Source: an uncultured Gammaproteobacteria bacterium | GTDB lineage: Bacteria; Pseudomonadota; Gammaproteobacteria; DRLM01 | Direction of reading: 5' to 3' | DNA: 64,000 bases | Assembly (NCBI GenBank): GCA_963761035.1 | Contig: CAVXFH010000002.1 | Span: forward strand, 1,738,915-1,802,914 | Part shown: piece by piece, positions 1-64,000 of the stretch | Layout of the letters: every line of letters begins with the position of its first letter | Position numbering within the stretch: position 1 is the stretch's first letter | Notes under the pieces: generated by a model | Seen by the model: only the letters and a program-made list of their open reading frames with translations | The model's database searches: none | What the model was told of the DNA's origin: nothing | Translations under genes and position numbers: made by a program

Positions 1-783
1 GCCGCCCCAAATGCCCGAGGGCGGGCGCTTCACCAATAGGATGGCTGCGTCGGCATTTCGCACCAGCAACAAATGCGTGCTCCGTACCGGCAGCGCCCCA
101 TGCGGTTTGGGCGTGGGGAGTTCCTTCATACGATTTTGCCGATAAGCGAGGCATTGTGCTTGTACGGGACAGCGTTCACACCGGGGTTGACCGCGGGTAC
201 ACAGTGTGGCGCCCAGATCCATGATCGCTTGGGTATAGTGGGCGACACGCCGGGTTGGGGTGAGTTGACGGGACACATCCCACAGAAGATTTTCGATTCG
301 CTTGTTACCGGGCCAGCCCTCGATGGCGTGATAGCGGGTAAGCACGCGTTTCACGTTGCCGTCCAGGATGGGATGGGTCTGTCCCGCCGCCAGCGCCAGG
401 ACGGCCCCCGCCGTGGAACGGCCGATGCCGGGCAATTGCATGACCGCCGCGATGTCCAATGGAAATACGCCATGGTGGCGGTCGCGGATCCGTTGTGCCG
501 ACGTATGCATGTTGCGGGCGCGGGCGTAATAGCCGAGACCGCTCCAGTGGTGCAATACCGCGTCCAGCGGGGCGTCCGCGAGGCCGGCGACATCGGGGAA
601 ACGCGCCAGGAAACGTCGATAGTAGGGGATGACGGTAGCGACTTGCGTCTGCTGCAACATGATCTCCGACACCCACACGCGATACGGCGTGGGATCCTGT
701 TGCCAAGGCAGGTCCTTGCGGCCGTGGTTGTCCCACCACGCCAACAGCCGTTTGCTGAATGATGGCGGCAACGTTTTCGGCAT
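1..783 (-). CDS. mutY: A/G-specific adenine DNA glycosylase MutY, N-terminal part; the 3' end runs off the window edge
   Basis: Manual minus-strand translation from ATG (revcomp of 781-783) gives MPKTLPPSFSKRLLAWWDNHGRKDLPWQQDPTPYRVWVSEI, matching the E. coli MutY N-terminus (VLDWYDKYGRKTLPWQ..TPYKVWLSEVMLQQTQ). Absent from the ORF track because there is no in-window stop. The plus-strand ORF 73..762 is a shadow of this gene. Confidence 0.8.
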   Translation of the reverse strand, partial: MPKTLPPSFSKRLLAWWDNHGRKDLPWQQDPTPYRVWVSEIMLQQTQVATVIPYYRRFLARFPDVAGLADAPLDAVLHHWSGLGYYARARNMHTSAQRIRDRHHGVFPLDIAAVMQLPGIGRSTAGAVLALAAGQTHPILDGNVKRVLTRYHAIEGWPGNKRIENLLWDVSRQLTPTRRVAHYTQAIMDLGATLCTRGQPRCERCPVQAQCLAYRQNRMKELPTPKPHGALPVRSTHLLLVRNADAAILLVKRPPSGIWGG

Positions 784-2973
784 CTATTTGAGTAGATTCT
801 TCAGTTTGTTTTTCAGCTTTTGTTGCAGCTTTTGTTTTTCCTTATCGAGGCGCGCCTTGGCCTTTTGTTTGAGCATCTCGTCGAGATCGGTCGTGAATTT
901 CGGCGCGCTGAGGGTACCTTCCACCCGGATGGGAATCGCGGTGTCTTTATACTGCCCCAATTGCTTGGCCAGTTGCCCGGCGGGTACGGCATCGAGGCGC
1001 AACGCCAAGGCGTCATCGACCAGGTTCACCGTGCCGCGCCCCTTCACGTTCAGTTGCGCCGAGTTGAGCGTCAGGTCTTTGGTCTCGATCAGGCCGTTGC
1101 TGACCGTGGCGGTGGCGGCGAACTTTGAAAATACGGTTTGATCGAGCCTGCCGGCATCGATGCCCAGGCCCTGGATGTACTTTAGGTAATCCTTTTGGAG
1201 CAGCTTGATGAGATTGACGCCGTTGACGTGTCCGTTCTGAAATGAAAAGCCGAGTACGCCGTTGAGGGTTGGTTTGAGCGACTCGGGGCTGAGGCCGGCG
1301 CCGCTCAGTTTTAGATGGAGATTGCCGGTGCCGGCGACCAGATCTTTTTCCAGCAAATCTCTCGTCAAGGGGCCGATCTCAATGCCGCTCAGGGACTCGT
1401 TGATGGAAACCCGCGCCGACTTGCCGCGGGCATCGAGCTGGAGATCGCCGCGATAATCGCCGCCGTAGAGATGGGCCGTCAGGGGTGTGGCGCGGATCAT
1501 CCCCGTCTTGGCGCTGAGGCCCAGCTTGATATCGCTCACGGTCAGTTTGGCAATCTTGAGTTTGCCGATGCCGATATCGCCTTCCACGTCCAGGGCGCGC
1601 AAGGTCTCCAGCGGCAATTCAGCGGCACCCGCGCCGACGGCGGCGGCGGGAGTGGCCACCTTGGCGTTCCCCGCCGTCGGCGGCGGCAGATATCGATCGG
1701 CGTTGATATCGTCCATGGCAAGCTGGAAGCGATAGGCGGGGCGAGCGAAATTTTTAATCGTTGCCTTGCCGGTGATCTGCGTTTGGTCCACCTTGGCTTG
1801 CAACTTGGTGAGTTCCGCGTCCGTTGCCGAGGCGGTGAATTCCACGGTGGCAGCGACTGCGCTGAGGGCTTGTTTGTTCGCGGTAGCGAGCGGCGCGCCG
1901 CGGAAGCGGCCGAGCAGTTCGCGCGCGTCAAAACTGGCAACGCTAAGCTCGCCCGTGAAACGCGGCGCTTCGAGCAAGTGCTGAGCTTGGATCCGGCCGT
2001 TGATCTGGAGATTCCATGCCGCGAGGCTGAGTGGTTCTACCGCCAGTGTTCCTTTCTGAAGATTCACGATCACATCGGCGTTGAGCGCAGCATCCAACTG
2101 TTTGCCGGGCAGCTTGTCGCCGCGCAACGCAACAAGCAACTGCAAACCCTTTAACCGGTAATCCTTGGCGGCGAGGTTGAGCACGGCATCGCTGCTCAGG
2201 GTTAACTTGAGGTCATCCGCCGGGAGGCCTCGACCATGGGCTTGGGCGGTCACTTTCAATCCCTTCAGTTGCAGTGACGGCGTCTCGAAATTATACAACG
2301 CCTGGGTGTTCACCCCGAGGTGCGCGCCGAGGGCGGGCGCAGTGCTCATAATATCGGTGTCCAGTTCCAGGGTGACGGGGGCATGGGGCGCAATCGACCC
2401 GGTATGCAGAGCCAGTTTGCTCAATTCATAGTGGGTTTTATTTTGCAGGTCGTCCCAAATAATCGTGGCGTCCTTAACCTTGACGCCGCCGATGGCGAAG
2501 GTGGTCGCCGTCACGGCCGCGGTGCTTTTGCTCGCGGCGGCGGGCGATGCGGAAGATTGCCGGTTTTTTCCGGACGTCAGGTCGTCCCAATTGGTCTTTC
2601 CCGCTGCATTGCGTATCAGGTGCAGGTAGAGGCCGTCGAGGGTGACGGTATCGACTTCCACGTCTTTCCTGAGCAAGGGCAGCAGCTTGACTTTTACGGC
2701 CGCACCTTCGATCTTGGCGAAGGCTTCCTTGCCGAAGCCGGGGGCATTGCCGAGGCTCATGGCGCCGGTTTCCACCCCCAGCCAGGGAAATAAGGAGAGC
2801 TGCAGATCGCCTTGAACAAGGAGTTCGCGCCCGGTAGCCTTTTCTACCGCCGCGGCGATTTCAGGCTTGAATTTATTAGGGTCGAAAACCAGGAGGACAA
2901 CGATGATCGCGGCGATAAACAAGACCGCAACGCCGCCCAGGGTCCATAGCGTCATCTTCAAGAATCGTTTCAT
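784..2973 (-). CDS. asmA: AsmA family outer-membrane assembly protein
   Basis: 729 aa. N-terminal TM anchor (MKRFLKMTLWTLGGVAVLFIAAIIVVLLVF), long beta-rich body and lysine-rich C-terminal tail typical of AsmA. Its stop abuts the mutY start codon. Confidence 0.8.
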   Translation of the reverse strand: MKRFLKMTLWTLGGVAVLFIAAIIVVLLVFDPNKFKPEIAAAVEKATGRELLVQGDLQLSLFPWLGVETGAMSLGNAPGFGKEAFAKIEGAAVKVKLLPLLRKDVEVDTVTLDGLYLHLIRNAAGKTNWDDLTSGKNRQSSASPAAASKSTAAVTATTFAIGGVKVKDATIIWDDLQNKTHYELSKLALHTGSIAPHAPVTLELDTDIMSTAPALGAHLGVNTQALYNFETPSLQLKGLKVTAQAHGRGLPADDLKLTLSSDAVLNLAAKDYRLKGLQLLVALRGDKLPGKQLDAALNADVIVNLQKGTLAVEPLSLAAWNLQINGRIQAQHLLEAPRFTGELSVASFDARELLGRFRGAPLATANKQALSAVAATVEFTASATDAELTKLQAKVDQTQITGKATIKNFARPAYRFQLAMDDINADRYLPPPTAGNAKVATPAAAVGAGAAELPLETLRALDVEGDIGIGKLKIAKLTVSDIKLGLSAKTGMIRATPLTAHLYGGDYRGDLQLDARGKSARVSINESLSGIEIGPLTRDLLEKDLVAGTGNLHLKLSGAGLSPESLKPTLNGVLGFSFQNGHVNGVNLIKLLQKDYLKYIQGLGIDAGRLDQTVFSKFAATATVSNGLIETKDLTLNSAQLNVKGRGTVNLVDDALALRLDAVPAGQLAKQLGQYKDTAIPIRVEGTLSAPKFTTDLDEMLKQKAKARLDKEKQKLQQKLKNKLKNLLK

Positions 2974-3055
2974 CTGCTTCCCTGGTAGTTGCCAATAGCC
3001 TGAGAATGAATATCATACCGTGACGGCGGGGCGTCGCCTAATAACGCGGTGAACC

Positions 3056-3514
3056 GTGGAGCTGAGAAGGGTCGCCGTGGCGCGGCTGCCGGTTGGAAAG
3101 TTTGGAGGCTCGCTTCTTATTATGACAACGATGGTAACTCGTCCTATCCTCGTCAAGAGTGGTGACGCCGTCAATGACGGTGTCTTGCATCTGCAGGCCT
3201 TCAACGACCGGGAGCGCAAGATCCGCGCCGCGAAAATATGGGGGTTGATGTGGCTGTTCGCCGTATTGTCGCTGCCTATCATCATCGCGCACTTCGTGCT
3301 GGTGCCCGGTTTCCTGATCGCGGGACCGGTGATGGCCTATAAGCGTTATCGCGTCTTGGCGGTACCCGATCACGTCAGCGGCAACTGCCCCGCCGGAAAG
3401 GAAGATTTCACACTGCAACTGGAGCCCACCGATCGTCTGCCGATGTGGACCCATTGCCCTGCTTGCGATGCCTCCTTGCACTTGATGGAAAAAGAACAGT
3501 CTTCTCTACCTTAG
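3056..3514 (+). CDS. hypothetical membrane protein with C-terminal CxxC...CxxC zinc-ribbon
   Basis: ORF with two predicted TM helices (LMWLFAVLSLPIIIAHFVLVPGFLIAGPVMAY) and a GNCPAG...HCPACDAS motif. Start uncertain; an internal ATG at ~3122 is possible. Confidence 0.35.
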   Translation: MELRRVAVARLPVGKFGGSLLIMTTMVTRPILVKSGDAVNDGVLHLQAFNDRERKIRAAKIWGLMWLFAVLSLPIIIAHFVLVPGFLIAGPVMAYKRYRVLAVPDHVSGNCPAGKEDFTLQLEPTDRLPMWTHCPACDASLHLMEKEQSSLP

Positions 3515-3747
3515 CCGGGGAAGCCCAGCGCCGGTCAACACGGAATTATTTTATGCGCGCCACTTTTGCCTTTATTATCCTGAGTGTTATGGCGCTGTCC
3601 GCGGTTATCGCCTTGGTTCTGATGCTCTATATGTTGGGCATTATCGGCAATTGATCGCGGGCGCCGTCTTAGCTTGCTTTGTAGCCGCTGTAGTGTGATT
3701 ATTTTACAAATACTCTCATTAGCAATACTTTAAACAGAGAAAGCAAG

Positions 3748-4233
3748 GTGGAAATTGTGAGTGACTATTGTGTGGTGACCGTTGACAGCAGCCGGGCCCG
3801 GTTCTTTATCCTGGCGCCGGCAAGCCAGCCCGAAGTGGAGTCGGGACCGGCCTTGGTGGAACAGGGCGAAGACCTGATCAATGCGGAGACGCAGCTCCCC
3901 GGGCGGGAACTGTGGAGCGACACGGCGGCGGGCGGCGAAAACCATACCTTCGACGATCATCGCGATAAGCATGCCGATGAATTCAAGCGCCGTTTTGCTA
4001 AGTTGGTGGCGGGGCAGGCGGTAAAGCTCGCCGGACGCACTAAAGCGAAGACGCTGGTGGTGGTGGCAGAAAAACAGATGCTCGGTTTTCTGCGCAATGA
4101 AATGCACCTCTCGCCGAAGGCGGAATTTACAGTGCGCGAATTCGCCAAGGACTTGAGCCGTCTGTCGCCGCAGGATTTGCAAAGTCATTTGGCGGCCGAG
4201 GGTCTGGTGCCGTCGCGCCAGCGCCGGTCGTAA
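3748..4233 (+). CDS. host-attachment-family protein (Host_attach/PF10116-like)
   Basis: 161 aa. The N-terminal motif CVVTVDSSRARFFIL resembles the WVVVADGSRARIF signature of the 'protein required for attachment to host cells' family. GTG start at 3748, or GTG at 3757 with an AAGGTGG RBS. Confidence 0.55.
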   Translation: MEIVSDYCVVTVDSSRARFFILAPASQPEVESGPALVEQGEDLINAETQLPGRELWSDTAAGGENHTFDDHRDKHADEFKRRFAKLVAGQAVKLAGRTKAKTLVVVAEKQMLGFLRNEMHLSPKAEFTVREFAKDLSRLSPQDLQSHLAAEGLVPSRQRRS

Positions 4234-4288
4234 ACCGCGACCGTCGCGTCGGCTGCTTGTTTATTAGGGTAAGATTGTGCGGAGAAGG

Positions 4289-4362
4289 TGGAGCGGGTGA
4301 TGGGAATCGAACCCACGCTAGTAGCTTGGGAAGCTACAGTTCTACCATTGAACTACACCCGC
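4289..4362 (-). tRNA. tRNA-Gly (anticodon CCC)
   Basis: Reverse complement GCGGGTGTAGTTCAATGGTAGAACTGTAGCTTCCCAAGCTACTAGCGTGGGTTCGATTCCCATCACCCGCTCCA folds as a cloverleaf. Anticodon loop TTCCCAA; near-identical to E. coli glyU; CCA encoded. Confidence 0.92.
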
Positions 4363-4626
4363 AAATTCGCAGAGTCCCAATAGTTTACAACCGCTGGGGT
4401 TGAACAGTCGAGCCAAACTGGTATGACTTCCGCTACGACTCGGAATGTGGGTCGACAGCTAGTATTTGGTAATAGAAAACAATAAGCCCAGCTCATTTGG
4501 ACCGTCCTCTTATTGGTAGGGTAGGGATTTTTTTAACGGAATTGTAGTCTAACCCTTGGATCATAATTATCAAAAGCGTATCATGAAATTATAGTAGTCG
4601 CGACGTAGCTAATCAGGGGTGTCCAA

Positions 4627-5094
4627 ATGTCGTATCAGAGGGGTGTTTTAATCCTAAGCTTGGCTCTCGTACTTTTGGGTATGGGCGTCACAGTTGGATG
4701 CCGTGCTGACGGGGTAACTGCGCCGCGAGCAGTATTTGGGTCCCAGAACGCCACCCTCCTTCTGTGCGCCGTGGACTTCTCCCCATGCATTTCCGCCGTC
4801 CCGTCTTCTCAGAGGACCGCGCACAATGCCGGACGGCAGGGTAGCATCGAAGTCCGTCCGCTACAACTTGCGTCTGGCGGGCGTGGCGCGAATGCTGGAT
4901 GGCAAACCTCGGGCAAGTCTGCGTCCGGCAGAGAGGTTAATTTCAGCGTGGCTTCCTCGGGAGCGGATACAGATGCCAATGGAAGGTTCGCGCTCAATGT
5001 GACGCTGGATAGTCACTATCACGGCGCCATTTACAACAGCCAGGATCCTTTCGAGCCCATGCAGGTTTCCCTTAACTACGTCCGTGCCTGGTAG
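4627..5094 (+). CDS. hypothetical small secreted/exported protein (doubtful)
   Basis: 155 aa ORF with a good RBS (AGGGGTG-N5-ATG) and a hydrophobic N-terminus (VLILSLALVLLGMGVTVGC). Lies in an otherwise non-coding-looking region and contains one copy of a 41 bp repeat. No recognisable family. Confidence 0.3.
   Translation: MSYQRGVLILSLALVLLGMGVTVGCRADGVTAPRAVFGSQNATLLLCAVDFSPCISAVPSSQRTAHNAGRQGSIEVRPLQLASGGRGANAGWQTSGKSASGREVNFSVASSGADTDANGRFALNVTLDSHYHGAIYNSQDPFEPMQVSLNYVRAW
4765..4805. repeat. 41 bp direct repeat, copy 1 (TGCGCCGTGGACTTCTCCCCATGCATTTCCGCCGTCCCGTC)
   Basis: Matches 5306..5345 with 2 mismatches. Confidence 0.9.
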
Positions 5095-5264
5095 TAGCGA
5101 CCCGCTAACGTAATTGCGGGCATAGTGTTCTAGTTTCTTCCGTGCTTATTCGGTTGTATCCCATAGCCATGACCGGTTGTGTGTTGAGCATCTGCATTTC
5201 ACCGAAGCAGCCGTGACTATGGACTGTTGCCACTCATCTATATTGATTAGCGTTCATAGCCCGG

Positions 5265-5299
5265 TAGGGCGTAATAACCGAAGGGCATTACGCCCTACT
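5265..5299. repeat. perfect 12 bp inverted repeat (GTAGGGCGTAAT-N11-ATTACGCCCTAC), potential stem-loop
   Basis: Read directly from the sequence; sits 7 bp upstream of repeat copy 2. Confidence 0.85.
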
Positions 5300-5305
5300 G
5301 CACAG

Positions 5306-5345
5306 TGCGCCGAGGACTTCTCCCCATGCATTTCCGCCGTCCCGT
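5306..5345. repeat. 41 bp direct repeat, copy 2
   Basis: TGCGCCGAGGACTTCTCCCCATGCATTTCCGCCGTCCCGT; non-coding context. Confidence 0.9.
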
Positions 5346-5445
5346 TACGGTAACCTACTCATGGACCTGACGGAAATTAGCGTTTATTCTTCTTATAAAT
5401 CCTGTGGGATGGATCGGTGTAACCGGCAAAGGGAGGGCGTAAACA

Positions 5446-6813
5446 ATGAAGAAGATTCTTCTTATTAATCCGGCCTACAGCGAGAGTCTCCACTCGAACA
5501 TCAAGGTGCTGACGATTCCCCCTCTGAACCTGGCGATGATCGCGCGTTATACGCCGGAACACTACGACGTAGAGATCGTCGACGAGGCGGTTGAGCATCT
5601 CGACATCGAGGCGCCGGCCGATCTGGTCGGCATCACCTGCATGACGCCGCTCGCGCCTCGCGCCTACGAGATAGCGCAGAGCTTCCGCACGCGCGGCGTG
5701 CCGGTAGTCATGGGCGGTATTCATGTATCCTATATGACGGACGAGGCCCTGCGCTATGCCGACGCGGTCGTGGCGGGCGAGGGCGAGAACTTGTGGCCGC
5801 GGTTGTTGCAGGATTTTGAACAGGGGCGAATGCAGAAGGTATATCGCAGCTGCGATCAGCCTGAAATCGAGAATCTGCGGGCGCCGCGAAGGGACCTGCT
5901 GCGCGGTAAGTATTTCGTGGAGACCGTGCAGACCGGCCGCGGCTGTCCGATCAACTGCAACTTCTGCTCGGTCACGGCATTCAACGGGCCGCGTTACCGC
6001 CTGCGCGATATCGACAACGTGATTAGCGAGATCCATGGGATCAAGTCGAAGCGCATTTTCATCGTCGATGACAATATCGTCGGCGCCGGCATGAAGTACA
6101 TCCGGCGCACCAAGGAGCTGTTCGATCGTCTGCGGGAGTGCGGCAAGGAGTGGGGAGGGCAGACCTGCCTCAACATCGTGGAGCACGAGGACGTACTCAA
6201 ATCGGCGGCGCGCAGCGGCTGCAAGGGCTTCCTGATCGGCTTTGAATCGCTTGACGCCGAGACGATCGGCGCCTTCCACAAGCCGGTCAACCTGCGGGCC
6301 AATACCCGCAACTTCCGGGACGCCATCAAGAAGATACACGATCACGGCATCGCCATCGTCGGTTGCTTTATCTTCGGCGCCGATACCCAGGGCAAAGATG
6401 CGTTTCGGCGCACCGTGGATTTCGTCCTGGAGAACGAGATCGACGCCGTGCAGATGACGCTCGAGACGCCGCTGCCCGGCACGGCGTTCTATCGGCAGAT
6501 GGTCGACGAGCAGCGCCTGCTGCTTACCAATTACCCACAAGACTGGAAACACTACAACATCGTAGAACCGGTGTTCCGCATGAAGGGCATGACCCCGAGC
6601 GAGGCCTATGAGGGCCTATTGAATGCGTATAGCGAGGTATCGTCATTCAAAACCTCTTTGCTGCGCGGTCTGCGGACATTCAGGAAAACGCGCAGTCTAT
6701 TCAGCACGGGTATCTCCTTCTCCTGGAACTATCACGCTTATAAGACGATCAGGAATACCCCGACGCCGCTGGCGGCTTTGGATGAGGCAAATCGCTTGCC
6801 CGTGACTGCTTGA
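5446..6813 (+). CDS. B12-binding domain radical SAM protein (class B rSAM, methyltransferase-like)
   Basis: 455 aa. N-terminal cobalamin-binding Rossmann region (KVLTIPPLNLAMIARY...VGITCMT) followed by a CxxxCxxC rSAM cluster (GCPINCNFCS). RBS GGAGGG upstream. Confidence 0.8.
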   Translation: MKKILLINPAYSESLHSNIKVLTIPPLNLAMIARYTPEHYDVEIVDEAVEHLDIEAPADLVGITCMTPLAPRAYEIAQSFRTRGVPVVMGGIHVSYMTDEALRYADAVVAGEGENLWPRLLQDFEQGRMQKVYRSCDQPEIENLRAPRRDLLRGKYFVETVQTGRGCPINCNFCSVTAFNGPRYRLRDIDNVISEIHGIKSKRIFIVDDNIVGAGMKYIRRTKELFDRLRECGKEWGGQTCLNIVEHEDVLKSAARSGCKGFLIGFESLDAETIGAFHKPVNLRANTRNFRDAIKKIHDHGIAIVGCFIFGADTQGKDAFRRTVDFVLENEIDAVQMTLETPLPGTAFYRQMVDEQRLLLTNYPQDWKHYNIVEPVFRMKGMTPSEAYEGLLNAYSEVSSFKTSLLRGLRTFRKTRSLFSTGISFSWNYHAYKTIRNTPTPLAALDEANRLPVTA

Positions 6814-6981
6814 TCCCGCCGCGGCAAGGTGTACCGGCATGGGATTGGTAGGCTCGCCGTTACCGGTGGCACCGGCCCGGACAAATCCCGCGCTACCGGG
6901 GCGTAAAGCAACACTCCCGAACGGCCTGTGCGCCAATAGGCGCTGAGTATCGCCTCGCCGCCGCTTTAAAAGTTAGTTTTA

Positions 6982-7332
6982 TTATTCGCCCGGAATATTT
7001 TCCGGTTTCGACTTGAGCTGTCGCAGAAAGGCTTTAGTTTTATCGAGAAATACGGGAGTCAGTCCCGCGTCTTCGTAAATCGGATCGTTATAATCATCTT
7101 TGGCGATAATCCTTTCCCCTTTTTCGTAAGGGAAGGCCTCTACCAATTCATCGAGCGCCGCGCCGAGCAAGTCCGTAATGATCTGAGTTTCGGTTCGCGC
7201 AGGATACATGTCCGCCAGCGCCATGATCCTTGCCGCGTCATGAAGCGGCAATTTGACGGTGAATTCTCTCGCGGCCATTTTACCCGCTCCACGCTGTTCC
7301 CAGTACTTGGACAAATCCCGTATCTTCATCAT
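6982..7332 (-). CDS. hypothetical protein, possible ribbon-helix-helix DNA-binding fold
   Basis: 116 aa; the FTVKLPLHDAARIMALADMY..TETQIITDLLGAALDEL pattern (beta-strand then two helices) is RHH-like. No family assigned. Confidence 0.4.
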   Translation of the reverse strand: MMKIRDLSKYWEQRGAGKMAAREFTVKLPLHDAARIMALADMYPARTETQIITDLLGAALDELVEAFPYEKGERIIAKDDYNDPIYEDAGLTPVFLDKTKAFLRQLKSKPENIPGE

Positions 7333-7759
7333 TATTCTCCGCGGTTAAGGCTTTGACTCATGCCCAATTAAGCACGTCGTAATGAGACGTAAAGCTATCC
7401 GTCTTCTTGCGGATAGGCAAGCATAAAATATAGTGGATATTCATTTCTTATTTTCCTCATCGGCGGCTCGTGCAACATACTTCTCGCCGGCGCCGCTACG
7501 AAACCGCGGCGACAATACAGCCTTTACTTGGCCGGTGCAGATTGAGAAGTTGACGGTCCTTGATGTGATTCCGCAAGAGTGGCCGGCCAAGGATGTCATG
7601 CGTAACAATGTACCGGTGCCGATCATCGCCGGTCAGGCGGTTCCATTGATTCCTTGGGAAGTCAACCTCCAGACCAGTGACTGTTCACCCCCATCGGTTG
7701 TAGACTATTTGGAATCGGAAAGTTTGCGAGTGTAGTTCGACCGGGAACTGTATGCCCGA

Positions 7760-7987
7760 TTGTTTGGCCGGGAAAGGAGCGAATTTGTGGAAGTGGTAGT
7801 CAATGGCGAATCGCGCCGGCTCCCGGAAGGAATTACGATAGCGCAATTGCTGGAAACAATGGCCTTATCGGGTAAGCGCCTGGCCGTGGAAGTCAATCTC
7901 GAGATCGTGCCGCGCAGTACCCACGGTGTTCACAAACTGCAACCCGGTGACCGGATCGAGATCGTGCATGCCATTGGCGGCGGTTAG
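7760..7987 (+). CDS. thiS: sulfur carrier protein ThiS
   Basis: C-terminal ...IEIVHAIGGG (GG terminus), ~67 aa core. Likely true start is the GTG at 7787 (VEVVVNGE...). Directly upstream of thiG. Confidence 0.75.
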   Translation: MFGRERSEFVEVVVNGESRRLPEGITIAQLLETMALSGKRLAVEVNLEIVPRSTHGVHKLQPGDRIEIVHAIGGG

Positions 7988-8046
7988 ACTCCTCCCATCC
8001 GGGGTATAATCGCCTCCGTCATATGCTGAAATATTAGGATCTAGCC

Positions 8047-8838
8047 ATGTCACAGACAATCAGCGATCCATTGATCATCGCCGGCGTCGCCTATCGATCC
8101 CGGCTGTTGGTGGGCACCGGCAAGTACCGCGATCTGGAGGAAACCCGCGCCGCGGTCACCGCTAGCGGCGCCGAGATCGTCACCGTGGCGGTGCGCCGCA
8201 CCAATATCGGCCAACAGCCCGGCGAACCCAGCCTGCTGGAGGTATTGCCGCGAGATCATTATACCTATCTGCCCAACACCGCCGGTTGTTACACCGCGGC
8301 AGACGCTATCCGCACCTGTCGCCTGGCCCGCGAGTTGCTGGACGGCCACGAGTTGGTGAAACTGGAAGTGCTGGGCGACGAGAAGACCTTGTTTCCCGAC
8401 ATCGTGCAAACTATCGCCGCCGCCGAAGTCTTGATCAAGGAGGGCTTCAAGGTGATGGTCTACACCAATGATGATCCGATCATCGCCAAGCGCTTCGAGG
8501 CCATGGGGTGCGTGGCGGTGATGCCCTTGGCGGCGCCCATCGGCTCGGGTCTGGGCATACGCAATCCCTACAACATCCTTACCATCGTCGAAAACGCCGA
8601 GGTGCCGATTCTGGTGGATGCCGGCGTGGGCACTGCCTCCGATGCCGCGGTGGCCATGGAACTGGGTTGCGACGGCGTCTTGATGAACACCGCCATCGCC
8701 GGCGCGCGGCAGCCGGTGCTGATGGCCGCGGCGATGAAGAAGGCCATCGAAGCGGGACGCGAGGCCTATCGCGCCGGACGCATTCCTCGCAAAAGATTTG
8801 CCAGCGCCTCTTCACCGGTCGACGGCACGTTTTTCTAA
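8047..8838 (+). CDS. thiG: thiazole synthase ThiG
   Basis: 263 aa, strong ThiG similarity (LLVGTGKY...[16 protein letters not shown]...[15 protein letters not shown]). Confidence 0.92.
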
Positions 8839-8922
8839 AGAAATGGACGCAGAGAACATCTAAATTAGAAAAATAATTTTTTCTCTGTGCGCTATGGTCA
8901 TTTCAGCGCCTGTGCGTTATTC

Positions 8923-17534: not shown

Positions 17535-19370
17535 TTGCGCAAAATGTCGCATGATCATAGGCTGGAACGGATGAAACATGCAGATCGATCGCCCGTGACG
17601 ATTAAGAAGGCGCTGTTGCGCGCCTTTTTCGCGCTGGTATTGGGGGCTATCGTCCTGGTGGGGGCGCTGTCTTTTTATCAGTTTCGGCAAACGTTGCAGG
17701 AGGAGATCGCCCATAATCTGCAATTCGGCGCCGGCGCGGTGTTGCAGCGCATCGATGTATTTTTTTTCGAGCGGTTGGAAAATGTTCGGGTGTGGCGGCG
17801 CTTGGAGGTGATGCAGGATATTCGAGTCAACGACGTCGACAAGCGCCTATCACATTTCCTCTCCGACTTGCATGACGGACACGGCGCGGTGTACCAGGCT
17901 CTTTTCTGTACCGATAAGAAAGGTCGCGTCATCGCCGCCAGCGACTCCGCATGGATCGGACGAGGCAAACCGGCGGAGACAGATTGGTTCACGGTGCCGG
18001 GGGACGGCGGCACGGAGGTTGTGTTGGAATCGATGCAATCGGATAAAGGCATCGTCGTGGCGCTGCGCGCCACGATCCCCGATGCCTTCGGCACGGGCGA
18101 GCTCGGTTACCTCTATGCCTTGCTCAATTGGAATGAGGTGCTGGATTTATTGGATGATGCGGTGGCGGGCGGTGAGCGCGGCGCCTTGTTGCTCGACGAC
18201 GATGGGCGGGTGATCGCGGCTTCCCGCGGATTGCGCCAGCGCAAGAATATTTACAGTCAGCGCCTGGCGGGGTGGGTTGCCGACGGCGCCGTCGGCGAGG
18301 CGCATATCAGGACAGGGAAGGTATTGGGCTATCCCAGTCTATTGGTGGGCAGCGCCCGCTCCAGCGGTTATCAGCACTTCCAGGGTTTCGGTTGGCATCT
18401 GCTCATGGTCGAACCCACCGATGTGGCCTTCGCGCCGATCTGGCGCCTGCTGATTGCTATGGTGGCTTTATTGCTGCTGACCTTGGCGGCGGCGGGATGG
18501 ATTTCTTCGCGCTTGGCGGCGCGCATCGCACAACCCATCGTGAGCCTCACGGAGATTACCCGCCGCTACCGCAAGGGCGAGAAAATCGAGCCGGTGAGCG
18601 CGAACACGACCCTGTCTGAGGTGGGCGAACTCAATCGCGCCTTTACCGATATGATAGAGGCGCTGGAGCATTCCCGGGAACAGATCGTGCGCGCTGGAAA
18701 GCTGGCGGTGGTGGGCGAGATGGCGGCGGTTATGGCCCACGAAGTGCGTACCCCCCTGGGTATCTTGCGTTCCTCGGCGCAGTTATTGGAACGACAGCCC
18801 GATCTGGGTGAAAAAGAAAGGGAGCTGACCGGTTTTATCATCAGTGAAACGGACCGTCTCAACCGTTTGGTGACGATGCTATTGGAGTGCGCCAGTCCGC
18901 GGGCGCCTGACTTCAAACCCCATGACCTCCACGAGGTCATAGGCCATGTTCTGGATTTGCTGCTTTCCAAGGCGGAGGGTAAAGCCGTCAAACTACAACG
19001 GGAGTTTAGCGCCCAACACGCCATAATGATATGCGACCGCGAACAATTGATACAGGTGTTTCTAAATCTGGTGATCAACGCGTTACACTTTGTGCCGACG
19101 GGCGGGCGCATCGTCGTCGTCACGCGCAACGAGGGTGGATCGCTGGTCGTAAGTATCGAGGACAACGGCCCCGGTATCCCCGTCGAACTGCGGCAAAGGG
19201 TGTTCGATCCCTTCTTCACCCGGCGCGCCGGCGGCATCGGACTGGGCTTGACCGTTGTACAGCAGATTGTGCAGGCGCACCATGGCGAAATCTGGGTGAC
19301 GGAAAGTCCTTGGGGCGGCGCCAGTTTCAATATCCGCTTCGAACAACGCAACGATGGGAATGATCTTTAA
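17535..19370 (+). CDS. sensor histidine kinase with large periplasmic sensing domain
   Basis: 611 aa. TM1, ~260 aa periplasmic region, TM2, HAMP, H-box (MAHEVRTPLGIL), N/G1/G2 ATPase boxes (LVINALHF..DNGPGIP..GGIGLGL). Stop overlaps the regulator start. Confidence 0.88.
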   Translation: MRKMSHDHRLERMKHADRSPVTIKKALLRAFFALVLGAIVLVGALSFYQFRQTLQEEIAHNLQFGAGAVLQRIDVFFFERLENVRVWRRLEVMQDIRVNDVDKRLSHFLSDLHDGHGAVYQALFCTDKKGRVIAASDSAWIGRGKPAETDWFTVPGDGGTEVVLESMQSDKGIVVALRATIPDAFGTGELGYLYALLNWNEVLDLLDDAVAGGERGALLLDDDGRVIAASRGLRQRKNIYSQRLAGWVADGAVGEAHIRTGKVLGYPSLLVGSARSSGYQHFQGFGWHLLMVEPTDVAFAPIWRLLIAMVALLLLTLAAAGWISSRLAARIAQPIVSLTEITRRYRKGEKIEPVSANTTLSEVGELNRAFTDMIEALEHSREQIVRAGKLAVVGEMAAVMAHEVRTPLGILRSSAQLLERQPDLGEKERELTGFIISETDRLNRLVTMLLECASPRAPDFKPHDLHEVIGHVLDLLLSKAEGKAVKLQREFSAQHAIMICDREQLIQVFLNLVINALHFVPTGGRIVVVTRNEGGSLVVSIEDNGPGIPVELRQRVFDPFFTRRAGGIGLGLTVVQQIVQAHHGEIWVTESPWGGASFNIRFEQRNDGNDL

Positions 19371-20740
19371 TGGAAGCGCATAGAATTCTGGTCGTCGACG
19401 ATGAAGTCAAGATGCGGCGTTTGCTGGAGATGTCTCTGAAGAATATGGGGCACGAGGTGGCGCAGGCCGCGGACGGTGAGGAGGCCATTGCCTGTTTCGC
19501 GGAGGCGCCTTTCGATTTGGTCATGACCGACCTCAAGATGCCGCGCATGGACGGCATGCAACTGCTGAAAACCCTGCGCGCGCGCGGCGAAGAAGTCCCG
19601 GTGATCGTGTTGACCGCCTTCGGCTCCATCGAGACGGCGGTGGAGGCCATGAAACTGGGCGCCGCCGATTACATCATTCGGCCCTTCGAGATCGAGACCG
19701 TGGAATTGGCGGTAACCCGCGCCCTGGCCATGGCCGCGGTGCAGCGTGAGAATCGTTTCCTGCGCGATGAGGCGGCCAAGGGCTGGGGCGAGTTCATAGG
19801 CGGCAGTTCTAAGATGCGGCAACTTTATGAACTCATTCGGCAGGTAGCGCCGGCGCGCAGCAGCGTGTTGATTGTCGGCGAGACCGGCACCGGCAAGGAG
19901 TTGGTGGCGCGCGCCATCCATCAGGCATCGGGACGCGGCGGGCTGTTCGTGCCCATCAATTGCGCGGCGATTCCCGCCGATCTGCTGGAGAGCGAATTGT
20001 TCGGCCACCAAAAGGGCGCCTTTACCGGTGCGCATCGCGATCGCATGGGAAAATTCGAACTGGCCAACGGCGGCACCCTCTTTCTCGACGAGATTACCGA
20101 GATGCCGTTGGCGCTACAGGCCAAGTTGTTGCGGGTGTTGCAGGAAGGAAACGTCGAGCGTCTGGGCGCGCAGCGCGCCGTTAAGGTCGATCTGCGCATC
20201 GTGGCCGCCACCAACCGCGATCCGCAACAAGCCGTCGCGGAGGGGGCGTTGCGCCAGGATCTTTTTTTCCGCTTGAACGTGGTGCGCATTGATGTGCCCC
20301 CTCTGCGGGAGCGCCGCGAGGACATAAAATCGCTGGCGGGACATTTTCTGCATAAGTACAGCAGCGAACTGGGGCGTCCGGCGCCCGCCTTGTCGGAGGC
20401 GACAATGCACAGCCTGCTCGCCTATCCTTGGCCCGGCAATGTTCGGGAGTTGGAAAATCTTATGGAGCGCGCCGCGGTATTGTGCCGCGGCAAGACCATC
20501 GAGCCGAAACTTCTACCGCAAGACATCACGCATGCCGCCGCGGCGCCGCCGCCCGCCGTCAATACTGGCGGAATAGCAGAGTTCGAGTCGCTGATGCTGG
20601 TCGACCATGTCGAGACCTTGGAAAAACAATTGATCAGTACGGCCTTGGCACGCAGCGACGACAATAAATCCGCGGCATCGCGGTTGCTCGGTGTCAGTGA
20701 ACGCACACTTTGGTACAAGATAAAGAAATACGGTCTGTGA
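19370..20740 (+). CDS. sigma54-dependent response regulator (NtrC/ZraR-type bEBP)
   Basis: 456 aa. Receiver domain (Asp in LVMTDLKMPRMDG), AAA+ domain with Walker A GETGTGKE and the sigma54-contact GAFTGA motif, C-terminal Fis-type HTH. Confidence 0.92.
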   Translation: MEAHRILVVDDEVKMRRLLEMSLKNMGHEVAQAADGEEAIACFAEAPFDLVMTDLKMPRMDGMQLLKTLRARGEEVPVIVLTAFGSIETAVEAMKLGAADYIIRPFEIETVELAVTRALAMAAVQRENRFLRDEAAKGWGEFIGGSSKMRQLYELIRQVAPARSSVLIVGETGTGKELVARAIHQASGRGGLFVPINCAAIPADLLESELFGHQKGAFTGAHRDRMGKFELANGGTLFLDEITEMPLALQAKLLRVLQEGNVERLGAQRAVKVDLRIVAATNRDPQQAVAEGALRQDLFFRLNVVRIDVPPLRERREDIKSLAGHFLHKYSSELGRPAPALSEATMHSLLAYPWPGNVRELENLMERAAVLCRGKTIEPKLLPQDITHAAAAPPPAVNTGGIAEFESLMLVDHVETLEKQLISTALARSDDNKSAASRLLGVSERTLWYKIKKYGL

Positions 20741-20909
20741 CGATTAATCTTTTGCACCCGCTTGTCGATCTCTACCGTTGCGGATGTCGGTGATATTCGG
20801 CCAGCGTAATAAATTTCCGCGCGGCGTCCGTTACATGCCGGCGCATCACACTGTAGTTCTGCGCTTGAGACGATTAATGAAGTCTGGAAATTTATAAAAA
20901 GGATATTTT

Positions 20910-21488
20910 ATGGAACAACTCAAATGGAATGTGCCGACCCGATGGCTGCATGCCGGTCTGGCGCTCACCGTTTCTTTGCAACTGCTGATCAGTTTGGTGA
21001 TGGAACCGCCCGATAAAAAAGACGCTACCGCCATGGCGCGGGCGGCATTCGAGGGCCATGAGGCGGTGGGTGTCACGGCGGTAGTGATCGTACTGCTCCA
21101 CTGGTTGTGGAGTACGTTCGACAAGGCCGACGGCGGGCTGGCTCATTTGTTCCCCTGGCGCGGCGCCGCCTGGGCGGAGGTCAAGGCAGATGTGGCCGGA
21201 TTGATGAATCGGCAATTGCCGCAGGGCGGACCGCGCGGCGGTCTGCCTGGTCTGTTGCATGGGCTGGGCTTTCTGGCGGTGACCGGCATGGCATTGACCG
21301 GCGCCGCGCTGTTCGTGCTATTTCCGGAAAGCGGCAAACCGGATAACGCCGTCAATTTGATTGCCGAGGTCCACAGCTTTATCTCCAATTTCGTGTGGGT
21401 GTACTGGGGCGGCCATGTCGCCATGGCGTTCATGCACAAGGTCGCGGGCCACGCCAACGTTAAGGATATGTTCAAGCTCAAAACCTGA
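20910..21488 (+). CDS. cytochrome b561/Ni-hydrogenase-type b cytochrome family membrane protein
   Basis: 192 aa, four TM helices with conserved His (WLHAG; LHWLWS; HGLGFLAV; GGHVAMAFMHK). RBS AAAAGGA. Confidence 0.65.
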   Translation: MEQLKWNVPTRWLHAGLALTVSLQLLISLVMEPPDKKDATAMARAAFEGHEAVGVTAVVIVLLHWLWSTFDKADGGLAHLFPWRGAAWAEVKADVAGLMNRQLPQGGPRGGLPGLLHGLGFLAVTGMALTGAALFVLFPESGKPDNAVNLIAEVHSFISNFVWVYWGGHVAMAFMHKVAGHANVKDMFKLKT

Positions 21489-21527
21489 GTGCCGCCGCCA
21501 AAGCGCGGACCACCGGACCGCGCCACG

Positions 21528-22361
21528 TTATTCCAATAACGCCAGCACACCCTCCAGGCCGCCGTAGTCCAAGGCGGTATGGGCCAGGGCCTGTACCTTG
21601 GGCTTGGCGTGATAGGCGACGCTCAGTCCTGCGGCATTCATCATCAACAAATCATTAGCGCCATCGCCCATGGCGATCGCCTGTTGCGGCGCGATACCCA
21701 GCGTTTGACAGAGCTCCAGCATGAATGCCCGCTTGCCTTCGGCGCCGACGATAGAGCCGATGATCTTGCCGGTAATGCGGCCGTCGACGATCTCCAAGGT
21801 GTTGGCGCGCGCGTAGTCGAGATCGAGGCGCGCCTTCAGGCGTTCGGTAAAGTAGGTGAAGCCGCCCGAGACCAAACCGATCTTGATGCCGCGCGTCCGC
21901 AGGCCCGCGATCATTTGTTCCGCGCCGGGATTGGGACGCAACCGTTCCCGGTAGACATGCTCCAGGGCGGCGGCGTCGAGACCGGTGAGCAGGGCCACGC
22001 GGCGCGTCAAGGATTGTTCGAAGTTAAGTTCGCCGCGCATGGCGGCCTCGGTGATGGCGGCAACCTGCGGCTTCTTGCCGATGAAGTCGGCGATCTCGTC
22101 GATGCATTCGATATTGATGAGAGTGGAATCCATGTCGGTGACCAGTAGCCGCGCCTGGGCGGCATCGAATCCCGCCGGCAATGCATTGATGTCACAGCCA
22201 TGGCGTCGGCGCAGTGTGTCGAGTTGTTCAAGGTCGATCGGCTGCGCATCGCGGATGCGCCAATAACCGTTGCGCGCTTGAAGGACGCCGCCGGTCCGGG
22301 CGCTAATCGCACGGGCCACGTCGTCATTGAGATTCGCGCCTTGGAGAATGAGGGTGGTCAT
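21528..22361 (-). CDS. serB: phosphoserine phosphatase SerB
   Basis: HAD motifs DMDSTLI...GDGANDL. Start set to the ATG at 22361 (MTTLILQ...) rather than the track start. Confidence 0.85.
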   Translation of the reverse strand: MTTLILQGANLNDDVARAISARTGGVLQARNGYWRIRDAQPIDLEQLDTLRRRHGCDINALPAGFDAAQARLLVTDMDSTLINIECIDEIADFIGKKPQVAAITEAAMRGELNFEQSLTRRVALLTGLDAAALEHVYRERLRPNPGAEQMIAGLRTRGIKIGLVSGGFTYFTERLKARLDLDYARANTLEIVDGRITGKIIGSIVGAEGKRAFMLELCQTLGIAPQQAIAMGDGANDLLMMNAAGLSVAYHAKPKVQALAHTALDYGGLEGVLALLE

Positions 22362-22436
22362 GCCGCTGGTTGAGCTTGTGTCGCTGAAAAAAAGAACCGC
22401 CCCATCATAACCCAATCATGAGGCCGCCGCTTGCGA

Positions 22437-23615
22437 TCAGGATGCGCGCGGCTTTTCTTCGGGCAGGAACAGCGCCGTCAGATCATTGAGAAAACGCCGT
22501 CCCAACTCGGTGGGGCGGATGGCGTGAATATCCCGGGCGATGAGTCCTTTGCGTTCCGCTTCTTGCAGCGGACCTTCCACTACGGCCAATGGCAGACCGG
22601 TATGCTGGGCGAATACGGCGACGGGAAATCCGTCGTTGAGTCGCAGGGCGTTGAGCATGAATTCAAAGCCGGTCTCATGCCGGGTCAAAGTTCGTTGCTC
22701 GGCGATGCGCAACGGACTTCCGGCCTTGGCGAGATAGTCGCGGGGGTGGCGGACCTTGGCGGAGCGGACGATGCGCTGGGTCTGGGCGCTGCTGATCTTG
22801 GCGTGGGCTCCGGCGCCGATGCCGAGATAATCGCCGAACCGCCAGTAATTGAGATTGTGGCGGCAGCGATGCCCCGCCCGGGCATACGCCGACACCTCAT
22901 AGTGCGCATAGCCCGCCGCGGCGAGCCGCGCCTGACAGGCTTGTTGCATTTCCCACAGCGCCTCGTCATCCGGCAACACCGGCGGCGCGTGGGCGAAACG
23001 GGTGTTGGGCTCAACGGTGAGTTGATAGTGGGATAGATGCGCCGGTTGCAGTGCGACAGCCTGTTCGAGATCGGCGAGGGCTTGCGCCGTGCTTTGCCCG
23101 GGCAGGCCGTACATGAGATCGAGATTGATATTTTCAAAGGCGGCGGCGCGGGCCGCGGCAGCGGCGGCCAGGGCTTCACCGGGTCCGTGAATGCGACCGA
23201 GACGTTGCAGCAGATCGGCGTCAAAGCTCTGCATACCGATGGAGAGACGATTGATTCCTATGGCGCGAAATTCGGCAAATTTGCCCGTCTCCGCGCTGCC
23301 GGGGTTGGCCTCCAGGGTGATCTCTGCGGCGGCGACTAGGGGCAACAACGCGCGCAGCTGCGACAGCAAGCGATCGAGCGCTTCAGGCGAAAACAGACTC
23401 GGCGTGCCGCCGCCGATGAACACCGTTTCCACCGGGCGTCCCCATACCGAGGGTAATTCCTGTTCCAGATCGGCGATCAGCGCATCGACATAGCGTTGTT
23501 CGGGAACGGCCTCTTTGGCTTCGTGGGAATTGAAGTCGCAATAGGGGCATTTACTGACGCACCACGGTAGATGCACGTACAGCGACAGGGGCGGCAATGC
23601 GATGAAGTGAAACAT
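22437..23615 (-). CDS. hemW: radical SAM heme chaperone HemW (HemN-like)
   Basis: CxxxCxxC cluster (CVSKCPYCDF). Start set to the ATG at 23615 (MFHFIALPP...); the track start at 23669 is GTG. Confidence 0.85.
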   Translation of the reverse strand: MFHFIALPPLSLYVHLPWCVSKCPYCDFNSHEAKEAVPEQRYVDALIADLEQELPSVWGRPVETVFIGGGTPSLFSPEALDRLLSQLRALLPLVAAAEITLEANPGSAETGKFAEFRAIGINRLSIGMQSFDADLLQRLGRIHGPGEALAAAAAARAAAFENINLDLMYGLPGQSTAQALADLEQAVALQPAHLSHYQLTVEPNTRFAHAPPVLPDDEALWEMQQACQARLAAAGYAHYEVSAYARAGHRCRHNLNYWRFGDYLGIGAGAHAKISSAQTQRIVRSAKVRHPRDYLAKAGSPLRIAEQRTLTRHETGFEFMLNALRLNDGFPVAVFAQHTGLPLAVVEGPLQEAERKGLIARDIHAIRPTELGRRFLNDLTALFLPEEKPRAS

Positions 23616-23886
23616 GTCGAGGGAGTCGGGGGCAAAAGGGTTACGGCCACGTAACGCAGGCCATGCCACGGCTCCTTGCCGTATACAGGCGTGTCATTTC
23701 AGAGCGCGACCTTATTAGTAAAATCATGTCGTATGAGTTGAGTAAACGACTCCGCCGGACGAGCATTGATAGGCGGCAACATAGCAGCGCCGCTGCGTCA
23801 CGCCACTAGTTTCTACTATGTCCGCTGGGTGGGAGTAAGCTAAGGGGCCAGGTTATTTTCGGCCCCCCAGTTATTCGCTGTGCGTT

Positions 23887-24183
23887 TTACCAGCGTGAGC
23901 GACCGCCGCCACCACCGCCGCGTCCACCCCTGCTCTCCTTTTCTTGAGCCATATTGACCTTGAGGGCGCGCCCATCCACCTCTTTTCCGTTCAGCGCCAA
24001 GGCCTTTTCCGCGGCTTGTTGGCTGGCGAAGGTGATGAAGGCAAAGCCTTTGGAACGACCCGTCTCTCTGTCCTTAATCAGCGCTATATCTTGAATATCA
24101 CCGTAAGCCGAGAACATTTCCCTGAGCTGGGCTTCATCGACCGAGTAGGGAAAATTGCCTACATATAGCTTATTTTGTTGCAT
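23887..24183 (-). CDS. RNA-binding protein with RRM domain and Gly/Arg-rich tail
   Basis: RNP-1/RNP-2 motifs (LYVGNF; KGFAFITF). GGAG RBS 5 nt before the ATG at 24183. Confidence 0.85.
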   Translation of the reverse strand: MQQNKLYVGNFPYSVDEAQLREMFSAYGDIQDIALIKDRETGRSKGFAFITFASQQAAEKALALNGKEVDGRALKVNMAQEKESRGGRGGGGGGRSRW

Positions 24184-24365
24184 GGTAACTCCGATCACGT
24201 AAGTTGAAATTTTTCAAAGGCGGAAACCGCTTTAGTATCTGCCTCATTATGCGGGTGAACACATAACCTCCGAAGATCTCTGCTGGCCAATGACTAGGTT
24301 GTGGCGGGTAGGAAGCTTCGCCCTAAGTGTACCTCGGATGGGGGGCCGGTGTAATCCAGATATTG

Positions 24366-24956
24366 CTAGCCCAGCAGTGCCGCGATGAGCTTACGCAGCG
24401 CCTGGCCGCGGTGGCTCAGGCGGTTTTTGGTTTCCGGCGGCAATTCCGCGGACGAGCAGTTGTGGGTGGGGACGTAGAACACCGGGTCGTAGCCGAAGCC
24501 GTCGCTGCCGCGCGGCGCGAACAATACCCGACCTTCCCAGGTGCCTTGGCAAATAATCGGGGTAGGGTCCTTGGCGTGGCGCAGATATACCATAAGACAT
24601 TGAAAGCGCGCGCGGCGTCGTTCGTCGGTTAGGTCGCCGAGATCGGCGAGCAACTTTTCCAGGTTATCTTTATCCGACGCGGTCTTACCGGCATAACGCG
24701 AGGAATAGATGCCCGGCGCGCCCGCGAGGGCGTCCACTTCCAGGCCTGAGTCGTCGGCGATAACCGGGAGGCCGGTATGCGCCGCGGCATGGCGGGCTTT
24801 GATGAGGGCGTTCTCCACGAAGGTCAGGCCGGTCTCTTCCGCCACCGCGACGGCGAAAGCGGATTGCGGCAACACCTCGAAATCATGGCCCGCGAGGAGT
24901 GCGTTGATCTCCCGGACCTTGCCCGGGTTGCCGGTGGCGAGGACGACGCGCTGCAT
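24366..24956 (-). CDS. rdgB: non-canonical purine NTP pyrophosphatase RdgB/HAM1
   Basis: VLATGNPGKVREI...SGLEVDAL motifs. Confidence 0.9.
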   Translation of the reverse strand: MQRVVLATGNPGKVREINALLAGHDFEVLPQSAFAVAVAEETGLTFVENALIKARHAAAHTGLPVIADDSGLEVDALAGAPGIYSSRYAGKTASDKDNLEKLLADLGDLTDERRRARFQCLMVYLRHAKDPTPIICQGTWEGRVLFAPRGSDGFGYDPVFYVPTHNCSSAELPPETKNRLSHRGQALRKLIAALLG

Positions 24957-24976
24957 GGCAGGGGAGACGCCGGCCG

Positions 24977-25702
24977 CTAGCCGGCGGCCTTGTCGAGCGC
25001 CGCGCGCTGATGACCGATGAGATCGGCGATGCCGCCCTTGGCCAGTTCCAGCATGGCTTGCAACTCTTCCATGCGGAAGGCGTGGCCCTCGGCCGTGCCC
25101 TGTACCTCGATGAAGGCGCCGGCGTCGTTCATTACCACATTCATGTCGGTCTCGGCATTGGAGTCCTCGGCATAATCGAGGTCCAGCACCGGCGCGCCTT
25201 TATAGATGCCCACCGACACCGAAGCCACGTAACCGTAGATGGGGTTCTTGGTGATGAGTCCTTGTTTCTGCATGTGGCGTACCGCATCCACCAGCGCCAC
25301 GTAGCCGCCGGTGATGGAGGCGGTGCGGGTGCCGCCGTCGGCCTGGATGACGTCACAGTCGATGGTAATGGTGCGCTCGCCCAATGCGCTCAGGTCCACG
25401 ACCGCGCGCAGCGACCGCCCGATCAGGCGTTGGATCTCCATGGTACGGCCACCCTGCCGGCCCTGCGCCGCCTCGCGGTTCATGCGTTGACCCGTTGAGC
25501 GGGGCAACATGCCGTATTCGGCGGTGACCCAGCCTTTGCCCGAGCCCTTCAACCAGCGGGCGGACTTGTCCTCCACGGTGGCGGTGCACAGCACCCGGGT
25601 GTCGCCGAACTCTACCAACACGGCGCCCTCGGGATGCCTGGTGTAATGACGGGTCAGTTTAATGATGCGAAGCTGATCGGGTTTTCTGCCGCTGGGCCGC
25701 AT
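24977..25702 (-). CDS. rph: ribonuclease PH
   Basis: 241 aa, full-length similarity to RNase PH ([18 protein letters not shown]...[18 protein letters not shown]). Confidence 0.93.
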
Positions 25703-25848
25703 GGGGGATCCTTAAAAAATTCGTACGAGGGAAGGGGCCGGCATTATAGCCCGCATGCGCGGTCCGAGGCCAACGGCGCGGGCGGGCGGTTTCTAAAATT
25801 TTCCCGCTAAGGGTACTATGGCCTGGTAAATAATATTCGCCGGGGGGA

Positions 25849-26721
25849 ATGAAGATGATTTTCAGCATGACCGCCTTCGCGCGCCGCGAGGGAGAGACCC
25901 CGTGGGGCGTGTTGACCTGGGAGCTGCGCACCGTCAACCACCGTTATCTGGAAATCACGCCGCGCCTGCCCGAAGACTTCCGGGTGCTGGAATCCCAGGT
26001 GCGCGAGCGTATCGGCGCCGCCTTGCAGCGCGGCAAGGTGGAGTGCCAGCTGCGCTTCCAGTCCCTCGCCCAGCAATCCCCCGACTTCGCCCTCAACAAA
26101 GAGCTGATCGCCCGGCTGGTAACGGCGACCGCCGAGGTCGACCGCCTGTTGGCGCAACCGGCGGCGGTGAATGCCCTGGAGATTCTGCGCTGGCCCGGCA
26201 TCATCCAGGCGCCGCAGCCCGATCACGAACAAATGACGGCGGTCGCCATCCGAATTTTGGACGAGGCGCTGGCGGAATTGCAGGCCACACGCGCCCGCGA
26301 AGGCGCCAAGCTCAAGGAGCTGATCCTGCAGCGCTGCGAGGGCGTGGCGGCGCAGGCCGCCGCCGCCGCCCGGCGCCTGCCCGAGGTGCGCGCCCGTCTG
26401 CGCGAAAAACTACTGGCGCGCCTGGCGGAGGTGAAGGGCGAATTGGATCCGATGCGCGTCGAACAGGAGATGGTGTTGCTCAGCCAGCGCCTCGACGTGG
26501 AAGAAGAACTGGATCGCCTCGCCGCGCACCTGGCGGAAGTAAAACGCGTACTCGGCCAGAACGGTCCCGCCGGTCGCCGCCTGGATTTTCTGATGCAGGA
26601 ACTGCATCGCGAGGCCAACACCCTGGGCGCCAAGTCCGGTGACGTGGAGACCACCCGCGCGTCGATGGAGATGAAGGTGCTGATCGAACAGATGCGCGAG
26701 CAGGTGCAGAATATCGAGTAG
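25849..26721 (+). CDS. yicC: YicC/YloC family stress-induced protein
   Basis: N-terminus MIFSMTAFAR matches the E. coli YicC MIRSMTAYA; the ATG at 25855 may be the true start. Confidence 0.85.
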   Translation: MKMIFSMTAFARREGETPWGVLTWELRTVNHRYLEITPRLPEDFRVLESQVRERIGAALQRGKVECQLRFQSLAQQSPDFALNKELIARLVTATAEVDRLLAQPAAVNALEILRWPGIIQAPQPDHEQMTAVAIRILDEALAELQATRAREGAKLKELILQRCEGVAAQAAAAARRLPEVRARLREKLLARLAEVKGELDPMRVEQEMVLLSQRLDVEEELDRLAAHLAEVKRVLGQNGPAGRRLDFLMQELHREANTLGAKSGDVETTRASMEMKVLIEQMREQVQNIE

Positions 26722-26967
26722 AGAGCATAGGGGGCGATGGTGTACAGCCTCTCGAAGCTTCAAATCTAGCATTCCTGATTTTTCTTTCAGATTCGTAAAA
26801 GTTTGTCATGAGACTCTTTTTTTATATCCAATATGTCGTCACAGCGCTACTTTATTCGAAAGAACATTAGCTCGGCATGTTGGTGCTATTGCAGAGTCTT
26901 CCTTGGCAACCAAGAATATACCTGATTGGTTCTTCGGGGTTTGTTGCCGACAAATTGGGTATTCAAA

Positions 26968-29900
26968 ATGAACGCTAAATTGACAAGGTTTCGCATCTTG
27001 TCTTTGCCAGGGGGAAAACTTTTCCTCGGTTTGTTCTTCCTGTTTTCGTGTGTATCCAGCATTAGTGCAGTTGCTGCCGCTAATATTGCCGCGTTATCCG
27101 CGGTGACGGCGTCGTCCGAGACGCCATCCACCGGCCAGCTGGCGATAAAGGCGGTGGACGGAGTAATAGACGGGTATCCCGGGGATTACACCAAGGAGTG
27201 GGCCACCAATGGGCAGGGGGCGGGGGCCTGGATCCGACTGACCTGGCCGACGGCCTACACGGTTGACCAGATCGTGCTGTACGACCGCAAGAACACCACC
27301 GAACAAATTTTAAGCGGGACGCTGACGTTCAGCGACGGCAGCAGCGTGGCGGTCGGCACCCTGGACAATCTCGGCGCACCGAAGACGGTCGCCTTTACCC
27401 CGCGCACCATAACGTGGGTGCAGTTCACGATTAACTCCGTGAAGGCCGGCTCCAGCAACATCGGACTCATGGAGATGGAAGTAGACGGGGTATTGGCGGG
27501 GATCAACACGGCGCCGCAGATCACGGCCGGGCCCACCGCCAGCCCGGCGGATATTGGAGAGAACCAGACCTCGCAGCTGAGCGTGACGGCGACGGACCCG
27601 GAGAATGATGTCTTGACCTACACGTGGGTGCCGCAGAGCGGGACGATCACGGGGAGCGGCGCGACGGTGACCTTCAACCCGCCGGCGGTAACGGCGGACA
27701 CGGTAGTGCGGATCGATCTGACGGTGAGGGACCCGGGCGGCCTAACCGCCACCGGTTTCGTGAACGTCACGGTGCGGGATGTCGTGCAGAGTTCAGTCAA
27801 TATTGCCGCGTTATCCGCGGTGACGGCGTCGTCCGAGACGCCATCCACCGGCCAGCTGGCGATAAAGGCGGTGGACGGAGTAATAGACGGGTATCCCGGG
27901 GATTACACCAAGGAGTGGGCCACCAATGGGCAGGGGGCGGGGGCCTGGATCCGGCTGACCTGGCCGACGGCCTACACGGTTGACCAGATCGTGCTGTACG
28001 ACCGCAAGAACACCACCGAACAAATTTTAAGCGGGACGCTGACGTTCAGCGACGGCAGCAGCGTGGCGGTCGGCACCCTGGACAATCTCGGCGCACCGAA
28101 GACGGTCGCCTTTACCCCGCGCACCATAACGTGGGTGCAGTTTACGATTAACTCCGTGAAGGCCGGCTCGCAAAACATTGGACTCATGGAGATGCAGGCC
28201 TACGGGGTGGCGTCAAGCCGTAAATCAATTATGGTCGTAGTAGCGCACCCGGATGACGAGGCGCTGATGGCGGCCGGGGTGATGAAGCGTGCGCATGATA
28301 ATGGGGACGCCGTGAAGGTTGTGATTATCACCAATGGAGACGCCCAGGGCAAAAATGCGGGTCTGACACGCGAGGCGGAATCCAAGACGGCCGTGGCGGA
28401 CAAGCTGGGGTTGAGCGAGGACGACATCATTTTTCTGGGATACCCGGATTCCGGCTTATTGCCGATCTATAACGACCACCCGAATGCAACGGTTCCGCCC
28501 TACGTGAAGGGATCAACAGGCCAAAGCGCTACCTATGGCAATCAAGGCTTGGGCAGGGAGGATTTTCACAGATACTGGACGGGAGCGGCGGCGGATTACA
28601 ATCAGGCCAACGTCGTGGCCGATCTCAAGGAGTTGCTGAACCGCTATCAGCCCACCCAGATCTACACCCATTCGCCGTTTGATCTGCATTACGATCATCG
28701 CGCGACCTATTACGACTTGCGCGATGCGGCGCAATCCCTGATGAAGGAGCAGGCCACCTTCCATCCGGATGTGTATACCGCGATTATCCATCAACCCTAT
28801 CTTTATCCTTATAAGGACAAATGGGCGCAGGGGACCACCCCCACCTTATCGGTGCTTGACGACAGGGACGATCAATTTTGGCCGCTGCCGGCCTATGGGA
28901 GCGTGGGGACCGCATCCGGCGACCTGACGCTGATGAAGGCCCGGTTTGCCCCGACCCAGGCCCTGACCAAGCCGGCGGATCTGGATCTGACACTACTGGA
29001 CTGGGCAGACCGGCTGAGCCTGCCGGTGCCGGCGGTGATGCAGGATCCCAATGTAGTGAACAACCTCAAATATCAGATGATCGACAGCTATGTCTCGCAG
29101 GAGGCCGTCTGGGGCCTGCCCTTTGCCTTCGGCAAGAGCGACGAGGTCTTCTGGAAGCAGACATGGTCGCGCAATATTGCCCTGCGGGCGACGATCACCG
29201 CCTCCAGCCAGAATACGAAATTCTTCCAGGGGGCGGCAAACGTCGCCGACAGTATTGTGGATGGCTACCGGGACCAAAACAACGATGGGATTTCGGAAGG
29301 CAATAGTCAGGCGGAATGGGTCACAGCGGGCGAGAGAGAGGGCGCCTGGGTACAACTCGACTGGACGCAGCCCTACACGATCAACAAGGTGGTGCTCTAT
29401 GACCGGCCGAATCCGAGTGACCAGGTGCTGTCCGGGACGCTGAGCTTCAGCGACGGCTCAACGGTCAGTGTGGGGGCATTGCCCAATGACGGCTCGAAGT
29501 ATGAAGTGGACTTTGCGGCGCGGGAAGTGAGCTGGGCGCGGTTTACCGTGGATAGTGTGTCCGCCGCAACGGCAAACGTCGGCTTGGCGGAGATGGAGGT
29601 ATGGACGGCGGCGCCGCCGGCTGACAATCAGCCGCCGTTTTTTACCCGCGGCCCGACGGCATCGGCCCTGACGGGCGGCATGAGCTCGACACTCGCGGCG
29701 CCGGCCTATGACAGAGAGGGTGACCCGATCACCTGGACCTGGCAGTCGCAGCTGGGCGCCACGATTACCGGTTCGGGGGACACGGTGACGTATACGCCGC
29801 CCTACGGGGTAGGCGGCACGGATACCGTTACCGTCACGATTTCCGATGGTATCAACCCGCCTATCACGGCAAAGTTTGCGCTGGCATTGGATGAAAACAA

Positions 29901-30321
29901 CATTACCTATTTAGCGCAGGTGACGGCGTCGTCCGAGACGCCATCCACCGGCCAGTTGGCGATAAAGGCGGTGGACGGAGTAATAGACGGGTATCCCGGG
30001 GATTACACCAAGGAGTGGGCCACCAATGGGCAGGGGGCGGGGGCCTGGATCCGGCTGACCTGGCCGACGGCCTACACGGTTGACCAGATCGTGCTGTACG
30101 ACCGCAAGAACACCACCGAACAAATTTTAAGCGGGACGCTGACGTTCAGCGACGGCAGCAGCGTGGCGGTCGGCGCCCTGGACAATCTCGGCGCACCGAA
30201 GACGGTCGCCTTTACCCCGCGCACCATAACGTGGGTGCAGTTCACGATTAACTCCGTGAAGGCCGGATCGCACAACATCGGGCTCATGGAGATAGAAGTC
30301 TTTGGCGCGGCGGGTGACTAG
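26968..30321 (+). CDS. large secreted multidomain protein: signal peptide, 4 discoidin/F5-8-type-C-like carbohydrate-binding domains, 2 Ig/cadherin-like domains and a PIG-L (LmbE) family N-acetylglucosaminyl deacetylase domain
   Basis: 1117 aa from the ATG at 26968 (MNAKLTRFRILSLPGGKLFLGLFFLF...). Deacetylase motifs AHPDDE and HSPFDLHYDH in the centre. Repeated W..G.W..L.W......V.LYDR......SGTL.FSDGS..V..FT..SV.....GL.E.EV modules. Confidence 0.75.
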   Translation: MNAKLTRFRILSLPGGKLFLGLFFLFSCVSSISAVAAANIAALSAVTASSETPSTGQLAIKAVDGVIDGYPGDYTKEWATNGQGAGAWIRLTWPTAYTVDQIVLYDRKNTTEQILSGTLTFSDGSSVAVGTLDNLGAPKTVAFTPRTITWVQFTINSVKAGSSNIGLMEMEVDGVLAGINTAPQITAGPTASPADIGENQTSQLSVTATDPENDVLTYTWVPQSGTITGSGATVTFNPPAVTADTVVRIDLTVRDPGGLTATGFVNVTVRDVVQSSVNIAALSAVTASSETPSTGQLAIKAVDGVIDGYPGDYTKEWATNGQGAGAWIRLTWPTAYTVDQIVLYDRKNTTEQILSGTLTFSDGSSVAVGTLDNLGAPKTVAFTPRTITWVQFTINSVKAGSQNIGLMEMQAYGVASSRKSIMVVVAHPDDEALMAAGVMKRAHDNGDAVKVVIITNGDAQGKNAGLTREAESKTAVADKLGLSEDDIIFLGYPDSGLLPIYNDHPNATVPPYVKGSTGQSATYGNQGLGREDFHRYWTGAAADYNQANVVADLKELLNRYQPTQIYTHSPFDLHYDHRATYYDLRDAAQSLMKEQATFHPDVYTAIIHQPYLYPYKDKWAQGTTPTLSVLDDRDDQFWPLPAYGSVGTASGDLTLMKARFAPTQALTKPADLDLTLLDWADRLSLPVPAVMQDPNVVNNLKYQMIDSYVSQEAVWGLPFAFGKSDEVFWKQTWSRNIALRATITASSQNTKFFQGAANVADSIVDGYRDQNNDGISEGNSQAEWVTAGEREGAWVQLDWTQPYTINKVVLYDRPNPSDQVLSGTLSFSDGSTVSVGALPNDGSKYEVDFAAREVSWARFTVDSVSAATANVGLAEMEVWTAAPPADNQPPFFTRGPTASALTGGMSSTLAAPAYDREGDPITWTWQSQLGATITGSGDTVTYTPPYGVGGTDTVTVTISDGINPPITAKFALALDENNITYLAQVTASSETPSTGQLAIKAVDGVIDGYPGDYTKEWATNGQGAGAWIRLTWPTAYTVDQIVLYDRKNTTEQILSGTLTFSDGSSVAVGALDNLGAPKTVAFTPRTITWVQFTINSVKAGSHNIGLMEIEVFGAAGD
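27082..27476. repeat. intragenic ~395 bp near-identical repeat A (discoidin-like domain 1)
   Basis: Nucleotide-level near-identity with 27799..28193 and 29907..30290; the track also shows triplicated identical minus-strand shadow ORFs. Confidence 0.9.
27799..28193. repeat. intragenic repeat B (discoidin-like domain 2)
   Basis: Offset 717 bp from A; differs at only a few positions. Confidence 0.9.
29907..30290. repeat. intragenic repeat C (discoidin-like domain 4)
   Basis: Near-identical to A and B across ~384 bp. Confidence 0.9.
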
Positions 30322-31034
30322 GAATCGGAGTTTGGCGACATAGAAACCAGAACAATTTGTGACAGTAAAATGTTCTTTCGATGTGTAGTTTGGATTTCAT
30401 TGACTGCGGACACGAAGCGATTGGTGTCAAAATGATTACAGCTTTTGATAATCAATTTGGCGAGGGGGGGAATTTATAGATCACGAATCTTTATGAGATC
30501 GCCCAAGTAATGCGGGACTTAGAAGAGCGTGTTACTCCGGAGACGTCAGGTGAAAGGTGGTAAATACACTTTGCGCATGGAAAGCCGAGTCGGCTAAAAA
30601 GCTGGGGGAAGACTATATTTGCATTTGCGAATATCCCGATTTTTATGTCTACCCAAGTGTGTACCAGTAGCAAAGACCCATTGAAAATTAATTATTATTA
30701 ACAATTATATAAGCAGCTATTCTAGGTTCAGGTGCAACATTGAATGACCTATTGATCTGTCTTGCGAAGTTAGGCCGCCCGTTTAAAAGCCGCTCAAATG
30801 CGGCAGCTTCCGGACAAGAACGGACTTCCAGGTAGCCGCTACGGGAATCCGCTTATCATCTAGTGTAGTGAGTCGTTCTTGTCGGGACATTTATTCGATA
30901 GCGAGCTTTTACGGTATATTGTTTTCTATATGTTCCAGCAAGGTGACTCACTACACTCGTGCGTAAGATCAATAATCTATTTCTGGACCGATGGGTATTT
31001 TAATTAATGGTTAAGCTTCATTTATCAATGGAAA

Positions 31035-31457
31035 ATGGGTGTTTACAATACGCTTTCCCTGGAGCTTATGATTAATAAACACGCTTTACATGAGGCTACC
31101 CAGGTTGACGATCCGAATCGCGTCAAGGCGCTGCTCAAAGAGGCGCCTAATCTTGTTTTCAGCCAGGACTGGAATAACGACACCCCTTTGCATCTGGCGG
31201 CATACTTTGGTTACAGGGATGTCGCCGAATTGCTGCTGACGCATGGCGCGGATGTCAATGCCATTAACAGCTACGGCCGAACTCCTTTGCACAGGGCCGC
31301 GTTTAATGGCCACCAGGACATTGCGAAATTGCTGCTGAAGCATGGTGCCGATATCAACGCCAAGAACAATTTCGTCGATACGCCTCTGCATGAAGCCGTG
31401 GTAAATGGCAGCTATGCCGTAGCGGAATTGCTGCGCCAGCATGGCGGCCACGAATAA
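31035..31457 (+). CDS. ankyrin-repeat protein
   Basis: Three to four ANK repeats (TPLHLAAYFGYRDVAELLLTHGADVNA...TPLHRAAFNGHQDIAKLLLKHGADINA). Confidence 0.75.
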   Translation: MGVYNTLSLELMINKHALHEATQVDDPNRVKALLKEAPNLVFSQDWNNDTPLHLAAYFGYRDVAELLLTHGADVNAINSYGRTPLHRAAFNGHQDIAKLLLKHGADINAKNNFVDTPLHEAVVNGSYAVAELLRQHGGHE

Positions 31458-31699
31458 GCGGCGGTAAAACCTCCAAGCTGCCCCAGGCCGCCCTAGGCAA
31501 TTTATTTCTCGAGCGGCGTTGCGGCAATCGTGTTCCTGAAACAGCAAAAGCCGCTATTCGCGTCCGGCGTCCGGGGACGCAGCGTGCCCCTTCGCAACAA
31601 TAATGGCGCGGTTGAATGCCGACTTCCCGCAATGCTGACTGTTCGATTTCGGAGCGGACTATTGAACAGGGCTGCTTTCGGCCAACTCCAGCCTTACTC

Positions 31700-33061
31700 T
31701 TAATGGAGATCACCGTCTGCTTGCAAAATGATATCTGCCATCCCGATGCGTTCCAGATCGACGTCCCCGTAAGCGGTAACAAGCCGACGAAGACGGGCCT
31801 TCTGGTCTGGGCTTAGCGTTTGATCGCCTCTACCGACGATACCCTTATTAAAGCGCGTCTTCGCGGGATTCCCGTCAACGGCGCGGACAGCAGTCGCGCA
31901 TTCTTCGGAGGTTTTTTTAAGATCGAGAAAGCTGGCAATGCGGGCGATCGTCGCCGGCTTGTCCGCCACCATTTCCTCGTAGGTTACAAAGAGGCAATTC
32001 AGCCGGCCCAGTCGTTGTGCCCGTTCCCAGGATGCATAAAACCCGGCATACCAAGGCATAACATGATCGATGATCAAGTCGTACTTCCCCTGCTCATTCA
32101 GAGTCGGCCAGACATCGCCGAAAAAAGTGTCCGCAACCGCGCCATTATCTAAAAAACTGGAATAACTGATCACGACATCAGGGAGATTTCTCACCAGCAC
32201 GATTGGCCGAATATCAAATGCCTGCAAAATCTGCTCATTCGGCTTGCTCGCGCGGCAATGTTGCTGCGTAACGGTATTTTGGTACGCGCACTGGAGCAGA
32301 TGGGGTAGGTAAATCTCATGCTCGTACTGAATATAGGCGTAGGAAAGATTCGCCTCTTGGCAACCAGTCAGCGTGCACAATACCTCCTTGAGAAACGTCG
32401 AACCGCTTTTCGGCATACAAGCAATCAGCAGGTGCTTGCCCAACTGCGCCGGCGTTATGCCCGGAATAAAATCGCCCAGCACGGCTGGCTGGCCGGAATA
32501 GCCGAGTGCATTCGTCAATTCAATCCTCAAACTTGGATGGCTGGGATCGAGAGCCAGCCCCGTCCGTATCCATTTAATCGCAAGTGGATAATTTCCTCGT
32601 ATGCTTTGTTCCGTTGCAGCTCTGCAAAGCGCGTTTAGGAAATTATTTCGAATCTTTTGGTCATGCGGCGCCAGGGCGTACGCGTCACTGAAGATATTGA
32701 CGGCACGTTCCATATTTCCGGAGCGTATATGTAGTACTCCGAGGTTGCTCATGAAAGTGGCATTTTTCGGTTCCAGCCGCACAAGCTGTTCGCAGCTTAA
32801 TAAAGCGGTCGGGATGTCGCCTGTCGCCATCGACGCGTCGGCAATTTCGACCAGAGTTTTAATTCTGACCCTATCGGCCAGTGACTGTCCCTCACCATCA
32901 ATATCTTCCGCGAGAGCCGTCGGATTCGCCAATGAAATCAAAGAAGGGCTTCCCTTGTTATGAAGCATAGCCAATTTCTCCACAAAATGAATTGAGCCGT
33001 CGCGCACAGTCTGGACAGTCAAGCCATGGAAAATACCGATGCTGAAATACCGCTGCGCCAC
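31700..33061 (-). CDS. TPR-repeat / sulfotransferase-domain protein
   Basis: N-terminal TPR-like region; C-terminal sulfotransferase with 5'-PSB motif (CMPKSGSTFL) and 3'-PB-like motif (LVRNLPDVVISYSSF). Confidence 0.6.
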   Translation of the reverse strand: MAQRYFSIGIFHGLTVQTVRDGSIHFVEKLAMLHNKGSPSLISLANPTALAEDIDGEGQSLADRVRIKTLVEIADASMATGDIPTALLSCEQLVRLEPKNATFMSNLGVLHIRSGNMERAVNIFSDAYALAPHDQKIRNNFLNALCRAATEQSIRGNYPLAIKWIRTGLALDPSHPSLRIELTNALGYSGQPAVLGDFIPGITPAQLGKHLLIACMPKSGSTFLKEVLCTLTGCQEANLSYAYIQYEHEIYLPHLLQCAYQNTVTQQHCRASKPNEQILQAFDIRPIVLVRNLPDVVISYSSFLDNGAVADTFFGDVWPTLNEQGKYDLIIDHVMPWYAGFYASWERAQRLGRLNCLFVTYEEMVADKPATIARIASFLDLKKTSEECATAVRAVDGNPAKTRFNKGIVGRGDQTLSPDQKARLRRLVTAYGDVDLERIGMADIILQADGDLH

Positions 33062-33097
33062 CGGGCACAGCGAAGTTCAACATATGAAAAATGATAA

Positions 33098-33427
33098 TTA
33101 GGCGGGAGAAACGAGGGGTGGTGCGCGGGTGCGACGGTCGGTGCCGATCAACTTTGCCAAACGGAAATGACGTGTATAAAACTCCAACAAACGGACGATT
33201 ACAACTGCCATGGCAAGCATCGCCATGCCCACCAAGGCGTCGCCTAGCGCAGGAACGCTGAGATCAAGAGAATATAAGGCATCGGCGATAGAGCTGATAT
33301 CGCCGATGTCATAGTCGGAAAAATAATAGTTGCTCGCGAACGACGTGGTTTGCCCAACCAACAGCGCTATCACAATGATATAGCTGAAAAATCGGTTCAT
33401 AAGTTCCTGCGACGTTCTCGCGTCCAC
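33098..33427 (-). CDS. hypothetical small membrane protein (doubtful)
   Basis: ORF with two hydrophobic segments; no family; low-GC context. Confidence 0.25.
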   Translation of the reverse strand: MDARTSQELMNRFFSYIIVIALLVGQTTSFASNYYFSDYDIGDISSIADALYSLDLSVPALGDALVGMAMLAMAVVIVRLLEFYTRHFRLAKLIGTDRRTRAPPLVSPA

Positions 33428-33807
33428 ACATTATAGGTGCATTAAGTGATCTTAGAATCGCCTACTAATATATTCAAGTTTTATTACAATCATTTACATT
33501 TGCATGATCGGCGTTAAATCATGTCAACCTATGATAGGTAAGTACCCGTGCCACGATCTATTTAATGATCCGGAAGCCTCGTTGGCGTTCGGTCTGGAAA
33601 AGACATAGCGCCAAAAGTTGTTGACCGATTTCAATTGCTCCCGGGACATTCGCCCTGCGTACGATAACGGGGCGCACTAGGTCGGAAACGGATATTCGCT
33701 ATTTTGAGAGTGCGAAAAATAGTGATGGATATCGGGCCTGCTCAGCTTGTGTTATCCGCGCGATCTGATGCATGTTAGCGGGTATTATGCCTTTGAGACG
33801 GAACTTG

Positions 33808-35313
33808 ATGCCGCACGAAAAAGCATTCTTCGGCCATCCCGTCGGCCTGCGCACGCTGTTCTTCACCGAATTCTGGGAACGTTTCAGTTATTACGGCATG
33901 CGCGCGCTGCTGATTCTATTCATGACGGCGCCGGCGGCGGCGGGCGGACTCGGGTGGGAGACAGCGCGGGCGGGTATGATCTACGGCACCTACACCTCGC
34001 TGGTGTATTTGCTGGCGTTGCCCGGCGGCTGGATCGCCGATCGTTTCATCGGTCCGCGCAAGGCGACGCTGTACGGCGGCATCGCCATCATGTGCGGCCA
34101 TATCTGCCTTGCGATGACCGGTATGGTCACGTTCTATCTGGGACTGGCCTCGATTGTCGCGGGGACGGGTTTGCTCAAGCCCAACATCAGCAGCATGGTA
34201 GGGCAGTTGTACGGCGCCGAGGACAATCGGCGCGACGCCGGCTTCTCTATCTATTATCTGGGGATCAATCTCGGCGCCTTTGCCGCGCCGTTGGTGACGG
34301 GGTGGCTGGCGCAGGGCGAAGGTTTCAAAACGTCGCTGGCTTCGTGGGGCATTGCGCCGGAAACATCGTGGCATTGGGGTTTCGCCGCCGCCGCGGTGGG
34401 CATGGCGTTGGGCCTGCTTCAATATCTCGCGGGCGGACGCCATTTGGGTGAGGTCGGTTGTCACCCGGCGCATGCGGATAATGCGGCGGTGCCGGCCGCG
34501 GCGCGCAAGCGTTTGATCATAGGGAGCGGTGTAGTCGTCGCGGTGGTAGCGAGCATGGCGCTGCCGGTGTTCAACGGTATGTTGAGCGCCGCCGCCGTTG
34601 CCGACGGTGTAGGCTATCTGCTGTTGATCGTGACACTGGGATTCTTCGTCTGGTTGTTCGCGGCCAAGACCTGGACGGCGCTGGAGCGCAAGCAGCTGAT
34701 CGCGATCATGGTGCTGTTCGCGGGCGCCGCCGTGTTCTGGTCGCTGTTCGAACAGGCCGGTTCCACGCTCAACCTCTTTGCCCAGCGCAGCACGGACAAC
34801 GAGATGCTGGGCGTCTCCTTTCCGGCGAGCTGGTGGCAGTCGCTCAATTCACTGTACATCATCCTGCTGGTGCCGGTGATGGCGTGGTTGTGGGTGCGGC
34901 TCGGGCCGAAGGACCCGTCGAGTCCCGCCAAGTTCGCCTTCGGTCTGTTGTTCGCGGCTCTGGGTTTCGGCGTCCTGGCGCTGGCGGCGCAACTCGCCGC
35001 CGGCGGCGTGCGCGTCAGTCCGGTGTGGCTGGCGCTGGTGTATCTGTTGCACACCGTCGGCGAGTTGTGCCTGAGTCCGGTGGGATTGAGCGCCATGACC
35101 AGGCTGGCGCCGGCGCGCATCGCGGGGCTGGTCATGGGTGCGTGGTTCCTCGCGTCGTCGGTGGGCAATTTTCTGGGCGGCGCCATGGCGAGTCTGTACG
35201 AAACCTTTGCCTTGCCGGCGCTGTTTACGGCGATTACGGCGGTGGCATTGGTCGCCACCGTGCTGATGGCGCTGGCGATCAAGCCGCTGGCGCGGATGTT
35301 GGCGCGGCGTTGA
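33808..35313 (+). CDS. POT/PTR2 family proton-dependent oligopeptide transporter (DtpA/DtpT-like)
   Basis: Signature ERFSYYGMRALLILFM and 12-14 TM helices. Start set to the ATG at 33808 by comparison with the DtpA N-terminus; track start 33772. Confidence 0.85.
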   Translation: MPHEKAFFGHPVGLRTLFFTEFWERFSYYGMRALLILFMTAPAAAGGLGWETARAGMIYGTYTSLVYLLALPGGWIADRFIGPRKATLYGGIAIMCGHICLAMTGMVTFYLGLASIVAGTGLLKPNISSMVGQLYGAEDNRRDAGFSIYYLGINLGAFAAPLVTGWLAQGEGFKTSLASWGIAPETSWHWGFAAAAVGMALGLLQYLAGGRHLGEVGCHPAHADNAAVPAAARKRLIIGSGVVVAVVASMALPVFNGMLSAAAVADGVGYLLLIVTLGFFVWLFAAKTWTALERKQLIAIMVLFAGAAVFWSLFEQAGSTLNLFAQRSTDNEMLGVSFPASWWQSLNSLYIILLVPVMAWLWVRLGPKDPSSPAKFAFGLLFAALGFGVLALAAQLAAGGVRVSPVWLALVYLLHTVGELCLSPVGLSAMTRLAPARIAGLVMGAWFLASSVGNFLGGAMASLYETFALPALFTAITAVALVATVLMALAIKPLARMLARR

Positions 35314-35318
35314 CGTTG

Positions 35319-36485
35319 TTACTTTTGCGCTACGGGCAGTTCCTGACGCAGGGCAGCGAACAGGGCGTCTAAATCTTCCTGAGAATTGTAGGCCTGCACG
35401 GAGATGCGCAGGAACTGCCGTCCGTTCCAGGCTATGCACGGGATCTGGATGCGGTAGTGCTGGTACAAGCGGCTATTGAACGCGGCCAAATCGCGGATGC
35501 GAGGTAAATCGAATACGGCCATTTGCGCATAGTATCCGCCCTGCCGCGGGTACAGGGGGCTTAGGCCGGTCAACGCGGCGGCACGCTCAAGGCTTGCGGC
35601 AAGCAAGCCATGACAGTGCTCGCGCACTTGCGGCCAGTCATGCCGCGACTGAAAGGCCACGGCCGCCGGCACCGCGAGATAGGCCGACAGATCATCGGTA
35701 CCCAGCCATTGCAGGCCCTGGATGTAATCGGAGTCTGGCGAGGGCTTGCGTTCTTCGCCCCAGCCCCAGCCGATGACCAGCGGTTCGATGAGCGCTTGGC
35801 GCTCGCGCCGGGTATGGAGAAACGCCGCCCCTTTGGGGCCGCACAGCCATTTGTGGCAATTGCCGACGTAGAAGTCCGCCCCCAACCCGTCGAGGTCGAG
35901 GGCGATTTGTCCGGGGGCATGGGCGCCGTCGATGACCGTCATTATCCCCGCGGCGCGGGCGCGTTGACACAGGGTCTCGACGGGGAGACGCAGCGCGGTT
36001 GACGAGGTGATGTGGCTTAAAAAAATTACCTTGGTGCGCGGCGTGACCCCCGCCCAGATTTCTTCGACGATGGCCGCATCGGAGGCGACCGGAAACGAGA
36101 CCGGCTGTTTGCGGTACGACGCGCCGCGCTTACGGCAGACGTAGGACCACAGATTGTTTATGGAGCCGTATTCGTGATCGGTGGTCAGGACTTCATCGCC
36201 CGCTGACAGCGGTATGGCATGGGCGACGATGTTGAGGCCGAAGGTGGCGTTGGGGACATAGACCAGGTCGTCGGCCTTGGCATTGAGGTAACTGCCGAGA
36301 GCGGTGCGGGCATTTTTCAACAGAGGCGGAAGCTGATCGTTGATGAACGCCACCGGATCGCGTTCCAGGTGCCGCTGCCAACCCTGGTAAATCTCGAATA
36401 CCGTGCTGGGCGTGGCGCCGTAGGAACCGTGATTTAGATAAACGATATCCGGATCGAGCAAGAAGAGCTGCTTAAACGCGTTCAT
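35319..36485 (-). CDS. class V aminotransferase-fold PLP enzyme (isopenicillin-N-epimerase/cysteine-desulfurase-like)
   Basis: 388 aa; PLP-lysine context GNCHKWLCGPKG. Confidence 0.8.
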   Translation of the reverse strand: MNAFKQLFLLDPDIVYLNHGSYGATPSTVFEIYQGWQRHLERDPVAFINDQLPPLLKNARTALGSYLNAKADDLVYVPNATFGLNIVAHAIPLSAGDEVLTTDHEYGSINNLWSYVCRKRGASYRKQPVSFPVASDAAIVEEIWAGVTPRTKVIFLSHITSSTALRLPVETLCQRARAAGIMTVIDGAHAPGQIALDLDGLGADFYVGNCHKWLCGPKGAAFLHTRRERQALIEPLVIGWGWGEERKPSPDSDYIQGLQWLGTDDLSAYLAVPAAVAFQSRHDWPQVREHCHGLLAASLERAAALTGLSPLYPRQGGYYAQMAVFDLPRIRDLAAFNSRLYQHYRIQIPCIAWNGRQFLRISVQAYNSQEDLDALFAALRQELPVAQK

Positions 36486-36605
36486 GCAACACGGCTGTTC
36501 CGGTGGGCTTGACGGTTATTGTATACAAAAAAGGGGTGCCGCCTGTTGTTGGACGTGGCGGCACCCCGTGGCGTTGTTTGGCCGATCGGCTTAGGCGCGG
36601 ATTAC

Positions 36606-37190
36606 TTACATACCTTTGTCCATGGGCATGTCACCGTGATGCAAGGGCATTTTCCCGTGCATCTTGTCCTTCTCATGAGGGTGCATTTTCCACATGTCCT
36701 TGAGGGCCTGCTTTTGTTCGGCGGTCAGCAGCGCCTTGATGTCGTGCATTTGCGCTATGTAGGCATGCCATAGCTGGGATTCCATCTTGCCAACCTTGTC
36801 AATGAGGCCGTCGGCCTCATTGACATTGATATCATCGGCGAAGATTGCTCGGGCGACATCGCCGTAAGACGCCTTGAGTTGTTCCTCCGTCTTGGCGTTC
36901 TTGTCTATGTAGTCGTCGCGCAGCTTGGTGAGCTGTTTGACCTGTTCGTCGGTCAATTTGAGGGCTGAACTCATCTTCAGAAAATGGGCGGCCGCGTTAT
37001 GGGGTTGCATGCCCTGCATGCCGTGCTCCATGCCATGACCCATGCCGTGACAATGATCATCCATGGACATGCCGGGGTGGCCGCCCATCTCCGGATGGGC
37101 CCAGGCCGTCGTACCCAGGGTAAAGAAAGCGGCAGCCACCATGCCGATTAAGGCGCCAGTTCGGTTTGCGTTCCCCTTCGAATTCTTCAT
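36606..37190 (-). CDS. His/Met-rich periplasmic protein of the CpxP/Spy/ZraP (LTxxQ) family
   Basis: Signal peptide. His/Met-rich N- and C-terminal tails (HCHGMGHGMEHGMQGMQPH; MHPHEKDKMHGKMPLHHGDMPMDKGM). Two LTxxQ motifs (LTDEQVKQL, LTAEQKQAL). Confidence 0.7.
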   Translation of the reverse strand: MKNSKGNANRTGALIGMVAAAFFTLGTTAWAHPEMGGHPGMSMDDHCHGMGHGMEHGMQGMQPHNAAAHFLKMSSALKLTDEQVKQLTKLRDDYIDKNAKTEEQLKASYGDVARAIFADDINVNEADGLIDKVGKMESQLWHAYIAQMHDIKALLTAEQKQALKDMWKMHPHEKDKMHGKMPLHHGDMPMDKGM

Positions 37191-37204
37191 ACTATTGCTC
37201 CTTA

Positions 37205-37228
37205 TAGGGATATTAATAGGGATATTGA
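37205..37228. promoter_or_regulatory. tandem 12 bp direct repeat (TAGGGATATTAA / TAGGGATATTGA) immediately upstream of the ZraP/Spy-like gene; candidate regulator site
   Basis: Read directly from sequence; sits between the putative promoter and the AAGGAG RBS on the minus strand. Confidence 0.4.
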
Positions 37229-37440
37229 GGTTTGTTGTTTACATGACGTCCATGGTGATTGATGCCTATGGAGCTCATGCGATGCGTAGAGACGCCCTAT
37301 TAGATAGGGTAATGGGCAACTGGTTCAAAATTGAGCCTTGCCGAGTGAAAACAACTGCGAAAACAAGCGGTTTTGTACCTGATCAGGCAAGAAGATCATA
37401 GTTGTAATACGCTGGCGCTTCATTAGCAAAGGAAGTGGTT

Positions 37441-38058
37441 ATGCAGGGGACCCTCTATATTATTTCCGCGCCTTCGGGGGCGGGGAAAACCAGTTTGGTG
37501 CGCGAGGTGTTGGCCACGGTACCGGGCATCAGCCTGTCGGTGTCCCATACCACGCGTCCCATACGGCCGGGAGAACAGAACGGCGTTCATTATCATTTCG
37601 TCGGCCTCGCCGAGTTTCAAGCCATGATTGCCGCGGGGGCGTTCTTGGAATATGCCCAGGTATTCGATAACTATTATGGGACGAGTAAGGCCGGCGTCAC
37701 TGCCCAGTTGCAGAGAGGCCAGGACGTCATTCTGGAGATCGATTGGCAGGGTGCTCAGCAAATGCGCCGCCTCTTTCCCGATGTGGTCGCGATATTTATT
37801 CTTCCCCCTTCGCGCGACGTGCTGGAAAGCCGCTTGCGGGCACGGGGCCAGGACAGCGAAACGGTCATCGCCCGACGCCTGCGCGAGGTTCGGACTGAAA
37901 TTTCTCATTGTAATGAGTATGATTACTTATTGGTCAATGAGGATTTTGGCCGGGCGGTGGCCGATCTTCAGTCCATCGTGCGGGCCCATAAATTAGGCCA
38001 AAGGGCGCAGGGAAAGGCCCTGAATTCCTTGCTGGAAAGCCTGCTCGGGGAGGACTGA
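37441..38058 (+). CDS. gmk: guanylate kinase
   Basis: P-loop [10 protein letters not shown]; full-length Gmk similarity. Confidence 0.93.
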
Positions 38059-38132
38059 GTTTCGGCTCAAGCATTCCAAACCCGGTCTATATAAGCGTAT
38101 ACTTTTCAATCGTAGCAATTTTGGAGTTTGCA

Positions 38133-38459
38133 ATGGCGCGCGTTACTGTCGAAGATTGTCTGGATCATGTTGATAACCGTTTTCACCTGGTGCTGGTCGC
38201 GACGCGGCGGGCACGGCAATTGGCGAGGGGCTCCAGCCAACCCACCTTGCCTTGGGAAAATGACAAAAGCACGGTGATGGCCTTGCGCGAGATCGCGGCC
38301 GGCACCATCAATGCCAATATCCTGGATGAGATCAGCGCCGAAGAAGAAGCCCGCGCCGCCGAGATGAGCGAGTTGGAACGGGCCGAGATTGAGGCCGAAG
38401 TGGGAGGGCAAGTGATCCCCCGGGCGATTGTCGATCAGGGGAATGCCGGGGAGGAGTGA
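38133..38459 (+). CDS. rpoZ: DNA-directed RNA polymerase subunit omega
   Basis: [10 protein letters not shown]...[16 protein letters not shown] is a classic RpoZ N-terminus; GGAG RBS 7 nt upstream. Confidence 0.93.
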
Positions 38460-38490
38460 TTCCTCCATGCGCAGCCTTGAATGAGCCGCC

Positions 38491-40731
38491 TTGAATAAGC
38501 CCGCCGATCTTGTAAAGCCTCCTCTTTCCATCGATCAAGATTCCACGCAATTATTAATCGGCGAACTGTGCGCCTTTCTCGCCGGTTATCTTGACGATGC
38601 CCATATCGGCGAGATTCGCCGAGCCTGCGATTTCTCAGCCGCGGCCCATCGCGGCCAGACTCGCCAATCGGGCGAACCTTATGTCCAACATCCCTTGGCG
38701 GTTGCGCGTATCCTCGCCGAGATGAGGATGGATCACCAGAGTATTATGGCGGCCATTCTCCATGATGTTATGGAGGACACACCCACCGCCAAGGAGCAAT
38801 TGGTCAGCCAATTCGGCGAAGAGGTGGCGGAATTGGTGGACGGCGTCAGCAAGCTGACCCAGATTCGCTTTAGCAGCAAGGCCGAGGCCCAAGCCGAGAA
38901 CTTCCGCAAAATGATGCTGGCCATGGTGCGCGATATCCGCGTCATACTGGTCAAATTCGCCGATCGTCTCCATAACATGCGCACGCTCTCGGCGTTGCCG
39001 CCCGCCAAACGGCGGCGCATTTCCCGGGAGACCCTGGAAATCTACGTACCCATCGCCAATCGCCTGGGAATGAATACCATTCGCCTGGAATTGGAGGATT
39101 TGGGTTTTGCCGGCCTTTATCCCAACCGTTACCGGGTGTTGACCGAGGCGATTAAAAAGAGCCGCGGCAATCGCAAGGAAGTGGTGCAGAAGATTCAGGC
39201 AGTCATGGAGCAGCGCTTGCAGGAAGAAGGACTGTCCGCCCGGGTAATGGGCCGGGAAAAACACCTTTACAGCATATATCGCAAGATGCGGCGGAAGAAT
39301 TTGTCTTTCTCAGAGGTGTTCGATGTCTACGCCTTTCGCATCATGGTCGACAGGGTGGATACCTGTTATCGCGCATTGGGCGCGGTGCACAATCTCTATA
39401 AACCCGTGCCCGGCAAGTTCAAGGATTACATCGCCATTCCCAAGGCCAATGGCTATCAGTCCCTCCATACGGTGCTGTTCGGTCCTTACGGCGTTCCCAT
39501 CGAGGTGCAGATACGCAGCGAGGATATGGAGAAGGTCGCCGAGGCGGGGATCGCCGCCCATTGGTTGTACAAGTCCGGTGACGGCGGTGGCGCCAGCGCC
39601 CAGACCCGCGCCCGGGAATGGTTGCGCGGCCTGTTGGAAATGCAGAAGAACGCCGGAAATTCCATGGAATTTCTCGAGAACGTTAAGATCGATCTCTTTC
39701 CCGACGAGGTTTACGTGTTCACCCCCAAGGGCGAGATCATGAAGCTGCCGCGCGGTGCGTCGGCGGTGGATTTTGCCTATACTGTACATACCGACGTGGG
39801 CAATACCTGCGTGGCGGCCAAGATTGATAGGCGCCTGGCGCCGCTGCGCACTCCCTTGAGCAACGGCCAGACCGTGGAGATTATCACCGCGCCCGGTGCG
39901 CGTCCCAATCCCGCCTGGCTCAGTTTCGTGGTGACGGGCAAGGCCCGCGCCAATATCCGCAATTATCTGAAGAACCTTAAGCGCGATGAGGCCATCCAGC
40001 TCGGCCGGCGCCTGTTGGAGAAGGCCCTGACGGGATCGCCGTTGAGTTTCGAGCAATTACCGGCGGCGCGTCTGCAGGCGGCGGTGAAGGAACTGAAGTT
40101 CGCCAACGTGGATGATTTGCTGGAGAGTATCGGTCTTGGCAATCGCATGGCGTCGCTGGTAGCCCGCTACCTGGTAATGGACAGGGATGCGCAGGACAAG
40201 ATCCCGGGCAAGCGCTCCGCGACCTTGAAGAAGGTATTTACCCGCTACGTACCGGCCTGGCTGCGCGGCGGCGACCGCCACTCCAGTCGACCCTTGGCGA
40301 TCAAGGGGACCGAGGGCATGGTAGTGACCTATGCCAAGTGTTGCCGGCCCATCCCCGGCGATCCCATCGTGGGTTTCGTCACCGCCGGCCGCGGTATCGT
40401 GATTCATGTCGAGAATTGCAAAAACCTCACCGAGTATCGCAATCTTCCCGAGAAATGGCTGGACGTTGCCTGGGAGTCGGAAGTCCAGGGCGATTTCCCC
40501 GTGGAAATCCGCATGGAGGTGGCCAATCAGCGTGGTGCCTTGGCCACGGTGGCGGCGGCGGTTGCGGAGATGGATGCCAATATCGACAATGTCGCCATGG
40601 AGGAACGGGACGGCCGCTACAGCAACTTGACCTTGCTGATCGAAGTACATGACAGGCGCCATCTGGCGCGCATCATGCGCCGCGTTCGTTCCATAGACAT
40701 AGTGGCGAAAATAACCAGGACCAGAGGATAA
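38491..40731 (+). CDS. spoT: bifunctional (p)ppGpp synthetase/hydrolase SpoT/Rel
   Basis: HD hydrolase motif (ILHDVMEDT), synthetase domain, TGS and ACT domains; gmk-rpoZ-spoT synteny. Confidence 0.93.
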   Translation: MNKPADLVKPPLSIDQDSTQLLIGELCAFLAGYLDDAHIGEIRRACDFSAAAHRGQTRQSGEPYVQHPLAVARILAEMRMDHQSIMAAILHDVMEDTPTAKEQLVSQFGEEVAELVDGVSKLTQIRFSSKAEAQAENFRKMMLAMVRDIRVILVKFADRLHNMRTLSALPPAKRRRISRETLEIYVPIANRLGMNTIRLELEDLGFAGLYPNRYRVLTEAIKKSRGNRKEVVQKIQAVMEQRLQEEGLSARVMGREKHLYSIYRKMRRKNLSFSEVFDVYAFRIMVDRVDTCYRALGAVHNLYKPVPGKFKDYIAIPKANGYQSLHTVLFGPYGVPIEVQIRSEDMEKVAEAGIAAHWLYKSGDGGGASAQTRAREWLRGLLEMQKNAGNSMEFLENVKIDLFPDEVYVFTPKGEIMKLPRGASAVDFAYTVHTDVGNTCVAAKIDRRLAPLRTPLSNGQTVEIITAPGARPNPAWLSFVVTGKARANIRNYLKNLKRDEAIQLGRRLLEKALTGSPLSFEQLPAARLQAAVKELKFANVDDLLESIGLGNRMASLVARYLVMDRDAQDKIPGKRSATLKKVFTRYVPAWLRGGDRHSSRPLAIKGTEGMVVTYAKCCRPIPGDPIVGFVTAGRGIVIHVENCKNLTEYRNLPEKWLDVAWESEVQGDFPVEIRMEVANQRGALATVAAAVAEMDANIDNVAMEERDGRYSNLTLLIEVHDRRHLARIMRRVRSIDIVAKITRTRG

Positions 40732-40736
40732 GGTAG

Positions 40737-41123
40737 ATGACTCGCGAGATTATCAAGACCGTGGCGGCGCCCGCCGCCATCGGAACTTATTCGCAAGCGG
40801 TGAGGACGGGTAATACCGTGTACCTGTCCGGGCAGATCCCCTTGGTGCCGCGGACCATGCAACTGGTGGAAGGTGACGTGAGCGCCCAGATTCGCCAGGT
40901 ATTTGATAACCTGCAAGCAGTGGCGGCGGCGGCGGGCGGCGGTTTGGCGGATATCGTAAAATTGAATATCTATCTCACCGATCTCGCGCATTTTCCCATG
41001 GTCAACGAAGTGATGACCCATTATTTCCGCGAGCCCTTTCCGGCGCGCGCCGCCATCGGCGTCGCTTCTTTGCCGAAAGGCGCGGCCGTCGAGGCCGATG
41101 CGGTCATGGTGCTGGGCGCATAG
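40737..41123 (+). CDS. ridA: RidA family reactive enamine/imine deaminase
   Basis: 128 aa YjgF/TdcF fold; conserved C-terminal ...[18 protein letters not shown]. Confidence 0.88.
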
Positions 41124-41166
41124 GAACTTCTATTTTATCGGGATGCGGAAAAGGTGAGGGAGAGCG

Positions 41167-43287
41167 ATGGACACGGCCATCCCTGTAGCAGAGGCGTCCG
41201 CATCCGTGGCCGGCGGCATGAGTACGCCCGTTACCTATCTCAAGGGTGTGGGGCCGCGCTTGGCGGTGCGCCTGCGGCGTTTGGGCATTGAGACCCTGCA
41301 GGACCTGCTGTTCCATCTTCCCGCGCGGTATCAAGATCGCACGAAGATAATCCCCATGGGGGCGTTACTCGCCGGCGATGACGCGATGGTGCAGGGCGAA
41401 GTATTGCACAGCGAGATAGTGCGCGGCCGGCGTGCCGTGCTGCTGGCCCGTATCGCCGACGGCACCGGCAGTTTGATCCTGCGGTTCTTCCACTTTTCCG
41501 CGAAACAGCGCGAAGGATTGGAGCGCGGGCAGTGGTTGCGCTGCTTCGGCGAGGTGCGCCGCGGTATCGCGACCTTGGAGATGATCCATCCCGAATATCA
41601 GGTGCTAGACAGGGATGTGCCGGCCGCGGAGGAAAAACACCTCACTCCCGTGTATCCAACTACCGAAGGTCTGCATCAAATTACCTTACGCAATGCCACC
41701 GCAACGGCATTGGAACGCCTCGACCATGGCGCGGGATTGCAGGAGTACCTGCCCGCGGAGCTATTGCAATCCTTGCGTTTGCCCACCTTGGCGGACGCGC
41801 TGCGTTATGTGCATCGCCCTCCCCTGGATGCGCCCGTGGAGCTGTTGTCGGCGGGGCGTCATCCCGCGCAGCAACGCTTGGCTTTTGAGGAGCTTTTGGC
41901 CCACCATCTCAGCCTGCGTCAATTGCGGGCGCGAGTGGAGCGCCATCGCGCTCCGCCATTGACGGCGCCGGGAAAGTTGTTCGACGCCCTCTTGCGTCAA
42001 CTTCCCTTTCGCCTGACCGGGGCGCAGCGTCGGGTCATCGCCGAAATACGCGCCGACCTGGCGCGCCCTCATCCCATGCACCGACTGGTGCAAGGCGATG
42101 TGGGCTCCGGTAAGACCCTGGTGGCCGCGGCGGCGGTATTGCAGGCGGTGGAGACGGGTTTTCAAGCCGTGGTAATGGCGCCGACCGAATTGCTGGCGGA
42201 GCAGCATCTGAAAAATTTCAGCGAGTGGTTGGCCCCTCTCGATGTCCGTATCGGCGGGTTGGCGGGAAAACTCACCGCCAAGACGAGGCGTGCCCTGCTC
42301 GCGCAATTGGCCAGCGGCGAGTTGGCGGTGGCGATAGGGACCCATGCCCTGTTTCAAGCCGGCGTCGATTTTCATCGCTTAGGTTTGATCGTGATCGACG
42401 AGCAGCATCGTTTCGGCGTTCATCAACGTTTTGCCCTCTGGGAAAAGGGTAACGACGGCGGCCGCTATCCTCATCAATTAATCATGACCGCCACCCCCAT
42501 CCCCCGTACCTTGGCCATGGCGGCCTATGCGGATTTGGATTGTTCGGTGATCGACGAATTGCCGCCCGGGCGTCGGCCGGTGGAGACGGTGGTGGTGCAG
42601 GGCAATCGCCGCGACGAAGTTGTGCAACGCATTCGCGCCGCCTGCGGGCAAAACCAACAGGCTTATTGGGTATGTACCGTGATCGAAGAGTCGGAGGTGT
42701 TGCAATGCCAGGCGGCGGCGGAGACGGCGGCGCTGTTGACCGAGGCCTTGCCGGAATTGCGGGTGGGTTTATTGCATGGACGTATGAAGGGGATCGACAA
42801 GGAAAGGACCATAACGGCCTTCAGGGCCGGGGACCTGGATTTGCTGGTGGCGACCACCGTAATCGAGGTAGGTGTGGACGTGCCCAACGCCAGCCTGATG
42901 GTGATTGAAAACGCCGAGCGTTTGGGCCTTGCCCAGTTGCATCAGTTGCGCGGGCGGGTGGGGCGCGGCGCGCAACACAGCGCTTGCGTACTGATGTATC
43001 GTCCGCCGCTTTCCGATCAGGGCAGGGAGCGACTGGCCGTATTGCGCCGCAGCAACGACGGTTTTGAGATCGCGCGCAAGGACCTGGAACTGCGCGGTCC
43101 CGGCGAAGTGCTCGGCACCAAGCAGAGCGGCTTGTTGCAATTGCGCATCGCGGACCTGCTGCGGGACCAAGCCTTGCTGCCCGCGGTGGAGCGTGCCGCC
43201 GGGCGGTTGCTGGCTCAGCAACCACAACGGGTGGCGCCGCTTATCCGGCGCTGGTTGGGAGAGGCAACGCTGTTTGGCGACGTGTAA
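41167..43287 (+). CDS. recG: ATP-dependent DNA helicase RecG
   Basis: Wedge domain, helicase motifs (GDVGSGKT, DEQHRFG), TRG motif. Confidence 0.93.
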   Translation: MDTAIPVAEASASVAGGMSTPVTYLKGVGPRLAVRLRRLGIETLQDLLFHLPARYQDRTKIIPMGALLAGDDAMVQGEVLHSEIVRGRRAVLLARIADGTGSLILRFFHFSAKQREGLERGQWLRCFGEVRRGIATLEMIHPEYQVLDRDVPAAEEKHLTPVYPTTEGLHQITLRNATATALERLDHGAGLQEYLPAELLQSLRLPTLADALRYVHRPPLDAPVELLSAGRHPAQQRLAFEELLAHHLSLRQLRARVERHRAPPLTAPGKLFDALLRQLPFRLTGAQRRVIAEIRADLARPHPMHRLVQGDVGSGKTLVAAAAVLQAVETGFQAVVMAPTELLAEQHLKNFSEWLAPLDVRIGGLAGKLTAKTRRALLAQLASGELAVAIGTHALFQAGVDFHRLGLIVIDEQHRFGVHQRFALWEKGNDGGRYPHQLIMTATPIPRTLAMAAYADLDCSVIDELPPGRRPVETVVVQGNRRDEVVQRIRAACGQNQQAYWVCTVIEESEVLQCQAAAETAALLTEALPELRVGLLHGRMKGIDKERTITAFRAGDLDLLVATTVIEVGVDVPNASLMVIENAERLGLAQLHQLRGRVGRGAQHSACVLMYRPPLSDQGRERLAVLRRSNDGFEIARKDLELRGPGEVLGTKQSGLLQLRIADLLRDQALLPAVERAAGRLLAQQPQRVAPLIRRWLGEATLFGDV

Positions 43288-43338
43288 CGCGACCGCGTAC
43301 AATGCTCCGCCTTTCTTAGCTGCCGATCAGGGTGCGCA

Positions 43339-43923
43339 ATGGTTAAGGATCAACAACGCCAGGCATCGCGCCTGCGCGAGCCTAGGTGGATTTCCGCGCG
43401 CCGGCGTTTGCGCGGCGCGGCACCGGCAGTTCCGTGGGATTGGTTGCTGGACCCCGCGTCTTTGACGCGGCGCTTGCAACTCGTCTGCGACAAGTGCTTT
43501 AGCGTGCAGGTGCTCCGGCAAGGTTGGGGCCGACCCCTGGCCAGCGAGCGCCGGGTCTTGGGCGGCAAACGCGGTGGACGCGCCGTGATTCGCGAGGTAC
43601 GGCTGATGTGTGATGCAACACCCTGGGTGTTCGCCCGGACCGTGATACCGGTGCGCACCCTGTGCGGCCGGCAACGGCGTCTCACCCGTCTGGGTTCCAA
43701 ATCGTTGGGCGCGGCCCTGTTTGCCGATCCCCAACTGCGGCGCGGCGAGATGGAGGTTAGCCGTGTCGATCCCGGCGAGAGCTTGTACGGCTATACCGCC
43801 GATGCGCTGTCCGCCGCGGACGCGGTTTGGGGGAGACGTTCGGTGTTTTGGGTGGCCGGCAAACCATTACTCGTAAGCGAATTCTTTTTGCCGGCGTTGC
43901 TCCGCCGGCATTCGCAAATTTAA
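43339..43923 (+). CDS. ubiC: chorismate pyruvate-lyase UbiC
   Basis: Matches E. coli UbiC blocks (PWVFARTVIPVRTL; VWGRRSVFWVAGKPLLVSEFFLP); precedes ubiA. Start uncertain. Confidence 0.75.
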   Translation: MVKDQQRQASRLREPRWISARRRLRGAAPAVPWDWLLDPASLTRRLQLVCDKCFSVQVLRQGWGRPLASERRVLGGKRGGRAVIREVRLMCDATPWVFARTVIPVRTLCGRQRRLTRLGSKSLGAALFADPQLRRGEMEVSRVDPGESLYGYTADALSAADAVWGRRSVFWVAGKPLLVSEFFLPALLRRHSQI

Positions 43924-43983
43924 TCATTTAGATCGCGGAACGCTCTGGTTACGGGTATCCCTAGGCTATTTGAATGGTGATGA

Positions 43984-44862
43984 TTGAGGTGGGTGACGGT
44001 GCGGCTTGAACGATTGCGTCTATACCTGGTATTGATGCGGCTCAATCGGCCGATCGGTTCCTTGTTGTTATTATGGCCTACCCTGTGGGCGTTGTGGTTG
44101 GCGGGGGAAGGGCATCCGCGGGTCTTGGTGGTGCTGGTGTTCGTGCTGGGCGTGGTGGTGATGCGTTCCGCCGGTTGCGTTATTAACGATTATGCCGACC
44201 GCCATGTGGACCCGCATGTCGCCCGTACGCGCCTGCGACCTATCGCCGCGGGGAAGGTGACCCCCCGCGAGGCCTTGATCCTGTTTGCGGTGTTGTGCCT
44301 GACGGCCTTCGCCTTGGTGCTGCTGATGAATTCGCTCACCATCATGATGTCTTTGGTCGGGGCGGTGCTAGCGGCGGTGTATCCGTTTATGAAGCGCTAT
44401 ACTCATTTGCCGCAAGTGATGTTGGGCATGGCCTTCGGTTGGGCGGTGCCCATGGCGTTCGCGGCGCAGACCGGCGGCGTGCCGCCGGTGGCGTGGCTGT
44501 TGTTTATCGCCACGGTGCTGTGGGCCACGGCCTATGACACCATGTATGCCATGGTGGACCGGCCCGATGACCTGCGTATCGGCGTCAAGTCCACGGCTAT
44601 CTTGTTCGGTGAGGCCGACCGCCATCTCATCGCCTTAATCCAGGTATTGTTCTTTGTCGCGATGGCCATGGTCGGACGGCAACTCGAACTGGGCAGCTTC
44701 TATTATGCCGGGCTGGCGATCGCCATGCTGTTGGCCGCCTATCAGTTGATGCTTATCTGGCCGCGCGACCCGCCGGGGTGTTTCAAGGCCTTTTTGAATA
44801 ATAATTGGCTTGGAGCGGTCATTTTTGCCGGGATTGTCGGCCATTACCTGGCGATGGGCTAG
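43984..44862 (+). CDS. ubiA: 4-hydroxybenzoate octaprenyltransferase UbiA
   Basis: Near colinear with E. coli UbiA ([11 protein letters not shown]...[10 protein letters not shown]...[11 protein letters not shown]...[13 protein letters not shown]). TTG/GTG start near 43984-43999. Confidence 0.9.
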
Positions 44863-44934
44863 CCCGGCGGTTGGCAGGCGGTGGAGGGCGTGGGAAGATA
44901 ATCACGAATGCACCATGGCTATTCAAAGAGGTGA

Positions 44935-45143
44935 TGACAATGCAAACGGAAAAATTTCGGGTTAAGAACGTTAAGTGCGACGGTTGCGTCAACACCATCC
45001 GTCAAGGCTTGTTAAAGGTGGCGGGCGTGGCGGAGGTGGATGTAGCGATCCAGGGCGGGAAAGTGACCGTCAATGGCGAGGGTCTCGACCGGCTGGTCTT
45101 GGCGCACAAACTGGGGCAACTCGGTTACCCCGAGGGCGCCTGA
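44935..45143 (+). CDS. heavy-metal-associated (HMA) domain protein, CopZ-like
   Basis: 69 aa from the ATG at 44935 with an AGAGGTG RBS; metal-binding CDGC (CxxC) motif in the first loop. Confidence 0.65.
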
Positions 45144-45149
45144 TCAGGT

Positions 45150-46154
45150 ATGGCGATGAATAAAAAGCCAGAGGCGCTTACGGACCACAATACCCGCTTT
45201 CTGGAACTGGGTGCCGCGGTCATTGAGATCGAGGCCAAGGCGGTATTCGCCCTGACAGAGCGCATCGATGCGAATTTCGCCAAGGCCTGCGGGTTGCTGC
45301 TGGCCTGCGAGGGGCGCATCGTGGTGTTGGGAATGGGCAAGTCCGGTCATATCGGCGGGAAGGTAGCGGCCACCCTGGCCAGCACCGGCAGCCCCGCCTT
45401 TTTCGTCCACCCCGGCGAGGCCAGTCACGGCGACTTGGGGATGATCACTGAAAAAGATGTGGTGATGGCCTTTTCCAATTCCGGCGAGACCGAGGAATTA
45501 CTGGTGATCCTGCCGCTCATCAAGCGGCTGGGCGTGCCCTTCATCGCCCTCACCGGCAACCCCGCTTCCACCTTGGCGCGCAAGGCCGATGCCCACATCG
45601 ATGTCAGCGTAGCGCAAGAGGCTTGCCCCCTGGATCTGGCGCCCACCGCCAGCACCACCGCGGCCTTGGCCATGGGCGATGCTTTGGCCATCGCGCTGCT
45701 GGAGGCACGGGGTTTTACCCAGGAGGATTTCGCACGTTCCCACCCCGGCGGCCGCCTAGGGCGGCGCTTGTTATTGTTGATCGATGACGTGATGCACACC
45801 GGCGAGGCCGTGCCCATGGTGGCGCCCGACATCATGTTGAGCGAGGCCTTGCTGGAGGTGACCCGCAAGGGACTGGGCATGACCGCCATCGTCGACGGCG
45901 AGCGGCGCCTGCTGGGTATCTTTACCGACGGCGATCTGCGCCGCGCCATGGATCACGGCGTGGATGTGCATACCACGCCGGTAAAAGAGGTTATGACCCG
46001 CCACGGCAAGACGATCAGCCAGGGGATGTTGGCGGCGGAGGCCTTGCAGATCATGGAGAACGCTAAGATCAACGGGCTGATGGTGGTGGATAAGGACGAT
46101 AGATTGATCGGCGTCTTGAACATGCATGATCTGCTGCGGGCGGGTGTGGTGTAA
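45150..46154 (+). CDS. kdsD: arabinose-5-phosphate isomerase KdsD
   Basis: SIS domain (VLGMGKSGHIG) plus tandem CBS domains. Confidence 0.9.
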   Translation: MAMNKKPEALTDHNTRFLELGAAVIEIEAKAVFALTERIDANFAKACGLLLACEGRIVVLGMGKSGHIGGKVAATLASTGSPAFFVHPGEASHGDLGMITEKDVVMAFSNSGETEELLVILPLIKRLGVPFIALTGNPASTLARKADAHIDVSVAQEACPLDLAPTASTTAALAMGDALAIALLEARGFTQEDFARSHPGGRLGRRLLLLIDDVMHTGEAVPMVAPDIMLSEALLEVTRKGLGMTAIVDGERRLLGIFTDGDLRRAMDHGVDVHTTPVKEVMTRHGKTISQGMLAAEALQIMENAKINGLMVVDKDDRLIGVLNMHDLLRAGVV

Positions 46155-46180
46155 GTCCAAATAACGAGCGAAGGGGTGCC

Positions 46181-46732
46181 ATGCAAGACATACTGGAGAA
46201 GGCGGCGCAAATCCGTTTGCTGATCTTCGACGTCGACGGTGTGCTCACCGATGGCGGCCTCTATTTCGACGAGGCGGGCCGCGAGCACAAGGTCTTTCAT
46301 TCCCGCGACGGCCACGGTATCAAGATGCTGCAGGGAGCGGCGGTGGAGGTGGCGGTGATCTCCGGCCGCCGCACCGAGGCGGTCACCCATCGCATGGCCG
46401 GATTGGGCGTGCGCCATGTTTATCAGGGACAGCAGGACAAGCTGCCGGCATTTTACGAACTGCTGGAACGACTGCGGATAACGCCCGAACAGACCGCTTA
46501 TGTGGGCGATGATGTGGTGGACCTGCCCATCATGCTGCAGGCGGGTCTGGCCGTGGCGGTGCAGGACGCCCATCCTCTGGTCCTCCGGCATGCCCATTGG
46601 CAAACTCCCCACGCCGGCGGGCGCGGCGCGGCGCGGGACGTGTGTGAGTTGATTCTTGAGGCGCAGGGCAAGCTGCAAACGGCGTTACAAGCGTATCTCG
46701 ACGCGGGTGCGGCGGTCCGCCGGAAAACGTGA
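46181..46732 (+). CDS. kdsC: KDO-8-phosphate phosphatase KdsC
   Basis: HAD motif LLIFDVDGVLTDG...GDDVVDL. Confidence 0.9.
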   Translation: MQDILEKAAQIRLLIFDVDGVLTDGGLYFDEAGREHKVFHSRDGHGIKMLQGAAVEVAVISGRRTEAVTHRMAGLGVRHVYQGQQDKLPAFYELLERLRITPEQTAYVGDDVVDLPIMLQAGLAVAVQDAHPLVLRHAHWQTPHAGGRGAARDVCELILEAQGKLQTALQAYLDAGAAVRRKT

Positions 46733-47304
46733 TGCGCATTCGCATCGATAAATGGCTGGTGGTGTTGGTGGTGATCGCGTTGTCCACCTTAAGCTGGTGG
46801 CTGCCCTTAGGACAAGAACCGGTTATCGCCTTGGTAACGGCGCCCGAGAAAAGGCATATCGTCGATTATGACTTGACCGATTTTACTATCACCGCGATGA
46901 ACGCCGCGGGACGTCCCCGTTATCGTTTACAGGCCCGGACCATGCGCCATTATGCCGATGACGACACGTCCGACGTGAACTTGCCCCGGTTAACGATGTT
47001 TCGTCACGATGTGGCGTCGTGGTTCGTGCGCGCCGAACAGGCGCGGGTGACGGCGGGCGCGGAGACGGTATTTTTGCGGGATCGAGTGAAGGCGGAACGG
47101 CTGACGGAGGATAAGGACGATGCGTTGGAGATTCATACGACAGCTTTGAAAGTGGTGCCGGCCGAGGAATACGCCGAGACGGATCAGCCGGTGACCATCG
47201 TGTCCGCGCAGGGCGTGACGCAGGCCGTCGGGATGCAGGCAAACCTCAAGCAGCAGCGTCTCGAGTTACTGGCGCAAGTTCGGGGAGAATATGCAAAGCA
47301 ATAA
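46729..47304 (+). CDS. lptC: LPS export protein LptC
   Basis: N-terminal TM anchor; position between kdsC and lptA. Confidence 0.8.
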   Translation: MMRIRIDKWLVVLVVIALSTLSWWLPLGQEPVIALVTAPEKRHIVDYDLTDFTITAMNAAGRPRYRLQARTMRHYADDDTSDVNLPRLTMFRHDVASWFVRAEQARVTAGAETVFLRDRVKAERLTEDKDDALEIHTTALKVVPAEEYAETDQPVTIVSAQGVTQAVGMQANLKQQRLELLAQVRGEYAKQ

Positions 47305-47839
47305 GGGGATGATCTTGGCGCTGCTGTTTGGATTATTGCCGCCGCAACCCGCGTTGGCCCTCTCCAGCGATAAGCAGCAGCCCATTCATATCGAGGCGGA
47401 CAGCGTGGTTATCGATGACGCCCAGGGTACGGCGGTATATCGGGGCAATGTCCGTTACACCCAAGGCAGCGCTCATCTGGAGGCGGATGAGGTGACGGTC
47501 TATAGCGCCGACCGCCACAACGTGGACAAGGCGGTGGCCGACGGCAAGCCCGCCACGTTCCGCCAGCGCCTCGATAATCAAGCGGAAGATGTGCGTGGTC
47601 AGGCCGCCCACATAGAATATTTCACCGCCGACGAACGCGTAGTTTTGCAGGGCGACGCCCATCTTTGGCAAGGCAAGAATGAATTTTCAGGCAGTCGCAT
47701 CGATTACGACACCGTCAAGGAGATCGTGAAGGCCGTCAAAGCCGCGACGGATGAGAGCCGCGTGCAGGTGATTATTCAACCTCGTCAGCCGCCTGAATCC
47801 GCCGCCGCGCCGCCCGCTGCTTCCTCTCCCTCCCCATGA
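47291..47839 (+). CDS. lptA: LPS transport periplasmic protein LptA
   Basis: Signal peptide; OstA-like beta-jellyroll ([24 protein letters not shown]). Confidence 0.88.
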
Positions 47840-48561
47840 GCACTTTGAGCGCCCAAGCGTTGAGCAAACGTTATCGCACGCGCCGTGTGGTGGATGGAGT
47901 GTCTCTGCGGCTGGCCAGCGGCGAAGTAGTGGGCCTGCTCGGCCCTAATGGGGCGGGGAAGACCACATGCTTTTACATGATCGTCGGCCTCATCCGCTGC
48001 GACAGCGGGACTATCAGCTTGGACGGGCAGGATATCACCGCCTATCCTATGCACCTGCGGGCGCGGATGGGAATAGGTTATCTGCCGCAGGAGGCCTCGG
48101 TATTCAGAAAATTGACCGTGGAAAATAACGTGATGGCCATTCTGGAGACCCTGCCGGGTTTGACGCGGCAACAACGGGAACGGCGGCGTGATGAAGTGTT
48201 GGCGGAGCTGCATATTTCCCATCTTAAGGACAACCTGGGCATGAGCCTGTCAGGCGGTGAACGTCGGCGCTTGGAAATTGCGCGGTCCTTAGTGACGCAG
48301 CCGCGATTTATCCTGCTGGATGAGCCGTTCGCGGGCATCGATCCGTTGTCAGTGATGGACATCCAAAGCATCATCAAGCAGTTGCAGGAGAAGGGCATCG
48401 GTATCCTCATCACAGACCACAACGTGAGGGAAACCCTGGGTATCTGCGAGCGGGCCTATATCGTCAACGAAGGCAAGGTAATCGCTGAGGGTGTGCCGCA
48501 ACAGCTGTTAAGCAACGAACAGGTGCGCGCCGTGTATTTGGGCGAGCACTTTAGACTATAA
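47836..48561 (+). CDS. lptB: LPS export ABC transporter ATPase LptB
   Basis: Walker [10 protein letters not shown], signature [15 protein letters not shown]. Confidence 0.93.
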
Positions 48562-48654
48562 ATGGCGGGAAGGATAGCACTGCAGTCCGTGGGTAATTGG
48601 GTTAAACTAAGCATGCTCTGTTACTGGAACGCCCCCTGATCAAGTAGTGGCAAG

Positions 48655-50181
48655 ATGAAACAATCGCTCCAATTACGTCTCGGACAACAACTCACGATGA
48701 CGCCCCAATTGCAGCAGGCGATTCGCCTGTTGCAATTGTCGACCTTGGAATTGCAAACCGAGGTTCAAGAGGCCTTGGAGAGTAATCCGCTATTGGAGCT
48801 TGCCGAGGAAGGGGAGGGGGAGGGGGAAAGCGGAGCCGGCGTCATTGATTTCCCCGGCGGCGAGAAGTCCGAATCCCTCAACGGCGACGAGGAGATGGCC
48901 TCGTCTTTGGGTTTGAGCGGTGATATTACGGTGGGATCCGCGGAGGATGAGACGGCCGCGGGAAATATATCCGGCGATATCCCGGAAGAATTGCCGGTAG
49001 ATACCAGTTGGGAGGATGTTTACGACTCCGGCGGATTGGGCGCCACCGGTGCGGAAGCGGATACCCGTGTATTTGAGATTCAAGACAGCCCCGTGGAGAG
49101 CTTGCGCGACCACCTGGTATGGCAAATGGATCTCACACATTGCAGTGAAACCGATCGCGCCATCGCCGCCGCCATCATCGATGCCATCGATGACGACGGT
49201 TATCTCGCTGCGCCCCTGGAGGAAATTCAGCAGGGTTTGCAGTCCGGGTCGGAGGCCGACCTAGACGAGATCGCCGCCGTTTTGCACCGCATTCAGAATT
49301 TTGATCCCCCCGGCGTGGCGGCCCGCGACCTGCGGGAGTGCCTGATGATCCAATTGCAGCAGTTGCCGGCGGATACCCCCTTGCTCGCCGATGCCAAGCG
49401 TCTGGTGGGCGAGCATTTGTCGCTGTTGGCCAGCCGGGATTATGCTCAACTGACGCGGCGCCTGAAATTGGATGAGCAAGCCCTGCAGAAAGTGATTAAT
49501 CTGATCCAGACCCTGAATCCGCGCCCGGGCAGCAGCGTGGCGGCCGGTCAGGCGGAATATGTCATTCCGGACGTGCTGGTACGCAAGCGCAACGGAACCT
49601 GGCGGGTGGAGCTCAACGAAGAGGCGGTGCCGCGTTTGCGTATCAACAGGCAATACGCCGGTTTGATCCGCCGCGCGGATTCCAGCAGCGACAACACCTA
49701 TCTCAAGGGCCAGTTGCAAGAGGCGCGTTGGTTTCTCAAGAGTCTGCAAAGCCGCCATGAGACTTTGCTGAAGGTCGCTTCCTGCATCGTTGAACGCCAG
49801 CGAGGATTTTTGGAGCACGGCGAAGAGGCGATGAAGGCGCTGGTATTGCACGACGTGGCGGAGGAGGTGGGCATGCACGAATCCACTATCTCGCGGGTTA
49901 CCACCAAGAAGTATATGTGGACGCCGCGCGGTATCTTCGAATTGAAATACTTTTTCTCCAGCCATGTATCTACGGCGGCGGGCGGGGCCTGCTCATCCAC
50001 GGCGATCCGGGCACTGATCAAAAAGCTGGTGGCGGCGGAGAACCGGCGCAAACCGCTCAGCGACAGTAAGATCGCCGCTGTCCTCTGCGATCAGGGGATC
50101 AACGTGGCGCGGCGCACCGTGGCGAAATATCGGGAAGCCTTGGCGATACCCCCGTCCAACGAACGAAAACAATTGGTCTAA
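48655..50181 (+). CDS. rpoN: RNA polymerase sigma-54 factor
   Basis: N-terminal Gln-rich region I ([25 protein letters not shown]), acidic region II, RpoN box [10 protein letters not shown]. Confidence 0.95.
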
Positions 50182-50196
50182 TATCTGTAACGAGGT

Positions 50197-50520
50197 ATGT
50201 CATTTATGCAAATTCAACTCAGTGGCCAACATATAGAAATCACCCCCGCTTTGCGCCAATACGTGACCGAAAAATTGGATCGCTTGGCGCGTCATTTCGA
50301 TCAGGTGGGGATCGTCCATGTCGTCTTGAGCGTGGAGAAGCTGCGGCATAAGGCGGAGGCGACAATTCATCTTAATCGCGGTACCGTATTCGCGGACATC
50401 GAGGACGAGGATATGTATGCCGCCATTGACGGCCTGGTCGACAAATTGGACCGCCAGGTGAAAAAGCAAAAGGAAAAAAATACCGACTATCGCAACGGCG
50501 CGGCGAAACAGTCATCCTAG
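50197..50520 (+). CDS. hpf: ribosome hibernation promoting factor (sigma54 modulation protein)
   Basis: MQIQLSGQHIEITPALRQYV... matches E. coli Hpf MQLNITGNNVEITEALREFV. Confidence 0.92.
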   Translation: MSFMQIQLSGQHIEITPALRQYVTEKLDRLARHFDQVGIVHVVLSVEKLRHKAEATIHLNRGTVFADIEDEDMYAAIDGLVDKLDRQVKKQKEKNTDYRNGAAKQSS

Positions 50521-50567
50521 GTTACGGGCAACCTCACGGGTAAGATGGGGCGGGGGGAAAAACGGAC

Positions 50568-51050
50568 ATGCATATCGCTGAATTCATTTCTCCCGAACGC
50601 GTCGTCGTTCATCAGCAAGTAGGCAGCAAAAAGCGCGCGCTGGAATTAGTGGGCGGGCTCATTGCCGCCGCGCGGCCGAATTTAGTGGAAACCGAAATTT
50701 TCGACTGTCTTGTGGCACGCGAAAGGCTGGGGAGTACCGGAATTGGTCATGGCATCGCCATCCCACACGGCAGGCTCAAGACTATCGACCGCCCCATCGG
50801 CGCTTTTGCTGCGCTGGATAAGGGCGTCAATTTCGATGCCCTGGATGGCAAACCGGTGGATTTGGTGTGCGCCTTGGTGGTGCCCGAGAAGTCGACGGAA
50901 GAACATTTACAGATATTGGCGTCATTGGCGGCGCTGTTCGGCGACGAGCGTCTGCGCGAGCGGCTGCGGCGCGCCGCCTCGGCGGCGGAGGCGTATGCGC
51001 TGTTGAGCGGCGATGGCCTTGCGCCATTGCGGCATGCGGCGCCTCTTTAA
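50568..51050 (+). CDS. ptsN: PTS IIA-like nitrogen regulatory protein PtsN (EIIA-Ntr)
   Basis: EIIA-2 fold with the active-site His region GIGHGIAIPHGRL. Confidence 0.9.
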   Translation: MHIAEFISPERVVVHQQVGSKKRALELVGGLIAAARPNLVETEIFDCLVARERLGSTGIGHGIAIPHGRLKTIDRPIGAFAALDKGVNFDALDGKPVDLVCALVVPEKSTEEHLQILASLAALFGDERLRERLRRAASAAEAYALLSGDGLAPLRHAAPL

Positions 51051-51078
51051 CCGTTATTTCAAGGAAGCGGGAGTGATG

Positions 51079-51684
51079 GCGATGGGTGCGATGTCGCCTG
51101 GGCGGCGAACCGTTTTACCTAAGGGCCGGGTTACGCGCATGATCGAGCGAAAATTCACCTTGCATGGCGTGTTCATGGAGGTGATGCAGCTGGGGGTGTT
51201 GTTGTCGGGGGCGAACGGCGCGGGCAAGAGCGAGTTGGCGCTGGAGCTTGTGAATCGCGGACACCGCTTGATCGCCGACGATGCCCCCGAGTTTTTCCGG
51301 CCCGCGTCCGGGGGTGTGCACGGCCGATGTCCCGAACCGCTTTGCGATTTTCTCGAAGTGCGCGGTTTGGGCGTGCTCAATATTCGCGCTATGTTCGGTG
51401 ACGGTGCCATCGCGCCTAGCGCCGAGCTTAAACTCGTCTTGCGCCTAATGCCCATGACCGGCGAACAATTCGCCGCAATCGACCTTTTGCGGCCGTGCCG
51501 TGACGACGTGATTCTCCTCGACAAAGAAGTGCCGCGCATTACCTTGCCGGTAATCCCGGGGCGCAACCTGGCCATCCTCGCGGAAACGGCCGTGCGCATT
51601 CGATTGCTGGCGCTGTCAGGTTATGATGCGTCAGCGGATTTGATCCGCCGCCAGCAGTTATCTTTGGCTCAGGACCGTACATGA
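51079..51684 (+). CDS. hprK: HPr kinase/phosphorylase, short (C-terminal kinase domain) form
   Basis: P-loop GANGAGKSELALELVNRGHRLIADD matches HprK [25 protein letters not shown]; ~200 aa from the ATG at 51079. Confidence 0.75.
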   Translation, partial: AMGAMSPGRRTVLPKGRVTRMIERKFTLHGVFMEVMQLGVLLSGANGAGKSELALELVNRGHRLIADDAPEFFRPASGGVHGRCPEPLCDFLEVRGLGVLNIRAMFGDGAIAPSAELKLVLRLMPMTGEQFAAIDLLRPCRDDVILLDKEVPRITLPVIPGRNLAILAETAVRIRLLALSGYDASADLIRRQQLSLAQDRT

Positions 51685-52538
51685 GATTGATCGTAGTCAG
51701 CGGCTTGTCGGGCTCGGGAAAGACCATCGCTTTGCAGGCGATGGAGGACATGGGTGTCTATTGCATTGACAACCTGCCCTTCAAGCTATTGCCGTCTTTG
51801 GCCGCGCATCTTAAAAATACCCAGCATCAAAATTATAGAGATGCGGCGGTGGGTATTGACGCCCGCAATCTCGCTGACGATTTCGAAGAATTTCCCATGG
51901 TGTTGGAACAGGTCAGGGCGCAAGGCATCAAATGCGAAATTCTATTTCTCACCGCGGACGATCATGCTCTCCTCAAACGCTTCAGCGAAACGCGCCGTAA
52001 GCATCCTTTAAGCAGCGCCAAGGTGCCCCTCAACGAGGCGGTAGTGGCGGAGCGGCGTTTGCTGTCCCCGGTGGCCGGGGATGCGGATTGGCACATTGAT
52101 ACCAGCCATACCAACGTGCATCAGCTGCGGGCGCTGGTGCGGGAACGATTGGGGCGGGGAGAAGAGCAGACCTTGTCGCTGTTGTTTCAGTCCTTCGGCT
52201 ACAAGCACGGTCTGCCGCCCGATGCGGATTACGTATTCGATGTGCGCTGTCTGCCCAATCCTTATTGGGAGCCACATTTGCGGCCACTTACCGGCATAGA
52301 CGCGCAAGTGAGGGCCTTTCTGGAACAACAACCGGCGGTGGGCCGCATGTTCGAAGGCATCCGCGATTTTCTGAATATCTGGGTGCCCGCCTTCGAGGCG
52401 GAGAATCGCAGTTACATGACGGTAGCGGTGGGCTGTACCGGGGGGTATCATCGTTCGGTTTATATGGTGGAGTGTTTAGCTACCCACTTCCGGGTATCGC
52501 GCAGCAATGTGTTGGCGCGCCATAGAGAGCTGTCGTAA
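51681..52538 (+). CDS. rapZ: RNase adapter protein RapZ (YhbJ)
   Basis: Walker A VSGLSGSGKT; full-length RapZ similarity. Confidence 0.92.
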   Translation: MRLIVVSGLSGSGKTIALQAMEDMGVYCIDNLPFKLLPSLAAHLKNTQHQNYRDAAVGIDARNLADDFEEFPMVLEQVRAQGIKCEILFLTADDHALLKRFSETRRKHPLSSAKVPLNEAVVAERRLLSPVAGDADWHIDTSHTNVHQLRALVRERLGRGEEQTLSLLFQSFGYKHGLPPDADYVFDVRCLPNPYWEPHLRPLTGIDAQVRAFLEQQPAVGRMFEGIRDFLNIWVPAFEAENRSYMTVAVGCTGGYHRSVYMVECLATHFRVSRSNVLARHRELS

Positions 52539-52933
52539 TGGTTGGTTTGCTGATTGTTACCCATAATCAGATCGGAACCGCCTTGGTGGAGACGGCTTCC
52601 CACATGATAGGAATGTGTCCGTTGATGGTGGAGGTATTGGCGGTGGCCGCGGACTGCGATCCGGACGCCATGGTGAAGCGAGGCCGCGAATTGGTCAGGG
52701 AACTCAACACCGGCGATGGGGTATTGGTATTGACCGATATCTACGGCTCGACACCCAGCAATATCGCGGCGCGCCTGGCGGACAATCATCAGGTGTTGGT
52801 GGTGAGCGGCATCAATTTGCCGATGGTGGTGCGCGTCATGAACTACCCCCGGCTCGCCGTGGCCGAGCTGGCGGCCAAGGCCGAGAGCGGCGGAAGGGAT
52901 GGAATATTTTATTGCGTACCCGATGTCGAGTAA
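52538..52933 (+). CDS. PTS EIIA component, mannose/fructose type (EIIA-Man fold)
   Basis: N-terminus GLLIVTHNQIGTALVETASHMIG... with the conserved His; ~131 aa. Confidence 0.8.
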   Translation: MVGLLIVTHNQIGTALVETASHMIGMCPLMVEVLAVAADCDPDAMVKRGRELVRELNTGDGVLVLTDIYGSTPSNIAARLADNHQVLVVSGINLPMVVRVMNYPRLAVAELAAKAESGGRDGIFYCVPDVE

Positions 52934-52939
52934 CGGGCC

Positions 52940-53209
52940 GTGGTGCGCAAGGAAATCACCATCGTCAACAAATTAGGCCTACATGCCCGGGCCGCCGCTA
53001 AGTTTGTCACCTTGGCCTCCACCTTTCAGAGCAATATCCAGCTGGCGCGTTCCTCCCGCATCGTAAACGGCAAGAGCATCATGGGGGTGATGATGCTGGC
53101 GGCCGCCAAAGGCGCGTCCCTGGAATTGATAGCCGACGGCGAGGATGAACAGCAGGCGCTGCACACGTTGGAACAGCTTGTCCTAGACCGATTTGGCGAA
53201 GCTGAATAA
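52940..53209 (+). CDS. ptsO: HPr-family phosphocarrier protein (NPr/PtsO-like)
   Basis: 89 aa with the conserved active-site His context NKLGLHARAAAKFV. Confidence 0.88.
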   Translation: MVRKEITIVNKLGLHARAAAKFVTLASTFQSNIQLARSSRIVNGKSIMGVMMLAAAKGASLELIADGEDEQQALHTLEQLVLDRFGEAE

Positions 53210-53327
53210 TCCCGATTCGGCTGTGGCCGGAGTCCCTCCCGTACTTGGTGGCATCCCCCGGCGCCGCATAGAATGGGGATAAACTCGCTCCAAACGCAAA
53301 GCTGCGGTGGGGAATGGCCGGGGTGAA

Positions 53328-55298
53328 TTAAGTCCTTTCCAGTAAGAGATTCCCGTAGCTATCCGTTTGACAGCGCCAAGCAGGAGCGAGATAGGTGGTG
53401 GAGACCGCATCGATGATGAGGGCGGGACCGCGCACGATTTCGTCGCCACACAGACTCTGTCTTTGTCTCACGGCTACCGACGTCGCGACGCCATAGAGTG
53501 CGGCGCGGGCCGGCGGCGAATGGTCCGCCGGCGCGTCGGCGACTACCAAGGGCAGCGGCGGCGTAGGACCGAATATCCTTACTCGCAAATTCACCAGCTC
53601 GACCGCCAAGTCGAGGCGATGGCCGTAGCGTGTTTCATGATCATGGTGGAAAATCTCGCCGGACCTTATCGCGTTTTGCCACGGTACATTGAGCGTGGCG
53701 GTTTGGCCGCGGTAGCGCAGGTCCACACTGCGCTCGCTGCGGATGTCGCGGCGGGAGACGCCTTCCTGTTGCAGTTCGGCGCGGCCTTGTCGTTCTAACT
53801 CGGCGAAATGTTCCGCCAGCCTTAGTTCTTCGACATCGTCCAGCAAGAGACTTACGGTGCGCGATAAACGGCGGCCGCGCGGGGCCGCCAACATACCCAG
53901 CGCCGACAGTACCCCGGCGTGCACGGGTACCAGGGCATGACGCATGTCCATGGCCTCCGCCAAGGCGCACACATGAAGACCGCCGGCCCCGCCGAAGGAG
54001 AGTAAGGTGAATTGCCTGGGGTCGATGCCGCGCCGTGAAGAGATGACCTGCAGGGCGCGGACCATGTGTTCATTGGCGACGCGCACTATGCCCAACGCCG
54101 TTTCCTCGCTGCTGAGGCCGAGGGCGGCGGCAATGGGCGCCAGCGCCCGCCGGGCGGCCGCGACATCGAGCCGCATGCGGCCGCCGAGAAAACCGGCAGC
54201 CGGCAGGCGCCCCAGTATCAAGTTGGCATCGCTGACCGTGGGCCCGCCGCCGCGGCCGTAACAGGCCGGGCCGGGAGCGGCGCCGGCCGATTGCGGGCCC
54301 ACCTGCAACATGCCGCCTGCATCTACACGGGCAATGGAGCCGCCGCCGGCGCCGATGGTGTGCATGTCTACCATGGGTACCGCCACCGGATAAGGTCCGA
54401 TATGCCCCTCGCTGGTGAGGCGGATATCGCCGTCGATCAACGCCACGTCCGTGGAGGTGCCGCCCATATCGAAACTGAGCAGCCGTTGCCGCCCGCAATG
54501 ATCGCCGATGAAGCGCGCTCCGGCCAGGCCGCCTGCCGGGCCGGAGAGCAGCATACGCACCGCATGTGATCCTGCCCGGGTGAGGGCCATGGTGTCGCCG
54601 GAGCTTTGCATAACCGCGATGCCGGCGCCGTTGAGGCCCTGGTCGAGTCTGGTCAGATAGCCTTGTACCAAGGGTCCTATCCAGGCATTCAACCAGGTGG
54701 CGATACCCCGTTCGTATTCCCGATATTCCGGCAGGATCTCCGAGGAGCGCGAGATAAATATTTCCGGCGGGATGCTGGCGGCGACGGCCTTCTCGAAGCG
54801 ATCGTCGCGGAAAGAAAACAGCAGGTTGATGGCAACAGCTTGCGGGGCGAGTCGCCGCAAGGCGTTGCGGAGTCCGGCCACATCTTGGTCGCTAAGCGGA
54901 TCCACCACCGTGCCGTCGGCGGCCAAGCGTCCGCCGGTCTCCAGGCACAATTCCGGCGGCACCGGCGGCGGGATCGGGGCGGGTTGCAGATTGTAGAGTT
55001 CGCGCCGCGCCTGTCGGCCGATGCTGAGCAGGTCTTTGAAACCGCGGTTGGTGATGAAGGCGGTGCGTACGCCTTTGCCTTCGAGCACTGCATTGGTGGC
55101 GACCGTGGAGCCGTGTACCAATTGTAAACCGCATGGGTCGCATCCCAGTTCCGCAATGCCCGCGATGATGGTTTGTTCCGGTGCGTCGGGCGTTGACAGG
55201 CGCTTGTGGATACGCAACGTCTTGCCGTCGTAGAGCACGAAATCGGTAAAGGTTCCGCCGGTGTCGATGCCCAAATATTGGGTTGCTGGCGTTGTCAT
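53328..55298 (-). CDS. hydantoinase/oxoprolinase family protein (HyuA-like, ATP-dependent)
   Basis: 656 aa from the ATG at 55298 (MTTPATQYLGIDTGGTFTDFVL...). Actin-like ATPase motifs (DTGGTFTD; DMGGTSTD). Confidence 0.85.
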   Translation of the reverse strand: MTTPATQYLGIDTGGTFTDFVLYDGKTLRIHKRLSTPDAPEQTIIAGIAELGCDPCGLQLVHGSTVATNAVLEGKGVRTAFITNRGFKDLLSIGRQARRELYNLQPAPIPPPVPPELCLETGGRLAADGTVVDPLSDQDVAGLRNALRRLAPQAVAINLLFSFRDDRFEKAVAASIPPEIFISRSSEILPEYREYERGIATWLNAWIGPLVQGYLTRLDQGLNGAGIAVMQSSGDTMALTRAGSHAVRMLLSGPAGGLAGARFIGDHCGRQRLLSFDMGGTSTDVALIDGDIRLTSEGHIGPYPVAVPMVDMHTIGAGGGSIARVDAGGMLQVGPQSAGAAPGPACYGRGGGPTVSDANLILGRLPAAGFLGGRMRLDVAAARRALAPIAAALGLSSEETALGIVRVANEHMVRALQVISSRRGIDPRQFTLLSFGGAGGLHVCALAEAMDMRHALVPVHAGVLSALGMLAAPRGRRLSRTVSLLLDDVEELRLAEHFAELERQGRAELQQEGVSRRDIRSERSVDLRYRGQTATLNVPWQNAIRSGEIFHHDHETRYGHRLDLAVELVNLRVRIFGPTPPLPLVVADAPADHSPPARAALYGVATSVAVRQRQSLCGDEIVRGPALIIDAVSTTYLAPAWRCQTDSYGNLLLERT

Positions 55299-55444
55299 GA
55301 AATGGTCACCGGGAACTTTTTTCCGCTTGAAGACTCTTTTAGACTCGTCGTAGTTCATTATAATGCCGCCACATGCGGCGGTGGTAACTCGGCATTTAAT
55401 GCGAATACACCGCGCTGTCAACAAGTAATGAGAAACACAGACGC

Positions 55445-56404
55445 ATGAACGACGCAAGCAATTTGATTCGATTAGAACATGTATACCGCTATTACGGCCG
55501 CACCTGCGCCCTGAGCGACGTCAGTTTCGCCGTCGGCAAGGGTGAGGTCATGGGGCTGCTCGGGCCCAACGGCGCCGGCAAATCCACCGCAATGCAGATC
55601 ATCAGCGGCAATCTGGCGCCCAGCGCCGGCCAGGTGTGGGTCAACGGCATCGATCTCCTCGATCAGCCGCTTGCCGCCAAGGCCGGCCTCGGTTATCTGC
55701 CCGATCAGCCGCCTCTCTACCGCGAGCTGAGCGTGGACGAATACCTTGCTTATTGCGCGCGACTCAACCGCATCCCGGCCAAAGGGCAACGCGGCGCTAT
55801 CGCCACCGCCAAGGAGCGGTGCGGCCTCACCGCGGTGGGGCGGCGCCTTATCGGAAACCTATCCAAGGGTTACCAGCAGCGCGTGGGTATCGCCCAAGCC
55901 ATTATTCACGCGCCGGCGGTGGTGATACTCGATGAACCGACGGTGGGATTGGATCCCCTGCAGATGCGGGAGATTCGCGCCTTAATCCGCGAGCTGCGCA
56001 GCGAGCACAGCATCATTCTCTCCACCCATATTCTGCCCGAGGTGCAGGCGGTATGCGATCGCGTACAGATCATCGACGCCGGCAAACTGTTATTGAACGA
56101 TACCATTGCGGGTTTGCAGCTTCGTATGCATGCCTCCAGCCTGGTGCTCGGTCTGCGGCGACCGCCCTCCGGCATGGCGTTGGAAGGTGTCGCCGGCGTG
56201 ACGGCCGTGGAAGCAATGGACGAGGGTCGGTGGCGGATTCATTACGACCCGCAGCACAGCCCGGCGGAACATCTGGCGTTGGCGGCGGCCCAGAATGATT
56301 GGGGATTGTTCGAGTTGATACCGGAACGCCTGTCGCTGGAACAGGTCTTCGTGGACATTACCCGTAGCGATCCCTCCGAACCGGCTCAAGGAGCGGCGGC
56401 ATGA
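55445..56404 (+). CDS. ABC transporter ATP-binding protein (ABC-2/GldA-like)
   Basis: Walker A GPNGAGKST, signature LSKGYQQRVGIAQA, Walker B ILDEPT. Confidence 0.9.
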   Translation: MNDASNLIRLEHVYRYYGRTCALSDVSFAVGKGEVMGLLGPNGAGKSTAMQIISGNLAPSAGQVWVNGIDLLDQPLAAKAGLGYLPDQPPLYRELSVDEYLAYCARLNRIPAKGQRGAIATAKERCGLTAVGRRLIGNLSKGYQQRVGIAQAIIHAPAVVILDEPTVGLDPLQMREIRALIRELRSEHSIILSTHILPEVQAVCDRVQIIDAGKLLLNDTIAGLQLRMHASSLVLGLRRPPSGMALEGVAGVTAVEAMDEGRWRIHYDPQHSPAEHLALAAAQNDWGLFELIPERLSLEQVFVDITRSDPSEPAQGAAA

Positions 56405-57156
56405 TTTGGCACATTGCCGCCCATGAGTTACGGCGCTTGTTTTTATCACCGCTGGCCTGGAGCGTGCTGGCGGTGGAACAGTTCATCCTCGCCTATATTT
56501 TTTTGATCGGAGTCGACAATTACCAGAGTATCCAGCCGCAATTGAAAATGATGGCGGCGGCGCCGGGGATCACCGATCTGGTGGCCGCGCCGCTGCTCGG
56601 TCAGGCCGCGATCATGTTGTTGTTCGCGGTGCCGATGCTGACCATGCGGCTCATCAGCGAAGAGCGGCGCGCCCAAACCTTGACCCTGTTGTTGTCGGCG
56701 CCGGTGTCCATGACCGAGATCATCCTCGGTAAATTCTTCGGCGTCACCGCCTTCTTCCTGGTAGTGGTGCTGATGGTCGGCCTGATGCCGCTGTCGCTGC
56801 TGGTGGGCGGACATCTCGATTTCGGTATGCTTGCATCGGGCTTGCTGGGCGTGACGCTGTTGACCGCCAGTTTCATCGCCGTAGGCGTGTTCATGTCCAC
56901 CTTGACCGCGCAACCCGCCATTGCCGCGGTCAGTACCTTTGGCGTATTGCTGGGCTTGTGGATCATCGACTGGATCGGCGCCGGGCGCAGCGGCGATTAC
57001 GGCAATGTGCTGGGTTATTTCTCCATCCTGCGCCACTACGAGTCTCTGCTCAAAGGGGTATTCAACAGCAGCGATGTGATCTACTACCTGTTGTTTATTG
57101 TCACCTTCATTGTGCTCAGTATCCGCCGCCTCGACGCGGACCGCTTGCAGCATTGA
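56401..57156 (+). CDS. ABC-2 family permease (GldF-like)
   Basis: 251 aa, six TM helices; start overlaps the ATPase stop. Confidence 0.85.
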   Translation: MIWHIAAHELRRLFLSPLAWSVLAVEQFILAYIFLIGVDNYQSIQPQLKMMAAAPGITDLVAAPLLGQAAIMLLFAVPMLTMRLISEERRAQTLTLLLSAPVSMTEIILGKFFGVTAFFLVVVLMVGLMPLSLLVGGHLDFGMLASGLLGVTLLTASFIAVGVFMSTLTAQPAIAAVSTFGVLLGLWIIDWIGAGRSGDYGNVLGYFSILRHYESLLKGVFNSSDVIYYLLFIVTFIVLSIRRLDADRLQH

Positions 57157-57186
57157 CGCCGCACACCGGGAAATAATAAAGGTCTT

Positions 57187-64000: not shown

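Follow-up and report, generated by a model that had tools for sequence, protein, structure and literature searches.

A REP-type palindrome and a 41-nt duplication scar at a probable recombination junction in a tRNA-Gly(CCC)/thiS accessory islet

REPs are defined as GTAG-tagged palindromes of 20–40 bp (PMC3733652), they can pair as REPIN doublets (PMC3116915), and the CT/CA dinucleotides that flank them are the cleavage sites of TnpA_REP (PMC8266576). Described representatives include the REP/BIME sequences of E. coli and the REPINs of Pseudomonas fluorescens, which are mobilised by RAYT/TnpA_REP. REPs are also reported to be join-points of chromosomal duplications (Shyamala et al. 1990, EMBO J 9:939). 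Here we analyse a locus beside a tRNA-Gly(CCC) gene at which a REP-type palindrome and a short duplicated tract meet at a break in synteny.

The segment under study (positions 4363–5445 of the window, the whole 64,000-nt stretch of DNA that was analysed) consists of several parts rather than one element, and constitutes the left part of an islet of ~3.3 kb (Table 1). Read from left to right, these parts would be the tRNA promoter, a truncated cassette with ORF155, a single REP, a 41-nt patch and the leader of a B12-binding radical-SAM (rSAM) gene. Our best overall explanation, which we hold to be fairly probable, is that the segment is the scar of an illegitimate-recombination junction at an accessory islet. 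Since it appears to be a patchwork of gene insertion made up of ORF155, a REP copy and a 41-base scar, we regard it as ordinary genome wear and not as a new RNA or mobile element. We found no support for an ncRNA, a riboswitch, an att site or a peptide at the segment.

Table 1. Features of the tRNA-Gly(CCC)/thiS locus, in window coordinates.
Feature	Position	Strand	Remarks
tRNA-Gly(CCC), intact	4289–4362	minus	ARAGORN; Rfam RF00005, 71.2 bits
Inverted-repeat arm 1	4350–4409		First 13 nt of tRNA plus 47 nt upstream (promoter); left edge of ~3.3-kb insertion
Left junction filler	4410–4496		BLASTN against all comparison loci: only same-species contig L020 matches
ORF155 cassette	4497–5260	plus	Stretch shared with ORF155 loci elsewhere
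Upstream-gene remnant, frameshifted	4497–4552	plus	Last ~17 codons of 73-aa gene preceding ORF155 homologs
Sigma-70-like promoter match TTATCA-17-TATAGT	4567–4595	plus	Upstream of ORF155; consensus match only
ORF155	4627–5094	plus	155 aa, ATG start; 20 full-length homologs
41-nt copy 1 (source)	4764–4804	plus	Inside ORF155, codons ~46–59, ..CAVDFSPCISAVP..
Conserved 3′ flank of ORF155 cassette	5095–5260	plus	Cassette right end ~5260
Candidate small ORF	58 aa from TTG 5177 or 44 aa from ATG 5221	plus	..CAEDFSPCISAVPLR, then stop
Solitary GTAG-tagged REP-type palindrome	5262–5300		GTAG-GGCGTAAT-loop-ATTACGCC-CTAC; recurs in unrelated contigs
41-nt copy 2	5305–5345	plus	Patch/duplication scar joining ORF155/REP block to rSAM leader
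rSAM leader	5341–5445	plus	SD GGGAGGG; common only to closest relative L021, 73% identity
B12-binding radical-SAM gene	5446–6813	plus	455 aa; Pfam B12-binding and Radical_SAM
ORF116 cassette	6827–7633	minus	Gene 6982–7332, minus; absent from L021
Inverted-repeat arm 2	7679–7752	plus	Copy of tRNA-Gly promoter plus first ~27 nt of tRNA; right edge

The tRNA-Gly gene is encoded on the minus strand, and the segment therefore lies on its 5′/promoter side. In the nearest reference genomes (L022–L024) the gene order is AsmA-like gene, small ORF, baeRF gene, tRNA-Gly(−), thiS(+), thiG and trmB, so that tRNA-Gly(CCC) follows the baeRF/Host_attach gene there too, and the distance from tRNA-Gly(CCC) to thiS is 78–230 nt. 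The same spacer here holds ~3.3 kb (4410–7678) with ORF155, the rSAM gene and ORF116. That relatives have tRNA-Gly directly beside thiS bears out the proposal of an earlier, sequence-only reading of this DNA that the segment is the product of an insertion or rearrangement by the tRNA; positions 4410–7678 are an accessory islet built up inside a normally short spacer. The inserted block lies between the arms of a 60-nt inverted repeat derived from the promoter and 5′ end of the tRNA gene, with 4350–4409 being 83% complementary to 7679–7738 by repeat search and alignment. Arm 2 of this repeat, which is also found in L021, sits directly upstream of thiS (GTG 7787), leaving thiS now behind a copied tRNA promoter. 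The AT-rich stretch reported beside tRNA-Gly was likewise recovered, with a GC content of 0.405–0.425 in the 200-nt windows starting at 4400 and 4500 versus ~0.55–0.65 on either side.

The arrangement is stable, as a second sample of the same species (L020) is 99.7% identical. Of the 11 differences between the window and L020, eight are clustered in 4495–5361, a concentration that was counted as a hint of remaining function. The closest relative, L021, aligns only to 5341–6826 and 7634–9340 of the window. ORF116 matched no Pfam, NCBIfam or PHROG family, and its co-occurrence with ORF155 at other loci was not found.

A neighbouring tRNA gene, ~3.3 kb of accessory DNA absent from relatives and the presence of direct repeats would all be compatible with the remnant of a tRNA-targeting integrative element, in which either the 41-nt repeats or the tRNA-derived repeat served as attL/attR cores. 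However, the insertion is on the promoter side of the tRNA, and the tRNA-derived repeat is inverted and covers the tRNA 5′ end; no directly repeated 3′ part of the tRNA flanks the insert. The 41-mer has no similarity to the tRNA, its first copy lies inside a conserved CDS and is ordinary coding sequence in ORF155 homologs elsewhere, and the two copies enclose only 541 nt. Furthermore, none of the three inserted ORFs matched an integrase family in Pfam, and BLASTN against plasmids and phages gave no match. The integrative-element interpretation, and with it the attachment-site remnant suggested earlier, is thus largely refuted already, and we regard it as highly improbable. An att site or integron attC was also rejected as a candidate annotation, because there is no integrase, the side and orientation do not fit with respect to the tRNA, and inspection showed no R′/R″ core sites.

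ORF155 had been called doubtful on first reading. This was not borne out: the ORF has 20 full-length homologs of 147–157 aa with 60–84% identity, their alignment contains 23 invariant columns with all indels in-frame, and dN/dS ranged from 0.36 to 0.63, remaining below 1 in 10/10 pairwise comparisons. ORF155 is a real, conserved protein-coding gene under purifying selection. Its ribosome-binding site is as good as had been stated (Shine-Dalgarno AGGGG, 8 nt upstream of the start); the promoter match listed in Table 1 is weak evidence, since two sites were found versus 1.1 expected. The N-terminus combines positive charge with a hydrophobic core followed by ..LLGMGVTVGC, in which C25 is invariant and TVGC fits, by inspection, a PROSITE-type lipobox [LVI..][ASTVI][GAS]C; C47 and C54 are also invariant across the homologs. 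The product is probably a small exported, lipid-anchored protein. No Pfam, NCBIfam or PHROG match was obtained for ORF155, and a profile search for distant relatives retrieved seven representatives among 1.84 billion, with no tie to a known family. Judged by these searches, the family appears to be a narrow, lineage-restricted orphan. The AlphaFold model (pLDDT 36.7) was unusable.

Comparison with ORF155 loci in other genomic contexts indicated how far the cassette extends. Positions 4497–5260 are 87.6% identical to L008, the homology with both L008 and L009 starts at 4497, and on the right the homology ends at 5247 in L002 and at 5151 in L011. The remnant at the left end reads ..LDRPLIGR / GRDFFNGIVV-stop in two frames, and its L009 counterpart is SLDRPPIGREFFDKIVV-stop. 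On these alignments the block appears to be a 5′-truncated two-gene cassette, of which the first gene is a frameshifted stub and ORF155 is intact. A T-run at 4528–4536 was considered as an upstream terminator and rejected, as it encodes ..EFFD.. of the 73-aa gene in relatives.

The perfect 12-bp inverted repeat reported ahead of the second 41-nt copy is indeed present: GTAGGGCGTAAT-N11-ATTACGCCCTAC (5264–5275/5287–5298) has arms that are 100% complementary, with 6 bases between arm and copy 2. Two perfect stems of at least 12 bp were observed, versus ~0.1 expected per shuffled window. Folded as RNA, the hairpin has a stem of 14 bp that encloses an inner CC/GG stem and a GAA loop. An exact-arm search located the unit, with differing loops, in five unrelated metagenome contigs, two of which (L029 and L031) carry three copies each, including inverted doublets ~100–130 nt apart. 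The doublet unit in these two contigs is GTAG plus the palindrome; the arm of the window hairpin starts GTAGGGCG, and the asymmetric L029/L031 copies have GTAG outside the palindrome GGCGTAAT..ATTACGCC. The element has the size of a 20–40-bp stem-loop palindrome (12-bp arms, 11-nt loop, stem to 14 bp), carries the GTAG tetranucleotide at one end, recurs at unrelated loci, inverted doublets included, and is extragenic, being located downstream of the ORF155 stop (5094) and upstream of the rSAM start (5446) and overlapping only ORF58, which lacks a coding signal. These features match the REP/REPIN definitions in PMC3733652, PMC2817692 and PMC3116915. By family resemblance, the hairpin therefore appears to be a REP-type, GTAG-tagged palindrome, and a REP, one of the known elements that had been named as capable of overturning the sequence-only reading, does apply to this part of the segment. 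We found no description of this particular sequence family in the literature.

With its stable GC-rich stem 168 nt beyond the ORF155 stop codon, the hairpin could be read as an ordinary factor-independent terminator of ORF155 whose recurrence elsewhere is coincidental. The terminator scan does not call it, however, because no T-run follows on either strand. In addition, the ORF155 cassettes of other genomes are devoid of the hairpin, which is absent at the corresponding positions of L008 and L021; 24 arm bases are identical in five unrelated contigs, compared to an estimated ~0.1 expected by chance; and the occurrence of GTAG-headed units as inverted doublets points to a repeat family. A dedicated terminator is thus unlikely. 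Most plausibly, the REP hairpin acts as a passive 3′ stem-loop that stabilises or partially terminates the ORF155 transcript and separates ORF155 from the rSAM gene.

The rSAM gene, described as an orphan in the sequence-only reading, turned out to have 3334 homologs with E<1e-50, the best 120 of the 3334 being 73–100% identical; its NCBIfam matches were all far below cut-offs, and genomic contexts vary among the orthologs. The protein is a member of a large, highly conserved family, and its gene forms part of the inserted block. For more distant orthologs, the alignment with the window does not start before 5442. The structured ncRNA or rSAM leader that had been put forward as one candidate found no backing: Rfam detected only the tRNA (E-value scan of 3500–7500 and gathering-threshold scan of the whole window), the rest being noise with E of at least 0.45, and the leader is not conserved among the rSAM orthologs.

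Several observations could nonetheless be taken to indicate a cis-regulatory rSAM leader in which the hairpin acts as an anti-sequestering stem whose 3′ arm could pair with the SD region instead, yielding a translational switch, and the 41-mer serves as a binding site common to ORF155 and rSAM through which both are co-regulated. The REP 3′ arm TTACGCCCT (5288–5296) is complementary to AGGGCGTAA (5434–5442), a stretch overlapping the SD, 16/21 positions agree between the 5′ arm and the rSAM SD region, and RNA 5255–5460 folds somewhat better than shuffles (z = −2.0). However, the arm sequence is set by REP family identity, with identical arms in the five unrelated contigs, L021 keeps an essentially identical SD (GGGGGGCGTAAAC) and has no REP, and the fold of 376 nt gives only z = −0.96. 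Pairing with the SD is not predicted, because the local 14-bp hairpin dominates all predicted folds, and both 41-mers lie on one strand and thus cannot pair with each other. We consider a regulatory leader distinctly unlikely. The anti-SD switch as such was rejected, since the REP fixes the arm sequence, the L021 SD exists without a REP and the predicted folds never use the pairing.

The imperfect 41-nt direct repeat (4764–4804 and 5305–5345), already noted from the sequence, was confirmed: the copies are identical at 40/41 positions, and 0/100 dinucleotide shuffles gave two matches. Copy 2 is 98% identical to the window's own copy 1, 90% to L008 and 85% to L011. The flanks of the two copies are unrelated, the alignment places sharp edges on copy 2, and no further ORF155 fragment was found within the window. 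The suggestion that the region holds a degraded duplicate of ORF155 is thus correct insofar as copy 2 was copied from that ORF, but what was copied is a sharp-edged patch; a long decayed duplicate was rejected on account of the unrelated flanks and the lack of further ORF155 fragments in the window. L021, with 93% identity over the rSAM and thiS genes, has neither ORF155 nor the REP nor the 41-nt patch, and its homology to the window starts at ~5341. Copy 2 sits exactly on this breakpoint. At the right join the patch end CCCGT|TACGG faces GCCCCGC|TACGG in the L021 leader, giving a 4-nt microhomology (CCCG), while the left join has a microhomology of 1 nt and falls just after CA, 6 nt 3′ of the REP stem. 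Copy 2 is therefore a patch copied from the interior of ORF155 and positioned on the breakpoint, and we infer that it has no function of its own.

A different role for copy 2 would be as part of a translated small ORF, encoding a Cys-containing peptide that arose by partial duplication of ORF155 and possibly served as a RiPP-like rSAM substrate. Copy 2 is in frame and keeps two family-invariant cysteines, the ORF lies 93 nt upstream of the B12-rSAM gene, for which some NCBIfam RiPP rSAM models match weakly, and within copy 2 L020 departs from the window at two sites, each a synonymous change in the ORF58 frame. However, two synonymous changes would be expected by chance ~6% of the time (estimate), there is no SD before TTG 5177 or ATG 5221, the REP hairpin lies inside the ORF, and no Pfam match was obtained. 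The N-terminal two-thirds correspond to the 3′ flank of the cassette, which is non-coding because substitutions in the ORF58 frame are distributed 6/4/4 by codon position, without bias. Finally, no translatable short ORF is conserved with the rSAM gene at the examined ortholog loci, including that of the 93%-identical L021. We consider a peptide of this kind extremely improbable, and the 58/44-aa ORF was rejected as a gene or RiPP precursor for want of an SD, codon bias and conservation.

In the recombination-scar explanation that we favour, illegitimate recombination mediated by microhomology would have fused the ORF155 block to the rSAM leader, and the REP and the 41-nt patch would mark the join. 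A template switch, either while a break was being repaired or while replication was stalled at the REP hairpin, would be the simplest route, with re-priming 541 nt upstream inside ORF155, copying of 41 nt and a subsequent switch to the leader via CCCG. Nearly as likely would be a two-step route, in which a tandem duplication of 4764–5304 anchored at the REP was followed by a deletion. We infer the repair mechanism from a single end-state; no genome intermediate between the junction states was found.

A more far-reaching interpretation would make the tRNA-Gly/thiS spacer of this gammaproteobacterial lineage a hotspot at which promoter-proximal cassettes are captured by single-strand, REP/RAYT-type cleavage and strand transfer. 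Its footprints would be the solitary REP, the patch after CA and the inverted second copy of the tRNA's promoter and 5′ end. If true, REP-associated transposases would build accessory islets in a way not described before, and in a sub-variant the patch would supply the rSAM mRNA with a module taken from ORF155, either regulatory or peptide-coding. We consider such a hotspot very unlikely. Under the recombination-scar explanation, the locus challenges nothing in current understanding, and its value is mainly for annotation: ORF155 should be annotated as a real gene of what appears to be a small, lineage-restricted family of probably exported proteins, the hairpin as a putative REP-type repeat and not as a candidate ncRNA, and the 41-nt repeat as a probable duplication scar. 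It also offers a compact, well-bounded example of accessory genes stacking in a tRNA/thiS spacer, in which the signatures of the junction (truncated gene stub, REP at the join, templated patch and microhomology) are still legible.

The locus can be compared with several known systems. Like bacterial lipoproteins (signal peptidase II substrates), ORF155 has a charged N-terminus, a hydrophobic core and TVGC with the invariant C25; unlike them, it has no recognisable domain, its model reaches a pLDDT of only 36.7 and its lipobox was assigned by inspection only. Similar to tRNA-linked islands and islets, accessory genes (ORF155, rSAM and ORF116) lie beside a tRNA and the content differs between close relatives, but here the insertion is on the 5′ side, lacks an integrase and is flanked by an inverted duplicate of the promoter and tRNA 5′ end rather than by direct repeats of the tRNA 3′ end. 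With REP/REPIN elements the hairpin shares a 35–39-nt extragenic perfect palindrome headed by GTAG, a unit found in unrelated genomes, sometimes as inverted doublets ~100–130 nt apart, and a join with the 41-mer just after CA, 6 nt 3′ of the stem, which recalls the TnpA_REP sites. In contrast to those elements, the palindrome occurs once in the 64-kb window and is absent from 262 kb of related loci, and a crude motif scan (HUH + Y..NP) covering the window and every comparison locus revealed no RAYT-like ORF; moreover, GTAG is an unpaired head in E. coli REPs, whereas here it is part of the stem on both sides. A further parallel is with REP-associated duplication join-points and with templated insertions at microhomology-mediated junctions, as in MMBIR/template-switch models: although the event is reconstructed here from a single end-state, a tract from 541 nt away has come to lie beside a REP hairpin at a synteny breakpoint, with 1-nt and 4-nt microhomologies at its left and right joins, respectively.

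Because tRNA-Gly(CCC) is encoded on the minus strand, the segment between it and the B12-radical-SAM (rSAM) gene (4363-5445) lies on the 5′ side of the tRNA. The features that the sequence-only reading had listed in this segment were all found where it had placed them: an AT-rich stretch (GC content 0.405-0.425 around 4400-4700 versus ~0.55-0.65 nearby), an ORF of 155 aa (ORF155), a 41-nt direct repeat (4764-4804 and 5305-5345, 40/41 positions identical) that no shuffle reproduced, and a perfect inverted repeat whose 12-bp arms enclose an 11-nt loop (5264-5298). As RNA, the hairpin stem grows to 14 bp (5262-5300); ~0.1 perfect stems of at least 12 bp are expected per shuffled window. The window holds other strong perfect hairpins at 36533-36567 (11-bp stem), 36797-36825 (13-bp stem with a 3-nt loop, TGTCAATGAGGCC-GTC-GGCCTCATTGACA) and 33280-33308 (another 11-bp stem), two of them close together in an apparently long intergenic region.

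Related genomes were fetched using the Host_attach/baeRF gene (3748-4233) as bait. The nearest three (L022-L024) are uncultured gammaproteobacterial MAGs with 63-67% amino-acid identity, in which the gene order is AsmA-like gene, small ORF, baeRF gene, tRNA-Gly(CCC) on the minus strand, thiS, thiG and trmB, with a tRNA-to-thiS gap of only 78-230 nt. In the window this distance is 3.4 kb (thiS, GTG at 7787, ThiS Pfam match), and the extra DNA (4410-7678, the islet) holds ORF155, the rSAM gene and ORF116. The proposed insertion or rearrangement beside tRNA-Gly was thus borne out by comparing the locus across related genomes. The baeRF gene, a family-12 member, lies immediately 3′ of tRNA-Gly(CCC), and this pairing is kept in all three MAGs. 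Upstream of thiS-thiG (7400-7786) neither a TPP riboswitch nor any other Rfam family was found.

Coordinates of genes in the window and of repeat units in other contigs
Feature	Position	Strand	Remark
tRNA-Gly(CCC)	4289-4362	minus	
ORF155	4627-5094		155 aa
B12-radical-SAM gene	5446-6813		
ORF116	6982-7332	minus	116 aa
GTAGGGCGTAAT REP unit, inverted doublets (REPIN-like)	L029 3147-3438; L031 4386-4536 and 6252-6286		metagenome contigs

A contig of the same species (L020) is 99.7% identical over 1729-5463, with an identical arrangement. The closest relative, L021, shares 93% identity with the window across 5341-6826 and 7634-9340. In L021 a response-regulator gene is followed, after 577 nt, by rSAM, a tRNA-derived repeat arm (arm 2) and thiS, and the tRNA, ORF155, hairpin, second 41-mer and ORF116 cassette are missing. 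These comparisons are decisive for reading the islet as a mosaic of independently distributed pieces. The ORF116 cassette (6827-7633), present in the window and in locus L001 and missing from L021, is a second lineage-specific indel of the tRNA-Gly/thiS spacer; ORF116 had no family match. The rSAM gene, previously described as an orphan, belongs to a very large, highly conserved family (3334 matches at E<1e-50; the best 120 of these are 73-100% identical). Most members have 446 aa versus 455 aa in the window and L021, and no NCBIfam equivalog comes anywhere near its cut-off score. Orthologs occur in many Proteobacteria in varied, unrelated neighbourhoods; DNA homology with those loci starts only 4 nt before the ATG and, for more distant orthologs, breaks off at 6782, 31 nt short of the stop codon.

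A 60-nt inverted repeat (4350-4409 versus 7679-7738, 83% complementary) flanks the ~3.3-kb islet. Arm 1 comprises the tRNA's first 13 nt and the upstream promoter region; arm 2 (7679-7752) is a copy of the promoter region followed by ~27 nt of tRNA 5′ sequence (7726-7752), directly before thiS (alignment A4). Arm 2 is also present in L021 and is absent from L022-L024. The main curiosity of the locus is this inverted second copy of the tRNA's promoter and 5′ end, which precedes thiS and brackets the islet; thiS may now be driven by the copied promoter. An attachment site or integrated-element remnant, as had been proposed, does not fit such a tRNA-derived repeat, which is inverted and covers the wrong tRNA end; a Pfam comparison of the three inserted ORFs turned up no integrase family. 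Plasmid and phage sequences gave no BLASTN match.

ORF155, considered doubtful from the sequence, proved to be a real gene: 20 full-length homologs (147-157 aa, 60-84% identity) were recovered from 5.8 billion proteins. In their alignment all indels keep the frame, 23 columns are invariant and the C-terminal third is strongly conserved (..LNVTLDSYYHGAIYNSQAPFEPMQVSLNYIRAW). The hydrophobic N-terminus ends in TVGC and reads, by inspection, as a putative signal peptide with a lipobox; Cys25 is invariant, as are C47 and C54. Pairwise dN/dS values of 0.36-0.63 among five ORF155 cassettes point to purifying but relaxed selection. ORF155 had no match in Pfam, NCBIfam or PHROG, only 7 of 1.84 billion representative proteins were matched by a profile, and the AlphaFold model (pLDDT 36.7) was unusable. 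Taken together, the homologs, alignment, selection and narrow search results argue that ORF155 genuinely belongs to a narrow, lipoprotein-like orphan family of small proteins with predicted export.

The hairpin had been considered part of a possible ncRNA or leader. When metagenome contigs were searched for exact matches to GTAGGGCGTAAT-N(4-24)-ATTACGCCCTAC, five carried one; these contigs have nothing in common with the window except the hairpin. L029 and L031 carry three copies each, including inverted pairs ~100-130 nt apart, and their asymmetric copies show that the unit is clearly GTAG plus a palindrome, GGCGTAAT-loop-ATTACGCC. Among ten aligned copies (A5), GTAGGGCGTAAT is invariant, as are 5/6 core positions on the CGCC side; loops often have a CGAAG core (CGAAG/GCGAAGC mini-hairpin core). 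With its GTAG tag and recurrence in five unrelated contigs, the hairpin is instead explained by a known type of element, as a REP-type repeat, an outcome that the sequence-only reading had foreseen as its refutation. The unit occurs once in the 64-kb window and not at all in 262 kb of related loci, and we classify it, on sequence features, as a lone representative of a REP-like family. A crude motif scan of the window and related loci found no RAYT.

Neighbourhoods of ORF155 homologs differ widely (hyp genes; DinB/SRAP; a Gp49/HTH pair with an S49 peptidase), and none of the loci examined has a tRNA or rSAM gene close by. At the DNA level, homology with these loci is confined to 4497-5260, just short of the REP, with L008 closest (87.6%). 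Relatives have a 73-aa gene upstream of ORF155, of which the window retains only the last ~17 codons, frameshifted (4497-4552), indicating that the cassette was truncated on entry. The second 41-mer starts 6 nt past the REP arm (..CCCTACTGCACA/GTGCGCC..), and its right end falls where homology with L021 breaks off on the left and the L021-type leader starts (..CCGTCCCGT/TACGGTAACCTACTC.. in the window versus ..GTTGCCCCGC/TACGGCAAATTACTC.. in L021, with CCCG microhomology). From left to right the junction thus consists of cassette, REP, 41-nt templated patch and rSAM leader. Since copy 2 is closer to the window's own copy 1 (98%) than to L008 (90%) or another cassette locus, L011 (85%), it was copied locally and fairly recently. 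The suggestion of a degraded ORF duplicate holds insofar as the 41-mer derives from ORF155; copy 2, however, has sharp edges, the flanks of the two copies are unrelated, and the window contains no other ORF155 fragment. Copy 2 is best read as a junction scar. Between the window and L020, 8/11 differences fall within 4495-5361 (870 nt), 3 of them inside the two 41-mers, and at 4768 in copy 1 the window has G, as in copy 2, against A in L020 and in the family consensus. Such a pattern points to gene conversion between the two copies or to recombination with a different allele.

A structured ncRNA or leader for the rSAM gene found nothing in its support, and the segment matched no Rfam family. 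The REP 3′ arm is complementary to AGGGCGTAA at the rSAM SD; this possible anti-SD pairing is best explained as coincidence, because the REP family dictates the arm sequence, L021 carries the same SD but no REP, and the local hairpin dominates predicted folds. An in-frame 58/44-aa ORF overlapping the hairpin and copy 2 was likewise rejected: it has no SD, contains the REP and has substitutions spread without codon-position bias (6/4/4) over its conserved part, and none of the examined rSAM ortholog loci has a comparable ORF. Both copy 2 differences from L020 are synonymous in this frame, a count (n=2) that is not significant. The segment is a product of insertion and rearrangement; an ncRNA, an att site or a new element is without support.

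Most likely, illegitimate recombination fused the ORF155 block, with the REP at its end, to the rSAM leader. The most parsimonious route would be for a stalled or broken end near the REP hairpin to switch template, with synthesis restarting 541 nt upstream within ORF155, copying 41 nt and switching to the leader via CCCG. Alternatively, a tandem duplication of 4764-5304 could have joined beside the REP, followed by deletion to the leader; Shyamala et al. reportedly documented REPs as join-points of duplications in 1990. The left join of the patch comes after CA, and TnpA_REP enzymes cleave at CT/CA dinucleotides flanking REPs (PMC8266576), a connection that is only suggestive. The 41-nt patch is most likely inert. 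General REP roles, according to PMC3733652, include mRNA stabilisation and termination, and the REP would today most plausibly be a passive 3′ stem-loop for ORF155 mRNA.

A literature search found no description of the GTAGGGCGTAAT family, and the hairpin represents an apparently undescribed REP sequence family. As portrayed in PMC3733652, PMC2817692 and PMC3116915, REPs and REPINs are GTAG-tagged palindromes of 20-40 bp, often arranged as inverted doublets and tied to RAYT transposases. The window unit resembles them in its GTAG tag and palindrome, and in the inverted doublets of the same unit in L029 and L031.

Follow-up and report, generated by a model that had tools for sequence, protein, structure and literature searches.

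At least two separate insertions at the yicC 3' end probably made neighbours of a secreted deacetylase and a TPR-sulfotransferase

The 7.1-kb interval (26722-33807) that lies between yicC and a POT transporter gene in the window, that is, in the whole 64-kb stretch of DNA analysed, raises the question of whether its genes arrived together and work together. A sequence-only reading had described it as an acquired, AT-rich islet in which a GlcNAc deacetylase and a sulfotransferase (ST) might act in succession, following the logic of the eukaryotic heparan-sulfate N-deacetylase/N-sulfotransferase (NDST). All four genes proved to lie where that reading had placed them:

25849..26721, plus strand: yicC, encoding a YicC/YloC endoribonuclease; left flank (Pfam/NCBIfam; junction comparison with contig L172 and relatives).
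26968..30321, plus strand: predicted secreted LmbE/PIG-L-family de-N-acetylase, 1,117 aa (Pfam DUF7402, four copies, E 2e-202; PIG-L, E 5.5e-25).
31035..31457, plus strand: ankyrin-repeat-only protein (ANK), 140 aa (Pfam/NCBIfam, Ank_2, E 1.7e-37).
31700..32968, minus strand: TPR + SULT-like PAPS-dependent sulfotransferase, 422 aa (Pfam Sulfotransfer_1, E 4.3e-15).
33098..33400, minus strand: small conserved hydrophobic/membrane protein, 100 aa, directly upstream of the sulfotransferase (homologue alignment, hydrophobicity; no family hit in Pfam/NCBIfam).
33808..35313, plus strand: POT/DtpT-type oligopeptide:H+ symporter; right flank (Pfam/NCBIfam; homology to relatives).

The POT start was revised to ATG 33808, the most likely one, since the homology of relatives begins there; a start at 33772 was dropped in its favour.

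The origin of the interval was approached by comparison with the four closest relatives (L001-L004). DNA homology to them ends at the yicC stop codon (26721/26722) and restarts at 33804-33811. In three of the four (L001-L003) yicC adjoins POT and the whole 7.1 kb is missing, while in L004 the same junction holds other cargo, a low-GC TPR + SAM-methyltransferase gene. The gene set is thus not shared by these four relatives, and the proposal of a lineage-specific or acquired stretch was borne out: the region is acquired or variable, not ancestral. Further resolution came from L172, an independent short-read metagenome contig that is 99.5-99.8% identical to the window (blastn and junction alignment). 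Its gene order is yicC-ANK-ST-small ORF-POT, without the segment that carries the deacetylase, and this indicates that deacetylase and sulfotransferase came in separate events. The following parts could be distinguished:

30748..33807, no strand: first-step block with ANK, TPR-sulfotransferase and small ORF (atypical composition; present in the window and L172, missing from L001-L004).
26709..30736, no strand: second-step insert, 4,028 bp, not in L172 (blastn of L172 against the window, junction alignment).
30729..30747, plus strand: decayed remnant of the former yicC 3' end, CAGGTGCA--ACATTGAATGA, 19 nt (junction alignment with L172).

In the first step, as the comparison indicates, a block of ~3.06 kb and atypical composition was placed between yicC and POT, bringing in the ankyrin-only gene and a two-gene cassette (small membrane protein, then the cytoplasmic sulfotransferase); a recombinase, terminal inverted repeats and a target-site duplication were all looked for at this step, and none was found. 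In the second step, a 4.03-kb segment appears to have been inserted into the final yicC codons, giving yicC a synonymous replacement 3' end and leaving the old end downstream, where it decayed. The insert comprises this replacement end, an AT-rich leader, the DUF7402/PIG-L gene and a 3' flank, and it is bounded by an 8-nt repeat, CAGGTGCA (26701-26708 and 30729-30736). Comparison with L172 and the relatives showed that the last 13 nt of yicC (26709-26721, GAATATCGAGTAG) come from the later insert; the sequence of the remnant, plus two more A, is the actual yicC end in L172. The 713-bp "spacer" at 30322..31034 is composite, being made of 407 nt of insert 3' flank, the 19-nt remnant and 287 nt of the original yicC-ANK intergenic region. 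The lack of the deacetylase segment in L172, together with its position between the present and the decayed yicC ends, implies that it is later than the AT-rich block. This order of events depends on a single short-read contig, L172, for which a collapsed assembly, or a deletion in its lineage, is formally possible instead of a later insertion; however, the yicC-end remnant in the window argues for an L172-like state as the earlier one in either case.

Composition was as described earlier only in part. The two spacers that had been named, 26722..26967 and 30322..31034, are indeed AT-rich (GC 0.415 and 0.417 vs 0.589 in the remaining window). The block 30322-33807 has the lowest GC, 0.493, of any 3.5-kb segment within the 64 kb (mean 0.585, sd 0.025) and deviates most strongly in tetranucleotide usage (z about 4), with GC3 values of 0.61 for ANK, 0.57 for the sulfotransferase and 0.60 for the small ORF. 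In contrast, the deacetylase gene, which makes up about half of the interval, is host-like (GC 0.606; GC3 0.77 vs 0.75-0.84 in housekeeping neighbours). Hence, "visibly more AT-rich" suits the right half (30.3-33.8 kb) but not the deacetylase half, and of the initial observation the gene content, the spacers and the insertion held, whereas the single low-GC stretch did not.

A single horizontally acquired islet, its four genes brought together by one mobile element, would fit the absence of the whole 7.1 kb from L001-L003 and the AT-rich spacers that flank the genes. Nevertheless, this origin is very unlikely, considering that L172 represents an intermediate state, that the deacetylase has a host-like GC3 and segments 99-100% identical to two same-genome paralogues, that the ST-small ORF cassette is found elsewhere without ANK or deacetylase, and that no integrase, transposase or tRNA lies inside or beside the interval. 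The deacetylase gene might also be conceived as an assembly chimera of near-identical DUF7402 repeats, with no biological insertion, because its protein can be pieced together perfectly from two paralogues encoded on that contig, its internal repeats of 300-410 nt show 97-100% identity, and it is missing from the independent assembly L172. Such an artefact is unlikely, however: the sequence at both junctions is unique, the yicC 3' end of the insert is in frame, synonymously diverged and one base off the yicC ends of L001 and L003, and the AT-rich flanks 26722-26967 and 30322-30728 have no other match in the window. Moreover, the old yicC end persists on the far side as a decayed duplicate, a recombination scar of a kind that no assembler would make up. 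On balance, the interval at the yicC 3' end is quite probably a hot spot for recombination or insertion, which received functionally unrelated genes in at least two separate steps.

The deacetylase start at 26968 was chosen because the paralogue P0122 begins MNAKLTRF..., and the N-terminus (hydrophobic peak 2.32) is predicted to be a Sec-type signal peptide. It is followed by DUF7402, PKD/Ig, DUF7402, PIG-L, a diverged DUF7402, a Big_9/cadherin-like Ig domain and a last DUF7402. The relevant segments are:

27082..27491, plus strand: DUF7402 DNA repeat copy 1 (repeat comparison).
27799-28208 and 29919-30299, plus strand: DUF7402 DNA repeat copies 2 and 3, 97-98% identical to copy 1.
28231..28716, plus strand: PIG-L catalytic domain (Pfam; motifs located).

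Copies 1 and 2 agree completely (100%) over their first 300 nt. In the numbering of database entry P0121, which starts 10 residues after ATG 26968, residues 1-400 are 99-100% identical to the P0122 N-terminus and residues 422-1020 are 100% identical to P0126, both paralogues being encoded on the same 3.02-Mb contig. This identity marks the deacetylase, at the sequence level, as a mosaic of two same-genome paralogues, apparently home-made by recombination and not foreign. Its catalytic motif is intact, with HxDD (AHPDDE, 28243-28260) followed 144-147 residues later by a downstream His motif (HYDH, 28687-28698); the LmbE motif is defined as HXD1D2 and, beyond a 97-148-residue spacer, H (PMC4101496), and HxDD was found in 106 of 120 family hits. 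The Pfam match and this metal-binding motif relate the protein to the LmbE-like/PIG-L superfamily (MshB, BshB, PIG-L, teicoplanin deacetylase). However, characterised members are small, cytoplasmic or ER proteins acting on small glycosides, unlike this long, predicted secreted protein with four discoidin-like DUF7402 modules and Ig-like domains. Its own family is large and uncharacterised (897 hits at E <= 1e-10). In two neighbourhoods, homologues lie among Wzm/Wzt, glycosyltransferase and exosortase EpsH genes, that is, in exopolysaccharide/O-antigen clusters, with no sulfotransferase in either, and this setting points to an extracellular polysaccharide as the predicted substrate. The enzyme would be exported by Sec, bind glycan via its DUF7402 modules and remove N-acetyl groups from a GlcNAc/GalNAc-containing polymer by the Zn-dependent LmbE mechanism. 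As to the 100% amino acid identity between mosaic and paralogues, part of it could come from assembly error in such a repeat-rich gene.

The sulfotransferase carries the motifs PKSGST (32396-32413), TQQHCRA (32249-32269), RNLPDVVIS (32165-32191) and FNKGIVGRG (31826-31852). All PAPS-binding motifs were kept on alignment, with the PKSGS, R..D...S and NKGxxGRG elements invariant or near-invariant in the family (invariant in a set of 25 homologues). The ORF is open to GTG 33061, and this extension is out of frame in L165/L166. Cytosolic SULTs (SULT1/2/7, Sulfotransfer_1) share the 5'-PSB loop PKSGST, the 3'-PB element R..D...S, the GxxGxxK-like NKGxxGRG and a conserved His, located in TQQHCRA and two positions off the SULT catalytic His in the phmmer alignment. 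The best PDB sequence match was SULT1D1 (E 5.5e-4), and cytosolic SULTs were also the nearest solved folds to the AlphaFold model (pLDDT 87.7), with target-normalised Foldseek TM-scores of 0.5-0.65 to SULT7A1, SULT1C1, SULT1A1 and EST. Unlike them, the window enzyme is bacterial, only about 15-20% identical, and carries an N-terminal TPR arm of about 3.5 repeats. In overall architecture, the nearest solved structure is a bacterial TPR-O-GlcNAc transferase, Thermobaculum OGT (5djs) being the top Foldseek match for the full model. In OGT and SPINDLY, too, a TPR superhelix at the N-terminus precedes a transferase of nucleotide-activated groups, but catalytic fold and donor differ (PAPS vs UDP-GlcNAc/GDP-fucose); since the likeness is architectural only, the targeting of a protein substrate counts as an analogy, not as a result. 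The enzyme, which has no signal peptide, would use PAPS in the cytoplasm, and its TPR arm would bring in a partner or acceptor protein, most plausibly the small membrane protein encoded just upstream, as membrane anchor or acceptor. Two further sulfotransferase paralogues are found in the same genome.

The small membrane ORF and the downstream sulfotransferase are the one real unit that remains, conserved in four lineages and with two ST subfamilies:

31681..33684, minus strand: two-gene cassette with conserved upstream region, small ORF and sulfotransferase (extent of 75% nucleotide homology to L081).

The small ORF followed by a same-strand sulfotransferase occurs in the window/L172/L173, L164-L167, L081 and L170, with variable left neighbours (POT, a Mur-ligase-like gene, yggX). 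L165/L166 match the cassette at 90% over 33546-32038, where both contigs end, and the L170 sulfotransferase is TPR-less and only 23-24% identical. In the small protein, a hydrophobic helix at the N-terminus is followed by an acidic loop and another hydrophobic segment, and the basic C-tail carries invariant F74-Y75-x-R77 and R-x-P-P. With its small ORF adjoining a PAPS-dependent sulfotransferase, the compact cassette of patchy distribution recalls the raxX-raxSTAB tyrosine-sulfated peptide system of Xanthomonas (PMC6637879), and the small protein might be a ribosomal peptide substrate that is tyrosine-sulfated by the adjacent enzyme before export. The maintenance of the pair in four lineages with two ST subfamilies, the signal-like N-terminus, the acidic, Tyr-rich loop (SDYDIGD) and the invariant Y75 are consistent with this. 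Still, it is quite improbable: the YD of the loop varies (AHK in P0245); the hydrophobic, membrane-like protein lacks a conserved DY site; no peptidase-ABC exporter or RaxA/B-like gene lies nearby; and no such small ORF accompanies the more distant ST homologues, over 80 in number. In addition, the window enzyme belongs to a different subfamily, SULT-like (PF00685), with E = 0.87 for the sole protein-tyrosine sulfotransferase among the PDB matches vs 5.5e-4 for the best SULT, and AlphaFold modelling of the small protein gave no useful information (pLDDT 52).

The notion that the deacetylase frees a GlcNAc amine which the neighbouring enzyme then N-sulfates, as a bacterial NDST analogue making or editing sulfated aminosugars, draws on the presence, in one lineage-specific locus and less than 3 kb apart, of a GlcNAc-type de-N-acetylase and a PAPS-dependent sulfotransferase of PF00685, both with intact catalytic motifs. 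NDST is a single bifunctional Golgi-lumenal polypeptide, and its two activities therefore share compartment and substrate chain. In the window, on the contrary, two genes of different composition and opposite orientation flank the ankyrin gene, and they arrived at different times, L172 having the ST block without the deacetylase, which largely refutes this reading. The predicted compartments differ, as had been anticipated: a Sec-type signal peptide is present in the deacetylase but in neither the sulfotransferase nor the ankyrin protein. The deacetylase is of LmbE/PIG-L fold with no Pfam HSNSD (NDST deacetylase) match, and the ST domain resembles cytosolic SULTs, with no NDST or HS sulfotransferase among PDB sequence hits or the top 50 Foldseek hits. 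Neither a PIG-L/DUF7402 nor an ankyrin gene was found near ST homologues in 80 metagenome loci (397 kb of flanks, many contigs being short and the flank reaching at least 4 kb in only 43 of 80) and three further contexts, nor was a sulfotransferase found in the clusters of deacetylase homologues. The analogue is, thus, extremely unlikely. Bacteria can sulfate extracellular polysaccharides with cytoplasmic sulfotransferases, as in the synechan xss cluster of Synechocystis (PMC8205485). In loci of this type the enzymes are described as belonging to the machinery of polysaccharide biosynthesis; here, no glycosyltransferase or export gene lies near the sulfotransferase, either in the window or in the homologous contexts that were examined. 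Since the genes are unrelated and arrived on at least two separate occasions, deacetylase and sulfotransferase are chance neighbours and not parts of a bacterial heparan-sulfate-like pathway; neither enzyme would feed the other. In sum, acquisition, PAPS motifs and differing compartments survive from the initial interpretation, and the enzymatic pairing does not.

The supposed rarity of ankyrin proteins in free-living bacteria also proved a weak claim, as small ANK-only homologues are present on plasmids of Bacillus, rhizobia, Ralstonia, Streptomyces, Pseudomonas and Deinococcus.

The stretch between yicC and the gene of the POT transporter is a 7.1-kb insertion relative to the close relatives of the source genome. 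These relatives came from a YicC scan based on one genome per species, which gave four close yicC loci (L001 to L004) with YicC 85–88% identical, and in three of them (L001, L002 and L003) the POT gene lies ~10–130 nt after yicC. DNA homology to the relatives stops at the yicC stop codon (26721/26722) and restarts at 33804–33811, and this break and restart identify the intervening DNA as an insertion, in agreement with the sequence-only reading, which had taken the junction to be acquired or variable. The POT start was set at 33808 because homology to the relatives begins there. No homologs of the PIG-L, ankyrin, sulfotransferase or small-ORF genes were found in 80 yicC loci. ORF calls and family searches recovered in the interval every gene that had been listed for it; these are given below, together with the genes of two other compositionally atypical parts of the window.

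Features of the yicC–POT interval and of other atypical parts of the window
14965–15405, minus strand, cupredoxin-like protein; in a low-GC pocket, overlapping a 102-aa ORF without match
25849–26721, plus strand, yicC; left flank
26926–30321, plus strand, deacetylase ORF; likely start ATG 26968
31035–31457, plus strand, ankyrin-only protein, 140 aa
31700–33061, minus strand, TPR + Sulfotransfer_1 ORF; its database copy P0001 begins at M32, nt 32968
33098–33400, minus strand, small ORF, 100 aa, without family match
from 33808 (probable start), POT transporter; right flank
60357–61769, minus strand, 470-aa ORF without Pfam match; in the second compositional outlier
62425–63228, plus strand, di-heme cytochrome c; in the second compositional outlier

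The interval is not uniform in composition. While the GC of the window is 0.584, that of 30322–33807 is 0.493, the lowest value among its 3.5-kb stretches (mean 0.585, sd 0.025), and the same segment is the strongest tetranucleotide outlier of the 64 kb (z 3.5–4.0). GC3 amounts to 0.61 for the ankyrin gene, 0.57 for the sulfotransferase and 0.60 for the small ORF; the values of yicC (0.84), POT (0.82) and the deacetylase (0.77) are higher. Thus, the two spacers described as AT-rich are so (GC 0.415 and 0.417), but the proposed low-GC islet shrinks to the right half of the interval, the deacetylase half being host-like. The sole Rfam match at gathering thresholds was tRNA-Gly at 4289–4362, an Rfam scan of 30250–33850 at E ≤ 1 gave no match, promoter and terminator scans stayed at background level, and PADLOC returned generic ankyrin matches without any defense system. 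Elsewhere, 60357–63228 is a second compositional outlier (GC 0.52–0.54, tetranucleotide z 2.2–2.7), and a small low-GC pocket (GC 0.46–0.48) spans 14707–15405.

A key piece of information on the order of events is provided by L172, a 15-kb JGI metagenome contig retrieved by exact-sequence look-up of the small ORF and 99.5–99.8% identical to the window over 14.2 kb. This contig represents the INTERMEDIATE state (yicC, ankyrin gene, sulfotransferase, small ORF, POT) and carries no deacetylase gene, window positions 26709–30736 (4,028 bp) being absent from it. In L172, yicC ends in ...CAGGTGCAAAACATTGAATGA, while in the window it ends in ...CAGGTGCAGAATATCGAGTAG (26698–26721), one base off the yicC ends of L001 and L003. 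Window positions 30729–30747 are a copy of the L172-type yicC end minus two bases, CAGGTGCAACATTGAATGA, and this copy is followed by the same 287-nt intergenic region that in L172 leads to the ankyrin gene. The gene order of L172 and this relict yicC end show that the deacetylase segment entered the last yicC codons once the ankyrin/sulfotransferase block was already there, supplying a replacement yicC end and leaving the old one as a scar. Because of the scar, the yicC–ankyrin junction is older than the deacetylase, even were L172 a deletion product. The locus offers a clean, datable case of nested insertion: the target was the 3' end of a housekeeping gene, and the scar is preserved.

An integrative genomic island would be expected to contain a recombinase gene and to lie between direct att repeats. 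The interval contains no integrase or transposase; however, an imperfect repeat of ~19–21 nt, derived from the yicC 3' end, borders the deacetylase insert on both sides. No flanking repeat was found for the AT-rich block (30748–33807), and repeat searches around this block and the sulfotransferase cassette gave neither terminal inverted repeats nor target duplications. The architecture of the locus is ordinary genome plasticity. In L004, a sister lineage, other cargo occupies this junction, so that insertions of "TPR + group-transferase" genes seem to recur at the yicC 3' end. This low-GC cargo (L004:10001–13940, GC 0.44) is a minus-strand gene for a TPR + SAM-methyltransferase of 644 aa, and yicC is truncated there at codon 256 of 290. 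A specific TPR arm common to this methyltransferase and the window sulfotransferase was considered and discarded, as their similarity is a generic 25%.

ATG 26968 is the most likely start of the deacetylase, given that a paralog opens with the same MNAKLTRF... sequence. The N-terminus of the protein is predicted to be a Sec-type signal peptide (hydrophobic peak 2.32). A PIG-L domain (E 5.5e-25; Pfam PF02585, 88.8 bits against a gathering score of 28.2) occupies the center, and the protein further comprises four modules of the DUF7402/discoidin-like kind (E 2e-202) and Ig domains of the PKD, Big_9 and cadherin-like types. In the LmbE-like superfamily, an HXD1D2 motif plus a further His serve metal binding and as general base, with a spacer of 97–148 residues (PMC4101496). 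Both elements are intact here (AHPDDE at 28243–28260 and HYDH at 28687–28698), and their spacer of 144–147 residues lies inside the published range, so that the protein resembles the LmbE-like/PIG-L metallo-deacetylases in motif as well as in family match. Its most likely role would be to remove N-acetyl groups from an extracellular polysaccharide, as a secreted Zn-dependent enzyme guided by its lectin modules. Proteins that combine DUF7402 and PIG-L are common (897 matches at E ≤ 1e-10, with the source label "PIG-L/LmbE family deacetylase"), and a literature search found DUF7402 in one unrelated paper. Two homologs with long contigs lie in polysaccharide clusters, one (L168) with a dTDP-sugar isomerase, Wzm/Wzt, glycosyltransferases and a second DUF7402 protein, and the other (L169) with glycosyltransferases, DegT and exosortase EpsH/EpsI.

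In sequence, the protein is a mosaic of two paralogs, which are encoded beyond the window but on the 3.02-Mb contig that also carries the deacetylase gene. With residues numbered as in the database entry P0121, which begins 10 residues after ATG 26968, residues 1–400 are 99–100% identical to the N-terminus of P0122 (DUF7402 + SGNH/GDSL esterase) and residues 422–1020 are 100% identical to P0126, another DUF7402 + PIG-L protein, while the last DUF7402 module is again of the P0122 type. At the DNA level, three similar DUF7402 units are 97–98% identical, two of them 100% over the first 300 nt. The mosaic might in part be an assembly error inside these repeats; however, the junction scar argues for a real insertion. 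The deacetylase was not imported with the AT-rich block but built by recombination among paralogs within one genome, and its host-like composition is explained by this origin in the genome's own paralog family. The genome encodes at least three large secreted DUF7402 proteins with common segments at 99–100% amino acid identity, one of them having an SGNH/GDSL esterase where the others have PIG-L. These proteins resemble a cassette system in which lectin modules and carbohydrate-esterase/deacetylase heads recombine.

The sulfotransferase retains all the PAPS-binding motifs whose loss had been named as decisive. In an alignment of 25 homologs, PKSGS of the 5'-phosphosulfate-binding loop (PKSGST at 32396–32413; expected pattern PKxGT/S-T) is invariant, the motif being present in 95 of 120 matches, as are R, D and S of the 3'-phosphate-binding element RNLPDVVIS and the N.G..GRG positions of the C-terminal GxxGxxK-like loop FNKGIVGRG; RFNKGxxGRG and TQQHCRA are invariant or nearly so. 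The last two binding elements align to the motifs of SULT1D1 and EST, and the His of TQQHCRA, a candidate catalytic base, is invariant, although phmmer places it two residues off the SULT His. Given that a PDB profile search with the full alignment was swamped by TPR proteins, the catalytic domain was used alone, and its best solved relatives by sequence were cytosolic SULTs, SULT1D1 first (E 5.5e-4) and then estrogen sulfotransferase. The AlphaFold model (pLDDT 87.7, pTM 0.81) matched SULT7A1, 1C1, 1A1 and EST in Foldseek (E 1.5e-6 to 1e-5, target-normalized TM-score 0.5–0.65), and over its full architecture it matched a bacterial TPR-O-GlcNAc transferase; the top 50 included neither an NDST nor a heparan-sulfate sulfotransferase. 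The enzyme is therefore of the Sulfotransfer_1, SULT-like type in its three binding elements and its predicted fold.

Among scored candidates there are 296 homologs at E ≤ 1e-5, the best-scoring nearly all TPR + sulfotransferase and the weaker ones often the sulfotransferase domain only, and their neighborhoods are mutually unrelated. Two paralogs, 64–65% identical, occur in the same genome beyond the window, and a marine metagenome contig (L111:3945–6915) carries two or three TPR-sulfotransferase-like genes in tandem; this tandem and the three paralogs of the source genome suggest that the family grows by duplication. The enzyme gave no tblastn match in plasmids, exact-sequence look-ups of the 453-aa ORF and of the paralogs P0004 and P0005 gave none, and a literature search for TPR-sulfotransferases found no characterized member. 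Gene callers differ on its length (453 aa in L172, 422 aa in the NCBI copy). The DNA of the 31-codon N-terminal extension (GTG 33061; 32969–33061) is conserved in L164–L167, four contigs with the same gene pair, in a frame other than that of the sulfotransferase, which makes the 422-aa start (ATG 32968) likely.

The sequence-only reading had joined deacetylase and sulfotransferase in an NDST-like unit. In an NDST-like pathway, both activities belong to one polypeptide or operon and act in one compartment on one glycan, with glucosamine as the residue to be N-sulfated, and the two families would be expected to recur together across genomes; to our knowledge, sulfated glycans are rare in bacteria, and so such a route to N-sulfated aminosugars would be notable in a bacterium. 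Five independent lines argue against coupling. The two genes arrived separately, L172 holding the sulfotransferase block without the deacetylase; they lie on opposite strands, differ in composition and have the ankyrin gene between them; the predicted compartments differ, as had been anticipated, a signal peptide being predicted for the deacetylase and none for the sulfotransferase (hydrophobic peak 0.89), in contrast to the single compartment of NDST; the enzymes are of LmbE-fold and SULT-like type instead of the NDST deacetylase and heparan-sulfate types; and co-occurrence is absent in either direction. Indeed, 80 metagenomic sulfotransferase loci with 397 kb of flanks contain no PIG-L/DUF7402, ankyrin or small-ORF homolog, PIG-L/DUF7402 is missing from contigs L081 and L082 and from that of P0011, and the polysaccharide clusters of L168 and L169 lack a sulfotransferase. 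The two enzymes are neighbors by accident, as this evidence shows, and the locus is therefore unsuited as a lead for a bacterial NDST-like route; each enzyme is a new member of a large, known, uncharacterized family. Taken alone, the ankyrin gene tells little of the host interaction with which such proteins had been associated. Its best plasmid matches are generic ankyrin-only proteins (≤ 48% identity) from Bacillus, rhizobia, Ralstonia, Streptomyces, Pseudomonas and Deinococcus.

Some potential for novelty does exist, only in the cassette formed by the small ORF and the sulfotransferase. The small ORF is a real gene of a tiny family (four matching clusters among 1.84 billion representatives), and it lies upstream of a same-strand sulfotransferase gene in the window, L172 and L173, in L164–L167 (small ORF 80%, sulfotransferase 91%, DNA about 90% identical to the window), in L081 (42%, 73% and 75%) and in L170 (small ORF 57%), where the downstream enzyme is a TPR-less 233-aa Sulfotransfer_1 protein 23–24% identical to the window catalytic domain. 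A fifth member comes from a contig of 600 nt, and the gene downstream of it there is convergent. The left neighbors vary (POT, a Mur-ligase-like gene, yggX), and homology to L081 delimits a unit of 2.0 kb (31681–33684) that leaves out the ankyrin gene, of which none is found near sulfotransferase homologs. Besides two hydrophobic segments, the protein has an acidic loop, with a net charge of −4 to −6 in four of five members, and a basic tail (+2 to +4) in which F74-Y75-x-R77 and R-x-P-P are invariant; Tyr75 (EFYTR) is its sole invariant hydroxyl residue. Its AlphaFold model (pLDDT 52) was left out of consideration.

We take the small protein and the sulfotransferase to be functionally linked. 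The latter is most likely a cytoplasmic PAPS-dependent O-sulfotransferase whose TPR arm would recruit a protein partner, the best candidate being the upstream small membrane protein. The pair recurs in four lineages and three neighborhoods, with a TPR-fused and a TPR-less sulfotransferase subfamily, a pattern for which common descent alone can hardly account. It is the reason for considering, as a rather improbable reading, a dedicated two-component sulfation module, in which the two-helix protein would either anchor the downstream enzyme at the inner membrane face or serve as acceptor, O-sulfated on Tyr75 in its cytoplasmic tail. If true, either role would amount to a kind of protein sulfation not yet described in bacteria. 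In the RaxX/RaxST type, a precursor peptide carries a conserved Asp-Tyr sulfation site and is accompanied by an adjacent peptidase-containing ABC exporter and adaptor (RaxB/RaxA). Such a site is not found here: the Tyr-Asp of the acidic loop was rejected as a conserved sulfation site, being missing in P0245 among five aligned homologs, and the invariant Tyr75 lies in a basic context. No RaxB/RaxA-like exporter or adaptor occurs in the interval, L081, L164–L167 or L170. The cassette gives a concrete, testable handle on the large, wholly uncharacterized family of bacterial TPR-sulfotransferases.

About 150–290 nt upstream of the small ORF (33401–33684) are conserved as well (92% with L164–L167, 73% with L081) and have no Rfam match; conservation this high is unusual for non-coding DNA and points to a promoter or regulatory region common to the cassettes. 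In L081, two FGE-sulfatase-domain (formylglycine-generating-enzyme-like) genes follow the sulfotransferase directly downstream, in convergent orientation (5431–7531), and a link of these genes to sulfate-ester metabolism is possible.

Follow-up and report, generated by a model that had tools for sequence, protein, structure and literature searches.

Introduction

Zinc-dependent de-N-acetylases of the PIG-L/LmbE superfamily include MshB, BshB, BC1534, the archaeal diacetylchitobiose deacetylase and teicoplanin Orf2*; the known members are single-domain, cytoplasmic proteins of about 220–300 aa with small glycosides as substrates. Editing of exopolysaccharide is the province of PgaB, IcaB, PelA and Agd3, which belong to CE4 or CE18 and are exported metal-dependent deacetylases, encoded in polysaccharide-synthesis loci, that modify nascent or secreted polymer. 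Many carbohydrate-active enzymes carry several appended copies of CBM32/F5_F8 type C modules, which are beta-sandwiches such as DD1/DD2 of the Paenibacillus IK-5 chitosanase and the CBM32s of Clostridium perfringens. Long, in-frame and near-identical repeats are known from the group B streptococcal alpha C/Rib and staphylococcal Aap/SasG proteins, whose repeats are arranged in tandem. Recombination keeps these repeats nearly identical at the DNA level while their copy number varies by gene and by strain, and this variation in number is documented in populations.

A further relevant system concerns the chromosomal site. Tyrosine-recombinase islands, namely MGIs, SGI1-like elements and Shewanella GIs, are documented to attach at the 3' end of yicC (PMC8409611, PMC8978831).

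Here we analyse a gene of an uncultured gammaproteobacterium that touches on all of these systems. The reading that we favour, with some reserve, is that its product comprises one zinc-hydrolase module of the PIG-L/LmbE type flanked by four DUF7402 and two Ig-like modules, that the DUF7402 modules have been homogenised by recombination within and between paralogues, and that the gene has been inserted in yicC.

Results

Domain layout of the gene product

The window (the whole 64,000-nucleotide stretch of DNA that was analysed) contains an intact ORF that encodes 1117 aa when counted from its ATG. ORF calling prolongs the reading frame upstream to a TTG at 26926, and a database entry 100% identical to the window protein (P0001) has its annotated start at an internal TTG. 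The ORF product is likely to be a Sec-exported modular protein, judging from a predicted signal peptide, recognised by eye, in which a K/R-rich start leads into hydrophobic LFLGLFFLF and then AVA-AA ahead of the first module; paralogue P0002 has the same N-terminus. The layout is as follows.

26968..30321 (+): exported PIG-L/DUF7402 modular protein, as predicted; 1117 aa plus stop codon (ORF, profile search)
26968..27081 (+): predicted Sec signal peptide, aa 1–38 (read by eye from the sequence)
27082..27495 (+): DUF7402 module A1, aa 39–176; near-identical core 27082–27452
27496..27798 (+): Ig-like spacer 1, aa 177–277, PKD/K319L-like (sub-threshold PKD_4 and K319L-like_PKD matches)
27799..28212 (+): DUF7402 module A2, aa 278–415; core 27799–28169
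28225..29202 (+): PIG-L/LmbE (CE14-type) module with a family-specific C-terminal extension, aa 420–745 (profile, motifs, model)
29173..29613 (+): divergent DUF7402 module B, aa 736–882; 43–45% aa and ~62% nt identity to the A copies
29614..29898 (+): Ig-like spacer 2, aa 883–977, Big_9/Cadherin_5 (profile match)
29899..30312 (+): DUF7402 module A3, aa 978–1115; near-identical core 29919–30266

The original prediction had proposed this domain order, with PIG-L and discoidin-like modules, and had suggested an HMM annotation as a check. The order and the assignments hold up: Pfam, NCBIfam, AlphaFold2 with Foldseek and conserved catalytic motifs back the assignments, and DUF7402/F5_F8_type_C, PIG-L and Big_9/Cadherin_5 profiles are all matched, with Ig-like spacer 1 below threshold. 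In Pfam the four DUF7402 copies score 662.7 bits and an overlapping F5_F8_type_C match reaches 84.6 bits; Big_9/Cadherin_5 covers residues 887–971 and the sub-threshold PKD-like match residues 180–269.

The gene is a strain-specific insertion into yicC

The whole gene is a strain-specific insertion into the last codons of yicC. An empty site is provided by metagenome contig L040, which is 99.7% identical and lacks the insert, and comparison of the two reveals the following features.

26701..26708 (+): left copy of an 8-bp direct repeat, CAGGTGCA, within the yicC 3' end (filled versus empty site)
26709..30728 (no strand): strain-specific insert of 4,020 bp, holding this gene only and AT-rich flanks, absent from contig L040
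26709..26721 (+): insert-borne substitute for the last yicC codons, GAATATCGAGTAG, encoding the same ...QNIE* (junction comparison)
26856..26868 (no strand): left arm of a 13-nt perfect inverted repeat in the upstream non-coding flank (sequence)
30369..30381 (no strand): right arm of this inverted repeat in the downstream non-coding flank (sequence)
30729..30747 (+): right CAGGTGCA copy (30729–36), then the displaced native yicC end, ACATTGAATGA (junction comparison)

An inverted repeat of 13 nt was reached in only 2 of 1000 shuffles. The insert has one long ORF, all others being 60 aa or fewer, and the neighbouring ORFs that were scanned, up to about 15 kb away, proved to be housekeeping genes. 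The yicC end brought by the insert is identical to the yicC ends of three relatives (L078, L041 and L048). Compared with the intact sequence of the empty site, the displaced native end lacks 2 nt; the junction therefore falls short of perfect reciprocity.

The 4,020-bp segment would have entered the last codons of yicC in the source strain. The insert resembles MGIVflInd1, MGIVmi1, SGI1-like IEs and the relatives of Shewanella GI21 in its location at the yicC 3' end, its flanking direct repeats and its preservation of the yicC frame (PMC8409611, PMC8978831). Those elements, however, are 21–37 kb long and bring their own integrase, excision factor and mobilisation functions (PMC8409611, PMC8978831), whereas the window insert has 4,020 bp, one cargo gene and none of these functions; neither a tyrosine recombinase of its own nor a recombination directionality factor nor transfer functions were found in it. 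It is possible, if somewhat doubtful, that the segment arrived by site-specific recombination, as a degenerate or trans-mobilised yicC-targeting element acting at the 8-bp core, rather than by illegitimate or homology-facilitated recombination. The same 8-bp sequence stands at both junctions, but it is short; and the documented use of the yicC 3' end by tyrosine-recombinase islands (PMC8409611, PMC8978831) has to be set against a scan of the insert and of neighbouring ORFs up to about 15 kb away, in which no integrase, excisionase or oriT was found. A site-specific event would fit the yicC-like terminus on the insert that restores ...QNIE*, with no donor tract seen inside yicC, although the native-end remnant is short by those 2 nt. 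Other cargo lies directly after yicC in related genomes, including HNH and RhuM/Fic genes, yet a second yicC-end remnant was not found in L078 or L044.

A predicted PIG-L de-N-acetylase with putative glycan-binding modules

The ORF product is likely a carbohydrate de-N-acetylase, as predicted from profile, motifs and model. PF02585 (PIG-L) matches residues 422–583 with 88.8 bits (cut-off 28.2), and the catalytic motifs AHPDDE (H427-P-D429-D430) and DLHYDH (D572-x-H574-x-D576-H577) are present, the HPDD and HxDH motifs aligning with those of TT1542. An alignment of 20 diverse family members shows no variation at H427, P428, D430, D572 or D576, and hardly any at D429 and H577. The AlphaFold2 model of the catalytic module (pLDDT 85.5) gave 42 Foldseek matches at E <= 1e-3, every one a PIG-L/LmbE-fold structure. 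Only ~200 of the 336 residues align. MshB 4ewl was the best of these matches (E 9e-9), and LnmX, BC1534, diacetylchitobiose deacetylase, Orf2* and BshB matched with E from 1e-8 to 1e-6. Profile, metal-binding/catalytic motifs and the modelled alpha/beta fold thus all place the module in the PIG-L/LmbE superfamily (PF02585, CE14). While motifs and predicted fold are those of the characterised zinc de-N-acetylases, the module shares only about 15–21% of its sequence with any solved one, and unlike them it is predicted to be exported, stands among lectin and Ig modules and has a ~150-aa family-specific C-terminal extension.

The DUF7402 modules are likely to be CBM32-like and are putative glycan-binding domains, on the evidence of profiles and models. 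They match the DUF7402 profile (PF24135) and have a galactose-binding-like/CBM32-like predicted fold, and NCBIfam NF047619 ('NADase-type glycan-binding domain') matches the window protein with 88.6 bits. The AlphaFold2 model of the A module (pLDDT 96.2) has a CBM32-like fold, with the chitosan-binding CBM32 structures 4zy9/4zz5 as top Foldseek matches, followed by lectinolysin and other CBM32s; matches to CBM32 structures have E ~3e-7 and TM 0.7–0.8, and F-type lectin modules are among the top matches. The A modules share the beta-sandwich of CBM32/F5_F8 type C modules and, like them, are appended in several copies to a carbohydrate-active enzyme, but identity is only 16–26% and Pfam puts the window modules in a separate uncharacterised family. 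No solved structure was detectable by sequence for these modules, and the literature yielded no characterised DUF7402 member; the one paper that mentions the family predicts a metal site.

Homologues are linked to polysaccharide-synthesis loci

Glycosyltransferases account for 31 of the 128 nearest ORFs (about 24%) in a neighbour survey of 22 homologues from many phyla; by profile there were 21 Glycos_transf_1, 10 Glycos_transf_2, 3 Polysacc_synt, 2 Poly_export and 4 hexapeptide transferases. The locus of the orthologue P0003 is an rmlC-wzm-wzt-glycosyltransferase cluster, the homologue P0004 adjoins exosortase EpsH/EpsI, and Wzx/Wza-type genes also lie near homologues. Orthologues join the DUF7402 modules to a GDSL/SGNH esterase. 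Given that homologues lie in polysaccharide-synthesis loci, the likelier substrate is a surface polysaccharide or exopolysaccharide of the cell itself. The predicted enzyme would strip N-acetyl groups from such an aminosugar-containing polymer, to which the repeated lectin modules would provide multivalent attachment. The proposed logic is that of PgaB, IcaB, PelA and Agd3, with homologues likewise in polysaccharide loci; the differences are a predicted PIG-L/CE14 fold and the location of the window copy outside any polysaccharide locus. The literature yielded no activity, substrate or localisation data for any member of the family.

The same enzyme might instead act on an exogenous target, for example chitin or chitooligosaccharides, peptidoglycan or the glycans of another organism, for nutrition or competition. 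We consider this rather unlikely. By fold the A module is closest to chitosan-binding CBM32 modules and the solved PIG-L relatives include diacetylchitobiose deacetylases and BC1534, but the neighbourhoods, with their glycosyltransferases and their flippase, export and exosortase genes, carry a biosynthetic rather than a catabolic signature, and neither chitinase, GH nor sugar-uptake genes were prominent in the survey. Such a target would also agree with the position of the window copy and of two of the five individually checked homologues, which lie outside any polysaccharide locus. The original prediction had named the cell's own EPS as one of three candidate polymers: the neighbourhoods of the homologues strengthen that candidate, and the chitosan-binding fold matches fit exogenous chitin or chitosan equally.

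Near-identical repeats shared among paralogues

Three direct repeats in register start at 27082, 27799 and 29899. These modules of ~400 nt differ by only 2–3 substitutions across cores of 348–371 nt, in agreement with the original claim of three almost identical discoidin modules. A1 and A2 differ at two positions in their first 371 nt, both synonymous third positions, and A3 has three substitutions relative to each of them over offsets 21–368. The longest exact runs between the A copies are 188, 120 and 218 nt, and a 26-mer derived from the repeats is found three times in the window, where 0 would be expected. Over whole 414-nt modules the pairwise identities drop to 96.4, 93.5 and 94.2%, as A3 diverges in its first 20 nt and every copy in its last ~50 nt. 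Module B has only ~62% DNA identity to the A copies, and the two Ig spacers are ~65% identical to each other. The coordinates given originally for the third module (29907..30290) were slightly off, the real span being 29899–30312.

The 3.02-Mb genome holds two paralogues with the modules of the window gene, P0002 and P0006, and the window gene is a mosaic of the two: residues 1–409 correspond to P0002 with two differences and residues 420–1027 to P0006 with two differences, so that the 5' 1.2 kb matches the former and the following 1.8 kb the latter. Conversion tracts between the genes are inferred from protein sequence comparison. P0002 has four copies of the spacer-1 Ig unit, three of them in tandem, and three A modules. 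In the last module of P0006 an A-type stretch of ~43 residues gives way to divergent sequence, which marks a conversion-tract boundary. Repeats common to several genes, the mosaic and the strain-specific insertion in yicC did not figure in the original prediction.

Similar patterns are seen elsewhere in the family. The P0003 orthologue (52% identical) has three A copies of its own that are 95–96% alike, occupy equivalent architectural positions and are 62–67% identical to the window A copies. At locus L001, repeats with a 729-nt period are 95–96% identical, and a tandem paralogue shares modules at 92–98% identity. Module pairs at least 93% identical occur in 15 of 120 homologues (about one in eight), and for 128 of 423 modules the closest relative lies within the same protein.

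Read from these comparisons, the near-identity of the repeats is concerted evolution within a modular gene family: the three A modules would be ~99% identical because homologous recombination homogenises and shuffles modules within and between same-genome paralogues. Gene conversion and unequal crossing-over would act on the DUF7402 modules of a small set of such paralogues, and the window gene may be a recent outcome of module shuffling between P0002-type and P0006-type sequence. The original suggestion of very recent duplication or ongoing gene conversion is supported by the modules shared among same-genome paralogues, the half-converted P0006 module and the independent homogenisation in P0003 and L001.

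One-off recent duplications alone, which would leave the A modules young and undiverged with no continuing gene conversion, are an unlikely explanation. The A copies do differ at few sites, mostly synonymous, and three sequences do not allow phylogenetic incompatibility to be demonstrated, leaving conversion and very recent duplication formally inseparable. Yet P0003 has A modules at the same positions (the N-terminus and after Ig-2), with 94–97% identity within and 62–67% between proteins; P0006 is half A-type and half other at a site that is wholly A-type in the window gene; and the A copies combine identical cores with diverged ends.

Repeat number and phase variation

Concerted evolution among paralogues has to be distinguished from the phase-variation switch put forward in the original prediction, in which RecA-mediated expansion, contraction or deletion of the core would be frequent enough to create functional subpopulations. 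We regard such a switch as highly improbable, and the data at hand did not support it. The repeat spacings of 717, 2100 and 2817 nt are each divisible by three and keep the frame; recombinants would therefore be shorter in-frame proteins rather than the products of ON/OFF switching. Exact runs of 120–218 nt are ample for homologous recombination and all possible deletions are in frame, giving products of 878, 417 or 178 aa, but a deletion that removed the unique 2.1-kb core could not be reversed. The expanded array of P0002 (four identical Ig units, three A modules) implies that copy number has changed in the source genome. Nevertheless, in public protein data repeat copy number differs only between paralogues: about 15 billion proteins included no allelic variant of different repeat number, the window protein forming a single-member cluster, and the occurrence of the same pattern in many phyla resembles slow concerted evolution rather than a tuned switch. 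The window gene shares long in-frame near-identical repeats with the alpha C/Rib and Aap/SasG genes, but its copies are scattered on either side of a unique catalytic core and also occur in its paralogues.

That the repeats, and perhaps the mosaic gene as well, are paralogous reads mis-joined in a single long-read assembly is scarcely credible: only one assembly carries the gene, kilobase-long identical segments in three genes are hard to assemble and the end of P0006 inside a LamG-like domain could be a frameshift error, but every copy has private substitutions, the 3.35-kb frame is intact with spacings in exact multiples of three, independent assemblies of other organisms show the same module homogenisation, and the insert has clean junctions with a biological structure, in which the yicC end is restored and a remnant is left behind.

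Discussion

Two observations are new from this analysis, the 4,020-bp insert in yicC and the link of the homologues to polysaccharide-synthesis loci. The window illustrates two natural phenomena cleanly: dispersed modules that evolve in concert across paralogues, and the insertion of a small segment with a single gene at the yicC hotspot. As neither is of a surprising kind, the practical value lies in annotation and in the pointer to a testable enzyme family.

A more speculative proposal, one that we think decidedly unlikely as a whole, is that the DUF7402 modules also serve as conserved recombination handles for the cut-and-paste of PIG-L or GDSL catalytic domains and spacer arrays among paralogues, diversifying the editing of the cell's own polysaccharide; the freshly assembled mosaic gene would move as a minimal 4-kb cassette that lacks an integrase, imitates the yicC terminus and is placed in trans into the attachment site at yicC that large mobilizable islands otherwise use.

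The family that combines PIG-L and DUF7402 (and GDSL) modules is widespread and tightly linked to polysaccharide-synthesis loci across many phyla, and the DUF7402 profile matches about 3,000 clusters at 50% identity. If its members edit the acetylation of surface polysaccharide or exopolysaccharide, they would make up an editor class with the PIG-L/CE14 fold, whereas the enzymes known in this role belong to CE4 and CE18. Polysaccharide acetylation bears on biofilm matrix properties, phage receptors and immune recognition.

Domain architecture and predicted fold

The gene under study (26968–30321, plus strand) is an unbroken open reading frame (ORF) encoding 1117 aa. Pfam places four DUF7402 domains in its product (662.7 bits; the overlapping F5_F8_type_C profile scores 84.6 bits), together with a PIG-L domain at residues 422–583 (88.8 bits; cut-off 28.2), a Big_9/Cadherin_5 unit at residues 887–971 and a sub-threshold PKD-like unit at residues 180–269; NCBIfam adds a "NADase-type glycan-binding domain". 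Our signal peptide call is a visual reading of the N-terminus, where a basic stretch is followed by a hydrophobic core and by AVA-AA directly before the first module. Three of the DUF7402 modules (A1, A2 and A3) are near-identical, the fourth (B) is divergent, and two Ig-like spacers (Ig-1 and Ig-2) accompany them.

An AlphaFold2 model of A1, built with 29 family sequences, has a pLDDT of 96.2, and within the PDB it most closely resembles the chitosan-binding CBM32 modules 4zy9 and 4zz5, lectinolysin and other CBM32s (E ~3e-7, TM 0.7–0.8); an A-module sequence search of the PDB gave chance-level matches only. The model of the catalytic region (residues 410–745, pLDDT 85.5) matches MshB, LnmX, BC1534, diacetylchitobiose deacetylase, teicoplanin Orf2* and BshB with E values of 1e-8 to 1e-6, and the sole solved relative detected by sequence-only search is TT1542. 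The LmbE fold accounts for about 200 of the 336 residues in this region, the rest being an extension that 102 of 121 scanned sequences retain. The family alignment shows no variation at H427, P428, D430, D572 and D576 and almost none at D429 and H577. By profile, motifs and modeled fold the protein is a predicted enzyme of the PIG-L/LmbE superfamily, and it bears DUF7402/CBM32-like modules. Pfam, NCBIfam, the AlphaFold2 models and the conserved motifs all uphold the PIG-L and discoidin-like assignments of the original prediction.

Near-identical modules within the gene

The A copies are direct repeats, in register, that start at 27082, 27799 and 29899. A1 and A2 have two differences in their first 371 nt, both synonymous, and A3 has three substitutions relative to each of the others between offsets 21 and 368; divergence is found in the final ~50 nt of each copy and in the first 20 nt of A3. 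The longest exact runs between copies are 188, 120 and 218 nt, and identity across the whole 414-nt modules is 96.4, 93.5 and 94.2%. Identity to the A copies drops to ~62% for B, and the Ig-like spacers share ~65% with one another. The window contains three occurrences of a 26-mer derived from the repeat, where chance predicts none. Near-identical intragenic repeats had been claimed, and A cores that differ by two to three substitutions bear this out; the third copy is likewise real, though its coordinates require correction, as the module spans 29899–30312 and its core 29919–30266.

Paralogues in the same genome and a probable mosaic origin

A protein search recovered the database copy of the gene product itself (P0001) and two more proteins on the same 3,019,963-bp contig, both located outside the window. 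P0002 (1350 aa) has the signal peptide, A, Ig, A order of the window gene, followed by three further identical Ig units, A, a LamG-like domain and a GDSL esterase. P0006 (1379 aa) differs at the N-terminus, which opens like a lipoprotein and continues with cadherin-like repeats; downstream of these, PIG-L, B and Ig-2 follow as in the window gene. Because residues 1–409 of the window gene show two differences from P0002 and residues 420–1027 show two differences from P0006, the gene reads at the protein-sequence level as a mosaic of these two paralogues. The last module of P0006 is A-type for its first ~43 residues and diverges from query residue 1028 on, showing a putative conversion boundary within the module. 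P0006 stops abruptly at residue 1379, within a LamG-like (3-keto-disaccharide-hydrolase-like) domain, and its orthologues, P0003 and an ORF at locus L001, run on into a GDSL esterase; a frameshift, pseudogene formation or an error of assembly might account for the abrupt end.

Homogenization across the family

All 121 sequences scanned have two to eight DUF7402 copies per protein. The best within-protein module identity ranges continuously from 45 to 100%, module pairs at least 93% identical are found in 15 of 120 homologues, and for 128 of 423 modules the nearest relative lies in the same protein. In P0003, a 52%-identical orthologue from another genome, the modules run signal peptide, A, Ig, PIG-L, B, Ig', A, Ig, A, LamG-like, GDSL. 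Mutual identity among the three A copies of this protein is 95–96%, against only 62–67% to the window A copies, and the B modules of the two proteins share 54% identity. L001, from another uncultured gammaproteobacterium, is the closest match (55%) in a scan of species-representative genomes and contains repeats of 729-nt period at 95–96% identity, with a tandem paralogue that has modules 92–98% identical in common, 5' region included. These patterns indicate that copies at equivalent positions were homogenized independently in each lineage. A single recent duplication would also yield near-identical copies, and the original prediction had offered either this or ongoing gene conversion; the modules shared between paralogues and the independent homogenization in P0003 and L001 agree with that proposal, and continuing recombination is the better explanation of the two.

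The L001 tandem paralogues also resemble each other beyond single modules. Their 5' regions (103–609 versus 7735–8844) are 77–98% identical, with most segments at 92% or more, and their C-terminal modules (5686–6733 versus 9506–10549) are 85–96% identical; homogenization here reaches the upstream region and the gene start.

The exact runs of 120–218 nt in the window gene are good recombination substrates. Repeat spacings of 717, 2100 and 2817 nt are each a multiple of three, and the predicted recombinants are in-frame products of 878, 417 or 178 aa, the latter two irreversible as the unique catalytic core is gone. No allelic variant of the gene was found in the public protein collection. Repeat-number phase variation is an unsupported and unlikely reading, and the gene does not have the standing of a classical phase-variable locus.

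Insertion into the 3' end of yicC

The neighboring RNase PH has an exact match on L040, a 15-kb JGI metagenome contig in which an ankyrin gene lies directly after yicC. L040 is 99.73% identical to window 22977–26708 and 98.7% identical to 30729–31727, and the 4,020 bp between them (26709–30728), which carry the gene, are absent from it, making the insertion specific to the window strain. The features of the insert and its surroundings are as follows.

Features at the insertion site
within 26701–30747: 8-bp direct repeat CAGGTGCA at both insert junctions
30737–30747: displaced native yicC end, ACATTGAATGA, 2 nt short relative to the empty site
26856–26868 and 30369–30381: 13-nt perfect inverted repeat, TCGAAAGAACATT and AATGTTCTTTCGA, bracketing the ORF in non-coding flanks
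30729–33771: lower-GC islet separating yicC from the POT transporter gene, GC3 0.57–0.61
31035–31457: ankyrin-repeat protein, within the islet
31700–33061, minus strand: TPR-sulfotransferase, within the islet
within 30729–33771: 109-aa ORF without a family

The 5' start of the insert is GAATATCGAGTAG, which keeps the YicC C-terminus (...QNIE*) through different synonymous codons, and this insert-borne terminus is identical to the yicC ends in related organisms (L078, L041 and L048). The junctions fit a circular or linear donor that recombined at 8–11 nt of identity in the yicC terminus. A homologous replacement using yicC as its anchor is out, as no donor tract is seen inside yicC relative to L040 (the last mismatch, at 26319, lies about 390 nt upstream). 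Creation of the empty site by deletion between the 8-bp repeats predicts ...CAGGTGCAACATTGA (EQVQH*) and is rejected, as L040 has an intact QNIE*. A transposase target-site duplication is dismissed, as the insert opens with 13 nt that match the yicC terminus of relatives, which a random transposon end would not.

Mobilizable genomic islands are documented to use the 3' end of yicC for attachment (PMC8409611, PMC8978831). Our insert resembles these in site and junction structure; however, such islands are defined by an integrase and mobilization genes, and the insert is without both, with no integrase in it or among the scanned neighboring ORFs. No other match to its flanks exists in the window or among the fetched loci, and Rfam and tRNA scans were negative around the gene; promoter and terminator scans gave background-level signals. 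The length of the 13-nt inverted repeat was reached in only 2 of 1000 shuffles, and no target-site duplication adjoins it. The locus is a tidy example of a small single-gene insertion at a known hotspot.

In relatives with 82–91% YicC identity, a POT transporter gene lies within about 150 nt after yicC and islet 30729–33771 is missing, so that the entire 26722–33771 segment is a variable islet. GC3 of the window gene (0.77) is near that of host genes (0.79–0.84), and that of the adjoining ankyrin and TPR-sulfotransferase genes is lower (0.57–0.61). Two organisms with YicC 91–93% identical carry differing cargo right after yicC, namely an HNH endonuclease, a RhuM/Fic protein and three ORFs without a family (L078, 422–7421) and a class-V aminotransferase (L044, 7868–9474), making this side of yicC a variable hotspot in the clade. 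A sulfotransferase beside a de-N-acetylase recalls eukaryotic N-deacetylase/N-sulfotransferase logic; the sulfotransferase is older than the insertion, which makes a chance juxtaposition likely. Elsewhere in the window, ORFs of 377 and 470 aa (16187–17317 and 60360–61769, both minus strand) lie amid housekeeping genes and match no Pfam family at E ≤ 1e-5.

Gene context and possible function

Literature searches on DUF7402, and on CE14/LmbE enzymes that have binding modules or modify exopolysaccharides, yielded no characterized relative; a single paper mentions DUF7402, as a predicted metal-binding family. Gene context is the best clue to function. P0003 lies in a cluster of rmlC, wzm/wzt, glycosyltransferase and acetyltransferase genes and adjoins another DUF7402 gene, P0031 neighbors a 2438-aa PIG-L/DUF7402 paralogue, GT4 and GT2 genes and IS elements, and P0004 adjoins exosortase EpsH/EpsI, GT4, GT2 and DegT genes; P0057 and P0107 are outside polysaccharide or exosortase-type loci. 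When the three nearest ORFs per side were surveyed for 22 homologues from many phyla, the 128 ORFs included Glycos_transf_1 (21), Glycos_transf_2 (10), Polysacc_synt (3), Poly_export (2) and hexapeptide transferases (4). In the P0031 locus (L122; 2583–9899 and 15261–21893), the 2438-aa protein combines DUF7402, PIG-L, PKD-like, CLIPPER and beta-lactamase-family domains, and several transposase genes (DDE_Tnp_1, ISL3, rve, DDE_3) lie inside this polysaccharide locus.

The window protein is probably an exported, multivalent, polymer-anchored deacetylase, which would edit surface polysaccharide or exopolysaccharide produced by the same cell. A GDSL/SGNH esterase is fused to the same modules in orthologues, which suggests, from domain content, paired de-N- and de-O-acetylation of a single polymer. 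PgaB, IcaB, PelA and Agd3 are exopolysaccharide deacetylases of the CE4 and CE18 families; the window protein may work likewise, although it lies outside both families. The main rival is an exogenous, chitin-like substrate, which is favored by the closest lectin folds, as these bind chitosan.

Run against 1.84 billion representatives, the DUF7402 profile detects 2,979 representative clusters at E ≤ 1e-3 and 1,824 at the stricter E ≤ 1e-10; the family is of modest size and widespread. The feature is real and well explained; the window gene points to an uncharacterized enzyme family and provides a tidy example of module-level concerted evolution.
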